Source: Cirrosporium novae-zelandiae (Eukaryota). Taken from it: a stretch of 64,000 nt of DNA. Within the stretch, counting starts at the first letter, position 1, and every line of letters starts with the position of its first letter. The position numbers and the translations under genes are program-made. The notes beneath the pieces are model-generated. The model worked only from the letters and a program-made list of their open reading frames with translations. It was not told the DNA's origin and did no database searches. The stretch is from positions 62,001 to 126,000 of the forward strand of contig JAPETS010000041.1 in assembly GCA_026023565.1 (NCBI GenBank), given 5' to 3'. Shown here in pieces: positions 1 through 64,000 of the stretch.

Positions 1-651
1 ACAATACATAGCAGCTCTAGCCATCATCGAGGGAGTAAAGTCTTACGGCAAGGGCTACGAAAACCTCCCAGTCAGATTAAAGTGGCCCAACGATATCTGT
101 AAATCCTTTCGCTTTCTCTTCACCTAAAATACATAGCCAGTACATACTAACCACTTCATCTAGACGCCCAAGACCCCACAAACAAAACTAGCAAATCCTT
201 TGTCAAAATCGGCGGCATCCTCGTAAATTCCCACTACTCCAGTAGTCAATACCTTTCCGTCGTCGGCATCGGCATCAACACCACCAACGCCCTTCCCACA
301 ACCTCCTTAAATGCACTCCTACCCCCACACCTCCCTCGTTTTACTCTCGAAAAGCTCCTCGCCCGCTTTCTCACTACCTTCGAGTCCCTCTACACCCGTT
401 TTCTGCGTACCGGTTTCGACCGCAGCTTCGAGGAAATGTATTATAAGCATTGGTTACATATGGACCAGATCGTGACGTTGGAAACGGAGGGAGGCGCCCG
501 GGCAAGGATTAAGGGGATTACGAGGGATTGGGGGCTGTTGTTGGCGGAGGAGTTGGGGTGGGAGGATAGACCCACGGGGAAGGTATGGGCGCTGCAGACG
601 GACAGTAATAGTTTTGATTTTTTTAAGGGATTGGTGAAAAGGAAAGTTTGA
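1..651 (+). CDS. BPL1: Biotin--protein ligase, 3' part (truncated by window start); intron 99-163
   Basis: Spliced translation gives LKWPNDIY...KIGGIL...VGIGIN (BPL catalytic motifs) and the C-terminal LQTDSNSFDFFKGL; GT...CTAAC...TAG intron. Confidence 0.93.
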
Positions 652-1983
652 TGGAAGTTGGCGGGGTCTTTTAAAAAGAGATGGATGTTGGGATTGTTCT
701 AGGTACGAATAAGATTATGGATATTTTCAGCTGTTTATGAAGATGGTAGGTATAGGTGGCAATGCAGTAGACAGATCAGTCATATATGAACATTTGCAAA
801 CAACAAGATACACGCTCTTAGGGCATCAAAGGACCTTACGATTACCTTAACTAAAAATCATCATAGCCTTGATTTGCCCATAAAAGTAAGCGAGGAAGCA
901 CAATCAGAAAGAGCCCATCCCCTTAGTCCACAATACCAGCTCCCCCTTCTCTCAAACTTTTTTATATACTCGTTACCAATCACCCAACTTATTCCCCCGA
1001 CAGATAGTAGGCTACTTAGTTACTTCGGCCTGATGCCGCCGCAACTGTGCTCAAGCAGGCCTTGAGGAATCGCACGCATACCTACTTACGAGAGATCATT
1101 CTTCATCAAAGTTGATGCCTGTTAGTGAACAGGGTATTGAGTCACATATAGCGGTAGTGTGTACTCCCTTGATATAATTTTCAAAATTTATATAAGTTGA
1201 TAAAATTGAAATTTTGCATGTTGGGCCATAACCCTTATATTTGTGGAGGGGGGGGGGGTCAAACTGAGCCTTTTGCTTTTTTCCGTTGTTTGGTGTTTTT
1301 TTCGGGGGGGAGCACTTTTAGGCTTTTAGCTTTTGTTTTTGTTTGAAATAGGGCTATCATGCTGATGCGGTAGAAGCGAGTGAATGGACTTATATTTTGG
1401 TTTGGTGGTGGTCATATTGAGCGAGGTTTTGGTGTTGAAAGTAATTTTTTGGTTGGCATCAGGGGTTACATTCAACGTAGTTTGATGATCGCCATATTGG
1501 GCGTTGTTATAATCATCCTTTCCCTCAAATTACTTCCTTTTTCTCTGAATTTATGGATGTCGTCGTATATAGCTGAGGTGTCATTTGGGTTTACTCCGTC
1601 AGCATATCTGATGGTATTTGTCTTGCAATTATTGGTTTTTCTTTTTTCCACATATCTTCCTAAAAGGCTGTACGGAGGCTTTACAATTAATATCAGTCTC
1701 TCATGTTAGTGGTTGAAGCACCAAAGGCCTATGACGGGACCTGTGTTCAAGAATGCATCATTAGCAATGTCCATACTCGTGCAACTGAAAGAGCCACGAA
1801 AATATCAAAGCTCACGTTCATACTTCATAACATCATTTCTTTGAACTCCATGAACGATCTCAACACCCCATCCTAACTTTTTAACGCCGGGGTCGTCCAC
1901 GCTATGCGCAAGTAGTCCTATCTTATACTATTCCAAAGCAGTTCGCCTTACTAGACCCATTCTTAAAACCAGTCCTTGTCCTT

Positions 1984-3031
1984 CTATGCTTTCGTCACTA
2001 CTAGTGGCGTTGATTTCCAGCCTTCTATCGGGAACGTGAAGTCACAATCGCCTTCTCCCTTTTCAATAGGGCATGCATTTGGGTCGAATAATGTCCTCTC
2101 GAAGTACCTTGCTCTTCCATTGTGGTCCACAAGGATGATAGTCTGCATTTGGGTACCATACATGCCGGTTAACCCAAAATCCTTATCCCTCTTATGCAAG
2201 CCATTAACAAGCTTCACAGGTTCAGAATCTCTAACTGCCCTTATCTTGTCAGCGTCCTTTCCTAACGTACCCGGTCCTTCTATAGGAGGCACGAATATGC
2301 TCTCTTGGAGTTGCATGATATAACTTTCCCATGATTCTCCTATTTTTCTTTTCGGTAGTGTGTCTGTGCTAAGAACATCCAAAAATCTCTGAATTAGTTG
2401 ATCTTCGGTTTCGTTCTGCTCCACACTTGCGCGGATTGCATCTTTCATCAGCCTCTCTCCATCAAGAATCTTCGGCCAGCTATGCTCCTCGAATGCAGCG
2501 TTGCTCAACCCAACAGTTTCGTTCTTTGTCTTTGCGATCCATACCACATCGTCGACACGAGGAGTTCTGTTCGAGATAACGGCTAGCGGTTCGCCAACCT
2601 TGCCACATACTAAGCTGAAACCTCCTACCCCTTTCTCTCCATCGCATTCTACAATTCTTTTTATAAAATCGTTTGTTGTTTCATTGCTATCTGGTGGGAC
2701 CTTGAGGAATGAGTTGACCATGCACCCTCTACTTCTGGCCCCTCGATATGGCGCTTGCCCTTCTTCACGGAAGTTGGTGAGCACGGCAATTCGACCTTGC
2801 TTGGTCATGCCCATCCACGTTCCGTGGGCTTCGCGAAGTAGGTCTTGGGCACCGAGGACGTGTGAGTTTGGTGGATCCCACCAATCGGCATTTGAGGTTG
2901 GACGGGTGAGGAACTCCTGCGGGCCGTGTTAATTCACATGCTTATGAGAGGGGGTTTAAACTCACATCACGGTTGTCGATCAGGATCAGCGGGTATAGTG
3001 GATGGGCGGTAGATACGAGTGCAATACACAT
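1984..3031 (-). CDS. TANGO2/NRDE-family (DUF833) protein; intron 2917-2965
   Basis: Exon 1 MCIALVSTAHPLYPLILIDNRD joins EFLTRPT, rebuilding the NRDE motif; GTWMGMTKQGRIAVLTN, SRG and YGT motifs. Confidence 0.9.
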
Positions 3032-3977
3032 TTCCGGATTGATGTTCGAATATACTCAACGTTGGAGAATCTATCAAGTATTTTCTTTTGGTGGTAGATG
3101 ATGAGTGAAAGGGAGAGGTAAGAGCACAAGATCTTTTAAGAAGCTGTAGAAGCACGAAAAGCTACAGGAAGGTAGGAAGGTAGGCCACGTCAATTCACCG
3201 CCGAGCTGTTTACTCAGTCTAGGTAAGCTCAGGTTCCTAAAACAACCGCAGCTGTCATGCGGGGAACGGCGAGGGCCAAGTTGGCATAGGACTACACGAC
3301 TACTTACTTCCTATCTGAAGTACCTGGGTACCTTGTATGGGGTCGAAAAGGCGGAGTGAGGCCAAGGAGCCCTGTGGCTCTGTGACTTTGAGGCTTTCCC
3401 TGTATGGCCGAGGTAGATTACCGACATTTGACAATTACAACTTAAATTTTTTTTGGCTATATCTCATGACCAAATTTTCGTATTTCCATCGTGGCGAGTA
3501 GGCTTATTTCATGAAAACATCTGATTTCCATATCACGCTCCCCATGAAGGGGGAGGGTGTAAAAATATATAGGAGAGATTTTCTTAAAGGATTCTTACTC
3601 TTCGTTGTCGTCGGGGTGTCAAAGAAGCTTTTCGGTATAAGGGTCAATCAGGTAATCCCGGTGCCCCGTTATCCCTTGTTGACTTTATCGATAACGAACG
3701 GTTCTCGGGAGCCGAAACTTGTGCCTCTATGCCTCGCCAACCCCTCAATACCACCCCCACCCAGATAGCCTATGGCTCATTAACATTTGTCTCACTCACC
3801 GTTCCAAGCCCATCATCGTGACTACAATGAACCACCCTTTTTGGCTTCTACCTAATGAGTATGCTGCCTGATCACGGGAAAGCTTCTTTACTCTCCCTTC
3901 TTGCAAAAACACATATTCTTCTACTCATCATATTCTTTTACCAACAATAACAAATATTCTATTCATTCTACAACACC

Positions 3978-5149
3978 ATGTTCGATCTCCTACCAAATTT
4001 ACTTTCGTATGTCCCCAAGATTGAAGTTCTGTATCCGGCTAGTAGACTTGCAGTGCTAAGCATTAGCATAGCTATCTGGCTATGTTTACGCTGCTCTAGT
4101 CAACTCTCGACTAGTTAAGGATGGATGGCTAAGATTATCATCTAGATCAGTTGTTGCGATCGCCTTCCCTATATTTGCTTCTTATAAAGCCCTCCGAACT
4201 TCAGATCCGTCTCAGCTTACACCATGGCTAATGTACTGGGTTGTTCTCTCGACCGCTCTCTTGGTTGAGTCGTGGACGGCTTTCATCCTCACATGGTTCG
4301 CCGTCACTCAAACCCCAAGAATTAAAAGCAAACATACTTATGGTGTGGCCGGATAGGATCCCATTTTATGGCTGGTTTCGCCTATTCTTTCTTTCTTACC
4401 TCGTCCTCCCTCAGTCACAAGGCGCAAGAATAATCTACCAAGACCATATACACCCGTTTCTAGCTCACCATGAGCAAGAGATTGACGACTTTATCAGCAA
4501 TGCGCATGATCGTGCCAAAGCTGCAGGGCTCCAGTACATAAAACAAGCAATTGATTTTATAAAGGAAAATGTTTTCGGTATTCAGCCACAACCTTCTCCT
4601 CCACCGACCCGTCATGCAAGCTATGCACAGACTCTCTTGTCTCGATTTAACCTTCCAACTGCTGGCGAGGGTCTGGCAGCACCCGCAGGCGATTTCTACG
4701 GCTTATTGAGCTCTGCCCTCGCTGGGGCTATGGGAAGTGGGGGGTCGAGGGATCGACAAGCTGAAGACTTGAGCGCGAGCGGAACTCTGGTGCCGTCGCA
4801 TATCACCTCGGATGCTGAGAAGATGACCTATCTCTCGGCACAACGGGAACGACTTCGTGTGTTGCTCTCGGCGTTGGATAAAGAGGCAAGCGATATTTCT
4901 GTCCCCCAGGATAGAGAAATGGAGGACGATTTAGACAGGAGGATGCATAATATATCAGGAGAATTCCGTCGCAGGAGGTCCAACGATGGGTTGAAAAAGA
5001 ATAGGAGTGAGGTAGACTTTGAGTCGATTGAGCATCCTAAAGAATCAGCAAAGCAAGGAAGAACAACTAGCGGTGGATGGATGCCGTGGAGTTGGAATGC
5101 GAATGAGGAAGCAAGATCCTCCGGGACTGATACTGATATGAACTATTAG
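3978..5149 (+). CDS. HVA22/TB2-DP1 (REEP-like) ER membrane protein; introns 4007-4145 and 4296-4356
   Basis: Spliced MFDLLPNLLSSVVAIAFPIFASYKAL...WLMYWVV...WIPFYGWFRL...LPQSQGA..IY is the TB2/DP1/HVA22 signature. Confidence 0.88.
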
Positions 5150-7081
5150 ACTCGCATTGTGGTCATGGCGAGGCCATCAGCAAATGTGCAAAAGTACCAA
5201 CTATCGTTAAAGTTTTTGGTAAGAATAGAAACGCAAGACAATGAAAGGCGTAAATTTGTATCAATACTGAAGTTAGTGAAGTTGCTATATGGCTTAGATA
5301 TTATATTTATATAGATTGATGTGCTTAGGGCCGTCGTACAGGCCCAAATAAGTGTGCAGCAGACGGAGGCGATCATGGTGCTTGGTGGGCCCAAGCTTGA
5401 GTTCAAGGGCAGCAACCAAGAAGTTCTCGAAGGCCCTTGGCCTGCAGAATGGGAGCCACAAGACCAGGGTAAATTACCTAGGGAAGTAAGAATCATCAGT
5501 CCCCAAGATCAGTTACATTAATTACATTCATGACCACAGTAAATTAAATTACTTTACAAAGTAGTCACTGTCACTTAAAATTCAAAAAAAAGAGTAATGG
5601 ACAACAAGAAGCAAAGTGAGATGGTTCATAGATAGATGATATGGATGATGACGGATGAACCAATGATTAATGGACCAAAGGTCTTGGGCGCATCACCCCA
5701 TGTTACTATGTACCCTTTCGGGGACATCCACGGCATGTGTTGAGGAGATGGGAGATGATGAGTAGGACAAGGATCAGATGGGACGGAAGATTATTATGAT
5801 TATTATTGTGGACGATGTGTGAAGTGGCAGTTTGTAACCAACTAAAATACAAATGCTTTTCACCCGGTTTCTCCCTTGGCTTTGTTTGACGATTCAGGCA
5901 AATGAAATAAGAAATGAGCCTTGCCAAGCTTTTGCTTCCAGATTTCTGTTTGTTGGTCTTCAGTTGCCCTCAAGAGTCAAGCAAGCCCTCAACTAAAGTC
6001 TCTCTCCCTCTCTCGGGCCTTCCAGGGCTTGGTACCAAGTAAACGCCCACAAAAGGAATTCCAATCAAATCAATTGATCCATTAATTTGTAAAATTCACA
6101 CACAACTTCGGGCACCTGGGTAACATAACTATAGAAATAATTGAACTTGACATTTCAAATGAATTTTGATAAAAAGAAACAAAAAAGAAACAAAAAAAGA
6201 CTTTTGCGTAATTTGCAACAAGGAACAGCCTTCTCTCTGAATGGAGTCTAGGGCAAAGGCAGATACAGATAAATAGATAATACGTATTATTATATGGGGG
6301 ATTGAAAGTTTTGACAAGACCAGACCCAAGGAACAAGGTATTGTACTTACTTGTATGTAGTGAGTGCATCATCATCATCACCATCAAGTTTTCCCAGATT
6401 TCTGCTGGACAATGTAACTAACTGTAATACAAAGAATGGACTCTAGTTGTGATATAATAATAGTAATTATTAACCAGTGCCTAGACTATCGATTACTTCT
6501 TTTTGCTGCTTTTGGCGCAGTGGAAGCATCAGTGGAAGAGCAGAGCAGAACTGAATAGTTAAAACAGCAAAAAACGCACTTGTTCGCTAAACCGCCTCCC
6601 CTTTAACATCCCAGACCAAAGATTCCTCACCCAACTTTTTTCATCCACCAACCTTCATCCACCACCACATTTTCCGGCGGATCCTCTTCACATTCTCGAG
6701 GAGGAAATTTGCGGATTCAAAACAACAATCTTGTTTGGATTCTGCTAGCTGAAGACCTTTTGCTGAGATCTCGCTCTTCTTCTTTCAAGAGTGATCCTTG
6801 GCCACACAAATTAACTTTGAGTATCAGGTCTGCCAAATTTATCGCAGAAATATCCTGATCTTCATCTTCACCAATTCTCAGCGATTCTTTTTCGCTATTA
6901 CCTCTTAATTACTACTTTTGCTCACCTCACCAGCTTATCTTCACCTCACATTCTACTTCCTTCTCCTATCATCATAATTATCTGGACGTCAATACTTGGA
7001 AATTTTCCAATACATCCAGATCTTATCTTCCGACACAAATTTCGAAACCAAACTTGATCGAGCAAAAACAACAACTCCCGA

Positions 7082-10000
7082 ATGTCCACTCTCGCTCAGC
7101 AACCAGTCCCACAAACCTCATCTACAACGACTTCATCGCAAACGGCTAGCCAGGCGCATTCGCCATCGCCCTCTACAAGCGGCACAACGTCGCAGGCAGC
7201 AGCCGTCCCTGCCCCCACTGCTCGTTCGTACGCCAACGCTACTAAGAGATCTTCTGTCGCGTTAAGTACACCCAATTCGACAGTGGGAGGCTCCGTGCCG
7301 CAACCGCAGCATGGAAAGTCGCCTTCGATCTCTCCAGTAAATGGTAGGAACCCCATCTCACCAGCCGTGCCGGCTGTGAACGCTCCGACAATCGTAAACG
7401 GGAACTCGGTTGCAAATCACAGTTCTGCAGCGCAAGAGCATCACAATACTCATAGCCGAAAACCTTCCGTCACCATCAGCGCTGCTGGATCTAGTGGCTA
7501 TATCCCAAATGGAGGCCCGGTTGACGGGTCAAAACCAAATAACATACAGTTTGGATCAATCAAACCAGGCGGTTCTCCAGCCCCATTACATAGTACTCTC
7601 CAACCCACCCCAAACCCATCAGGCCTTGCCGCAAACCCTCAGATAAATCCTCGAGTCACATCACCACAAACCTCACCTTCACCTATCCCTCAACCTGTTG
7701 CAAGTGGCGGTAGACACCCACCTCCGTCAAGCAACTTTCAAGGCCAAGGCAATATGCCAAGCTTTGGTAGCATGGGCGGCGAGTCTGGAGAGGCAAATGT
7801 AAGTCGGGTTCAATTATTAGCTTCCAATTTCTCAGTTCTAACCAACCCACAGCGCCGTGCATCTGGGCTAGTCCCAGGACCTCAACACATGCGCCGCGAG
7901 TCCTCACAATCTGCACATAGTGATATTCCGAATCCTAATATGGGTCCTGCTGCTAGTCGCGGAGGATACCCCCAAAATGCAGGTCGAGGACGAAATTTCC
8001 CTCCACCTTATCAGCAACATGTGCCATATTCCCCCAGTCTCGGGTATCGCAACATGCAACAGCAGGGTCGTCCCAATTCACAATACGGAGTACAAGGAGG
8101 TCGGCCATTAGCACCATTTCCCAATTCTCCACATCAGTCGGCACGAAGCCCAGTGCCTACGAATGTGACCCCAGTTACGACCCCACAAATGGCACAAGCC
8201 CAATTACCAATGCACCAACCCCACTATGGAGGTTATCAACAACATGCAAGTTATCCCTCTTCTCTTCGAACCCAAAATCGTGGAAATTACAATAAGAATC
8301 GTCGTCCGTCAAAGAATTTCAACAGACCCAATGGCGGGCGCTTTGATAGGCCTAGCGACAAACACTTCAACAGAGACTATGATACTCAGTCTTCTGAGCG
8401 AGGGCACCCTCGTCGCTATCAAAGATCCCCGTCATTTGAGCAGCCCTCATTCCATGAATCGTTTCCTGTCATACCCCTTCAATCCCCTCCCCCCTTTCCA
8501 CCCTCTCTACCCGTTTCGATTCAAAACACCAATTTCTCGCCTGAAAGTGGCAATTTTGAACAAGTAATTCTAACACTTCATTCCGCTTCCCAGAATCCGT
8601 ATGCCATGGCAACACCCTATCCTCAGTTTGTGGACCCCGCCTACTATGGTGGCTTCCCACCCCAGGCCAGCCTGCATCAAATGCCATACGGTATGCCGCC
8701 GTCGTCCCCTCGGCCGCCCTACGCACAGCAACCTGCTCATTACGTGCCGGGTCAATATGGAGCACCCCCTCAGGCTCAACCAATGTCGCGAACATCTTCT
8801 CAAGTTTCTACAACCGATCGACCAGCCTCGAGTATGGGACAAATCCAAGCCCCTCCAATGACGGCTACCCCATCTCAGGGACATGCTCAGCCAGCAAGTA
8901 GCCGATCAAGTAATAGCCCCGCCCCTAAGCCTAATACTAATTTCAAGATACCCCGCAAGAGCGCAGCGATCTCGATTAAGGATCCTACTACAGGTGTGCC
9001 GATTAGCCTGGACAAATCACCGGCTTCACCCGCTTTGCAGGCTCGTGGCACTCCATCTCCAGTCAAGAGTGTACCAACGCCTCCCCCAAGATCAGTAAGC
9101 AGTGCCGATCAACAGCGTAGCCGCTCCGAATCACAGAGCATCAAAACTGATGCTGAAAAGAAGCTTGATTTCAAAGATGAAGTCGCCAAGAAAATCGAAG
9201 CGGATCGAGCTGAGGAGCAGCGACGAAAGGAAGAGGCTCAAAGGGCCGAGAAGGCTGCAAAGGATAAGGCGGAAGCTGAAGCTAGGGAGCGTGAAGCTGC
9301 TGCCATAAGAGAAAAAGACGAAAAGGAGGCCAAAGAGAAGCGACTTCAGGCAGAAGCTGAAGCTAAGAAAGCCGAGGAAGCTGCTGCTGCTGAGAAGAAA
9401 AGGCAAGAAGAAGAAGAAGAAGCCAAGAGGAAGGCCAAGGAAGCCGAAAAGAAAAATGAGCCCGAAGAGATCGATTATGATGCTATCGAGGCCGAATACC
9501 AACGCATGGAAGAGGAAGAAAGGGCAGCCGAAGAAGCATATCAAAAGAAGAAACAAGCTGAAAAAGAAGTGAATGCGGCCAAAGCAAAAGAAGCTGCCGC
9601 CAATGAGGAGGCCGAACTCAAGAGGGCAGAGCGTGAGGCAGAAGAGGCTGAGGAAAAGCGTCTCAAAGAACTTGACAGCAAAAAGGAAAAGGATGATGAA
9701 AATGCTAAACTCTTTGCTTCCCTTAAAAGTCACGGTGGTCTCTCGACTCCAAGTGACGCACTGGCTTCGAAATCACCTGCTGGGAGCGGAACTGCTACCC
9801 CGACATCTGACATCTCAATGCCACCACCTGCCAAGCACGTTGGAAAGCGTGAAAAACCAGCAGCTCTCAAGTTGGAGACAACTAAAACCATTGAACCAGC
9901 TCAGCCGAGTGCTGCCTTGCAGTCTCTTCGATCTGCAAAGAGGATCCTGCGACTAGACGAAATTGCTTACCCTCCTTCAGTTTCATCCCCTAACCCGGCT

Positions 10001-12132
10001 CTAAACTCTCATGCCCCTACAGGCCGATTTAAGTACGACAAGGAATTCTTAATGCAATTCCAGCGAGTTTTCACGGAGAAACCCAGCACTGATTGGGATA
10101 TGAAGGTCGCCGATACTGTAGCTGCTGATGTACCCAAGTCAGCACGCACTCCCAGTATAGCCGGCTTAGGTCCCCGTGGTAGTAGTCGCCACAGTCTTGC
10201 AAATACCTTTAATATGGGACAATTTGGTCAGACTGGCTCAAGGACATTGCCTCCTGGCACTACCTCGGAACAGCGCTTCAATGCTACTATGGGCCCAGGT
10301 GGTGGGCGCCCACCGCTGAACAATCCATTAGGTTCATTTGGACGAGGAAGCTTTCCGATGGCACTTGGATCAATGGGCCGTACTCCATCTTCGGTTTCTC
10401 TCCACAATCAAGTGCCTTCTTCTCCCCGTGTTGGAAGCCATCGTGGCCGGCAAGATAGCAAGCGTACTCATGGCAAGCAAGATAAGAAGAAGGAACACGA
10501 GGAGAATAAGAGTATGCCTCTGACAGCAGGCATGAACCTCACACCTTTACAAGTATCTCAAACTGGTTGGAAACCAAGAAGTATTGGTGCTAGCGCCAAT
10601 CAACCAGGACCAGCGATTGGAGAAATGATGCCTCCCGATATTGTTCAAAGAAAGGTGAAGGCCGCGTTGAACAAGATGACTCCCGAGAAGTTTGATCGTA
10701 TTGCCGATCAGATTCTCACTATTGTGGCTCAAAGCAAGAACGAGAGTGACGGCAGAACACTACGGCAGGTCATTAGTCTTACTTTCGACAAAGCCACTGA
10801 TGAGGCACACTGGGCATCCATGTATGCTATGTTCTGCAAGCGCATGCTTGAAACGATGTCGCCCGAAATAAAAGGTAAATTTCAAATTCATTCCTTCTCA
10901 CTACATGCTAATGTGGAGTTTCTAGATGCCACTATAACCGACCGTCAAGGACAGCCAGTTACAGGAGGCAATCTCTTCCGCAAATATCTCCTCAACAGAT
11001 GCCAGGAAGAATTCGAAAAAGGATGGACCGTCAATCTTCCCAAGAATCCTGAAGGTGCGGAGTCCCATGAAGCTGTTATGTTATCTGATGAATATTACAT
11101 CGCTGCTGCTGCGAAACGACGGGGTTTGGGTCTTGTTAAGTTCATTGGTGAGCTGTTTAAACTTCAGATGCTTACTGAACGAATTATGCATGAATGTGTC
11201 AAAAAACTACTAGAGTTTGAAGGTATGCCAGATGAAGCAGAAGTGGAGAGCTTGACAAGTTTGTTGCGAACGGTTGGTAAAAACTTAGATGAAAGCGAAA
11301 GAGGGCATCCTATGATGGATGCCTACTTCCAGCGTATTGGCGGGCTCATGCAACTCGATGGCTTGAATAGTCGTCTTAGGTTCATGCTTCTAGATGTTAT
11401 TGACCTTCGATCCAAGCATTGGGCCGATAAGAGGTGAGCCAGTCTGCGTGTTATTTTCTGGCAATCAGAGAACTAGGACTAACTTACTTATAGCGCTAAT
11501 AAGGGACCCAAAACTATCCAAGAGATTCGAGAAGAGGCCCAATTGCAAGCTCAAAAGCAAGAACTTGAACGCATGCGCCAGCAAAGCCGAGGCGGTGGTA
11601 GATCTAATATGGGCCGCGGTGACTCCCGACACTTTTCCTCTGGAATGGGACCACCTCAGGACTACAAGCAAAATACTGTTGGTATTGATGATCTTCGCCG
11701 TCTCGGTAGCCGGACCAATTCGAGACAAGTCAGTCATCACGGCACTGGACCTAGTTTCGGACCATCCAGCCTCTTCAACCAACGGAGTAACAGTGGTCGA
11801 CGGACGTTGGGTCCTCAGCTCATGAGGGGCGGAGACGACAGCAGCCATAGCAGCCGAACAGGAACACCCGTTTCCCAGAAGGAGAGGAAAGAAAAGGAGG
11901 AGAAAGAGGCTGCCCATGCCAATTCTTTCAGGTAGATTTTCCCGATCAATTACCATTAAAAGAATCTACTGCTTACACTTTCTTGCTTAGTGCACTAGCC
12001 AGTTTGGATCCTCACGGTGACCACCACGATGCCGGATCCCCCCCTTCGACTAGCGCCTCTCCAATACTCCCCAAGGTTCGACCAACCCATGAGCGTACCC
12101 GATCAAAATCTCCAACGAAGAAAGACGCTTAG
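7082..12132 (+). CDS. TIF4631: Translation initiation factor eIF4G; predicted introns 7799-7852, 8246-8593 (GC-AG), 10875-10925, 11434-11493, 11932-11990
   Basis: eIF4E-binding YxxxxL-phi motif (KYDKEFLMQF); MIF4G domain (VKAALNKMTPEKF...FDKATDE...LLNRCQEEF...FIGELFK...SRLRFML); spliced tail KSANKGPKTI. Confidence 0.96.
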
Positions 12133-13537
12133 GTTGAATTCCAGCCAAACTTTCCTCACTTTTCCTTCCAGTCTACCTCTTCCTATGAAAGGAGGATTAG
12201 ACATATGTCATGCTCTCCAAAAAATGTCTTTTTGCATCAAAAAACTTCGGATTATAGACAAGCACGCGGGCACAAAATTCCCCAGGGCGGCTTCTGGGGA
12301 TGGGAGAGACATGGGTCCATGGCTAAATAATTCTGGTACGGGGTTATGGGTAATATTATATGGGTATTGGGGGGGGGAGGGGGGGGGGATATTGGCAAAC
12401 GGCAATGACAGCAAGGCAGTAAGGACTGGACGTCATGAACGGCATGAAATGATCCTTTTTATGAATAGTGACATGCTGCTTATATATATTGCTTCAAAAA
12501 GCAATGACTGTCTGGCTTAACTTAAGTAGGCTCTGTCATCATGTTTGTTTGCTTATTTCCGTCCGCCGGGCAACGCGGGTCTATCCGTCACGGATGGATG
12601 ATCTTGGTTCTTTGTCTGGCTTACAACGGGAATATTGATGAATTGATTTGAGAAACAATGGTAGGGGTGATGGGTGCTGGAGGACAGAGTGGCATTCACC
12701 AACAACCGATGAACACGCATTACTTCTGGGCTTTTGTTGTTGTTGTTGTGTGTTGCCCTACGCGTGTGAGTGTGTTGTGTTATGTGTTTTTTCTCTTCAT
12801 TTCGAGATTCCTTCATGTCCATACTTTTTTTCCGTACTGGTTTTGTTGTTAGATTTCCCCCACTTTTTGTCGCCGGCGCTGAGCAAGCAAGCAAGCGAAG
12901 AAAAGCTTTGGCATATACTGTTCCTTTTATGAGGTTGAAGGCTCAAAGCATCACAAGCTGCAATGCAGTAGACTGGCTTAATCTGGGGAGAAGCAATTAA
13001 TACCTACATTACTGAAATTCACATTCAAAAACTTTCAACGTAATGTAATCGACCCACGAATGCCCTGCTAAACACCCTACTAAGCAGTTTCATATTAAAG
13101 TAATGAGTAAAATATTAATTGTTAAGAGGGGTAACGCGAGCAAGGTTGGTTAGATTACTTTGCTTTTCTCGTCCTTTTCCTCTGAATCATCCTATCTTAG
13201 TATCTGATTCACGAGTTCCAGGTCAAAGACCCCAAGAGAGGGGAGAGAAAGAACGAAAATAATTAGGCTACGAGGAAGTATATATTGGCTTATTTTGTAG
13301 TCTTATCGTGGATTTCAAGGAGTACTGGCATATCCACCTACTGATCCTTGAATTCCTATAAAGACTCGAACTCGCCTTTGCTTTAGCGAGTTCATAAACA
13401 TATCATCATATACCATTAATCATAGCCCCTCATTAGAGAAGAGAGTAATCATACAGCCAGCCGGCTCCACCTGTCAACAACTCTTGGAATACCTTCGAAA
13501 CAGCATGGTAATTCCACTTCCTTCCCATACCCAAGCA

Positions 13538-15330
13538 TCAATGACTCGACATATGATGCTCCATTTCATTCTCTCTGCTACCAAGAGAACCCTCACTCTT
13601 GACGACATCTTCGACATCTGTTGTCATACTTGACCGTAGCGTGGAAATCTCGACGGTGCTGTTGCTCATCTCGCTATTTTTCTGCTCGGGCACAATAATA
13701 TGGATGCGCTTGTCGTTTTTGGTGTCTTCTTCACCCTCGGAACTAGCTTCAGAGTTGTCCAAGTGGATCGATTTCATCTCTTCGGATTTCGAATTTGCCT
13801 CTAGGAAATGGATGAATCTTAATTTGGAATCATTTGATATCTTTGCTTTCTTTGGCTTCTTCAACCGTACAGCAAATGTTTCCGCTTCATCTATAACCGC
13901 CGGCTTCATGGAAACGTCACCAATGCTAAGAACGGATTCGTTCGGTGAGATAGACCGAGACTGAGGTCTAATTATGTCTATACTCGAATAAGTGGGCAAT
14001 GGTTGCAAGCTATCCTCCGAGTAACCATAACCTTCGTAGTCACACGTGCTATCCATTACCGCGTGATATCGCTGTTGTCGATCAGCACGGCGACTCTTCC
14101 AGCTGTCATATGACCCCATCCTTGGGTGATAGCTTTCGCCTATTGATTCGGAATCAGCGTCATACTCGGAAGAAATCGTACGTCCTTTAGATGATAGAAA
14201 TTTACTGAGCTCCTCCTCAAGATTGGGGTGCCTTGATAGAAGAGGTCGTCTCGTGATGCTGGGAATTTTATCCTCCACATCTTCCTGTAGAATCCCTTGC
14301 ACTATCTCGGGGATCATTGTGACCTGCTTGGCATTTTGGTCTTCAGGAGATGAATCCACTAAAAGGTGTTCCTGTGCATCCGATAAAACGGCCGCAGCGT
14401 TTATATCCGTCGGACTCGCTGTAGTTACTGTTATGCTAAGTCTATTGGTAGCATCTGACTCCTTTGTTAAATCCAGAAAAGGATCGTCCAGAGGAAGGTT
14501 TGTCCCCGGCATTGGGGTGGGCAAACTATTATACACTAGTTGAACATATTCCTTCTCCTTCCGCTTCCTTGGACTTTGCAAAATATTTATCTTCCCCCAG
14601 TTAGGTCCTTCGGGAGAGGGGCGAGCCGTAGCAACGAGGGGTATATCTCCAAGGGGTTCTTGATTTATCGCTGGAAGGATAAATTTGTCAGGAGGAAGAT
14701 GAGGAATATCTACTGGAGATGATTTCTGGATCCCTTGATTCTCTTTATGTGTAGCCAGTTCTGGCTCCTCGGGATGATAAGCTTTCATAGTCTGATATCC
14801 GCTCCGTATGGAAGCTGAGAAACGGGATTTTGGAGACCTTTCAGATGATAGCGAGGTTTGGCTGCGCATGGAGCTATCATGTAACCAGGAAGCCTTCCTT
14901 CGTAATGTTCCTGCGGCTGTCAATAACCCTGATCGGGCTCTGCGCAGAGGTTGTCGGAAAGGAGAAGGTCCTGTATCCACTAATTGCGCAATCGTTGTAT
15001 GTCCACCTCTTAGGCTGCTCCTTCCAATAGGTGTTAAAGCGGATGATGGTGGGGCAGAAGGACTGTTTTTGGCTTTGGCACATGGGCTTCTACAGACATG
15101 TGAGTCAAGCCAGGTTTCAGAGACTCAGCAAAGGAGTAAGATGTGTCTCAGAACCTAGATAGACAGATGAAAGACACTCACATATTCCCAAAGAGGGATG
15201 CAATGCTTCCGCGGCCTTCAGTACCAGTAGTCCATGTCCTTTGAAGATCCTGCTGCTCCTCATTATCTGACAGCGATTTTTCCCTACTACTACCTAACAT
15301 ACCTCCCACAACACGATTCCATAAGGACAT
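13538..15330 (-). CDS. Hypothetical Ser-rich, largely disordered protein; intron 15090-15181
   Basis: Exon 1 (MSLWNRVVGG..., GTGAG donor) splices in frame into the 480-aa ORF; no domain recognised. Confidence 0.7.
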
Positions 15331-15920
15331 GCTTGATATAGGCGCAAATTCTCGAATGAAGAAGGGGTAAAGAGATGATGCAGTTACAAGAACTGAGTAA
15401 TAACAGATAAGAAACCTTGGAGAAGAAATCTCGAAAGAAGAAGCTTCTCCATAGAAAAATTCAAAAGACGAAGATAACGAAACTGGAAAGAGTAAAAGAG
15501 TAAAGGGAAAGAGCATTAAATCATTCAAGGACTCATGAGGAATCTAGTATTGCTAAAGACAAGGAAGCTACAACTATGCTTGTGTTTATACGTAGAGAAA
15601 ATTAATGATTGTATTCTTAAGAGGAAACTTCAAAGAATATGTGTATGTATGTACTGTATTATTATAAAGTATCGCCTATGAAAACTAGCCTTCCTCCTTC
15701 GGTCTAAGGGGCCTTTGATTGGTTGGCGCCATTTACGCGTTTGCCCATTTTGCACCTTCATCTTTCCATCATTTATCCATCACACTACCGAGTTCATCTC
15801 TCAATTATTCACCGAAGTTCACATTATTTGTTTATTCTTTGATGATCTATACTTAGTTCCATCGGCTTGCTATCTCCTCCCTCAAATCTACTTGTTCGCT
15901 GAATCCAAAAATCCGCGACT

Positions 15921-17255
15921 ATGGCACCCAAGACCAAGCAAGCGCCTTCGTTCGACGACATCATACAGACTGGCAAGTACTTCTCAACCTTTAGTTTGGG
16001 CTCTATTGATTCATTGCGCTTAGAACGACTACGAAGAAAGAATGAAGCTTTGGCAAGTGAAATCCTAGGAAAGCAGAGCAAAGCACGGCGAGCCAGCAAT
16101 CCACCACCTATTCGAAAGCCCCCATCGGGTCCAAGCTTTGCTAGTAGGGCTGGCATCTCAAAGGTACTACATTTTTATAAACTTGCGATCAATTTGGCAT
16201 CGGAACCAGGAAATTATACTCGGTGTCATTAATATTTGGCGCTTTCTAGGCTGTCCAGACTACTTAAGAGAACACTTGTTTTAGAATTTCTGAGGGGGCT
16301 CTCTTAATAAATGAGCTAATGACCCTAGATACTTGCGCATTGCATATTAATAGCTTAGTGCGACTCGATATTCTGGAAACAAACACTGATTGCCTTTTGT
16401 GAATGTAGAAACCTACCCCCAACGTTTTCAGATCGAGTCAAAATTCGCGGTTCCAGAACGGTTCATCTAAGTTGCGCGATCATAACTTATTTAGATCACG
16501 TTCAATGGGCCGTCTCTCAAAACGAGATCTCCTGGTGAATGCAGTTTCAGATTCCGAAAACCCTTTCAGCAATTACAATGTGCCGAGTGGGCCCCGCTCC
16601 AATCAGGTTGGCATGAATATCAAAGGCATTGCAGCTTCTTATGTCGTTGTTGCCCAAAATTTCGCCCCAGGGACCACTGCGGCGGACATCGAATCTGCAA
16701 TGGGATCATTGGGTGGCGAGATCATCAGCTGTAGAGTTATCACCTCCAACCCTACAGTAATCGCGGAGATCCAATTCGCAGATAAGTCTGGAGCCGAAAC
16801 TATCATTACTACTTTCAACAACCAACTTGTGAGATACCCTATCCACCTTAGTCTTTTTGTTACACATTCCAGTTATCTTTTGTGCAAGTTCAATAGCTAA
16901 TTTAATCGTTCAGGCTGATGGCCGAAAACTCCACCTATACTTAAAGCCCGGACCTCCAACACCTATCGCGCCTACTAGATCAGATGATCTTGGCGATACT
17001 ATGGATACGGACGTAGACAATGTTCAACCCCAGTCAGCGTATGATGGACAACGAGAGCAAGCCGATAGAGAGAGGAGACGTGCTGAACCAGATATTCAAG
17101 ATGGCCGATACGGCTTTGGGGACAGAACCGATAGGAGAGATAATTGGAGGGACAGCAGAAGAGATGATAGAAACTATACGCCAAGGGCAAGGGACTACGG
17201 GTCTCGTAGACTGTATAGTGACGATGTGATGACCCAAGATCAGAGGAGATATTGA
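15921..17255 (+). CDS. Fungal RRM-like protein with Arg/Asp-rich tail; introns 15973-16023 (GC-AG), 16164-16408, 16829-16913
   Basis: FDDIIQ..RRKNEALA N-terminus; VVAQNFAPGTTAADIES...AEIQF...FNNQLADGRKL RRM-like fold; frames join at canonical splice signals. Confidence 0.8.
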
Positions 17256-17436
17256 TGAATCGAGTCAAATTCAAGAATACTATGCCTAGAAGGCCTTTAG
17301 AAAAGGTCTATGACTTGGTCATGATTTTCAGTTCTAGTATCAAAATCTAGCTTAGCTTGTGGGGGTAGATTTTGTGCCAAACCCTTTGTTCTAGACGTTC
17401 TATACTATTGCTCTCGATGGTTGTACCGGGTTCTAA

Positions 17437-18978
17437 TTATACAAGCTTAAGCTGAAATCCAGCACCGGCCTCTTCACTTTCCCTTCCTGCAAATATACCA
17501 CTAAAATCAACTTCTTTGCCCTTCATTTTAGGTGCCTCTCCTCGCTTGGGCGCACTAGGACTAGCCACCCTTCTTCTTTTTTCTTGTCCTGCTTTGGAGG
17601 GGAACGTAGGGAACATGGCTGTAGATTTTGGCTTTGGGTCCTCCCTAAAGTACGGATGGGATAGTATGTCCTTTGCTGTTGGCCTACGGGAGGGGTTTAA
17701 AGCAAGAAGCGAGCCCAGAAGATATGTACCAGCGGAGGTGAGAAAGGGGAATTTTGCCCTGATGACTGCTCCAACATTCTGGCTATTTCGAGGGAGGCGG
17801 AGGGATTTGGCATTGGGAAGACGTCTAAATCCTGGCCATGATTCTTCTGTTGGTATGCCGCAGAGTTCGAATATCTAATAATCCCACTTGTCAGTCTTAT
17901 TGTTACTGTATAGGACGCTGTAAATCAATAGGAGCTTTAACAAACCTTGGATAGCTCATCCACCTCATTCTTACCCTGAAGCAGCGGCTGCTGTGTCAAG
18001 AGCTCCCCAAATATGCATCCAAGACTCCAGATGTCGATTTCAGGCCCATACTTGTCAGTGCCCAGTAACAGCTCAGGCGCTCTGTACCACAGCGTCACCA
18101 CCAGTTGCGTAAGTTTCGGGGGTGGATCTCCATAGTATCTAGCCATTCCAAAATCGGCAATCTTGATCTGACCACGATTGTTCATGAGGATATTAGAGGT
18201 TTTCAGGTCACGGTGCAGGATCCAGTTGTCATGGAGGTAGTCGATCGCGGAAACGAGCTGAAGAAGGAGGGTCTTGACCTCGGAGGGGAGGAAGGGTTCG
18301 GACATATCTTCTTGGAGGGTCTTGAGATCGTGTTCGAGGAAATCCATGACAAGGAAAACGCTGGTCTTGATGATCAGTACTGGACGTCCAGAGGAAACGG
18401 GGTGGGGCATGTAGATCTCACTCATCTAGCTTATCACCTCTAACAACCTCTCTCAGGTTTACGATATTGGGATGTCGGCACTGCATCAACGTCTGTATCT
18501 CTCGTAGACCCGTAACCGGAAAGCCATCGTTGGCAGGCTCCATCTTCAATTTCTTGAGAGCGACAATTTCCCCCGTTGCCGTCTCCCTTGCGCGAGAAAC
18601 CCATCCATACGAGCCTTCTTCGATATGATTCAGTCTCTCAAAAGTATCGACATGACGGCATACCTGCCACCCAGGCGCAGTGAATCTCAACAATCGGGCC
18701 TCCTTCCTTCTCTCAACCCTCTCATTCCTATGAGGCGAAAGTTTCCTCCTCTTCGCCGGCCTATCCTCAGTATCTCCATCCAAAGCAACAGCAGCTCCAC
18801 CACCCGCCGTCGCCTCAGCTCGAAGCGCAGCTTCCTTGCGAGCTCGTTCAGCCTCTTTAAGTTTCCGTTGTTTTTCAGCCTTTGCTTTCTTCTTCGCTTC
18901 CTTTTCACGCTTCCTCTGCGCTTCAAATGCCGCGTCGTCTGCGTCGTCTACCCATCGTGATTTAGGTTTGCTGGCCAT
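17437..18978 (-). CDS. CDK11: CDK11/PITSLRE-family protein kinase; introns 17875-17945 and 18361-18421
   Basis: IEEGSYG, ALKKLK, PVTGLRE cyclin-binding helix, [22 protein letters not shown]-terminal MFPTFPSK. Confidence 0.93.
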
Positions 18979-19228
18979 CGGGAGAGAGAAGGTTTGAAGT
19001 TGGAGTTTGACCCTCGGGGGATCCTTGGACGGTCGGGCGGTGGAAATAATTAGCGAACGAGCCAGCGCGACGGACGTCATTTAAGTAGGAACACCGCCGG
19101 CCTGACTACTTATGTAGCAAAACCACTTCAGAATTCAAGAACGCTTTATTTTCAATTGAGATTACTATTTTTTTTTCTTTTATGAGGGGTATAGATAAGA
19201 TGAGCTAGTGGTGAGCGCCCCCTTAGGA

Positions 19229-20907
19229 ATGAACTTCGCAGTAAAAAGAGCAGTGATAAACTGCGCCCGCAATTCCAAAGCTCCGAAGAAATTTTGGAGA
19301 GCTGGTTCTGGTGTAAGGTGGATATCAACGGAACGGCAATGGTCCACGCCGTTAGCTAAGACCATAGCAAATGCCATTGAGGTACATAAACCCATTTCTA
19401 ATACTAATAGCATCAAGCCCTTAAAAAGAAAATCTTCGCTCATCACTTTCTTTCTCAGGCTACAGGCCCAATCTCCATCGCTGCGTTCATGCGCCAATGT
19501 CTTACTTCACCGGATGGCGGATACTACACTTCCCAAACGGCCGGCCGAGATCAGTTCGGACAGAAGGGCGATTTCATAACGTCGCCTGAGATTTCTCAGG
19601 TGTTTGGCGAACTGCTGGGGATATGGTTCGTAGCTGAGTGGATGGCCCAGGGCCGGAGGAGTAGTGGGATAGAGCTTATAGAAGTTGGACCGGGGAGAGG
19701 GACCTTGATGGATGATATGCTACGTGTGGGTGTATAATATCCGTCTAACTGAAATTCTGGGTGAGATATGCTGATACATTCTAGACAGTGTGTAACTTCA
19801 AGACTCTGGCATCGAGTCTAGAGGCAGTTTATCTGGTCGAAGCTAGCCCCGCGTTGCGGGAGACACAGAAACAACTTTTATGTGGTGACAATCTTATCGA
19901 TCAAATCGATATTGGATTTAAGAGCAAGAGCAAATACTTCGACCTACCGGTTATATGGACCGAACATATTGGACTTGTGCCTCCAGGTAAGCTCATCTTC
20001 GAGAACGATGTTTCTTATTCTTTATGTCCCAACTTCTAACCCCTATTCAGGCCAAGACAAATCTCCATTTATATTTGCCCACGAATTCTTCGACGCCCTA
20101 CCAATAAACGCATTCCAATCGGTTGCGCCGACTCAAACGCAAGACTCCCCTTCCATCATCACCACACCCACAGGTCCCATAAAGCTCAACACCAACAATA
20201 ACAAAAACACAATCCTCCCAGCAGCGACACCCCAATGGCGCGAACTCCTCGTATTCCCAGCACCCCCACTTACGACCCCCTCATCCACAGAATTCCAGCT
20301 CTCCCTCGCCAAAGCCTCAAACCCGAACTCACTCCTCCTCCCGGAATTATCCCCCCGCTACCGCGCCCTAAAGTCCCACCCAGGCTCCACCATCGAAATA
20401 TGTCCCGAAGGCCTCTCGCACGCCGAGCAATTCGCCCAATGCATTGGCGGCTCTACCAAACCCGGCTGTTTCACCAAACCCAAACCCTCCGGCGCAGCCC
20501 TAATCCTCGACTACGGCCCCCTCACCACCATCCCGGTAAACTCCCTCCGGGGAATCCGCCACCACAAGCGAGTATCACCGCTCTCAGCACCAGGCCAGGT
20601 AGACCTAAGCGCCGATGTGGATTTCACAGCGCTGGCGGAGGCGGCACTGAATGCGAGTCCCGGGGTGGAGGTGCACGGGCCGGTGGAACAGGGTTTCTTT
20701 TTAGGATCCTTGGGCATTGAGGAACGCGCGCGGCAGTTGCTGGAGGGGGTGACGGATGAGGAGAAGAAAGTGAGGTTGGAAAGTGGGTGGAAGAGGTTAG
20801 TTGAGAGGGGTGGGGGGGGCATGGGAAGGATTTATAAGGCTATGGCGATTTTGCCGGAGGGAGGAGGGAGGAGGCGGCCAGTTGGGTTTGGGGGGGGTGT
20901 CGTGTGA
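19229..20907 (+). CDS. NDUFAF7: Mitochondrial protein arginine methyltransferase NDUFAF7/MidA (complex I assembly); 3 introns
   Basis: GGYY...GDFITSPEISQVFGEL, EVGPGRGTL, AHEFFDALP, LDYG, DLSADVDF, MGRIYK motifs. Confidence 0.93.
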
Positions 20908-21079
20908 GATAGTTTTTTTTTCTTCGTTTTCTTAAGCGTGTATGGTAAGATAAGATGTGTGTCGAATTATGAAATTAGTGAGCCCCCGTGTTGAACAGTT
21001 TATTTTTTTTCTGTGTAAAATCTATTTCCGGTTCTCTCCTTCTCTCTAATTGTACGAGCAAACATGCCAATTCCTACCC

Positions 21080-23031
21080 TCACCCATCCACGCCCCCATC
21101 CATATCAACAATCATACCCCCCCTCAAACCCTGCTCCCAAAACCGAATCTCACACTCCAACCCGCCCAAAAACGCCATCCTCGCCTCCTCTACCTCCCTC
21201 AACCCCAACCCCCCTTTGGCCCTCGCCTCCACATCCGCCCGGCCAACATCCACTGCCTGCACATAATCCTCTGCGACATAATTCTCAATCCACTTCCAGT
21301 ACCTACCCTTCACAGTAGCAGGATCCGCATGCATGCGCGCCGCGATTGCATAGTAGCCGAGGAGGCAGGGCAGGAGTGCCAGGCGTAGGTGGAATAGAGG
21401 ACGTGCGTGGGCGGTTTGGAGCAGGTGTGAGGCGTAGAGTTTTGTGGCGGTGTCGGGAGAGTGCGCTTCGATTTCGGATTGGGTGAGATTGAAAGTGGTG
21501 CAGTAGGTTAGGTGGAGCGTCATTTCGCGTTTTATGTGGAGGACTATTTCGGCCGCCTAGGGTTGGATGGGGATTTAGGGAGGGTTGGATGGTGGAGAGG
21601 GATGACAAGGTTACTTACGGCAGCTATTTCGTCTATGGTTTCGGATTTATAAGCGGCCATGGCGTGAACGCGGGCGAATTGGACGAGGTATAGGTAGTCT
21701 TGGACTAGGAAGTGCTTGAAGCTATTTTCGGGGAGTGTACCATCGGCTAGACGAGTTAGGAATTCATGGTGTGTGAATTCATGCCATTTGGCTTTGACCG
21801 AGGGATGTTCGAGGAGGTAGTCGATGAAGTGGTCTCTGTGTTGTGACCGTGCATTATCAGTCGCGTGTGTCCCTTAAAGAAGAAAGGGTGGTTTTGGGAT
21901 TGGAAGAAAAGGGAAAACTCACGGCGTATATGGCAGAATGTAGGTTGAGTGGAAATGGTTGATGGGTCCACTTCCTTTGCCTAGATCTTGGCTAGTTTTG
22001 ATTCCGGCCTCGACATATCGGCAGGCGTTTCGTACGGCGCTTTGGACGTCGTATCCGAGAACGAGGTTGGAGGCTATCGCAGCTGTACACATTCTTAGCT
22101 CCCTTCTTTTGGATATCTCTGCTAGGTAACTCATACATGCGAGGGAACAACCAGTTCCGTGGGTGTTCCTAGCTTTCAGGTATGGAGTCTCGATTAAGGT
22201 CACGTTGGTTCCATCAAAAAGGATATCGATGACGGCCTCTTTTTCCGCATCATCTGTCGAGATGTGGTGATCTTTAGTCAAAGGCAAATGTCCACCCTTG
22301 AGAAGGATGTACTTAGAACCCAGTGTATGGAGAGATCGGGCTAGACTAATAACATCCTCAAGGGTTCCTGGCTCGGTAGGGGTTTTCCCAGCATCACTTA
22401 GTAAGAGTTTTGCTTCAGGTATGTTTGGTGTGAGGATCGTAGTTAAGGGAATAAGATTCTCTCGGAGATTTCGAACCGCATCTGGAGGAAGAAGCTGAGA
22501 TCCGCTAGTGGAGACCATAACCTATAATAACGTATAAGAACATTTTAGGGGTAGTATGAAATAAATAAAGCATACAGGATCTACAATGCAAGTTTTGACG
22601 CCATGTCGTTTCAGTGCGTCAGCAACGACATTCACGATATCGGCCGAGGTGAGCATCCCTATCTACATCAGTACAAAGGGATATAGATACGATCACAGCG
22701 AAACTCCAATATTTACCGGTCTTGACGACATCAACGCCAACATCATCAAGGCAAGCATCGATTTGTTTGCGAACAAAATCCGGTGGGGTTGGGTGAATTC
22801 CAACCACTCCTGTGGTATTTTGAGCCGTCAAGGCTGTGGTGGCAGTCATGGCATAGCAGCCATGAGCAGCGATAACCTTTTGGTCTGCCTCCAGGCCACT
22901 ATCTTTGGATAGCTATTGCTTAGTCAACTGCTCTTTTTTGACTAGATGGACATATTATTCCAATTGGAGAAAACGTACGCGCCGCCTGAGCTGTCAGAAC
23001 CTGCAATCACCAAAATACGGCGAGAATCCAT
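21080..23031 (-). CDS. THI20: HMP/HMP-P kinase (ThiD) fused to a TenA thiaminase II domain; about 6 introns
   Basis: IAGSDSSGGAGLEAD, TALTAQNT, LLKGGH, NTHGTGCSLA, GPINHFH; TenA QDYLYL..FAR, PCLLGY (putative catalytic Cys), EIRFW. Confidence 0.92.
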
Positions 23032-23407
23032 GGCTGTGATGTTCTGTAAGCACTGAAAATAAATTGAAGATAATTTGATACGGTTTGATATCTCAAGAGC
23101 AAATAAGAATAAATTAGGTGACTTATCGAATAGATTGGATGCATGTTGATGTGGATAGCAAAAGGGTAACCGAAGGACGACGTCATTATCGGCGCATAGT
23201 CAATTGTTATTTTGGTGAAAATCCTTTCTATCATGCCATCGCCACGGAAATAAATGAAATGAAACATTTGCGCCGTACCTAGCTATAGCGGGATTTACTC
23301 CAAGCTTTGAAAGTAGCAAAGGTTTGTAAGGCCATGAATGTGCCGTTTCATTTTTGTGTGGTATCATAAGTATCGTATCATAAGTAAAATGACCCATCAG
23401 TTTGCAC

Positions 23408-25525
23408 CTAATCAGATTCAAGCTCAAACTCAGACACATCTGGATCTGCAACACCACCAGGTTAACAAATAAGCTTAGTTGATGTTAAATGATTACATCC
23501 AACTGTTGCTTACCTCTCATCAAGTGAAATTCGAATCTCCCATCCATTTTCGCTGCAAGCCTTTCTCCAATCATCGCCACCTCATCTTCTAACAGGTTGC
23601 TATCCAAATCAGCATTGTTGATTAGTATCTCCAAACCCTTGTTACCCGGCCCTAGCCTTTGGATGAAGTTCAAAAGACCATCAACAGAGAAAGAGGTCAT
23701 TGCATCGAATGTCAGACGACGGAGATGTTTGAGCTTCAATATATCTTCCCATATGTCGTCTGTTATTGCACATCCGCTTGTACAAAAGTCTTCAAGGAGA
23801 AGCAGGTTATTTGCCAGTGTGCTTATATGTTCGTTCTGGAACCAGGTAGAAACATGTAACAACTGAAGCCGCCGTAACTGGTGCAATTGACAGAGCGAAT
23901 CTACAAGCACCGTAAGATCATCTCTATCAACATCTTCTCCTTCACCGTTGAGCAAGACCCGTTTCAACGTCTGTTTCTGGCCTAACGCTTCATGGAATGC
24001 TCGATTTCCCTGCACCGAGTATCCGTTAATAGACAACTCGCTCAGGGGTATGTTATTGTTAAGAAGAAGAGGTATCAGAATGAATGGCGCACTATGGAAA
24101 TATCTCAAGCTAAGTCTTTCTAGTTGTCGGCATTCGCTCAGCCATGCGATAATCTCGACTAGAGTGTCATTATGTAAATGACCTTCGTCATTCATATTCA
24201 CGGTATCCTCTAGACTTAAACTTCGGAGATTTCTGCACTCTTTCAATAAGGGCAAGCTCCGGATACCGCTAGATTTAATATTTGTCAATGTCAGGTCCGT
24301 TAACGACCGAGACTGAGTGTTGAGCGCAAGGACAGACAGACTGCCCATATGACACCGACCCATAATCTCAAAGGATTTCAGGGAATGTGGCCTTAATCCA
24401 TTGAAGAACTGGGCGAGCAGGTCGTCAACATCGTCTCCGTACCTAAAGAAGTCAACTTTCTCGAAATCAAAAAAATGATATTCTATGTATCTCACGTAGA
24501 GACGAGTTCAATTCCGAGTCAAGCCATCTCGCAGAATGGTGTATTTATAGGTAGATGATGTCACTTACCAGATGTAAATTCTAAGAGTATTGAACAAAGG
24601 ACAATGGGCGTGCAACGCAAGCCCAGCGCCCTCTTTTAACGCTTCACCGCTCCAAAGTTTCAGTCTTTGAAGACGAGGCAACCTAGACACCCATCGCGGT
24701 AGAGCACTTGCCAAAACTGTAGATCACTATTTAGTAAAAAAAAGAATAAGTTATAAGATCGAAATACATACTATCACCAGATAGCGCTTCCAATCTTGGA
24801 GTTTTCTGGGTCACAACTATACAAGGTATTAGCTTGGATAATGATAATAGCAGGAGCCACTATTCACCTTCTCCAATAGCGTCCAGAGCAGCAGGTATAT
24901 TCAACCTTCTTGCAGGCTTGAATCTCCCACCGCGATCCCTTTTGAGGGTTTCGGTGTCAATATTGAATTTAGACAACTCCCCACCGAAAAACAATCTTCG
25001 CTTCGTTAGCTGCGTCGGTCACTTGTAGGATATTACCACAAAAGCTCACTTATCCACATCACCCCTAAAACATGAATCCTCAAAGAGGCTTGCAAGATCC
25101 CCCAAGTCAAACCCTCGTATATACTGGCAATATCGCAAAAAGGTCTGATCAAAAGCAGAGAGGACGATGGATCTCCAAAGCTGCGCCCATTTGCGCACAG
25201 TTTGGTTCTGCCACTTCCCTTCTCTTCGGGATAGCTCCGTCTCATCCCTGCCGGAGTAGGTGACCGGGGCTACATCATGCATGCTAAATTTCCCGTTAAT
25301 ACCTACCCCCAAAGGACTCCAAAATATCTGGAAGCAACAAAAAGCGCTCCTCTAGTAGGAAAGGTAGGTAGACAAAGCATTAGCTTACCGGTATAAGCTT
25401 TTCACCGCTGGAGTCACTAGTCGTTTACAAGACACAGCGCAGTTAAACAGGGTGTTAAAGTCGCCTTGGTGCCAGAGCTGTTCGCAGATGATGTCCAGAA
25501 TGTCATTAGGGAGAAACGGCACCAT
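23408..25525 (-). CDS. F-box-like / leucine-rich-repeat (RNI-like) protein, multi-exon; last intron 23446-23513
   Basis: N-terminal LPNDILDII...TLFNCAVSCK; WAQLWRSI..S.....YCQYIR.FDL; repeated LxxLxL units; spliced end RDPDVSEFELESD*. Confidence 0.8.
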
Positions 25526-25954
25526 TGTGCTGGAAGTTATTCTTATTTTGGGATTATCAAGGCTGTGTGGTATTGGGTTCGGAGAACCGAGACTAGTATA
25601 TTTATCAAACTGGATCTTTTGAAATATCACAGGGAGACCAGGTCGGGTTCACTTGTTAAATTGAGCTTTTTTTTGAAAAAGGTCATTGGGGGAGGAAGGG
25701 TTGCGAGGAAAAGCACAGAGGTAATTACCAGGAGAATACCCCAGGGCTATCCCCGCACTAATAGAATGACAATGCTGACCCCTTAGCTACCGTGTATACT
25801 GCGGTACACTATTAAGGGATTGTAACTAGAATCTCTGAATACTAACTAGAGAGTAAAAATCTATGTCAAGTAGATAAGGTACTTTGTCATCGGCAGGAAG
25901 TGAATTCCAAACAGGATAAAAGTAACCCGTTGTTTGATGACGTATTGCAGGACA

Positions 25955-26008
25955 CCGCGTCTTGGACGCGATTATACATGTAAGGACACAATCTGAACGT
26001 AGACGCGT
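25955..26008. promoter_or_regulatory. Cluster of MCB-like (ACGCG) elements upstream of RAD9
   Basis: CCGCGT 25955-25960, ACGCGA 25966-25971 and ACGCGT 26003-26008, 145-200 bp before the RAD9 ATG. Confidence 0.55.
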
Positions 26009-26151
26009 TTTCGAAGCCTAAGGCATCATAAGTTATATCTTCATACTACGTGTACTATACAATACATCAGCTAATACAGGATTCAAAATACTCAGAAATA
26101 AAAAAAAATTTACCATCTATTTTCCTCTACCACCGCCCAAAGCTCGCTCCA

Positions 26152-27901
26152 ATGCCTTCTCTCAATTTTACAATATCTCCAGACAATGTCTCAAAGTTAC
26201 ACGACGCCCTCAGCTGCCTAGCAAAATTCAACGAGTCTGTCTCTATTGAAGCATTTCAAAGCAGGGTGCGTTTCCTAATAAAAACGCATTTATTTCCTTC
26301 TTCCCCTTGTATCTATCTCTCTTTCTAGCTCGTTGCTTGTATATTCATCGATTTATTTATTTTTCTCGTAGTTCTGTCTATCAGCTTTAAACTCCAGCAA
26401 AACCGCCTGTGCGTCCATCTCGCTGGACAGCCAAGTATTTTTCACTAAATACCATTTTGCGTCGCGGGCGAGGAAAACGGGGGATGGTGAGGGGAGGTTT
26501 ACTTGCCAAATTCTAAACAAGGTGATTAGAGGCTCCCTTTTTAGATATGCGGTGAGGGGGGGGTGTATAGACTAATAATGATATGTTTGTTCGAGGCACT
26601 TTTATCGGTCTTTAAAGGCAGGTTGGTCGAGTCCAAGGATAAAGACACGGGTATCGATCGATGCGAGGTCACGCTACAGGATCGGTCTGACAAGACAGAG
26701 TGTCGGTTGATTGTCAAAATCATTTGCAAACATGGTATGCGGTGATTTTTTTTTCCTGTAATGGGACCTGCAGTTTTAAAGGGTAACTCTGATCAGTGTT
26801 TCAGGTGTGATTAAAACCTACAGGCTTACCTACGAATCTGTGGGGGTAATGTCCGCCGTCTTCGATAAGAAAAAGGCAGTTAATAGATGGACGATGAAAT
26901 CCGGAGCTCTACGGGAATTTATAGAATACTTCGGACCCGGGACAGATCAGCTGGAAATATATCCGGATGCTGGACGGGCTATCTTTTCGAGTTTTAGAGA
27001 AAAGGTTACTAATGGGCGTGGTAAGCTTTACTAGGGTTGAGTAGTCGGCAGCATTCCATTAATATCTTCAAGAGGTGCTAAAACAGCCTTTGAATACATC
27101 TGTGGCTATCGAAACTTCTGAATTTGAGGAATTCTGGGTTGAGGATAACCTGCATGTTATCATCAATGTCAAAGACTTCAAGGCTATTGTCAGTCATGCT
27201 GATACCCTACATACCATCATCACCGCAAGATACTCCCATGCTAGAAGACCCATGCAAATATCCTATGATGACGATGGGATGCTGTGCGATTTCATACTGA
27301 TGACAACTGGGGATGCCCGAGGAACTTCTGCCTCTCCTGCTCCTTCAACGCGCCTGGGTGGTTCCACTACAAGGTCAAACCCTAGATCAAGCATCCCCGT
27401 TGCTGGAAGCCGAACCAATGTTCAAATAACATCAAACTCCATGCCTCCACCTCCGCCACCTCAGTCCACCCCTCGCACCGTTCCCAATGCTCCGCAGGAA
27501 AAACCCCAGCCACCAAACCCAGACTCTAAGCCACCAAGACAAAGTCTCGAGTCAAGCTTGTTCTTTCCAGCCGAAGATGAAGATCGGCAATGGGACGAGC
27601 AGCAGTATGAGGAAGAAGAGGAAGAGGATATGCTTGGATGGGATGCAAGCGCAGAACATGTAAGCAACAAAGCCACTCCCTTCCTTTCTCTTGCTAACCG
27701 GATCTGTCAGAACACCCCTGGACTTCTTTTCGGTGATCCAGACCGGACTAGAAGCCAAGTCGAAGCGAGAGATTCTTTTGGTGCTGTAACAACAGTCGAG
27801 GGAACCCAACGGATATCTCAGGTAAGAATGCTTCAAAGTCCAAAATATTTTCTTCAAGATGCTGATTGTCGCAGCTTCGTGGTCTGTTCGACGACGAATA
27901 A
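26152..27901 (+). CDS. rad9: 9-1-1 checkpoint clamp subunit Rad9 (Ddc1-like); 6 introns
   Basis: LHDALSCLAKF.ESVSIEA, LSALNSSKTA, NKALLSVF, CKHGVIKTYRLTYE, LKQPLNTSVAI, DFILMT; acidic tail ending LRGLFDDE*. Confidence 0.9.
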
Positions 27902-28011
27902 GAGCTATCCATGTCTCTGCTGGTCAGCCGCCTTAGTTCACATACACAAAACCCAATCTCTTTTTAGAAGAAAAAAAATAGTTACCCATCAAATCCATCC
28001 ATCTGTACATT

Positions 28012-29286
28012 TCACCTTTCCACCCCACGTAAACGAAATTCAAAATCCACCAGGCCCTCACGGCCTTGTCTCCCAGTAGCCCCCACAAGTAAAAAACTTG
28101 TTGCACACCCCGCCCCAACAGCTTCAATCCACATCCCACAACCAACCTCCAACTCCACATATCCACCACGCCCCTTCCTCTCCACATCAGAAAAAGGACC
28201 ACAATTCCCATGTTCCCCCCAACCCCACAAATACGCCTTCCCATCCCCAGTCAAAGCAACGACATGTTCACTCCCGGGAGCGAAAGCCCTAATATCCTCC
28301 AGCCCCCTCGGCCCCAACTGCTGGAAGTTATTCCGGCCCCAACTCACAACTCCGCCATCCTTTCGCAAAACGAACACGCCATTCCAACCTGCCCGGATAT
28401 CCATGAAGGGGGGGAGAGACGTCGGAACCGCATCCGAAATCCCCCATTTCTTCCCACCAAGCATCGCATGGCCGTCTATCCCACCACCGCTGTCGTATCC
28501 GTAGATAAATGTAAACTCCTTCCCACACGTAACACCCAGCACCTTTTCCTTTTCCTTCACTTTTACGCCCATAGACGACGACCCACCCCCCCCAAAACAA
28601 AACTCGATTCTCCTCGGGGGCCAAACCCTTGCCATGCGCGGCTCCCCAAGCTGGCCCTTACTCCCGTTTCCCCACCCATGGACCTCTCCATTACTTAGCA
28701 CGACAACCACATGTGCCATACTGCTCGCAAGAGAAACGATCTCAACCCCAGAAGGTGGAAACCCTTCGATCCTCCTAGGTTTAGATCTTCTTCTTCGGAT
28801 CCCCGTCATCATAGTCTGCCCCTCATCATCATCAACATCATTATCATCACCAGACCCCAAAACATAAACCCCTGAATCCATCGTCACAAGAACCGACGAC
28901 TCCCACGTGGCAGCACAGGCTTTGAAAAGTCGAATCACGTCTCCCGCTTTTTTGGCTTCAATCTCCACCCGTTTAAAAATTGTACTGCCTCCCTCACCAC
29001 TGCCACCATCACCACCACTATTACCCCCAAACCCACACTGCCCCACACCATCATCCCCAGCCGCAAAAACAGCTCCATCATCAAACAAAACCAAAGTATG
29101 GTTTGCGCCGGCAGAGATAAACGGAACAGTTCTAGATCCCGAGTCGTCCGAGGAAGAGAGGGAATCTGGGAGAGAGGGATCAAAGATACATTTTTGAGGC
29201 ATGGATGCATCAACCACATGGCCGGTTCCCAGCTGGCCATGCTTATTGGAGCCGAGGGCGTAGAGGGCGGAAGTTTGGGTAGGCAT
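28012..29286 (-). CDS. ATS1: RCC1-repeat protein, Ats1/Kti13-like; single exon
   Basis: LYALGSNKHGQLG, GWGNGSKGQLG, SWGRNNFQQLG, GSEH, WGWGEHGNCG, GAGCATSF. Confidence 0.85.
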   Translation of the reverse strand: MPTQTSALYALGSNKHGQLGTGHVVDASMPQKCIFDPSLPDSLSSSDDSGSRTVPFISAGANHTLVLFDDGAVFAAGDDGVGQCGFGGNSGGDGGSGEGGSTIFKRVEIEAKKAGDVIRLFKACAATWESSVLVTMDSGVYVLGSGDDNDVDDDEGQTMMTGIRRRRSKPRRIEGFPPSGVEIVSLASSMAHVVVVLSNGEVHGWGNGSKGQLGEPRMARVWPPRRIEFCFGGGGSSSMGVKVKEKEKVLGVTCGKEFTFIYGYDSGGGIDGHAMLGGKKWGISDAVPTSLPPFMDIRAGWNGVFVLRKDGGVVSWGRNNFQQLGPRGLEDIRAFAPGSEHVVALTGDGKAYLWGWGEHGNCGPFSDVERKGRGGYVELEVGCGMWIEAVGAGCATSFLLVGATGRQGREGLVDFEFRLRGVER

Positions 29287-30197
29287 TTAAAAAAAAATTT
29301 CTTCTTTCTTCCTTTTTTTTCTCTCAGCCCCCCTCCCCCGTTGGGACTTTCTTATGGGGGGGAAAAGGGATGCTTTTAGGAATTGATGTTTGCGTTGGTT
29401 CGGGTTTTTCAGGAATTGGTTCACGAGGGAGATAGCTGATGTATCTGTCTCGAAAAAAAAATTAGAAATCAAAATACAAAAAGCAAAAGAAAAATTCCCC
29501 GATGATTTCCTTTCTTTCCCTTTCTTCCCCCCTCTCTACAGTAAACAGTAAACCTAAAAATACAATTTAGAGAAGAAAAAGAAGAAAAGATAAATAAATA
29601 TAATTTCGCACAAAAGTTCGTTTATGAATATGGTACAGTACAGTAGCGACTTTAATGGTTAAAAAATGGTTAATATATGCACAAGATCATTATCTGGGGG
29701 ATGGTCGCTTTATTTGGAGGTGTATGGTGGTGGCTGGAGATATTTGTTTTTTGGTTTTTGGTTTCTGGGATGATCGAGGAGTAGACTAGTAGGGGTGAAA
29801 AAGGATGGCAATTACGTAGTCTATTCCCCATCTAGGTTTTTTATTTCGGCAAGCTTGTTACTTTACCGTAGACACGTCAGAGTACAATGACAGAAAGAGA
29901 AAAAGGACCTCATAGGTTGATTGGATTTAAATTTCATGTATTTATATAATCTACTAAAGTATCTGGGACTGTGATTAAGATATATATTGTAAAAAACCAA
30001 TTAGATCTATAGGTTTCATTTATTTGTTCGCATTGTCTGTTCGCATTTTTTTTGTTTTTCTGCTTATCCAAACGAAAGGATGATGTAGAAAAGAATCATC
30101 GATAGCCATAAATTGTAAAGTTACAGGATTTCATTCCCAGATAATCTGTTACTCGTACACTCTTTCACGCCACTCTCCTTTTCTCGTCTAAAGTATT

Positions 30198-32602
30198 TTA
30201 CTGTGCAAATCTGATCCGAGAAAGATGATCGCCGTCCCGCTTCCGCTCGTCTCCCTGTTTCCTGATCCTCTTCTTCATTCTCTTCCGATACTCAATCATC
30301 TCGGATGCATGGGTATTGCGGGCCAGCCAAGCTGAAATCCTTTTTCTTTCACCCACATGGTATCCCCTACCCTTTGGCATGATTTCCCCATGACTAATGA
30401 GCCAATCGTAAATAGAGATCATGTTCTGTGCGAGTTCGATGGTGGCAGAGCGTTCCAACTGGGTGACATTTGCTATGTGGGTTTGTTCGCTGGTGGTTTT
30501 GGATAGTGCTGGTGAGTCGCTTGTTTCTTCTCCCTCTTCTTCGTCGCTTTCCTCTTTGGCTGTACTATCTTCGGTTTCCTGATTAGATGCTCGCACTACT
30601 ATGGCTCTGCCGTACGAACTCAGGCTTCGCAGATTCGTAAAGTTAGGGTTTAACAATTCTAATGCCTGCTGCATCTTTATCCCATTTTCAGTGTCCCTTG
30701 CAAGAGCAGCATATTTTGCAAGGGGGCGGGGCTGTGCATCCTCGAACTTGTTCGTCATCATTTGTATTATCTCAGTTGCATTTTGAAACGCCGTTGGATT
30801 CTTTCTGTTACGGTAGCATGTACTCAAAGCGATTAGGAAAGATGATGGCCGCAAGGCTTCATTAGGGAGTGATTGTATAACGCTGAGGGTGTCAGTGGAG
30901 GCTCTTGCATCCCGTAGAATACGCAGGTAATTATGTAGATTGTTGGTGTCGGGAATCACATTGTAGGAATGTGGGTCTGTGAGCATGGACCAATACTTGG
31001 CAGCTGTATTTTTCACACGAAGGCGGATGCACGATTCCATTACCAAGGAGAGTGTGGCATTGGAAGCCCGAGCAAAGGAAAACGGATGAATTTTTGGTAT
31101 ACGACTACCGTTTATGAACTTTTGATTCCTAGGATCAGCAGAGGCTGGAGTTTCTTCAAGAGGTTTAAATTCTGACCCGCTAGGATCGTTTGAATCTGTA
31201 GGAAGTCTAGGAGAGGGAACAAGCTCAGCCTTAGGACTCTCGGAATCCTCATGTTCTTGGTCCCGATATCTCTCTTGGCTTATATCTTTGATACCTGGGA
31301 CATGCCTAGCCATATGTTCGGGCGACCCTAAGGAGGGTATTTGACGAGGGACACCCATAGTCTGATGAACAAGGGAGAGTACATCATCGTTATCCTTAGG
31401 TGATCCGAGTAGAAGCAGCCTCCCCATTGCATTAACAAGTCGTTCATCCATCTTCAGTGTTCCAGATTTCCACCGAGATACAACATCCGGCCACAATCTC
31501 TTGCCATCCATAATAGCCTTTTCTTGTCTGGAGGACCTCTGCTCAGGGGTTTCATCATGTGATACAGGTTCAACAGCATCGTGGTATATTGCGTTCAAGA
31601 TTTCAGTATATGTGATATGGTCAGGGGCTCCAGGTCCACTCTCAGGAAGTTTTGCGGTAACGCCATACATAGCGTCAAGGTTTCTCAACAAACCACATAC
31701 ATTTATGATGGCATTGGTATGAATGATACTAGGTTTGACTCGCGAATTTGGTACAAACATAGAATGATATACAGAAAGGGCTTTATCAATCACTTGGGCA
31801 GGATGCCGACTGTTGGCAAAGCCTCGTAGGATGATAGTATAAGTGTGGGAATCAGGATATTGACCGCGTTTTTTCATCTGCATTGTAGAACTCTATCAAC
31901 CACCTGGACCCAGGCAGGCAGGAATTCGTCTGATCACCATGCACATCTGGTAATAAAGTTTTGACTTACCTCGTTATATAATTTCAGAGCTATACTAGTA
32001 TGCTCTTGTTTCATTGCATGGTCCACCAAATGGTTCCAACTTACAGTACAATCCATCTCTTTGCTCATATCTCTTACCCGTGTTAAAGCCCATTTAACAT
32101 TCCCTTTGTTGATTGTGTTTAGGGTAAACTCTGCCAGCTTCGAAGGATCCTTAAACCATGTTTTCAACCATGCCTCTGTTCCTCTTTTATTTGCATTCTC
32201 CATGTCAATTCTTCGCATCTTCTTATCCCGTCTCAGAGTCGCTGGCCATGGCCTACCCGAAGGCCCATATTTTTCCTTCCAATGCTGATGATATGCTATT
32301 GCAGCGCCTCTTTCAGAACCGTCCCCTCGTTCTGATGTTCGCTTTACATCCGCTACAGCAGCTGCGTAGACCCGCTCCACGGCACTCTGCTTCTTCTGCA
32401 TTGGATCACGTCGGCTCTGCCTAGCGACTGCTGTAGCATATTGTCTGCTCTGCGCCCAAGGTTGGCTCTGAACATTTTGACGGTGCACAAGGGTAGAGGG
32501 CCGAAGTCCACCACGGAGGAGCGATTGTCGTTGCGATGGCAGGAGATTATTGTAAATTGTCAAGGAAATGCATCGTCTGATGCATGTGGAACAGTCCAGC
32601 AT
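30198..32602 (-). CDS. Pentatricopeptide-repeat protein, probably mitochondrial; intron about 31878-31969
   Basis: CTVSWNHLVD...ALKLYNE|MKKRGQYPDSHTYTIILRG, HTNAIINVC and PDHITYTEILN PPR motifs; Arg-rich presequence-like N-terminus. Confidence 0.9.
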
Positions 32603-33515
32603 TACTCGTAAGGCATGCAGCGAAATACCTATTACTTTTCCGACGGAGGTAATAATGACTGGTACTAGCTGGGCAACTCGATGGACAGTTGAAGCTTTAA
32701 TTTTTTTCGGATGTTTACTCGGCCGAGTGATTAATCTTGGCCTAAATTTGAATTATTATTTCTCAACACTCATGTTTGCAACAATAAAGGGGTATAATAA
32801 TTTAGCTTGGCTTTCAATAACCTCATATATCTGCAAAATCTGGTTGAATATTGCAAACAAAACTCTAGGAATTTAGGGTCGACCGTCTAGCTGGAAAGCC
32901 AACGTAGGGACGTAACATTGAAGAGATCTGAACACACCAATACATGCATGTCACTACGAGGAAAAATGCCTACACCCGCTCAAAATATTTAGCCCTTAAC
33001 TCCCCGATGCAAATATAAATATAAATCTAATTTCTGTAAATGACTTAACCTTATTTAACTTAATGGCCCTTGCCTCTCATCTATATATGCATATAGATCA
33101 GGTACAAATCAGGAAAGGAGAGAGAACCTTTGAAACTTCAATAGCTTCTCTCTTTAGCTAAGAAGAAAGATAACATCCCCCTTTAGAAGACCATCAACCT
33201 AGTAGCTAGTACTAAAATACTACTTAAGGTCCCTTTCTAGTTGATGCAACAATAATATATTCCTACTTAGATTCAATTGTCTTTCTGAGCAAGAAAGTAA
33301 TAATCTAACGTAGACATCAATATGCTAGAGAACTGTTCTTTCAACGACTAGTTGTTGAGGACAATTCTCCCAATCTGAGTAGCTACATGTCTACTCTCTA
33401 TCGATACCCCCTTTAACCTTAGACATTCTCAGGATTGGGGCATCAATTTATTTTCTGCCTCTTCGAACACATTGCATCTTTTAGTGACACGTTTCTGCCA
33501 AGACCTCTATTCACA

Positions 33516-34466
33516 ATGGCAGGTTATCGTAGCAAACCATCAAGGCAGGTCTCTCGTGTCCTATATGTTTTCTTCCTCTTGCTTCTCCTGCTTGTTTTGC
33601 TGTTTCAGCTCTGGACTAGAAGTAGAGTAAAATAGATTACTGAGATTGATGGCTTGCTTATACTAGTATATTAGGTGAACATTACAAGCAAAGGAAAAGC
33701 GTGAAAAGGAGGCCTTGATGTCGATTCACTATCGGTTATTTTTGTCATATATTGCGCATGTATGATAACGGCAATCCATTATGGTGTTAGAAATTACTTC
33801 CAGGAACTTAACATGAAAGATGTTTCTAATGCTCTTAAGGCTGGACATTCCTCTGGCTAGTTCAATGAAGGCAGAACTTCTGATCAGGTTTGCAGTAGTC
33901 CCACCTCATAGAACAGTCCTTTAAATTATCATTGCCATCAGTCATTTCCAATACTCTCCTTGCCCACCTTATTTTCTTTTAATGCCATCTAATCCATACC
34001 CGGTGGAATTTGAGTAAACATGGAGAGAAGTGTATTAGAATCCATATCATCAAAAACATGATATATTTATCTGTGGCTATTAATGTTCTCACGGACCTCA
34101 TTTTCGCTGGGTTGCCTGTGGCAATTGTATGGAACATTAATCTGAAGAGATCACTCAAGTCCGGTGTTGTTGGAATCTTGGGGCTAGTAGTCCTGTGCGG
34201 CCTCGCAGAGTCTTCAAGTATTTTGACGTTGATAAATTTGTCCCACAGTACTACTGTTGCGACGTTGGTCCGAGTGGGGTATATCGTGGACGTTGACGGG
34301 AATACAAGTCTACTTCGTAAGCTTCTGAACACCATTATTAGCATTGCGTATCTAGTTATTCTACATAGACCCCGTAATCGGATTGGTCACTTGGACCATT
34401 GTTAAAGTAGGCCTGGCCATAATTGCCACCTCCTTATCAACATTTAAACCTCTACTTGTTACCTAG
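33516..34466 (+). pseudogene. Degenerate PTH11-like (fungal rhodopsin-domain) integral membrane protein gene
   Basis: Remnants AIHYG, F*CHLI..RW...GEKC, INVLTDLIFAGLPVAIVWNINL, ATLVR, WTIVKVGLAIIATSLSTFKPL; in-frame stops at 33633, 33672, 33896 and 33980; damaged splice sites. Confidence 0.8.
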
Positions 34467-36630
34467 GTGGAAAATATAGGATTGAATAGAAGCAGTAGAA
34501 AAGCAAGGAACTAGACTAGTACGAGACATCATGGTCACGAAAGTGGCCGAAGCACGGAAGGATTGATGACGGTTATGAACGAGTCTGCAAACTGTTCGAT
34601 ATTTGGCTCGGAATACCATATTTTATTTCAATTTTAGTTTCCTTTTCTTTTTCTTTTCTTTTTTTAAAAAAAAGCGGGTGAGAAACCTAATGTTATAAAT
34701 CAGGAGTCAAATGGATTAGAGGCGACGGGTAAAAAGAAATTTAAAGAGACAGTAGGGATGCGTATTCAGCAGAAAAATGACGTGCAGATATATCAGGATC
34801 CCAAATATGCTTACCTCTGTGGCTTTGTATTGTGGAGAATTTTTTTTGTTGCAGGATCCGCTAAAGAATGCCCTGCTTCTCGATGATGTAAAAAAGGGAA
34901 ACATAATTCAGCCCCCCAGGGCAATACCTATTGTATAGCTAGTCGATGGGCAGCGGGTGACGCGTTACACAACAGGACTTTGGTAGAAATTTACCACCGG
35001 TCCAAACTAAAAAGATTGGGGGTGGTACGGGATGGAAGAAGATACTTGTACCAAAGGAAGGCCAAGGTGCTTGCAATAATCTTCGGACCGTCCCATCTTC
35101 CTAACTAATTATTTTTAGTCTTGGTACATTGATACAAGGCACCTACCTTACCTCACAGCCTTGATGGCTTAGAGGCAAAATCAATAAGGCAAACGGTGGG
35201 ATAGCCCTAAAACTCCTAGGAGCCTTTGGAGCCTTAGAAGCCTCAGGCTAAGAAAAAAAAGAAAAGGTGCTACAATTTTGATGGATCAATCATCAATCCA
35301 TGATACCTGTTTATCTGCACCACCCACTATTTTAGCAAAAGCATGCACAACATGGTTCAAGGAGCTAGGTAAACCACCAATTTTTCCTCCTTTATCATAG
35401 ACCGTTCTCAGTATCCGCACATCCTTTCCTCCCACATGTTCTATCATCCAAGCTAGTACACTAGTTAATCAGTCGAAAAGAACCGGCCCCATGGTCTTGG
35501 ACCATGGTAGGGGAAAATAAAGGGAATGAAAAGAAAAAGAAAAAGAAAGGGTAGGGGCGCCAAAATTGAAAATGATCGTCTACAACCTACGGGTTCGCGC
35601 AATTCATAGCATCGGTGCGGCATGGTTTGAAACTCAAGCAGCTTTTCTTTTTTTGTCGCAATCAACCTAAATGATGCCGTCCATTCGGGGTGCCGAAATC
35701 TCAGACGGTTTTTATCTTAATCGGTTCGGCTGTTCCCTGGGAATTGGACCGTTGACAGCTGCCAAACTACTGCACGTAACCTACTGACCACCTTGCTTGA
35801 GTACCTTAAATTCAAACCAAATAAAATTCACGACGGCGTTCCAGATCTTCCATGGGGGGTACGGAATGAACTTATGGCCCTACCATTATCTAAAAAACAA
35901 ACCGAGCAAAAGCTAGCTACACTTTACCGGTCAACCAGTCCAACGGGCTCCCAGTGGAACCTGGTTAGTAGAACAGCGCTATAGGGAAGCAACCATGAAC
36001 TACTTGGACCCATGGATAATATCCAGCCCTAGCATTCCGTGTGCATTTGAATCCCATAGCAAGTGGAGTTTTTGAACCGATATCTAGTCAAATCAATCCT
36101 AACTTCTCATGTATTCCGTTAAAAGTACAACAGGACCACTATTGGCCTTCGGGAAATAATCCTCCACAGCTCCTGTATGCTAGAAAATGCTCAAGGGGCA
36201 ACATAAGGTGAAAATGCCACCCCAGTATCAGACGATACCATCTCGTCTCATGCATGTATAAGTGCGGAGAAAAAAAAAACACCGGGGAATAAAACCGAGA
36301 AAGACTCTCAAACACCGGATTTTGCAATGACAAGCTTCCCAAAGAGATAAAAAAAAGATAAAAGCATGGCAAATACAACATGTAAACCCTGCTGTATCAC
36401 GACGACAATCGATTTAAAACCGACCACTTCTGGTAGTCAACATATCCCATGCGCCACAGCCGATCCTTGGAATTATGCTATGAACAACGGCCCTGATCAT
36501 GACTCAACTCCATGATGCATGTCCGATCTATTACCTTCCTCCGCCCCCACCTGTCATGACTCATGCCGATTGCTGATCCAACCGAAAGGGAGGAAGCCGT
36601 TAATACATAGAAGGTGGTGAGAGAATCCAA

Positions 36631-38355
36631 TCATTGATAGCTGTTAGGATTTTGAGCATCTGGATCTAGGAATCAGTCAGTCCACCATCAAGAGTCAATA
36701 GACACAGATGGGGTCACCAACGTTGCTGGTAGACTTGATTTTGGGGGGTATATGGCGAGTGAGGATATTGGTAGTTCACTTGGCCATTCCCTTGCTGATA
36801 CATCTGGTTGGTCATGCCGTCACTGGGAGCAGTGTATTGGCCTGGAGCCTGAGGCGTTGCAGCAGGCCCGTAGCCAATGGGTGGTAATTGGCGAACGCCA
36901 ACAGGTTGAAAGGTCTGAGGAGGATTTTGATTCGGATCCGCACCTTGGCTTTCCACTTGCTGTTGCGCTTGTGCGGCAGCAGCAGCGCGTTGGCGCTCTT
37001 CTTCCTGCTTTCGCTGGTTTTCTTCCTCCTTCTTGCGAGCCTTCCACTCTTTGCGAATTTCCTTAAATTCTGTAAACATCAGCCCGGTTAGTCGAGCACA
37101 ATACGATCCCTCGTTATACAATTAAAGTGATGGGAGCAACCTTGTCGTAGGAGGGTACGCTAATTGAAAGCTACCTTAGATTCACGCCCACGCCAAGAGT
37201 TGCCATAAAATAGACCAACGCGTGGCACACGTTGTGTAACGCGACTACTTTTCCAGGGTTGCCTCTAACCAAAATTGCAAGTTTGCGACCAAACACAAAA
37301 CAGAGTGAAATTAAAATATATCCACGTACCTTCGGGCGTACGCTTGGCACCATGAGCTTGCATCGTTACATGCGCGTTCAAATGATTCAAGGTACCATAA
37401 GCCTTTTCGCATCCATTCCACCCGCATTTGTACATACGTTCGATTTCCTCATAACGACGTCGAGGACGCTTGTGCTGTTGCGCACCGGGAATCGGGACGA
37501 AAGAGTACACTTGTGAAAGCGGGTGCGTCTGTAGAACCCCATAAGGACCAGGGACATACATGTGGGGGTAAATGCCAAAAGCGCTGCTACTAACCTGTCC
37601 CGGGCGTGGAGGTGGCGCCGTCGTTGTAGGAGCGCCGGCAGGCATACCTGCCGCTGTACCATATGGACCGGGAATACCATATGGGTATGCTGAATGAACT
37701 TGTGGTGGCCAATCTGCTCTCTGATGCATTTGTTGTGGTGGCGGATAACCTTGGTGCTGTGGTAGTTCATGGCCTTGAGGCTGGTACGGAGAATATGGCG
37801 GTGGATAGGTAGGGCTCGACTGCGCTATGGAGGGATCTATGGGAACATCGGGGTCAGACTTCAGTTGGGTAGAATTTTGATGGTTTCGCTGTTCCCCATC
37901 TTGAAGGGTTTTGGACGGACTTGTTGATTGTGCCATTGCTCCAACTGCTGTATTTGGGTGTTGCGGCACCGGTGCGTACTGCTGTTGTGATGGCGGCGGT
38001 TGTTGTTGTTGCTGCTGTTGTTGTTGTGGTGTCGCGAATTCAGGAAAACCTCCAGAACGCGCCGAGGGCGGTTGAATGTTGTACTCGGATTTGGGCGTAG
38101 CAGAGGAAGAAACGGTCGAGCGCACCTCCGGTTGAGGGGTGTACTGCGCAGCAGATGCTTGATCTGGTGTGTTGATGATTCAGTAAGGTGTTTTGGGTTG
38201 TTGTAAGGTCTGGGTGGGATGGATGAGCAATACATACCTGACTGCGGAAAATCGGAGGCACTTCTGTCCATCAAACTTGTATCCCGTCGCGTGTCTCTGA
38301 TAGCAGCAAGGCTTGGATGAGATGTCAGCATCGCGATACTCGACATGTTCGACAT
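36631..38355 (-). CDS. con7: C2H2 zinc-finger transcription factor Con7; introns 36666-36721, 37070-37329, 37529-37594 (possibly retained), 38164-38237; alternative in-frame start at 38271
   Basis: VYSFVPIPGAQQHKRPRRRYEEIERMYKCGWNGCEKAYGTLNHLNAHV...KRTPE|EFKEIRKEWKARKKEEE is the Con7 signature. Confidence 0.92.
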
Positions 38356-38667
38356 GTTTGGATAATGGAATCAAATCAACAAAGAGTATAGCAACAGGGT
38401 TCACCAACTCTAAGAAGCTTTTGAGAACGTGTCGCGGGCTTTAGCCTTGCGACGATGCAAAGAGCGAACGGAAAGCTCGAGAGATGCTTAATCGCAAGAA
38501 CGACGGTCGCTGGGCAGGGACGGGCGTCCGGTGTATTGTACCAGCTCGTGGATAGGGTAATAGGGTGGTGTCGAGGGAAAAGGACGGGGGTAGGCTTAGG
38601 GTCAAAGCCAGAGACCAGGGAGAGGGTCTTAAGAGCGGCAAAAGACCAGATGCAGCGGTAAAAGCAC

Positions 38668-38728
38668 CTAGTTGGAGCGAGGGTTAGTTTGGCTGGAGAG
38701 GGTAAAGCTAGGTAGGCGTGAAGAATAC
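38668..38728 (-). other. Predicted 5'-UTR intron of con7 (61 nt)
   Basis: Minus strand GTATTC...CTAAC cctcgctccaac TAG. Confidence 0.5.
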
Positions 38729-39180
38729 CGAATCGAGTAAGTGAGTCGTTAGGGAGGTATTAGTGAAGGAGTTAGAAGGTCTTAGGAAGGAGCGCGATGC
38801 CGGTTTGGCTCAAGGGGCGATCTGGGTACTTTAGAGACTTTTTTTTTCCTTTCGACTTCGGACGAGCACTAGTGGTCTTGGATTGCTCTAGTATTTCCGT
38901 AATGGCGTCGAAAGAGCGGACTGGGATTTAGGAAGTAAAAAAGGATGATGATGGAGGAATTCAGGGAACGGAGTATGCGGTGTGCGGATGGCCGGCACCG
39001 CTTAAAAGATCCGCTAAGACTAACTAGGCGAGCCAAAGCTGTTGTTGCGTAGTAAGGTGGAGATTTTTTTTTGGATATTGGATGAATCAACTTGTCCCCC
39101 GGTGGGTAAATGATCTTGATGATTTGGTGATATGATGATATTGTGGGACTTTTTTTCTTTCTTCCCCTTCTTTTGGTATT

Positions 39181-39383
39181 CTACAAAGAAAGAGAGTTAA
39201 TTAGGTTACTTTTTTTTTCTTTTTTTTTTTTGAGTTCTGCCAATTGTAAATAATCAAGGGCTTTTTTGGGGTGGGGAGGAAAGAGAAGGGCGTGTGGGTA
39301 TGTGTGGGGGGGTGTGTATTATCATTTGTAATTTCTTTGCTTTGTGTATGTATATGTATGTGTGTGTGTGTGGGTTTCATTAC
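39181..39383 (-). other. Predicted 5'-UTR intron of con7 (alternative donor at 39415)
   Basis: AAG|GTAATG (or GTAAGG) donor; CTAAT/TTAAC branch, pyrimidine tract ctctttctttg, TAG acceptor. Confidence 0.55.
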
Positions 39384-42300
39384 CTTGGGCTTTGGCCTTT
39401 TTTTTGACACCTTACGAAATTTGCGGCTATTTTGAAAGTCAATGAGGGGGGGGGTTGTGGATTCCTTGGGAGCAGCTGATGTGTGCGCCTTTCACTAAAA
39501 AAGTTACTGGCTGTGCCTCGAGCTCAAAGTTCCTGTTCAGACTTCGTCCCAAGGAGATTTGATTCAATGTGGTTAATGCACCGATAGAGAGAGAAAAGTC
39601 GAAAATTTAGGAGGAACCAAGGCGTGTTCTGACTAGTGTTCTGACAACCCAAGGTGCGGGACCCAAACCCAAGAAAGCGTGTGCACCAGAGGGAACGTCA
39701 CAAAAAATTCCCTTGAACTTCCCTTGGGGGTATCCCTAAGGTATCAATACTTGGAAAGTACTTGGAAGAGACTTGAAATACCTTTGATCTAGTCAATTCT
39801 AGTTCAAACTTAAACCGTGAACTTCACGAGTCGAGGTCAATTCAATTTAAACGAGAATTGACAATGTCGAATGTCGGCTCCGAAATTGTCGATAGAGTTT
39901 CGCTGCACAACCCTTCTCTGGAAAATTTCAAATGCCGTGGGGCAGAAAAAAAATATCAGGGAAAAAAAACCTGAGGCTGGACAGTTCAGACTACCTCAGG
40001 CTTTTCTGGTGGCCGAGAGTTATCGAACTTGATGTCGATCAGGCTGTTGTTGATGGATCTAGTAGGTGGTAGATGACGGTAGTACTAGCAGCACGTTGTA
40101 CGGGATTATTAGTATCGAATACGACCGCCACTAATAATAATATGGGCCGTTTTAGAGTGAAAGGGTAGGTATCAAAGGTATCAAAGGTAACAAGTATGGG
40201 GTATAGACTATAGTATCCAAGATACAAATCCCTCCCCCCAACCGTTTGTCCTTCGACTGCTCTTCTTATTTCACTTGGAACTGCTTGAAACGGGTTTGAA
40301 CCTGCAAGAAGCCTACTCAATCCTACTGGTCTACGAAATTGCAAAGGTCCTTTGACAGAGTGAGAGGCAGATATACTCTAGAAAGTACGAAAGGTGAAAA
40401 AGTGAAAAAAAGAGGTCGACCAAGTGATGGAGTGTGTGAGGTTGTTGTCTCTTTGCATATCCCTCTGTGCAGGGGGTCCGGGGGTGTAAAAGGTCTGGTC
40501 GGGTAAAGCTGGTTTTGGTTTCGTGGTTTTCCAATCTTTTTCGTTTGACCGCCTTCCGGCTTCGCAAGTCGCAAGTCACCAAAATCGCAAGGACCCAGGT
40601 AGCCAACCCCAGCAAAGGAATCCCAGAAAATCCCAGAAAATTCCACTGCAAAGTCAAACTTCTAAACTTCTCCCCCCCCTAGGCAGGGGCCCCGGCTATA
40701 ACCCCAGCAGAATGGCAGATGTCCTGCGTTTTGTGTGGTGCGTGCTTTTCAATAATACTAAGGGAAGTAATGTCTGATATTCCGATTCCTGCTATGCCCT
40801 TAAGCTGCTGCGTGCAGCCTGTAGCGTGCAGCGTGCGGTTACCTATCCCGAGTTCCCACTGACCAGACAGAGGAAGCTTTGGGGCTAAGAAGGATGATGG
40901 TGACCAGCCGATGACGCTGGCACTGGCACCACTGACTGTCTCCCACCCACCACCTACTTTTGGGCACCCTCCCACGAGTCAAGGCCCGCTCAACTTAACG
41001 CTGCTAGCACTATCACTATTCAGGAGTAGTCGACCGATTGTTTCCCTGTTTCCTGGCTCGTACTTGGTACCTTACCGACGTCAACTCGGTAAGGCAGGTA
41101 GCGCGTACGGATGGAATCTGATAATGGAAGAACGGATGACTGGTTCTTGCCCTTTGAGTATTCAACTACCACCCGTAGCCGTAGCCGTAGCCGCAGCCAC
41201 TGAGCACAAACGAGATGGGGTAGAAAGAGTACAAGCAAATAATGATAGCGATTAATGCCGAGTTGTTGTTGTTGTTGTCGTCGTTGTTGTTCTTACGGTG
41301 TATGAGAGTTCCAATAATAATACCAATGATGATGACGATGATGTCGTGAATTGTACTGAGAAGAAGCCTCAGTTCTTCCGTCGATCGCCACCTTCCAAAT
41401 CAACTACCTAGTGGAATCTTGAATGTCGCAACAGCTAGCCGTCACGTGAGCCGAAAACAAATCCTTGGTAGGATTTTAACCAAAGTTCTGAAAAAAATCA
41501 GACCAGGATCGAATGAGGATAACCCCGAAGCTGTCTGCCGCCTGTCTGCCGCGAGCGTTGATTTATGAATCTGATGCTGATTGTTGATTGCACTAAATCC
41601 CAAATAATGCCAGATTAAATGCCAGATGGAGCCTTGGTGGATCTTGACGTCGCAGGCTTCTCCGTGATGATTAACAATTATTAAAAACTTTGATTGAATT
41701 GTTCCAATTGATACTTGAAATTTGATGATTACTCCCCGGCAAAACCTCGCTGCAATTTTGGTCTGCAATTTGTCCGTCCCTTTTCTTGGATATTAAGAAC
41801 GGTGAATGGCGCCAAGGAAGGGTGAATTGTAAGAACCTGGAACTGCTTGTGACTATGTCTGACGATATGCAGATGTGCCAGATGTGCCAGATGACCGACA
41901 ATGATGCTGATGCTGATGTGGTTATGAAACTATTCCACCAACATTGAATTTTGAGGGATGAAAATTTTGGCCCCTCTTTTGTGTTTTTTTTTCTTTCTTT
42001 TTCTTCTCCAAAATACCTAAAGTTCGTTCTACTAGAGGCCTTCCAAAAGGCGGTATCCCTGATTTCACTGCATCAAATAATGTACAATACTCATGCGGAT
42101 AAAAAAAAATTTAAGCTTGTTGTTTGTCGACCAGCCCAGTCCCAGCGACCTTGAAAGCCTATAGGCCTATAACTCTGTATAGCAAGGGCAATCCCCGGAG
42201 AATACTGATTCCAAATAGTCGCTTGTTGAGACAATACGTACAGCTACTTCGTAACAAGGCTTCTGGAAGTGTCTTGAACTCTCCTCTTCATGCCTTAAGG

Positions 42301-44720
42301 GAAGGAGAGTTTGATGAAACTTTGAATCTCGGCAAGTGTAAAAATTAAAAAAAAAAAGTGTCTGAGTCTCATGCAGGGAGAAATAGTGAATATGACGATT
42401 TGACGACAAAGTACCGAGGCCGGACTGATCAACTCCAACTTGTCTCTCGTTTAAAGGTCGTTAGCGGTTCCCCCTGAGAATCTCGGGTCGTCTTTTGTCC
42501 AGTGCCCAAATTTCCGTAACCGCGAATTTAGGATTTCGCAAATAGGCAATTCGCAATTCAACTCAACTCCCGCCGCTTCAGGCTTCAGGGGTGAAACTAT
42601 GGAGATCTCAGATGGAAGGCCGTGGTCTGGTAACCTGCCAGTCTGGGTCGGCACAACTGAACTTTGGTTCTTGGTTCAAAGAGTCAAAAAAGGCCCAGCC
42701 ACAACAGACCGAAACCTAACGCAAGCAATAGGATTAGCTATTCACTTTCTTGCTTCTACCACTAATATCCTGTACACAAAGACTTAGAAATCATTTTTTT
42801 AATTCAAACTTTCTAGTGTGGGGAGGGAACCTTCTTGGGGTAATCCGAACGCGAAAGAGATGCCTATGGTAACATGGAAAAAGTCCAATAACGGATATAC
42901 ACGCCGGCTATGCCGAATGCCCGCCGTCAATAATTTGAGGTAGACAGCGCGACCAACTTATCAATATGATGATGATGACTTCTATTAGATATATCCTTGG
43001 TGACAACCAATAGCCGCATGGAAGGCAAGGAACACCTTGTTCAATGGGGGAAGTGTTCGATGTATCGCACAGAGCAAGGACCCTACGTCTGTGTCCTTGA
43101 TGGACTGTGGAGAAGAGTTAGGATGATCTGACTGCTGAGACTAGAGACAACAACACAAGTTCGAAGTTGGGTGCAGCAGTGGATGATTGACTTTTTCCAG
43201 CAGCATACAATGTGAAAACTGCCAATGGGCCCTTGCACGTTTGGTCTAGCCAAGGTAGGTTTAGGACTTGAACGAGAGGATGAGGCTGAATCTATGGATA
43301 AACTCGAAGGAACAGTCAGTAGAATCATCGAAGGATGTCAATCCTGGGCCGGACCATGCAGCTAAAAGATAGTATCAAATACAGAACAAAGATGACTTTC
43401 AAGATAACCAAGGTCTGGTGCAAGGAGCGGAGGATGGCCGTATTTTTCTACTCAATAACAGGGAATCGTGCTACAAGTCCCCCAGGCGCTATTCTACGGA
43501 TTATAGGACTTATCATGAGGCAGTGGGGATGGAGAATCTGGCACCTTGACAGCAATCGAACAACGAGAGGACGCAATGTGTGCTGTGCCATCATGCATCC
43601 ACGCGAATGATGCTGATCCAAACATGCTGATCCAAACATGGACGAAGGGGCAGAAAAGCACATTTCCGCAGTAGCGATCCGATAGAGAGAAAAGTCTGAC
43701 CCAAGAAAAACCTAGAATTCAAGTGAGAGAACAATCGACGTGTTACATTCTCAACAATACTACATAATATGCCTGTCAGAAAGCAAGACTCGCCATTAGA
43801 TATCCAATTCTCCGTCGGCAGAGCCTCGCTGATTATGGATAGGCGGGGCGAATGTTCCGCTTCGCGTGTCTTGAGTAAACTCTGATATAATTGACGGTGC
43901 TAAGTGGCGGCTATTGCAGTACTTGCTCCACACCATGCTGGCAGGATACATGAATGAGATGTGAGAGGAGCATAGGTGGATTTACTCATGGTGTATGAAA
44001 GTACTCTGAACCTGATATTTTATGGTAGGTATGTGCGGATATTTGCACAATCCGTTCCCCGGTCACCAGGATGATTGTGGTTCGTGGCAGGTTGACCCTA
44101 CTTCAGGCAAGTTAGGAGCGCGATATGTGAGTGGAGGATATGGCGGAACAATGTTTCTCTACAGGCTTGGAATACGGTCAATCACCGCATATCAAAGTAA
44201 TTAAATTAAAACAGATTCGTATTCTTGTTTCGAGCATCCAATGAGTCAATGAAAGTGATGATTCATGAGTTGAATCAGATAGGGTGCCGTGTGGGTGCTA
44301 CTGCGGTAAGAATGCTAAGAATACTCCGAGTCAGTAATCTAATATGGGTTTGGAGCAAACATTAAGTGAAAAGTTCTTAACCCTTAGTGGATTGCGGGGA
44401 CTAGAAGGTTTGGAGATTTCCATGAAATAGAAAGTCCAAGGTAGAGAAATAGTCATCAATACAAGTTGATGATGGATAAATCTCCGATTGATGGTTGAAT
44501 CTTAGAGGTCAGCGGTACCTTAGGTACTTATTCAAACGAGCTATTTTGCGAAACGAAGAGCTAAGACGTTTTTTATTTTTATTTTTATTTTATTTTATCA
44601 ATCATCCACGAGATTGACAGATGATAATGATGATGGATCCAAAAGTGTCAATAATAATTTCGCTTCATTTCTTGTCATTTCATAGATCGATGGTCCAATC
44701 GATAGTTAGATAAGTGAATA

Positions 44721-44768
44721 TGTATGTATGTGTATGTATGATGTGTGTGTGTATGTACGTATGTATGT
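44721..44768. repeat. (TATG)n/(TG)n microsatellite
   Basis: tgtatgtatgtgtatgtatg...tgtgtgtgtatgtacgtatgtatgt. Confidence 0.8.
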
Positions 44769-44893
44769 AGGTAAGTACATGTCTCTTGAATTTTGAGTCT
44801 GAAGTCTCACCGACATTTACCGCTTTGACCTTTTCTTTTTGCCCATCCCCCTCTTCCAAAATTGGATGAAATCAAGCCTGCTGTCAAATGGTC

Positions 44894-44938
44894 AAATCAG
44901 TAAATCAGCAAATCAGCAAATCAGCAAATCAGCAAATC
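44894..44938. repeat. 8-bp tandem repeat (AAATCAGC), about 5.5 copies
   Basis: aaatcagt aaatcagc aaatcagc aaatcagc aaatcagc aaatc. Confidence 0.9.
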
Positions 44939-46568
44939 GCCTCCCCAGTCCTTCACTCTCAGTCAAGCAGTCAAACAGTCTCGCCCTTCTTTCCTTTATT
45001 TCCTATTTGCCGGGGCTGGCTCCTTGTTGGAGTGAGAGAGATGGTAAAAGGAGGTCATGTGTGAATTCACCCCATGTGCATAAAAGCATTATTAAATCAT
45101 AGACACCGTAACGTCGCAAGGAATCCGATGGAATGACGGCGTAAAAGTTAACAGAGTTAAATTTCCTTCGGATTTGTTGCTTGTCTGGGAACCCCCCCTC
45201 CCTCTCCCTTCAGAGTACCCTTCCATGCCTCCCTCCCCCCACCACTACCATTATTACTACTACCAGCACCAGCACCACCACCATAATCATCCAATGCTAA
45301 TTTCCCTCAGCTACCTGCCACTCCTGGCGATGCGAAAAACCAGGCTGCATCCGAAAATGCCGCGAGCAAAGTCACAATCCCATGCCGCCTGTTGTGAATG
45401 ATCCTTTTCCATTCGGTCATATGACCTGATGCCTGGAGTGGTGTGTCTGCTTGATACTCTGTGCCGTCCAAGCTCGAGGGGGCAAAGATTAATGAGGATT
45501 GTCGCTTGACCTTCAAAAAAAGAAATAATGGTGGATGTCCTTTTGTTCTTTTTCTAAGTTGTTGGAAAAGTTATGGTCGACTTTTGATAGCTCAAGATGC
45601 TAGCGGTTCCAGCATTGCGGATGAGCGATTCCAAAAGCCTCAAAGTCGACACTTTCTTTTCCCAAGACGGGAAAAGTCTGAAGCTACGAGGTTGTGCTAC
45701 TTCACAAGCGCTTCTTTTACTTGGACCTCACCTCTCATCTTGGTTGTTACAGTCATTCAAATCACCGTTTGGATCATGTTATCCGAAAACTACACTTATA
45801 CCTGCAAAGTCCTACCAATTCCTCGATCGCAACACCATCACTGTCTGTATAGTAAACACCTACATATCCTCCTCCGGAACTCCAGAGGACAATTTGCCTT
45901 TTCCATAAGTAGCATCATTCTTCATCTCCTGATGATAGTAGGCTACCTATTATATGCTGGGTGGTTGATGGGAATCAAGTGCAGATATCCCACAGTGTAA
46001 GAAGTAACAGAACGATATCTGATCGAGGATTCAATTGACTAAACCACTGTACAACATTTTCGAAGATGATGGCCTGTAACACCCGAAGTATCGCTAATCA
46101 ATATAGCCGGGAAACGAAGTAGAGATTAAGTGTGACACTTCGTAGACCGTGTTACAGCGGTGATGCTGCTCAACTAACCTCGTCAACTACCAAGACTGAA
46201 GGAAGGAACCAAGTGCTGAAAATAATTGCCATTCCAATTAAATATATTCATTGGCCCAATCACCTACATAACCCTATCTGATGCTTTTGTAAGAAAAGAG
46301 CACACAAAGTGCCACATACGCCATTTAGAAATGACAAGATCGTGACCCTAGTCACGGATATTTGTCTAACCATGATCTTCTAAGAATTCCTCTTGCAATA
46401 TGGCCACCTAACTGGTCACTGGTGGAGGACAAGATGAGCGAAACTTAGCCATGCAAGTGATGCCCGAGTAATAACAGGGCAGTAAACGCCTGAATCATAA
46501 AAAGCCAGTCTAGACAACGCCAGAAGAGCGAATAGCAGAAATCTATGGGGGTATCCCTGGACTAGAGC

Positions 46569-49068
<2,500 letters not shown>

Positions 49069-50190
49069 CGTGATGAAAGTGAACTTCGAAAATATCGAAA
49101 AGGTGAGCAGAGACTTTCACACGAATAAGTTGAAGGGATAGCGCTGATTGTACAGTCTTCCCGTGATTAAAGAGAAGGTGAGAAGATAGAAAAGAAGATG
49201 GTGTTGAAGAGTGAAGATGGAAAGAAGAAAATTTGGTTGTTCCTGAACTTTTTGACAAAGTCAGACATGGACTAGCGGCGGCTCTTGTTCCCTTTTTGCC
49301 ACTTTCGCTTAGCCTTGTCAAGGCACTTTCCCGTTCTAGGATTGTAGTAGTGAAGGGTAAATACGAGCACAGTATCTTCTAATGAGATCTTGGTCAAGCA
49401 CTTAGGAATTCTCATTTGGTGTGATATACAAGTTGTTGAGGGTGCGGAGTAGCTAATAAATCGGAATAGACTATCACTAATTTTCCTTTTGATTGTTATC
49501 TAATTACCTTAATTAATGTCTACTTTAGGTTCGCTATATCTTAGAATATCTAGAATATCTGTTAGGAAGAATGAGCTGCATTTTGTCAGCCTCGTTATCA
49601 AGTATTTCATTCAGACAACGAAAATAGACTTCACTTGTAACATTGTATTCAATTATTCCATTAATAGATTCCTCCACGACTCTAAGCATGCTGTTGAAAG
49701 CATGTATGGGTATCATCGTCATCATTCATCCATATTCCGTCACAGTAAGAAAAATCTAAATACTTGCAGGAAGTCTAATCACCTGTAGTAGAATAGTAGA
49801 AGAAGAAAGCGTGTTTTATCCGTTTGCCAGTGTGACCTTGATCTGAGACTTCACAATGATCATTGCATGCAGCTCAGTTGATGATGCTGAATACTTTCCA
49901 CTATGCCAACCAATAACTTTTCTTTATCTAACCGATCCCCAAGAGGCTGAAAATAAAATAAGGGATCACAATAGAACTAGGGAAGGAGGGCATCCATCAA
50001 GTTACTGAGGATGCTTTTGAAACCTAAAGGTATCCATCAATTTTAAACAATAACGCCGGCTAATGCTCTTTTGGGTTGAAAACAAAGAGAGGGAACGCTT
50101 AGGTAAGACCTTGGTAGAATGTTGAATCATAAGTGACAGTTGAATGGTAGGATCATGCTTGGCATAACCTGGAAGCTCAGCAACCGAATC

Positions 50191-52123
50191 TTAGTTCGAG
50201 AGCGTTTCTACCCCATTTGTATGAGCCTTATCCTCTGTTAGCCCGTGGCCATTCACAAGAACTTTGTTATCCTCAAATGGTTGCCCAAGCCTTGGGACTT
50301 CTAGACCACGAAAGATCTCGAAGATGCCATGCGTGTCATGGAAATCATTGTTCACTAGTAGCAAATGACGATTAGTATGTCACTCGACAATCGGAAAATA
50401 GTGAGAGAATATAGGGTTGAATACCAATATTGACAAGATACCAAGTCTGCATGATTCGATCGATCAGATGACGACTAGGGCTTGAGACTGGATAGCATTT
50501 TGCCCAGTCCGACCCCAGCCGGAAAGCCTCGTCTTTCCAGGCAAGAAAGCTAACGGTTTCTACAATGGTCGGTTGGACAATCTCCTTTCCTGGAAAAACG
50601 CCCCAAGTTACAGCATTTGGGCCGTCGCCGGACGCATTAGTTTTGAGGTCACCGTTTTGATTGACAGCATGATAAGTAAGATCAGGACTGGCTTCGATAC
50701 GTCGTGTAAGCTCGGGCATAACATCGGGCGATATGAGAAGCTCTAGATATGCCTTCTGATAAACATACCCATTCGCAGGACCCCATCCATGGATGGGATG
50801 GGAAGACTCGATACCGTTAATTGCGGGCTGGGAGTTAATGGTAAGCATGCCACGGCAATTGATCTTTAACATGTCGTCTTTGATGGAGTTGACCTCACTC
50901 GAGATAGGCGTTTCACTCCAGGGTAAACGATCAATATCCTTCTCCAAATATTTGACAAAGAGATTTGTGATGTCTTTTATAGTTTTCGGTTCTCCCCAAA
51001 CTTTCCTATTCTGTTCGTTTGTGCCTTTCAGGCTGATATTGTAGGAGTCAAGCTCTCCAAATGCTGGAGATCTCGAATCACCCCATCTGCCGTTGGGGAA
51101 CTCATCCCAGTCCTGAGTGCGAGCCACATATGATTTATTCCGGTTTCTCCAAAAGATTGGACGAACATCTTCTTCTCGGCGATGGAGACCCAAAGATTGA
51201 CGCCATGGAAGAGGCTTTCTTAATGGCGATTCAGTGGATGGGGTTAACTCAAGCTCCTCAAGTACCATCCTTGTCGCTTGGGCCAAATTCATGGTATAAA
51301 AATGTAAATGCGTTATACCAGTATCGATGATTTTGCGGCACATATCTGCAATTAGCCCTTTTCCAACTTCCCTCACTTGAGCGTCATCGTTCTTGACCGG
51401 CTCTAGGGCATTAATCCAGTGCAGAGGAACGTCGCATTTAGTCCAATCTGCCCTCCGTTTGAACGAGTTGTAGGTCTGGATAGGCATAATACCTGGAATA
51501 ATAGGAACGTTAATGCCTTTCGCGCGACATTTTTCAACCCATGACAAGAATGTGTTCACATTGTAAAACATCTGAGTAATAATGAATGTTCCACCAGCAT
51601 CGACCTTCTCCTTAAGATGATCTAGGACAATATCAGGATCCCCCTGGTCTTCATATCCTTCGGGATAGCCGGCGACTCCAATATCGAAGTGATTTCCATA
51701 ATGGTCTCTGATATATTTCACAAGATCCTTGGCATATTGGAAGCCTCCTTCTTTAGCCTCCCATTTTTCCTTGTCCCGGGGAGGGTCTCCGCGAAGAGCA
51801 AGGATATTAGTACAACCTGCATTATATGCAGCCTTAAGAGCTTGATCAACTTTCTCTTTTTCCATATCTGTGCACGTCAAATGCATGCAAGTCTCTAAGC
51901 CATACACGCTTTGAGCAACGTTGACCATTTCGCAAGTCAACTGGGAATGGCGCCCACCAGCGCCCCACGTAATGTCGATGAAGGTTGGGCCTAAATCATG
52001 CATTCGATCCATCCGGTCATAGAGATTTTGGACACCCTGTGCTGTTTTTGGGGGGAAAAACTCGAAGGAAAAGGTCGCCCTGCTCTTCCCACGGGCTTCT
52101 TCGAGCTGTTGTGTAACATGCAT
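50191..52123 (-). CDS. MET13: Methylenetetrahydrofolate reductase; intron 50355-50424
   Basis: FSFEFFPPKT, MHLTCT, LALRGDPP, AGYPE, TQMFY, HFYTMN; regulatory domain WDEFPNGRWGDSRSPAFG and NAVTWGVFP. Confidence 0.96.
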
Positions 52124-53014
52124 CTCGACTTTTCTTTATCCTGTCTAAGTAGCACCTATGGATAAATCCCTCTCATTAGCTATGAGAGATTGAATTGGAA
52201 TTCATCATTTCAATTTTCAAGTATATGGAACAATATAGCAAATAGCATAACAACTTGTCGCAAAAACAATAATTTTGAACGGGTATGTTCTAACTGGTGG
52301 TAAAGTGGGAGTAAGGTAGAAGTAAGCAGACACACCTCAAAATTGTCTAGAAATTTGTGTTTGTAGTCACCGAGACACAAACCGCCTTCAACGCTCCTCC
52401 AAGCACTATCCAAGATATCTTATTCGGGCCCAACGATCTGCCAGCTCCCGCGACATGGACCACAGTTTGTATGATGATATCTGACAATTGGAAGGTAGTC
52501 TCTCACTTAGCAAATGTAGCGGGATTTGGTTGGGGGCGGCACTACGTTTTAACGTCGTGGAAACTCGGACTTCCCCAAAACAAAACCCTGCTAGTTAATG
52601 GAATGAGGTCAACGATGCATAAAGTCCTGCAGCTTAAGTACTTTATAGTCTATATTTTTGAATTCTGAAAAATCCATTCCTTCAATTCACAGAAGTAATC
52701 CAAACAATACCTTTCCGCATACGAAAGGAAAAGTCAAAGCCTGCATTGATTTGAAGTTTTCAGCATTGTTCTTTGATGCTCACGACACTGCACATACACG
52801 AGGTCTCTGGGGTACGCCTGGTTGGTGGTCAATTTATTACTATGCTTGTACTTCTCCTACACTGTGATTGGTCTGTTGTTCCGAACTACCAGCCAAACCA
52901 TCCTTCCTTTCAAATGTACTCCGTAGACTTCCTACTTTGAAAATCAACAGATTCAATCTCCCACCCCCCGCCAAATAACCAAGCAACACTACTCTCTCCT
53001 CTCAAGTTTTCACA

Positions 53015-53630
53015 ATGGTATACAGCATCTTCCGAAGAAGCCAATAGTTCTATATGTTAAGAAAATGTTGGTGTAGGCTATCCAAGGTTATCGCGGTGTC
53101 CAACCTTGGACGCAAAAAGCAAACTACAACACCTACAAGTCTCCATATGGCCCTAGGTACGTTAGAGCCATTACCTATGTTTATAATTATAAGGAAGCTT
53201 ACCGGTTCGATATCAATATATAGTTACAGGACTGTTCCACACTTCCACGGCATCAATGCTAGGAGCGCAATGCAACTGTATGTTTTTCCCTTTTACCCGG
53301 TGAACTTCGAGTCCTTCCGTTGTATGCCCCGTCTTCTATATGACTGGAGTTTGTTCTAGTTGATTGGGAGATAAAGATAAACAAGGACATCATGAAGTGC
53401 GCTGACACTGTACCAGTGGCTTCACTGCCGGGTCTTTTGGAGCTGTTGCAGGCGTTTTTGCTCTCTATTTCTTCTCAGACGTGCCACGAGTAAGGCATGA
53501 TATACTTTCGAAGGTGCCTTTCATTGGCTCATTCTACGTCCGTGAAATCCCCCCCGAGGACAATGTGAGTATTAATACCTCTTCCTTGAAGGAACAATTG
53601 TACTAATTGAAGTACCTACAGCCTTTTTAG
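53015..53630 (+). CDS. QCR10: Cytochrome bc1 subunit Qcr10 (97 aa); exons 53015-53017, 53077-53156, 53224-53277, 53417-53564, 53622-53630
   Basis: Spliced MAIQGYRG...YKSPYGPSYRTVPHFHGI...GSFGAVAGVFALYFFSDVPRVRHDILSKVPFIG...EIPPEDNPF*; exon lengths sum to 294 nt. Confidence 0.88.
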
Positions 53631-53930
53631 ATAGAGCTTTAGACCTTTGGTCTATTATTGTGTAATTAGGCTATAAATGAAGCTGGTGCCATTGTATCAA
53701 GACTGTTCCGACTGTACTAGGTATAGATATCTTCGTAGAACATTTTACGTAAGAAGGTAGTCAAATATCAATGTTTAGCTGAAGTAGCCTATTTATTCTA
53801 CAGCACCCAAATCCAGACCTTCCAGATTAACGCCACAAGGCTCGTAGACCTCTGACACCAACATGAAGCATCACATACAGAGAAGCTCTAACCACACAAG
53901 AAACTCCTGAGAGGTTTATATAAAAACAAT

Positions 53931-56323
53931 TTAATCGACTTTACCATTAGCTCCCCCACTGAGGATACCCTCTTTTCCATCTAAATGAAAGAACCCAGGA
54001 GCACCACCTCTTGCACGGCGAATTGCCTCACGGCCATAAACCGCAATGCCAATAATTAAACCGGCTACGAGAGCTAGTGATATCCATGGATGATTCCCAG
54101 TGGCGCTTGTAACTGTAAAAATGGTATGCTCGAGACGACTGACTGTCGATTTTGCAGTGAGCCGAGGCGGATCAACCGTGATTTCGTGAAGCGTTTCCAA
54201 TATCGACGTCCGAGAAGGGACAATGTAACCGCCCGACGGAGTGGTATCCCAATACCTTCGGTTCTGTGGTCAATGTCAGTAACGCTATCAGTAAAACGGA
54301 TACATTTAACACATACATCTTCATCGTTAATAACGACCCTCTCGCCATTGCGTACATCAATGCCATACGTGGTTCTAATCCATCTTTCCCAAAATACCCC
54401 GTCTACCCAAGCAAATCCAACCTGTTTCTTATCATCCTCACTTATATTGATGCGAATAGTCTTCGCAGATCGAAGAGCTCTCTGGTCGTTACGATCTTCA
54501 GCTTCTTCAATTCTCAACTGCTTAGCGTCTCTCAATTCTTGTCTCTCCAACTGGAATTTTTGAGTTTGTTTGTCCATCCATTCGAGAGCTGCATTCTTGA
54601 GTTCTTTCTTATCCATGAGAAACTCATCAGACCTTTCGCGAGATAAGATGCCGAGTACAACAAATCTGCCCTCCATAATTTCCCGCGCATTAGAAGCCGT
54701 AAGCTCGGGAACAATAGGTAACCAAAGAGATTGCATCCAATTAAGAACAGCTCTGAAATCTCGCATGTCCTTAGGGGCAAGGGCCGTGTAATACGTAGGT
54801 CGGCCATCTCTGGAAACAAGCAATCGTGGCCAAGTTGAAATCTTGAATCTATTCGCGAGTACAGCGCTGTCCGTCTTGACAAGTTTCGCATGACCAATAA
54901 GGCTGAGGCACAGGCGGTCGAGGGCAGCAAAGTCCTCGCTTGTTGTTGCATGGTCAAAGAAATACAGGAAGATAACTTCTTCAGTCTCCTCCAGCTTCTC
55001 AAAATCAGCCGCATCAACATACTGGACTCCCATGCCAACATCCAAAGCCTTGTTGGCATAGTTAACTAGATCGCCTAATCCTCGAAGTCCATCATATTCA
55101 ACACGCTCGCCGCCACGGAAAAAATGTATTGTTGGGTATCCCTTGACTCTAACATCTTTACACAACCTCGGCTCGAGATCACAGTTGACCTCCCCAATAT
55201 TAAGTTTTCCTTGCATCTCTTTAGCCATTTGGGCCCAAACAGGGGCCAAAGCTTGGCAATGGCCACACCATGGGGCATAAAATTTTATAAACCAGGGGTC
55301 TTGAGTTGTGGTTACTAGTTTTTGAAAACTTTCAGCGGTGAGAGGGAGAGAGGTACCAAGAGTGTTTGCAGTAAGCGTCACCTTCGAGGTTTTCTGGCCA
55401 GCCTTTGTGGGAGTTGAAGTTTCTTTCACTGTCATGGATGTTGCATCCTCATTTGCAATTTCAGCGGCTTGTTCATTATGTTTTGAACCGGCCGCGACTC
55501 CGGCCGCAGTATCTTTGTCTTTTGCTTGAGGGGCACTAGGAATTCTTTCAGTATCGACTTCGTGGGCCCCAATAGCTGGCAAATTGACGCCTTCCTTCGC
55601 TCTAGACCCGGGTTTAATTGTTTCTAGTACTTCTTCGATAAAATTGCTAAGACCTTCGATATTCTTCTTGCCTTCATATTTCTTCACCAGTTCGCCATTC
55701 TTGAATAGCTGAAAGGTCGGGAAGGCTTTGATACCGTGATTGGCGCATGCTGTACCATACGCAATGCAATTAAGGGAAGCGAAATGAAAATTGTAGTATC
55801 CGTGGAAAGAATTTAACGACGTCCCTGAAGCATCTTCCGGCGAGCTTGAAGAGAGCGGACTCGAAGTCTTTATGAATGTTAGAGAAACCACAACAATTCA
55901 GAAAACCGGATACTCACGTAGTAAAATTCATATAGTGTCTGCCAGACCGGTGCTATGTCTATGCAGTGAGGACAATATGGAGAATAGTTTTTTACAAACC
56001 TATAACAAGCATTAGAAATAGACCTATAATCTTTTGCAAATCCCGCTATGACATGGTAATCCGTACCAGTAGCCCTCCTTCGTTTGTTCCTCAAACTCGT
56101 CTCCGTTCAGTTCTACCATCGGGGGGACAGTCTTGCCATTAAAAGTGGTATACTGCGGCGCATCATCCTGGTTTTGTATTTCTTCCGGGTTTTCAGAAGC
56201 GCCAACATCGGCTGAAAGGGCTTCTCTTTCAGCCACGTTATCAGGCAAGTTTGGTGGAGGAACAGCGATCGTGGACGAAATCAAAAGGAGCGATGCCAAC
56301 GAGAATGAGAATGAAAACCTCAT
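53931..56323 (-). CDS. EPS1: ER membrane thioredoxin/PDI-family protein, Eps1-like; 3 introns
   Basis: Signal peptide; YSPYCPHC and FYAPWCGHC thioredoxin sites; C-terminal TM helix and GKVD tail. Confidence 0.85.
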
Positions 56324-56856
56324 GGCGTCAACGATCGCCAAAGGGCTCTAATAGCCCTATGGTTATAAAAGAAATGCGGATTGTAACGAGTGAAGTTTGT
56401 GGGTGATGGAAACTTTTGATAGTTGAGTGAGCTTGTCGAGATAGGTAGTGAAAAGGAGCGAATCACCTCGAAGTGTGGAATGAAAAAATCAAATCGAAGC
56501 GTTTCTCCTCTTGTTCATGTCACATGTGGCATCGGGAGCTTCGAAGAATTTTCTTTTCGGATGCTTAAGCACGACTCGAACAGAGCAGTAGGATGGAAAC
56601 CGTAGGACCCCTTTGAGGTTTAAAGTGTCATCTCCAACTTGCCAAGGGAGCCGCCTCGCCATTTGCGACAAGGATCATTAATATCATTAATGGCTGCGCA
56701 TGGACCACCTTCAACTTCGATAACCCGGCTCCAAAGTCAGTCACGAACAAGAGAATTATTTTATTCAATATTGTTGATTAAATTGCTACTCTATTATAGC
56801 TAACCTCTCCCCCTCTTTAATCAATTAACCTCAAGAATCTCCTCTCAGCTATCACA

Positions 56857-57741
56857 ATGAAGCCGGCTTTACGGCTTTTTGCGGCAATCAAGCCGACTCG
56901 TTTCCTTGAGCCAAACGCTCCCACTGGCATTACGGGACTACTGACACATCCTGCTCCACGATCTGCCCTTCTTTACCTTTACAGTGCTACGCTTGATAAG
57001 CTTAGAACAATTCCAGAGTCGTCTGCGTACCGGCAATCTACAGAGGCATTGACTCGACATCGATTGGAAATTGTAGAGGCCATTAAACCGGAAGGCTGGG
57101 ACACTTGGCAAGAAAAGGCCAGGAAGAAGGTGGAAGAGAACCCCAAAGCTTTCAAGGCGGTTACATTTGGCGCTGGAAGTGATTCAGAAAAGACCGGTTT
57201 TGTTAGTCTGAAGTTTGGTGAAGTCCCAGATGAGCGCGACGAGGAATGGGATGGTGAAGATATCGATGCGTCTAGAGAAGGAGCTATGACCGACAAAGAC
57301 GAACTCTTTCAACGACTTCGACGTCCAGGGCCAGGCGAAGGCAATGACTTCAAGACGGACAACGACAATGACACATATCAGTTGTACTTAGATCAGAAAG
57401 CTGGACGGGATGAGTCGACGGTGACATGGGATCCCGAACCAAACCTCAGTGCTGACCAGTATGTTCTGTGTGTTATAGAGTTTGTCAACAGAAATACTGA
57501 TATGGCACACTTAGGATTATCGAGCTTGAAAATAATATTGGCGCTGGTTTAATTGAGGAGGTGATCCAAGTAGCCGAGGGTGAATTAGAGCTTGCCGATG
57601 AGATGATAAAATCTAAAGTGTAAGTAATTGCTCTTCTTACTACTTTCTAAGGTTATTTATTGACATTTATGTAGATGGGAGGACTTAGAAGAGAAGCCAG
57701 TGAAAGGGCAATGGGCATACTTCGAAAGAGGAGCTCATTAG
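56857..57741 (+). CDS. NDUFA5: Complex I accessory subunit NDUFA5 (29.9 kDa type); 2 introns
   Basis: PTGITGL..HP.PR..L..LY...L...PESSAYRQSTEALTRHR; IGAGLIEEVIQVAEGEL; WEDLEEKP..GQWAYF. Confidence 0.92.
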
Positions 57742-58435
57742 TACTACACAGACAGAGAGGCTATAAATTCCCTATAATCGTGTACAAATATATCAATCAC
57801 TTCCCAAGAATCATATGCATTCATACCAAGACTTTTGATACCTAAGAAACATCCACGTGACATCCAATGTATAAAATCCGCTATTTTTGATGGCGAGAAA
57901 ATTCAGCCTCGTTACTTTTTACGGGGAATATCACATGTCGCTGGGCCCTTGCAGGCACAAGTAAACGGTCATGACGGTATGCCAATTGCCCCTTGTGGGT
58001 ACTCAATTTTTTTCAGTGTATTCGCGTCCCAACAAAGCCGCAGTGGCTATTAAGTGTATCAGGCATTCGGTAGAAATGGGCTAACGTGAACTAATTGCCC
58101 ACAAGATCTTCTTATTAGACATGATTAGTGAATATTAGAATACTTGGTAGAGGCAGTAGTTTGAATAGCTTTTAAAAATGTATGTTGTTGCCTTTGCTCG
58201 CAAACTACTACGCTACAACAGTTAGGTCGAGGGGTGGTGAGTGACGTATGATGGTTTGGTGGCTAATAAGACTATCATCATACCGAAGGGCCCCTCCATA
58301 AAAGCTGTCGCATCGTTATCCTGAACCTGCATACACTTCAATAAAGCACTAATCGAACTCACTTTGACATTCACAAAACTTACCTTCAATACTAGATCAT
58401 CAAAAATCAATTCTCTACCCAAATTCATCAACAAT

Positions 58436-59444
58436 ATGTCGTCAACTAGCGTTCACGTTGAAGGAATTTCAAGTCAGACCACCGAGAAGGAAGTGAGGGA
58501 CTTCTTTAGTTTCTGGTATGCACCTCTTCCAGCATAAAACATACCCGATATCTTGAAGTCGATTAACATGTGTTTAGTGGAAAAATCACTTCGCTTTCAA
58601 TTACTCCAACTTCTAACTCTCCCGATTCTTCTAAATCAGCAACCGTGACCTTTGAGAAAGAGACGTTAGTAGGCCCATCCCACCTTTGGAAACAACCTGA
58701 CCCTTTTGTAGTGCAGCAAAGACTGCTCTGCTTCTCGATCATACTACTTTAGGGCCCTCCCAGGTCCACGTCGCCAGTGCAGCTAGTCTTGGTGACATTG
58801 CAGCTGGTGCACCAAAACCCGAAACATCGGGACAGGAAGATGCTGACTTAGCTCAAGAAGATAAACCACGATCTCGCATTGTGGCTGAATATCTTGCACA
58901 TGGCTATGTCCTAAGTGATAAGGCAATCCAGAACGCCATTGCACTAGATCAGAAGCATGGCATCTCTACTCGCTTCACCCAGGCTCTCCAGACATTTGAC
59001 ACCAAGTATCATGCCACTGACAAGGCCAAGGGCATCGATGCTAAATATCGCATCACCGATAAAGCCAATGCTGGCTGGCTTGGACTGAACTCGTACTTTG
59101 AGAAAGCAATGGGAACACCTACTGGCCAGCGCGTCCGAACTTTCTACACTCAGGGAGACAAACAAGTACGCGATATTCACACTGAGGCACGACGACTTGC
59201 AGATCTAAAGAGTGGCAAGGGTGGCGAGAAGAGTGAGACGAAGCCAGTCGAAGGCACCGATCACACGGTGTGTAGCTGTGCTGGCAGCGAAGGGAAATGT
59301 GGATGTGCACCCGGAAAGTGTGACTGTGGAAGTTGCCCCAAGAACACAATAGAAAGCTCTGCGACCGAGCATACAGCAACTGGACCGGCTGCCAATGTGG
59401 CAGCAACTACAAGCGTGCAACCTTTGGATGAGAAGACAGCTTAG
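58436..59444 (+). CDS. Vip1-like RRM protein with a Cys-rich C-terminal segment; 2 introns
   Basis: VHVEGIS..TTEKEVRDFFSFCGKI...ATVTFEKE.AAKTALLL; QEDKPRSRIVAEYLAHGY; VRDIHTEARRLA. Confidence 0.88.
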
Positions 59445-59796
59445 GTGGCAATAAAAAGTGCAAGAGTTTAACTCATGATGGAAATTGGGATGAACGATTG
59501 ACGGCTTCGTTATTTAAAGCGTTTTCCATGGCTTGTATTCTACTCTATTCTATGGGTGTGAACTGTGCCTAGTTACCATAATGGGAAAGTTTTTGATGTT
59601 ATGGAATATTGGAATGAATTGATGAGAAACGTCATTTGCAATTTACAGCCAATTTCCTTTTGCCAGTTAACGCATAAGCAGTCAGGCAGTGAGCCTTCTA
59701 ATATACAGCTAACAAAAAATAGAAAAGCAAATAATCCATCTACCTAGAACCGATCACCATCAACCCACCATGCCACCCGCCTGCCTCCCCATCCAT

Positions 59797-60033
59797 CTAA
59801 ATCCCCTCACCCCTCCCATCCCTACTCGTCTTAGCATGAGCACTCTTCTCCAAAATATGCACCGGATTACTCTCCAACCCATGAAATTTAGTCGTATCGC
59901 TACTTTGCTTGGCCTGGGTATCAGAAGCCGCGGCGCCCGTTTTGCCTGAGCCAGGCACGTCTTGCTGTTGAGCTCCTGTTTGGGTCTCGGGAGGTGGGGA
60001 TTGGCGGCCTTGGGTGGCGGAGGCAGTAGACAT
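59797..60033 (-). CDS. Small hydrophilic fungal protein (78 aa) with a predicted 5'-UTR intron 60080-60165
   Basis: MSTASATQGRQSPPPETQTGAQQ...LESNPVHILE; GCCATG start context; GTGAGT...CTAAC...CAG upstream. Confidence 0.75.
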   Translation of the reverse strand: MSTASATQGRQSPPPETQTGAQQQDVPGSGKTGAAASDTQAKQSSDTTKFHGLESNPVHILEKSAHAKTSRDGRGEGI

Positions 60034-61228
60034 GGCTGTGGGGTTGGGATTGAGATTGGGGTGGATGTTTTTGTTGGTGCTGGAAGAAGGCGGGTGAGTT
60101 GTTAGTTTGGGTTGTTGTTTGGGTAGGTAGATGAGGAGAGATGGAAAGAAAGTAGCTTCACTCACTGTGAATGGATCTCAGAGTTCGTTTTCTTTTCAAA
60201 GTTCTTTTATCTGCTTGTTTATCTGTTTGTATGTTTGCGTGATGAAGTTGAGAATGATGATTCAATGTTAGGAGGTACTATATGAAAGAAGGGAAGTTGA
60301 GAGATATTTGAAGGAAGATACTGTAGTACGAGTGCAGAAGCAGTGATGAAATGCTCGGTCATACTTTCTACATACAGTGCTATTGCGCTCAGCTTGCATA
60401 CTGGTACTTGTATTTTTGCCACATTCACCTCATGGCGCATTACCCCACCATACGTCATAGGCAACCCCACAGTGATGGAAGAGCTTGAGACTTACGAGGT
60501 ACTGTGTATGAGGTGAGGTACCTTTGACGTACGTGGACTGGGTCTAGCTTTGATGATTTGATATTTACCTATCAGTCGTGTTCCATGTTTGCGTGCAGAC
60601 CAGACTACGGAAACTCATCTTAAGGTCCTGGCTTATAAAGTGCCTATGCTAGTAAATGATACTCAAGACCGAACCCGAGCACCTTTCCCAAAGAACTTGG
60701 TTGATCTTGATTGACTATGACTATTTGCTACCTACTTAATTTAAGCCCAACAGTCCAATTGTATCATCCATGCGTGTTAAGTAAAAAATGAATGGAACTT
60801 GCTACCACCAACTCTGGATGCATATTTGGTTGCTGTTGGTGGTTTCAATGGGTCGGAAAAGATCTCGCATATCAGAATCACAATCTTGCTATGATTTTCC
60901 TAGGCCCTTATGCCATTCATGGCATCTCGTTTCCGTTTTCACTGTTGATTTTTTTTATATTCCCCTTTTTTCATAGACCTCATCGCCAGCCGTAGAACAT
61001 AACTGAAATTAGAAATCCTCCCCCTGGCTAAACATTTCCAGATTTCCGTAGAACACCTATATTCAACTATATTCAAATGCCACAGCAACATATCATTATA
61101 ATCATAGTCGAAAGCACAATGATGGCCATAGAAGCCGCTGGGTTTCATATTCTGTAGGCTAGTCCATTGAGAAAAATATTGTCAGCCATACTCTCTGGCA
61201 AGAGCATGTATGATCCTCCCGAACTCGT

Positions 61229-62306
61229 TCAACGCCTTTCTTCAGGCAGGCTAGCAGCACTCTCTCCAGGGCGAATTTCGTCTGTGGCATTTCCTGTATT
61301 CCGATGGCTTCTATCTGGTAATATCTCGCGTGATCTGCTCACGATAGGACTAGCATTACTTGATTCGGATTGGCGACGAGAACTCAAATTTCTTTCCAGT
61401 TCCCGGATACGTCGACGTAGCATTTCATTCTCACGTTTGACTGCATCAAGCTCTGCGCGATGGTGTGCTGCTTCTTCATACCTTGCAATAGCAGCTGCAG
61501 AAGATATCGAGGAAGTTACGGAGTTCTGTCGGCTGGGGGTATCGCGTGTCATATCCAATGACGGCCTTAAAGGCGTGACTGTAGCATCTCTTGCTAGCGC
61601 GATTCCAGAGATACTTCCTGCAATGGCTCCAGTGGTCCCAACCGTACTCGCCCCAGATAATCCACTTGTCGTACTTGCAGGTGTTGTTATACTTCGATTA
61701 CTTAGGCTGGACGAGGAACGATGACGACGAGAAGTAGTTGGATGAGTTGGACCGAGCATACCCTGACTTGCATTGAAATCCGGATTATCGTGCTGACCTG
61801 TAGACGTAGATGAGGCCGTCGACGCAACAGAGGCAGTTTGAGCACGAAGTTGACTCAGTTCTCGTGTTAACCGATTGACCTAAAAGGGTATTAGCAATGA
61901 GGCAATATCATGACTACTACGCTCCTAAACGTACAACTGCTTCCTGTTCCTTCTCTAATTGTAGATGTAGTTCAGCAGGGGTTAGTGGACGCGGATGGCG
62001 AACGGGACCTAAAATATACATTAGTTGTTTCGTTGTCACATGGAGTAGATTACACCAACCTGGCCCACTTCCTACACCTGTATTATCTCCAGTATTTATA
62101 CCAACCCCACCAATGCCTGCCGCCACTACAGGTGGGGATATGGAAAAGGACCCGTGTGTATGCGACAGTCCGCTCGGCGAGCCAAGTGGAAGGGGAGGAG
62201 GGCCCATAAGCTGCGAAGGTCGCCGAGATGATGCGGTTGAGTTAGAATGAGATGGAGGAGCTCTAGGGTGGGGAGAAGGAGGAACCGAGTTAAGATCCGG
62301 AGCCAT
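61229..62306 (-). CDS. Fungal Ser-rich coiled-coil protein of unknown function; introns 61880-61934 and 62009-62059
   Basis: MAPDLNS...GPVRHPRPLTPAELHLQLEKEQEAVVNRLTREL...ELDAVKRENEMLRRRIRELE...GESAAS. Confidence 0.85.
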
Positions 62307-62417
62307 GATGTGTGCCTGTCAATTGCTGAAAGTTGCGATAATCTATAATCCGACTGTGGATGGTTGTAATAGAAAAGTAGTTGACATCAAACTCGACCAT
62401 GGAGCTGACGAAGAACT

Positions 62418-62425
62418 TGACGTCA
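62418..62425. promoter_or_regulatory. Perfect CRE (bZIP/ATF) palindrome TGACGTCA
   Basis: About 110 bp upstream of the ATG at 62306; sequence match only. Confidence 0.3.
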
Positions 62426-63099
62426 AAGCTCGAGCATTATTGGATGCGATACGGTTTGTTGCGAAAACAAGACTTTTTACAAATTGAGTGAATTCCTAGC
62501 ACTGACTTGAGAGTGCTGAGGGACCTATGCGTTCAGAGATTCGAAGAGTCTGGCTGTCTCTCCGAACCACCGTCTCTAATCTTATGCACATATTTGCCAA
62601 CAGGGAAGTTGTGCCTGTCAATCAATATAATTTCGGCTCTTTCACTTCCCGGACGCCTACTTTTACCCTTACAGCTATTATAGAAATAGAGCACTCTATT
62701 GGATATATCCTTTTAGTTATGTAGATAGGAAATTGATCACCAACTAGGCGTACTCCAGAAGCCTCCTGGTAGGATAAATTGAAATTAGAAAATAATTTTC
62801 GTCGAAATCGATTTTTACATATAGTAATTAGAACTTCAGTATTTGTAGTTTCAACTATTTTGCTCCCCTGTCTGGGGAGTGCAGGTTTCATTCTTTTATG
62901 AGGACACATCTATCTAGGTGCTGACCACATTCAACTTTCTTCCAGTAGCTAAGTAGTTAAATTCTACAACATCACCATGAATAATGAATAGCAAAGAAAG
63001 ACTAAAACAATTTACACCGATCTTCATTTTTTCTCCGTTAGAAGTTCGAAGACATTCATAATCCTTGAACTCCTATCTGATCCATGGTTTAGGGCATAA

Positions 63100-64000
63100 C
63101 TAAGCAACGGGAGCGCCTCCTGATATAACAATGGATTCGCCTGGAGACCAATAATGAGTTATCGAGGAACTTGACAAGGAACGGTCGGAGGACTTACCAT
63201 TGACCCAGGTGCCATCAGGTCCGACGAGGAAAGCAACAACTCGAGCAATATCATCTGGCATGCCAATTTTGTTTAGAGGGCTAGATGCCGCAAGAGCCTC
63301 CTCTACTTGTTCATCGTTCATATTGTCCCCTCTAGGCATGTAAAACCTAGCCACCTCGGCGGCCATATCAGTTTTAACACCCCCAGGGCAAACCGCATTA
63401 ACTGTTATTTTCTTATCTCCAAAATCTGATCAAGTTGTTAGTTATTTTAAAACAGTTGATTCATACCACAATCAGGACGCATTACTTACCACAAGCAAAA
63501 CATCTAGCGAAAGCTTGCACCGCGTTCTTACTGGCTGCATAAAGAGCATGGTGTTTAACTGCCTTAGCTTGAGCACTGATACTGCTGAAGAGCACGAGTT
63601 TCCCTCCAACACTCAAGTGCTTATAAGCCTGTTGTCCAACAAAGAATTGGCCTCGAGTATTGATATTGAATACACGATCGAAGTCTTCCGGTTTTATATC
63701 TAGGACATTGCCAAAGTGCTCAATACCACTGTTGCTCACAACAATATCAAGATGGTCGTAACTCTTCATAGCCTCATCAAACATGGCAACTATTTGTTCA
63801 GGTTTGGAGACATCAGCCTTGATAGCAATGGCTTTGCGATTCAAAGCTTTAATTTCTTGGACCACAGTCTCAGCCCGGGTAGCAGAAGAATTGTAATTGA
63901 TAACCAAATCGGCACCACGCGAGGCTAACTCGAGTGCGACCTCACGACCCATGCCCCTGGTGCTGCCAGTGACCAAAGCCACTTTTCCGGAGAGAGGTTG
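63100..64000 (-). CDS. Short-chain dehydrogenase of the hydroxynaphthalene reductase / Ver-1 type (5' end beyond the window); introns 63141-63197 and about 63426-63488
   Basis: TGSTRGMG, SNSGIEHFG, INTRGQFFV, YAASK, DFGDKKITVNAVCPGGVKTDM, WVNG. Confidence 0.88.

Follow-up and report, generated by a model that had tools for sequence, protein, structure and literature searches.

A candidate exitron-like coding intron in the N-terminal region of eIF4G in Cirrosporium novae-zelandiae and related Pezizomycotina

The plus strand of the 64-kb stretch of Cirrosporium novae-zelandiae DNA that was analysed (the window) carries the gene for eIF4G, the scaffold of cap-dependent translation, which runs from the ATG at 7082 to the TAG at 12130-12132 (7082..12132). 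The product clears the curated Pfam cut-offs for MIF4G (E 3.8e-43) and also for eIF_4G1 (E 5.9e-21), and is 100% identical to NCBI protein P0001 ("M1834_006660 [Cirrosporium novae-zelandiae]", 1608 aa). Four short introns interrupt the coding sequence. These are intron 1 (7799..7852, 54 nt, GTAAGT..CTAAC..CAG), which served as the control intron; intron 3 (10875..10925, 51 nt, GTAAAT..TAG, phase 1), over whose junction P0001 has the sequence SPEIKDATITD; intron 4 (11434..11493, 60 nt, GTGAGC..TAG); and intron 5 (11932..11990, 59 nt, GTAGAT..TAG). With these four removed and positions 8246-8593 counted as exon, the exons (7082-7798, 7853-10874, 10926-11433, 11494-11931 and 11991-12132) sum to 4824 nt or 1608 codons, which is the length of P0001; the NCBI model treats 8246-8593 as coding.

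Segment 8246..8593 on the plus strand is the candidate exitron ("intron 2"), a homologue of a conserved coding intron, and consists of 348 nt or 116 stop-free codons. The upstream coding part of its exon (7853..8245) ends in ..GGYQQH. The downstream part (8594..10874) starts with NPYAM, which aligns with the NQYGM that opens the homologous exon in relatives. It contains the conserved K-S-A-A-I-S-I-K-D-P box, the eIF4E-binding motif Y-D-K-E-F-L-M-Q-F and the beginning of MIF4G. The 5' splice site is GCAAGT (8246..8251; context CAT|GCAAGT), that is, a GC donor which agrees with the consensus at +3 to +6. It lies 1164 nt beyond the ATG at 7082 and is therefore in phase 0 of the open reading frame starting there. 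A CTAAC branch site can be read at 8570..8574, followed at 8575..8593 by a pyrimidine-rich tract and the CAG acceptor (8591-8593), the 3' splice site being 20 nt past the branch A. The letters between CTAAC and CAG are CTTCATTCCGCTTCC. The segment thus possesses the signals of a spliceosomal intron in their usual fungal form and spacing, with a donor of the minor GC class. Frame 0 contains no stops, while frames 1 and 2 contain two and ten, respectively. A sequence-only reading had described a phase-0, stop-free GC-AG segment in eIF4G, and its donor, CTAAC, CAG and frame were all confirmed; its estimate that the segment is about six times as long as the gene's other introns also agrees with the lengths (348 nt versus 54, 51, 60 and 59 nt). 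Within the 4.35-kb open reading frame CTAAC occurs only three times and G[TC]AAGT only four times. One of the three CTAAC closes intron 1, and another closes segment 8246-8593.

Metagenomes supplied 39 further distinct eIF4G loci with an intron at the identical site. Counting the window, 39 of these 40 distinct sequences have a segment whose length is a multiple of three (3n) and which can be read through in the host frame without a stop; in the single exception (L079) the frame has decayed and the gene has been kept. Boundaries were mapped in 36 distinct sequences, namely the window and 35 metagenome loci, the donor and intron 1 boundaries being called by our own heuristics. All 36 segments are 3n; 30 lengths are represented, the shortest being 147 and the longest 477 nt. 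Their 3709 frame-0 codons include not one stop, compared with 95 in frame 1 and 190 in frame 2; owing to the phylogenetic relatedness of the sequences, these counts do not represent independent trials. Three further loci beyond the 36 (L036, L026 and L027) are open too. In these genes the control, intron 1, is 3n in 2/15 cases and stop-free in 5/15. Among fungal GT-AG introns generally, 9.2% are both 3n and stop-free according to Table 2 of PMC7072748.

Each of the 36 mapped segments starts with an in-frame GT (GC in the window) and has a branch site of the CTRAY type followed, after 11-20 nt, by an in-frame CAG. The branch sites are CTAAC (23), CTGAC (10), CTAAT (2) and CTTAC (1), and in the homologues the 3' splice site likewise follows the branch A at 11-20 nt. 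One might suppose that the segment is plain coding sequence in which intron-like words have arisen by chance, the region being compositionally biased and poor in stops (only two even in frame 1). We regard this as extremely improbable, because splice signals occur at the homologous place in the 39 other loci and because exactly this segment is removed in mRNA-like contigs and gene models of relatives.

The removal is seen most directly in metagenome contigs judged to be mRNA-like from a full open reading frame, the lack of introns and a length of 4.7-5.6 kb. All nine intron-less contigs of this kind are without the segment, seven of them full-length (L009, L015, L017, L020, L021, L031 and L059) and two partial (L007 and L008). 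Contig L015 can be compared with the genomic contig L010, to which it is 92-95% identical in four collinear blocks; the gaps, found in L010 only, measure 61, 458 and 47 nt, from which it follows that three introns have been removed, the homologue of the segment among them. The junction is exact: L015 reads CAACCA|GGCTAC, where L010 reads CAACCA|GTAAAT...AAACAG|GGCTAC. The 5' end of another contig, L005, matches neither isoform.

No segment-retaining transcript was seen in any relative, all nine mRNA-like contigs being spliced, and the long isoform may therefore be scarce, made only under certain conditions, or absent. Contig L040 keeps the segment and was considered as a retained transcript; its open reading frame begins only at exon 2 and its intron 1 could be mapped, and it was therefore taken as genomic. 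Annotation is divided. Of the 120 orthologues listed, 100 retain the segment and 11 remove it, the retaining models being predictions by gene finders, which keep any open frame; models without the segment make up 11/120 and 9/120 of the orthologues listed. In Neurospora crassa both versions exist, model NCU07868 (1399 aa) being without the segment and a second model (1551 aa) keeping it.

The segment could be an ordinary, efficiently spliced intron with a functionless insert, its open frame serving only to let the occasional mis-spliced (retained) mRNA yield a harmless full-length eIF4G rather than a truncated protein. The uniform splicing of the mRNA-like contigs agrees with this, as does the fact that the L079 lineage lost the frame and not the gene. 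The interior of the segment is also poorly conserved, with dN/dS values of 0.22-0.65 in 11 of 12 computable close pairs and 1.26 in one short pair; the flanking exons change far more slowly (0.01-0.19). Some pairs have little third-position excess in the interior (for instance L033/L069, 0.18/0.11/0.17). Tolerance of splicing errors, however, leaves unexplained the failure of the adjacent intron 1, in this same essential gene, to stay open, and it does not explain the consistently charged, mostly basic composition of the insert or a 14-residue motif which is conserved at the amino-acid level with free third positions. We therefore consider this explanation unlikely.

This motif, D/N-L/F-S-P-E-S-G-N-F-E-x-F/Y-L-T in general form, sits just before and over the branch point. 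In the window it reads N-F-S-P-E-S-G-N-F-E-Q-V-I-L-T (8531..8575, plus strand) and ends in the codons CTA ACA, which are the branch site. It was found in 100 of the 120 orthologue proteins listed. In 35 distinct DNA sequences the mean entropy of ten motif codons is approximately 0.57 bits at the first codon position, 0.49 at the second and 1.44 at the third, and third positions reach 1.80-1.96 bits in the codons for L, S, P and E/D. Variation is thus almost confined to third codon positions, a pattern which argues for selection at the protein level inside the intron. Outside the motif the constraint may mainly be to stay open. As a whole, the segment appears to evolve like coding sequence, with weak constraint in the interior.

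The sequence-only reading had called the insert basic, and this holds: in the window it has 13% K+R and a net charge of +6 between Q/P/Y-rich flanks, and the inserts as a group, mostly basic, have 12.3% K+R against 4.4% in the flanks, with a positive net charge in 30/36. The insert looks disordered. A non-coding RNA housed in the intron, either a snoRNA or a structured regulatory RNA, might account for a length some six times that of the other introns, or for the conservation, since synonymous divergence in close pairs is lower in the segment interior than in the flanking exons. Such an RNA is highly improbable, as only the motif is conserved, with a periodicity of three bases, Rfam has no match in 7000-12500 at E up to 1, and the fold is ordinary, its energy being no better than that of shuffled sequences (z = -0.08).

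The sequence-only reading had proposed aligning orthologous loci to look for a conserved 3n length, open frame, SPESGNFE motif and GC donor. The first three are conserved, as is the site; the GC donor is not, for GC occurs in the window alone among the 36 mapped sequences, the others having GT, mostly without G at +5. A G at this position is present in 5/36 segment donors versus 15/15 intron 1 donors. Among the splice-site pairs annotated in fungi, 1.009% are GC-AG (PMC7072748, Table 1). It might be argued that, in Cirrosporium only, a change from GT to GC killed the donor and turned a former intron into a constitutive coding segment. That the window has the sole GC donor of the 36 is in keeping with such a change; the NCBI model keeps the segment, and with frame and motif intact constitutive translation would be possible. 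Functional GC-AG introns have strong flanking donor positions. The rest of the GC donor in the window is a perfect AAGT, which fits a donor that still works, and CTAAC, pyrimidine tract and CAG are all intact at a normal distance. A chance GCAAGT in phase 0 at the exact site is unlikely as well, given 18 copies on the plus strand of the 64-kb window. On balance, loss of splicing in this species seems improbable to us.

We therefore favour, as the likely explanation, an old, exitron-like coding intron within the disordered N-terminal part of eIF4G, a status suggested by its having been kept both spliceable and translatable. In the spliced form (approximately 1492 aa) the spliceosome would take out the segment and join ..GGYQQH to NPYAM..; this is the form found in the mRNA-like contigs of relatives. 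In the retained form (1608 aa) the ribosome would read through and add a charged, mostly basic, fast-evolving insert, of some 50-160 residues across relatives, ending in the motif, the final two codons of which also serve as the branch site. Both the K-S-A-A-I-x-I-K-D-P box and the motif for eIF4E binding would lie downstream of the insert. From the selection on frame and codons we infer that a retained mRNA exists and is translated.

The unusual 5' splice site probably renders removal incomplete or open to regulation, and its weakness would then set the ratio of the isoforms, through GC with a perfect AAGT in the window and through GT mostly without the +5 G elsewhere. The sequence-only reading had attributed two isoforms to a weak GC donor; the comparative data strongly support an intron that is spliceable yet open, whereas the GC is not conserved and the long form is a predicted one. 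Its suggestion that the insert might bind RNA or modulate condensates is conjectural. The coding-intron status of the segment is, in the best reading of the sequences, ancient, and the intron would be common to the crown classes of the Pezizomycotina, a breadth judged from proteins of at least 1604 aa, a set biased toward segment-retaining models. The arrangement persists in most filamentous ascomycetes, with genera such as Aspergillus, Neurospora, Botrytis, Colletotrichum and Sporothrix among them.

Several known systems resemble this arrangement. The exitrons of plants and humans, as Marquez et al. are said to have described them in 2015, lie in the interior of coding exons, have splice signals, are 3n without stops and show coding features. 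They reportedly often encode disordered regions and have weaker splice sites than constitutive introns; they are defined by transcript data with both forms, and most described examples are spliced in a minority of transcripts. The eIF4G segment shares with them its position inside a coding exon, splice signals, 3n length, lack of stops, coding features and a disordered setting, all known here from the DNA. Unlike most exitrons, it appears to be spliced as the main outcome in relatives, which brings it closer to a "coding retained intron".

An example of a retained intron is that of PTC7 in Saccharomyces and its relatives (Juneau et al. 2009, in the account of PMC7491326), where spliced and unspliced mRNAs both code for protein, both proteins have been shown and the retained part is a functional element. 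As in eIF4G, the PTC7 intron is 3n and without in-frame stops across species, and one lineage has resolved the dual state differently, the eIF4G counterpart being L079. The short PTC7 intron contributes a transmembrane helix and, according to PMC7491326, dates within the Saccharomycotina. The eIF4G intron, in contrast, measures 147-477 nt, encodes a charged, disordered insert whose linear motif overlaps the branch site, and is spread over several classes of Pezizomycotina. Both forms of PTC7 have been demonstrated as RNA and as protein (PMC7491326), whereas we infer the retained form of eIF4G.

In the fungal SKI7/HBS1 gene, alternative 3' splice sites yield two functionally distinct proteins (PMC3597508 and PMC7491326). 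This is an ancient, widespread splicing event of fungi by which one translation-related gene gives two proteins, as eIF4G would; in eIF4G, unlike SKI7/HBS1, the choice is plain retention or removal of one in-frame intron. Fungal GC-AG introns, 13.3% of which are 3n without in-frame stops in the figures drawn from PMC7072748, share the GC donor and AG acceptor with the window. They differ in that here GC is found only in this species and the homologous donors are GT. In searches of the openly available literature, no published description of the eIF4G intron was found.

As to the role of the motif, its L-S-P-x-S/A-G-x-F core resembles PAM2, a PABP-binding (MLLE-binding) element with L..[S/A]..F spacing. 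Pfam PAM2, however, matched none of 11 inserts even when E values as high as 10 were admitted, in searches with HMMER filters that drop most weak matches; only two sub-threshold Pfam matches were obtained in inserts, to the unrelated Sororin_middle (E 0.028) and DUF5323 (E 0.021). A more far-reaching and quite tentative possibility is that crown Pezizomycotina have a two-isoform eIF4G switch which predates the divergence of the main classes. Regulated retention would add a basic disordered module, and the S-P-E-S-G-x-F-E-x-F-L motif could be a docking or phospho-regulated site for some partner, changing the mRNAs or granules that eIF4G engages, for example under stress or in development. Given the overlap of motif and branch site, protein and splicing signals would under such a switch be forced to co-evolve.

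If true, a second eIF4G isoform across several classes of filamentous ascomycetes would constitute an unstudied layer of translational control, and the segment would be a clean case of one stretch of DNA under the double constraint of splicing signal and peptide. With some models retaining the segment and others splicing it, public annotations of the same gene differ by 50-150 residues.

The open reading frame beginning at ATG 7082 encodes eIF4G (Pfam eIF_4G1, E 5.9e-21; MIF4G, E 3.8e-43), and its translation is 100% identical to the 1608-aa NCBI protein P0001, [quoted passage not shown], from a fungus of the Xylobotryomycetes (Pezizomycotina). Four short introns lie on the + strand: intron 1 at 7799-7852 (54 nt, GTAAGT..CTAAC..CAG) and others at 10875-10925 (51 nt), 11434-11493 (60 nt), and 11932-11990 (59 nt). 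Without these four, but with 8246-8593 retained, the exons total 4824 nt, or 1608 codons, so the NCBI model has the latter segment as coding. The sequence-only reading had described this segment, here called intron 2, as an open GC-AG intron, a description borne out base for base: a phase-0 donor CAT/GCAAGT at 8246, CTAAC at 8570-8574, a pyrimidine-rich tract, and CAG at 8591-8593. Its 348 nt, or 116 codons, contain no stop in frame versus 2 and 10 in the other frames, and its G+C content is 0.47 (exon flanks, 0.53-0.56; small introns, 0.33-0.42).

A protein search with the exon-2 translation gave 341 matches; the best 120 were classified and 18 of these aligned. Nearly all of the 18 carry a variable insert at the segment site, among them proteins of Aspergillus, Talaromyces, Exophiala, Cladophialophora, Xylographa, Xylona, Sarea, Candelina, and others. 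The first insert residue is Val, and near the end stands the conserved motif D/N-L-S/A-P-E-S-G-x-F-E-x-Y/F-L-T, followed by a few residues and then Q; the Cirrosporium motif is intact (N-F-S-P-E-S-G-N-F-E-Q-V-I-L-T, 8531-8575, + strand). Among the best 120 of 341 matches, 100 contain the motif, 11 lack the whole insert with normal flank spacing, 3 have a long insert outside the regular expression, and 6 do not cover the site. The cut in the 11 insert-less models runs exactly from Val to Q; examples of insert-less versus insert-bearing entries are Aspergillus ibericus (P0008) versus A. sclerotiicarbonarius (P0007), A. bertholletiae (P0017) versus A. pseudonomiae (P0020), and Paecilomyces variotii (P0068) versus P. 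lecythidis (P0025).

A second search, with a Sordariales-like locus as query, was classified for the best 120 of 559 matches: 82 with the motif, 9 with clean removal, 8 with a long insert outside the regular expression, and 21 in which the anchors failed. One of these 21, NCU07868 of Neurospora crassa OR74A (P0162, 1399 aa), reads ..MYQQQ/VPGYPAPMDY.., the segment having been removed; a second model of the same gene (P0136, 1551 aa) retains it as ..MYQQQ/VKPPSFS...IDLSPESGQFENVLTKQKQ/VPGYPAPMDY.., and the 152-residue difference is exactly intron 2. Annotators are thus already split on the intron status of the segment. All orthologue entries are gene models, and their RNA backing may differ. 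An odd junction occurs in P0152 (Apiosordaria backusii), which retains just ..LLTANKMQ of the insert, and P0137 and P0150 (Cercophora, Podospora) retain an insert with a degenerate motif; either gene-finder error or lineage variation could account for these models.

Metagenome contigs scanned with alignment A1 yielded 538 matching stretches, of which 424 were confirmed and 80 kept as eIF4G loci. The segment site was located by conserved peptide anchors and the motif, and its boundaries were set by our own rules, giving 36 distinct mapped sequences, the window included. All 36 segments are a multiple of three in length, with 30 different values between 147 and 477 nt, which argues for many separate in-frame indels. 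The 3709 frame-0 codons contain no stop; frames 1 and 2 contain 95 and 190. The donors are GTAAAG (11), GTAAAT (8), GTACAT (5), GTAACT (3), GTAAAC and GTTCGT (2 each), and, once each, GTGAAC, GTACCT, GTGAGG, GTGAGA, and the window's GCAAGT. The Leu-Thr/Met codons of the motif double as the branch site (CTAAC 23, CTGAC 10, CTAAT 2, CTTAC 1), and an in-frame CAG follows 11-20 nt past the branch A. Three further loci outside the regular expression (L036, L026, and L027) are also open here, so that 39 of 40 distinct sequences carry an open segment, many of them related and hence not 40 independent trials. The exception, L079, whose nearest named proteins are from Pleosporales (71-72% identity), has a 157-nt intron (6675-6831) beginning with GTTCGT, not a multiple of three, with in-frame stops and, ahead of CTAAC, no more than a relic of the motif words; in this lineage the coding intron has become an ordinary one.

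Intron 1 served as a control. In the same genes it follows ..GDGD, some 400 nt upstream of intron 2, and a similar heuristic mapped it in 15 distinct sequences. Only 2 of these 15 copies have a length divisible by three (3n+1 in 7, 3n+2 in 6), versus all 36 mapped copies of intron 2; intron 1 is free of in-frame stops in 5 of 15 versus 36 of 36; and it has G at donor +5 in 15 of 15 versus 5 of 36. Judged by length, stops, and donor, therefore, only intron 1 behaves as an ordinary intron. As background, a survey of 130 fungal genomes (PMC7072748) puts GC-AG at 1.009% of splice-site pairs, and introns of 3n length without an in-frame stop at 9.2% of GT-AG and 13.3% of GC-AG introns, a fraction attributed there to short intron length. 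Two of the four short introns of Cirrosporium eIF4G (54 nt, 7799-7852; 51 nt, 10875-10925) are likewise multiples of three. Cirrosporium intron 1 also has no stop in the host frame, and the open reading frame 7058-11437 consequently spans three introns; with only 2 of 15 relatives' copies being 3n, its length and openness look like chance. Both introns are open in frame in L026/L027 (5150-6300), where the motif end reads D-L-S-P-A-N-N-N-F-E-I-Y-S-Q-I-A-K-Q and lacks the Leu-Thr codons that normally form the branch site.

Seven loci of 4.7-5.6 kb (L009, L015, L017, L020, L021, L031, and L059) consist of one unbroken reading frame of 1407-1580 codons from the start Met and lack both introns 1 and 2; intron 2 is missing from the partial contigs L007 and L008 as well. 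Compared with the genomic locus L010, L015 forms four collinear blocks of 92-95% identity, separated by stretches present only in L010, of 61 nt (intron 1), 458 nt (intron 2, mapped as 459), and 47 nt (a third, C-terminal intron). The intron-2 junction is exact: CAACCA/GTAAAT...AAACAG/GGCTAC in L010 and CAACCA/GGCTAC in L015. L020, without the segment, stands in the same relation to L026/L027 (86-90% identity). From their sequence we take the intron-less contigs to be assembled mRNAs, and we infer that splicing removes the homologous segment along with ordinary introns in all nine mRNA-like contigs and at least two lineages. No contig without intron 1 but with intron 2, as in a retained mRNA, was found among the metagenome loci. 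The first 86 bases of the 3.8-kb contig L005 (1-90) are in frame with the exon after intron 2 and show no match to the upstream exon or to the motif end of the intron; a chimera, an alternative 5′ exon, or a diverged intron might account for them.

The Cirrosporium donor has GC for GT, lies a few residues upstream of the relatives' Val in a MAFFT alignment, and has no in-frame GT at the position aligned to their donor; splicing of the segment may conceivably have been lost in this lineage. Every other element is present (open frame, motif, CTAAC, pyrimidine tract, CAG), the acceptor is homologous to that of the relatives since NPYAM.. aligns with NQYGM.., and the donor, GC notwithstanding, has AAGT at +3 to +6, including the G at +5 that is missing in 31 of the 35 others. 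We read GCAAGT as a probably functional minor-class donor.

Codon-position entropy was determined for ten motif codons (D-L-S-P-E-S-G-N-F-E) in 35 distinct DNA sequences. It is near zero at positions 1 and 2 of most codons (means ~0.57 and ~0.49 bits) and averages ~1.44 bits at position 3, reaching 1.80-1.96 at Leu, Ser, Pro, and the final Glu/Asp; every TCN and every CCN codon is found. Variation with a three-base period would not be expected of an RNA element, so the pattern is that of translated sequence. For the interior, 13 close pairs were compared after trimming 2 codons from the 5′ side and 22 from the 3′ side. Among the 12 computable pairs dN/dS is 0.22-0.65 in 11 and 1.26 in one 23-codon pair, versus 0.01-0.19 in flanking 120-codon exon stretches. 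Several close pairs show a small third-position excess, and interior dS falls below that of the flanks (e.g., 0.27 vs 0.6-1.1 in L019/L040 and L033/L069). These values point to weak protein constraint on the interior, on which other constraints may also act. Across these two pairs, L056/L062, and L024/L065, interior synonymous divergence is ~0.27-0.29 versus 0.46-1.2 in the flanks, which hints at extra nucleotide-level constraint (e.g., splicing control) or an alignment effect. The inserts contain 12.3% K+R and 8.2% D+E versus 4.4% and 1.3% in the flanks, with positive net charge in 30 of 36. Chaetothyriales-type inserts (P0018, P0079, P0095, P0101, L003, L016) share, in addition to the terminal motif, RG-rich runs and a second conserved piece, S-R/K-D-P-A-S-D-H/Y-Y-R-P (also given as S-R-D-P-A-S-D-H-Y-R-P), so parts of the interior are conserved within this class.

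A dual-use, exitron-like role for the segment is, in our judgment, probable. Default splicing would give a short eIF4G; incomplete or regulated use of the unusual donor would yield a long one, in which a disordered, charged insert bearing a docking-type motif precedes both the K-S-A-A-I-x-I-K-D-P box and the eIF4E-binding site. The long, retained isoform is a prediction. The sequence-only reading was largely right in kind but wrong in making the mechanism depend on the GC donor, which only the window has (1 of 36). The S-P and S-G in the motif suggest, speculatively, phospho-regulation. A suspected resemblance between the motif and PAM2 was supported in 0 of 11 inserts by Pfam search, and no Pfam family scored above threshold in the inserts. 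An Rfam search with the segment gave no match, and its RNA folding is unremarkable (z = -0.08). Exitrons occur in plants and humans. PTC7 of Saccharomyces and relatives has a coding retained intron, described as 3n, without stops, and giving two proteins (PMC7491326); SKI7/HBS1 is described as an ancient fungal splicing event giving two proteins (PMC3597508). Coding retained introns are already known; a full-text literature search found no description of the eIF4G one. What sets it apart is how old and widespread it is, the gene that hosts it, and the overlap of a conserved peptide motif with the branch site.

Motif-bearing named proteins come from Sarea and Candelina and from genera that we take to represent Eurotiomycetes, Lecanoromycetes, and Xylonomycetes; Sordariomycetes (Sordariales, Xylariales, Glomerellales, Ophiostomatales, Hypocreales, Coniochaetales, and Diaporthales); Leotiomycetes (Botrytis, Ciborinia, Lachnellula, Hymenoscyphus, and others); and, in Dothideomycetes, Trypethelium. 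The insert is absent from the listed models, all of at least 1604 aa, of two Orbiliomycetes, Neolecta, and basidiomycetes, in which the segment may have been spliced out of the model. In Pleosporales models (Amniculicola, Boeremia) the insert is open yet degenerate, and in L079 the frame is lost. From this distribution, intron 2 seems to have arisen before the crown classes ("leotiomyceta") radiated.

Follow-up and report, generated by a model that had tools for sequence, protein, structure and literature searches.

A strand-specific AUG desert upstream of con7 as a candidate kilobase-scale 5' leader

Long 5' leaders have been described for regulatory genes of Candida albicans. The 5' UTR of WOR1 spans 1997 nt, contains no AUG-initiated uORFs and lowers translational efficiency, and further long leaders belong to CZF1 (1662 nt), EFG1 (1139 nt) and UME6 (PMC4552353). 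In mammals, core promoters termed ATG deserts are depleted of ATG around multi-site starts, and the same protein is produced whatever start is used (Lee et al. 2005, Genome Res 15:1189, as cited in PMC5580651). Distal promoters can also generate 5'-extended isoforms of regulators, as in the LUTIs of budding yeast (PMC8829799) and in the longer-leader isoforms of Histoplasma regulator genes (bioRxiv 10.64898/2026.08.26.747414). Both kinds of extension are poorly translated.

In plant-pathogenic fungi, Con7 has a central part in regulating conidiation, the formation of appressoria and virulence (PMC8475275, PMC11694984, PMC11237738). In the con7 literature searched, studies of its control concern transcription and alternative splicing. 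The parts of that literature covered here (including PMC8475275 with its supplements, PMC11694984, PMC11237738 and PMC5294800) say nothing of a con7 leader that is long or AUG-free, and a literature search on scanning of AUG-free kilobase 5' UTRs returned nothing relevant. The region upstream of a con7-type gene is analyzed here in a 64-kb stretch of DNA (the window) and in orthologous metagenome loci.

The con7-type gene and its upstream region

The four-exon model of the window's gene (Table 1) has introns of 74, 66 and 260 nt, all GT..AG. Exon 3 encodes YKCGWNGCEKAYGTLNHLNAHVTMQAHG, a single C2H2 zinc finger of the conserved Con7 type; at E<=1e-3 it matches 1497 proteins, and in many Pezizomycotina the identity is 94-100%. 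The Pfam model Zap1_zf1 gives a borderline score with the product (27.1 bits, cutoff 27.2). Database protein P0003 equals the window's model plus 22 aa, the 66-nt intron 2 being read through, and carries PF27979 (CON7_helical) as a precomputed annotation; the local Pfam copy yielded no PF27979 match, and the CON7_helical assignment is therefore that of the precomputed annotation. On the zinc finger and CON7_helical, the predicted product is assigned to the Con7-type C2H2 factors, with a putative role in morphogenesis. Its length is close to the 412 aa of Pyricularia oryzae Con7p (PMC8475275). On the upstream side, the neighboring 181-aa ORF at 45455-46000 has no relative among longer proteins and no Pfam match, so the 8 kb from con7 to a DEAD-box helicase gene hold no recognized gene.

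Table 1. Positions of con7 and of the features upstream of it in the window.
Feature	Position	Strand	Remarks
con7-type C2H2 transcription factor gene	36714..38355	-	GT..AG gene model, product 413 aa
con7 exons	38355-38238, 38163-37595, 37528-37330, 37069-36714	-	
Sense-strand AUG desert, candidate con7 mRNA leader region	38356..41941	-	3 AUG in 3586 nt
Proximal 2.1 kb of desert	38356..40455	-	Sense strand C-rich, G-poor, like orthologous deserts
Second predicted 5' UTR intron	38668..38728	-	61 nt; GTATTC donor, ACTAAC 15 nt before TAG acceptor
Predicted 5' UTR intron	39181..39383, alternative donor 39415	-	Contains two of the three residual AUGs
Third residual upstream AUG	40456..40458	-	Context AGGGATATGC, opens 26-codon uORF
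Distal 1.5 kb of desert	40459..41941	-	0 AUG vs 20.5 expected, P 1.3e-9
Half-depleted zone past sharp edge	41942..43499	-	11 sense AUG vs 21.5 expected, P 0.01, marginal

The desert ends at the con7 start codon, which has an A at -3. Plus-strand CAT, equivalent to AUG in the con7 sense, occurs within it only at 39323, 39378 and 40456, a recount identical to that of the original prediction; plus-strand ATG, said to be present by the dozen, was counted 72 times against 63.8 expected. The window-wide rate predicts 65 CAT for this interval and the local dinucleotide content 35.6. Against a composition-matched null of 2000 dinucleotide-preserving shuffles (mean 35.6, SD 4.8, minimum 18), none reached three CAT or fewer (Poisson P 2.9e-12), and the depletion of CAT thus exceeds what local dinucleotide content accounts for. 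CAT was also said to return repeatedly past 41942; it does reappear there, but at half density, and becomes normal only from ~43.5 kb.

The depletion is confined to a single triplet. Within the desert the observed/expected ratio (O/E) of CAT is 0.08 and that of the next lowest trinucleotide, ACA, is 0.52, whereas other CA triplets are not depleted (CAA 1.39, CAC 1.25). When all 64 trinucleotides were scanned for deserts in the window, CAT scored best with 53.5 nats, followed by TTG with 19.2. The three longest CAT-free gaps of the whole window (970, 1078 and 1486 nt) all lie inside the desert, the next longest measuring 455 nt, and the second-best desert of the window extends over 874 nt. The null for deserts was drawn from the window together with ~285 kb of metagenome loci. 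Because the depletion is limited to one strand and one triplet, it points to selection acting on a scanned RNA. A hidden coding region is ruled out, as every sense frame is closed by 41-44 stops (longest open run, 128 codons), and two ORFs of the desert, one per strand, had no Pfam match when scanned. An Rfam search over 36000-46500 (E<=0.1) identified no known RNA family, and RNA folding of 35 sense windows (mean z 0.02, antisense 0.10) spoke neither for nor against a leader that favors scanning.

The desert consists of two parts that differ in composition. In the proximal part, sense (C-G)/(C+G) ranges from 0.08 to 0.44 over the first seven 300-nt bins (plus-strand GC skew 0.2-0.4); the distal part lacks the C>G skew, is balanced in composition and contains many short tandem repeats. 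The residual AUG at 40456 sits at the switch between them. Since the skew is restricted to the proximal 2.1 kb, the distal 1.5 kb may be a separate unit. Under local composition, each of the three AUG-free sub-intervals (967, 1075 and 1483 nt) is significant alone (P = 0.004, 1e-4 and 1.3e-9). In the proximal part, the G-poor sense strand brings the expectation down to 5.4 AUGs in 967 nt.

The other two residual AUGs (39380-39378 and 39325-39323) both fall inside the larger candidate intron and, if unspliced, would open uORFs of 59 and 23 codons. Its possible donors read AAG|GTAATG or TTC|GTAAGG, its branch-like motifs CTAAT/TTAAC and its acceptor at 39181 TTTGTAG (TTTCTTTGTAG). A TG/CA repeat at 39343-39372 (TRF) forms a (CA)n-like microsatellite within it. 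The splice-like motifs proposed earlier at 39383/39415, 39181, 38728 and 38668 are all present as sequence, and the introns that they would delimit are putative.

AUG depletion at orthologous loci

A sense ATG-poor tract of 1.2-3.5 kb with normal antisense counts adjoins the con7 start codon in 14 of 15 non-redundant metagenome loci that hold a con7 orthologue and have a start codon fixed by homology. The AUG depletion, which the original prediction proposed to test in orthologues, recurs across several fungal classes. In an unbiased version of the test, limited to the first 1000 nt upstream of the homology-inferred start, the 15 loci contain 18 ATG against 110 expected and 215 CAT against 205.7 expected. 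Twelve of the 18 ATG come from one locus, the Aureobasidium-like L036 (= L037), which is the exception: it has no desert, and its first kilobase holds 12 ATG and 12 CAT. When the other 14 deserts are pooled (26,747 nt), ATG has an O/E of 0.049, a value biased by the placement of the desert edges at ATG positions, while all other triplets lie between 0.75 and 1.48 and near-cognate codons between 0.97 and 1.48.

The tract also stands out from its surroundings. In a likelihood scan of both strands over ~285 kb of non-redundant loci, the segment upstream of con7 was the top match in 16 of 16 loci (19-51 nats; loci of >=4 kb with >1.2 kb upstream of the zinc-finger exon), nothing else exceeded 11.7 nats, and no other desert in these comparison loci was above 1.1 kb. 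In most lineages the distal edge is ~1.5-2 kb upstream of the start codon; in the window and in locus L077 the distance is as much as ~3.5 kb. The edge is sharp, ATG rising to 13-26 per kb beyond it in most orthologues. Inside, orthologous deserts hold 0-3 AUGs (1-3 in several), continue unbroken into the con7 start codon and are filled by a sense C>G skew that flips at the same distal edge. Three Pleosporales-like loci have a conserved block in common ~100-160 nt inside the edge, TATTTTT with a CT-rich tract after it, and just outside the edge lie further conserved blocks that contain ATG.

The sequence of the tract is not retained in the same way. A blastn comparison of the window's leader with 80 loci gave no matches, alignment between distant loci is confined to the ~10-360 nt nearest the start codon, and most loci lack leader sequence similarity. 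Because these leaders are mostly unalignable, the conserved property is the absence of AUG and not the sequence. A depletion specific to strand and triplet, adjoining the start codon, is thus kept in orthologues without sequence conservation.

A search of public RNA runs for the window's desert (38356-41941) listed no match. Transcript-like evidence comes from 30 intronless, cDNA-like contigs of orthologues, in which 7918 nt of 5' sequence contain 0 ATG and 146 CAT. Several of them are demonstrably spliced relative to the genomic loci L076, L070 and L078; the protein of L076, a Pyrenophora-like locus, is 95% identical to a P. tritici-repentis entry. The leaders of the contigs are AUG-free and 80-762 nt long. 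In three cDNA/genomic pairs, where the deserts measure 1.7-1.9 kb, the contigs span 128-429 nt of them. The con7 leader is directly seen up to ~0.8 kb, in orthologues.

Explanations for the depletion

The desert is most likely the leader of translated con7 mRNAs that arise from one or more distal promoters; that is, the DNA is probably transcribed in the con7 sense as the 5' leader of these mRNAs. Depletion that recurs where leaders cannot be aligned is the pattern predicted by selection against upstream AUGs in scanned leaders. At least one major transcription start site would lie near the distal edge, and cap-loaded 43S complexes would scan the leader linearly. AUGs would be purged because any AUG in the leader would capture these complexes or trigger decay, and the remaining sequence would drift freely. 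On the model of C. albicans WOR1 and UME6, such a leader would probably set or gate how efficiently a morphogenesis regulator is translated while still permitting its translation, and it would let distal and proximal promoters yield the same protein. Scanning across several kilobases is, however, generally considered inefficient. In the window itself, the distal 1.5 kb without the C>G skew of the orthologues and the three remaining AUGs speak against a scanned leader, as do, among the orthologues, the desert-free locus L036 and the 1-3 AUGs left in several deserts. As for the giant or multi-promoter AUG-free leader of the original prediction, the depletion, its strand and triplet specificity, its recurrence in orthologues and the AUG-free leaders of at least 430-760 nt in cDNA-like contigs are borne out; the rest, namely transcription of the full desert, the positions of start sites and any splicing in this window, we infer.

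The desert could instead be an extended promoter with many dispersed or alternative starts over 1.5-3.6 kb, its AUG-free tract being the union of ordinary leaders of a few hundred nucleotides. This alternative deserves serious weight, even if it is rather unlikely. The same selection logic would explain strand and triplet specificity, ATG deserts do occur at dispersed mammalian promoters (Lee et al. 2005, as cited in PMC5580651, PMC3001478), and Histoplasma transcription factor genes are enriched for alternative isoforms with longer leaders (bioRxiv 10.64898/2026.08.26.747414). The varied positions at which cDNA-like contigs end, <=762 nt, would also fit, although the 5' end of an assembled contig does not mark a start site, and the half-depleted zone at 41942-43499 agrees with a gradient of rarer distal starts. 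However, rare distal starts should produce a gradual decay, whereas the depletion is near complete up to a sharp edge; the C>G skew reverses there too, and a conserved promoter-like block lies at this edge in three related loci.

Much less probable is a separate upstream non-coding transcript in the con7 sense that regulates con7, for example by transcriptional interference, and is kept AUG-free against translation and nonsense-mediated decay. Strand-specific constraint at the RNA level would be equally expected from it, the distal 1.5 kb of the window differs in composition and is set off by a uORF-opening AUG, and lncRNAs expressed along with neighboring genes are reported for P. oryzae (PMC8475275). 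Against it, orthologous deserts reach the start codon without a break, and neither an Rfam match nor a structure signal was obtained. Moreover, lncRNAs are not known to avoid AUG in general.

Internal ribosome entry at con7, with the leader as a platform and poly(A)-tract or Pab1-type elements as one conceivable means, is highly improbable. Five sense A-runs of >=8 nt occur in the window's leader, and IRES use is described for invasive-growth genes of yeast (PMC4552353). Entry near the start codon would, however, remove the need to purge far-upstream AUGs, and the poly(A)-tract version was rejected since the A-runs are not conserved (0-1 per desert in 14 orthologues).

Chance, local composition or a mutational process without AUG selection (RIP, dinucleotide or transcription-coupled bias) is effectively refuted: a G-poor proximal sense strand does lower the expected AUG number there, but the shuffles never matched the observed count, the intact CAA and CAC run contrary to RIP-like CpA loss, the distal part of balanced composition is the most significant one, and 14 of 15 independent loci have a desert at the orthologous position.

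A scanned, AUG-free con7 leader would have consequences beyond the window. If conserved at kilobase scale, it would add a translational layer to con7 control, and the model predicts distal starts 1.5-3.6 kb upstream as well as sensitivity to inserted AUGs. The desert may also bear on observations in P. oryzae, where appressorium formation was not rescued by a construct with only the annotated CON7 transcript behind the CON7 promoter but was rescued by the genomic fragment (PMC8475275). More generally, transcript architecture can be read from DNA alone by way of a trinucleotide desert on one strand, even for metagenome-assembled fungi that lack RNA data.

A broader proposal is offered tentatively, as a possibility that falls short of being probable: in most Pezizomycotina, con7 mRNAs may have a leader of 1.5-3.6 kb that ribosomes scan over its whole length and that selection has kept AUG-free since several classes diverged (Dothideomycetes, Leotiomycetes, Candelariomycetes-like, Xylobotryomycetes), serving as a length-dependent translational gate. 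If true, few known scanning-competent leaders would be longer or more deeply conserved than that of con7, and the gate would be sensitive to helicase or eIF4F capacity, tying morphogenesis to the translational state of the cell. Kilobase sense-strand ATG deserts could then serve to detect master regulators with long leaders, from sequence alone, in fungal genomes that lack annotation.

Comparison with known leaders and promoters

Like WOR1, CZF1, EFG1 and UME6 of C. albicans, con7 would bear a kilobase-scale leader on a master regulator of morphogenesis or cell fate, and the desert, with 3 AUG in 3586 nt, resembles the AUG-free WOR1 leader. The WOR1 leader is a precedent, and the idea of a long AUG-free leader is less new than the original prediction implied. 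Unlike WOR1, con7 encodes a Con7-type C2H2 factor of the Pezizomycotina, and its candidate leader, of up to ~3.6 kb, is deduced from sequence statistics. The AUG-free character of the con7 tract is conserved across several classes; the portions of PMC4552353 covered here contain no comparable report for WOR1.

With mammalian ATG deserts, the con7 locus shares the depletion of ATG, its initiation region being a candidate. The mammalian dispersed starts, as described, span 50-100 nt, whereas the con7 tract extends over 1.2-3.6 kb, is strictly strand-specific and belongs to one orthologous gene across fungi. Compared with the general depletion of upstream AUGs in eukaryotic 5' UTRs under the scanning model, the selective logic at con7 is the same and the scale is larger.

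The extensions of LUTIs are poorly translated owing to uORFs. Translated uORFs that block the main ORF are not a feature of the con7 desert, which offers at most three AUG uORFs in 3.6 kb (26, 59 and 23 codons). The contrast drawn at the outset with repressive, uORF-laden isoforms is upheld, as two of these three lie in a candidate intron and the orthologous deserts hold equally few AUGs. Because the con7 extension is kept AUG-free, long con7 isoforms should stay decodable, unlike LUTIs.

Sense-strand AUG depletion upstream of con7

Along 38356-41941, directly upstream of the minus-strand transcription factor gene con7, the sense strand is nearly devoid of AUG. Plus-strand CAT, which corresponds to sense AUG, is found only at 39323, 39378 and 40456, against 72 plus-strand ATGs, so that the strand-specific desert of the original prediction is borne out. 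At the window-wide rate 65 CAT would be expected, and 35.6 from the desert's own dinucleotide content. Dinucleotide-preserving shuffles (n=2000) averaged 35.6 with a minimum of 18, none being as low as 3; local composition therefore does not account for the loss (Poisson P 2.9e-12). The three longest CAT-free gaps of the 64-kb window (1486, 1078 and 970 nt) all lie inside the desert, the next measuring 455 nt, and a scan over all 64 trinucleotides ranked it as the strongest in the window, at 53.5 nats versus 19.2 for the runner-up. Each of its three AUG-free sub-intervals is significant alone against local composition (proximal P 0.004, middle 1e-4, distal 1.3e-9). The observed/expected ratio (O/E) of CAT is 0.08 and that of the next lowest triplet 0.52. 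Triplets that likewise contain CA show no depletion (CAA 1.39, CAC 1.25), and this speaks against a RIP-like loss as the cause.

Beyond 41942 sense AUGs do recur, as had been claimed, but at about half density until ~43.5 kb (11 versus 21.5 expected on the minus strand of 41942-43499, P 0.01), which could be due to less frequent start sites farther out, or to chance. Antisense ATG in this interval is normal (32 versus 25.8 expected). In the window, C>G skew is confined to the desert's proximal 2.1 kb, ending at the residual AUG (40458). The remaining, distal 1.5 kb, where the depletion is statistically strongest, could form a unit of its own, for instance the exon of a distal promoter. Motifs for both UTR introns originally predicted are present and plausible. 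One of these candidate introns, if spliced, would take out two of the three residual AUGs; left unspliced, the three open uORFs of 26, 59 and 23 codons.

The desert is rich in small tandem repeats and does not encode protein: every sense frame is interrupted by 41-44 stops, neither a Pfam search of two ORFs scanned within the desert nor an Rfam search of the desert gave a match, and predicted folding does not differ from that of shuffles (mean z 0.02). The second-best ATG desert of the window, 6437-7310 on the plus strand (874 nt, 1 ATG, 10.9 nats), starts upstream of ORF 7058-11437 (+) and reaches into it. This 1459-aa reading frame encodes eIF_4G1 and MIF4G domains; by this pattern an eIF4G gene too seems to have a long AUG-poor leader.

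The con7 gene model and its surroundings

Exon 3 of con7 matched 1497 database proteins. The gene model equals P0003, a database protein assigned to Cirrosporium novae-zelandiae (class Xylobotryomycetes), except for 22 residues, which correspond to intron 2. Since P0003 also carries PF27979, named CON7_helical in the protein atlas, the putative con7 label is supported by both the match and the annotation. cDNA-like orthologue contigs are spliced at the intron 2 position (e.g., L002 against L076), favouring our model over the P0003 read-through. At the con7 start (38340-38358), a 9-nt tandem duplication (TRF unit TCGACATGT, 2.1 copies) results in a second AUG in frame, three codons from the first (MSNMSS). 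Some cDNA-like contigs carry a 54-nt N-terminal coding segment that near-identical ones lack; a small in-frame intron seems to be retained alternatively, which fits reports of many CON7 isoforms.

The first recognisable gene upstream of con7 encodes a DEAD-box helicase (47540-48607, minus strand). ORFs in the ~4.5 kb between it and the desert (41942-46500) had no Pfam matches, so the upstream intergenic space of con7 may reach 8 kb; a 181-aa ORF at 45455-46000 had no relatives among longer proteins. Downstream of con7, 33983-34405 (+) holds an ORF fragment with a fungal rhodopsin domain (PF20684, E 3e-8).

Features of con7 (window positions) and of its orthologue loci (L-numbers, metagenome contigs, in their own positions)
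Feature	Position	Strand	Description
con7 gene, four exons	38355-38238, 38163-37595, 37528-37330, 37069-36714	-	413 aa, single C2H2 finger
con7 intron 2	37529-37594	-	66 nt, in frame, stop-free; read through in P0003 (435 aa)
54-nt segment	L009 595-648		against L012/L017/L033
54-nt segment	L044 127-180		against L056/L060
54-nt segment	L076 9207-9260		
Conserved block spanning distal edge	L076 7250-7750		Pleosporales-like
Conserved block spanning distal edge	L072 7400-7900		Pleosporales-like
Conserved block spanning distal edge	L070 3700-4200		Pleosporales-like
ATG-free run directly upstream of start	L007		1734 nt
ATG-free run directly upstream of start	L011		2139 nt
ATG-free run directly upstream of start	L041		1521 nt
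ATG-free run directly upstream of start	L049		1761 nt
ATG-free run directly upstream of start	L054		at least 1215 nt (contig end)
ATG-free run directly upstream of start	L057		1433 nt
ATG-free run directly upstream of start	L069		1960 nt
ATG-free run directly upstream of start	L072		1622 nt
ATG-free run directly upstream of start	L076		1674 nt
ATG-free run directly upstream of start	L078		1939 nt
ATG-poor tract upstream of start	L050		1494 nt, 1 ATG
ATG-poor tract upstream of start	L070		1908 nt, 1 ATG
ATG-poor tract upstream of start	L077		3508 nt, 2 ATG
ATG-poor tract upstream of start	L030		1970 nt, 3 ATG, all at most 636 nt from start
Upstream of start	L036		no desert

Orthologue deserts and transcript-like contigs

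The depletion recurs upstream of con7 orthologues. Scanning metagenome contigs with the zinc-finger exon gave 387 confirmed stretches, 80 of which were analysed; the window leader has no nucleotide similarity to these 80. Sixteen non-redundant loci were at least 4 kb long and extended more than 1.2 kb beyond the zinc-finger exon on its upstream side. In each of them the top sense-strand ATG-poor segment (19-51 nats, 1.2-3.8 kb, 0-3 ATG) immediately precedes the con7 coding region, and the rest of the ~285 kb of loci holds no segment above 11.7 nats on either strand. Start codons were located by tblastn with N-terminal peptides, a criterion that takes no account of ATG spacing. Once near-identical duplicates were removed (L018, L043, L048, L052, L063, L046, L037, L035, L028 and L038), 15 non-redundant loci remained with a homology-fixed start and at least 1 kb upstream. 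Pooled over these, the fixed 1000 nt upstream of the start contain 18 ATG versus 110 expected, and 215 CAT versus 205.7 expected. Twelve of the 18 belong to L036 (=L037; start at 2744), the sole desert-free locus among the 15, with 12 CAT in the same kilobase. Since the L036 protein shares 87% identity with an Aureobasidium entry, a yeast-like lineage may have lost the desert. Where the start was not homology-fixed (L039, L047 and L061), top segments of 1459, 1869 and 1720 nt occupy the expected place.

Judged by their nearest named proteins, the loci are Pleosporales-like (up to 95% identity to a Pyrenophora tritici-repentis entry), Mycosphaerellales-like Dothideomycetes (58-77%), Helotiales (Leotiomycetes)-like (75-81%) and Candelariomycetes- or Lecanoromycetes-like (46-66%). 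Between moderately related loci (L070 and L076, 82% identical over 2.7 kb), the proximal 1.1 kb of leader is no less conserved than the coding region; for more distant pairs, alignment is limited to the ~10-360 nt next to the start. A-tracts are not conserved among the orthologue deserts, and near-cognate codons are not depleted in them (O/E 0.97-1.48).

In 30 of the 80 contigs, the zinc-finger exon is fused in frame to the next exon, and several of these map to genomic loci (L076, L070 and L078) as separate, spliced segments. This marks the contigs as cDNA-like; they presumably come from metatranscriptome assemblies. Before the first in-frame AUG, the 30, some of them near-duplicates, contain 0 ATG and 146 CAT in 7918 nt, with longest leaders of 762, 644, 533 and 500 nt. 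AUG-free 5' UTRs that measure several hundred nucleotides or more thus occur among real con7 mRNAs. In three cDNA/genomic pairs, the contigs span only 128-429 nt of 1.7-1.9 kb deserts, and contig ends are not start sites.

Origin of the depletion and known systems

That leaders are depleted of upstream AUGs is textbook knowledge. Binding sites, mutational bias and other causes at the DNA level would not pick one triplet on one strand, which points to selection on sense RNA scanned by ribosomes. Because AUGs within constitutive introns would not be purged, most of the desert would have to belong to exons in at least some of the con7 mRNAs that matter for function.

In the orthologue deserts, the sense strand carries more C than G in almost all 300-nt bins. 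The absent ATGs would explain only a small part of this skew, which falls to zero or below at the desert's own distal edge. Past this edge, ATG climbs to 13-26 per kb in most loci. At three Pleosporales-like loci, highly conserved blocks span the edge, and the last ATGs sit in them (CCATGCC, CATGGCATGG) just outside the desert. Some 100-160 nt further inside follow a conserved TATTTTT and then a CT-rich tract, which, judged by general features of fungal promoters, make up a candidate distal core promoter. Together, the sharp edge, the skew flip and the promoter-like block (three loci) favour a substantial start site near the distal edge, which we consider rather likely and prefer to diffuse promoters with short leaders. 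A diffuse series of such promoters would be compatible with an edge start site; we hold it to be possible but unlikely, given that the edge is sharp and that flip and block coincide with it. An upstream regulatory sense RNA appears improbable and internal ribosome entry more so, while chance or composition, against which the shuffles and the Poisson test speak, deserves practically no credence. The AUG-free con7 leader originally proposed is thus partly supported, by the triplet- and strand-specific depletion, the orthologue recurrence and the cDNA-like leaders. The con7 desert is also of value as an indicator of transcript architecture readable from sequence alone.

In the passages of the Con7 literature that the search covered, no mention of a long or AUG-free con7 leader was found. 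'ATG deserts' have been described at dispersed mammalian promoters (Lee et al. 2005). The closest functional precedent is the very long 5' UTRs of Candida albicans (WOR1 1997 nt, CZF1 1662 nt, EFG1 1139 nt, and UME6; PMC4552353), where the WOR1 leader is described as having no AUG uORFs and as lowering translational efficiency. Regulator genes of Histoplasma are reported to have long 5'-extended isoforms (bioRxiv 10.64898/2026.08.26.747414), as are those of yeast in the form of LUTIs (PMC8829799); the con7 tract differs from both in being AUG-free. The con7 tract stands out for its length, up to 3.6 kb, and for being conserved across classes without sequence conservation.
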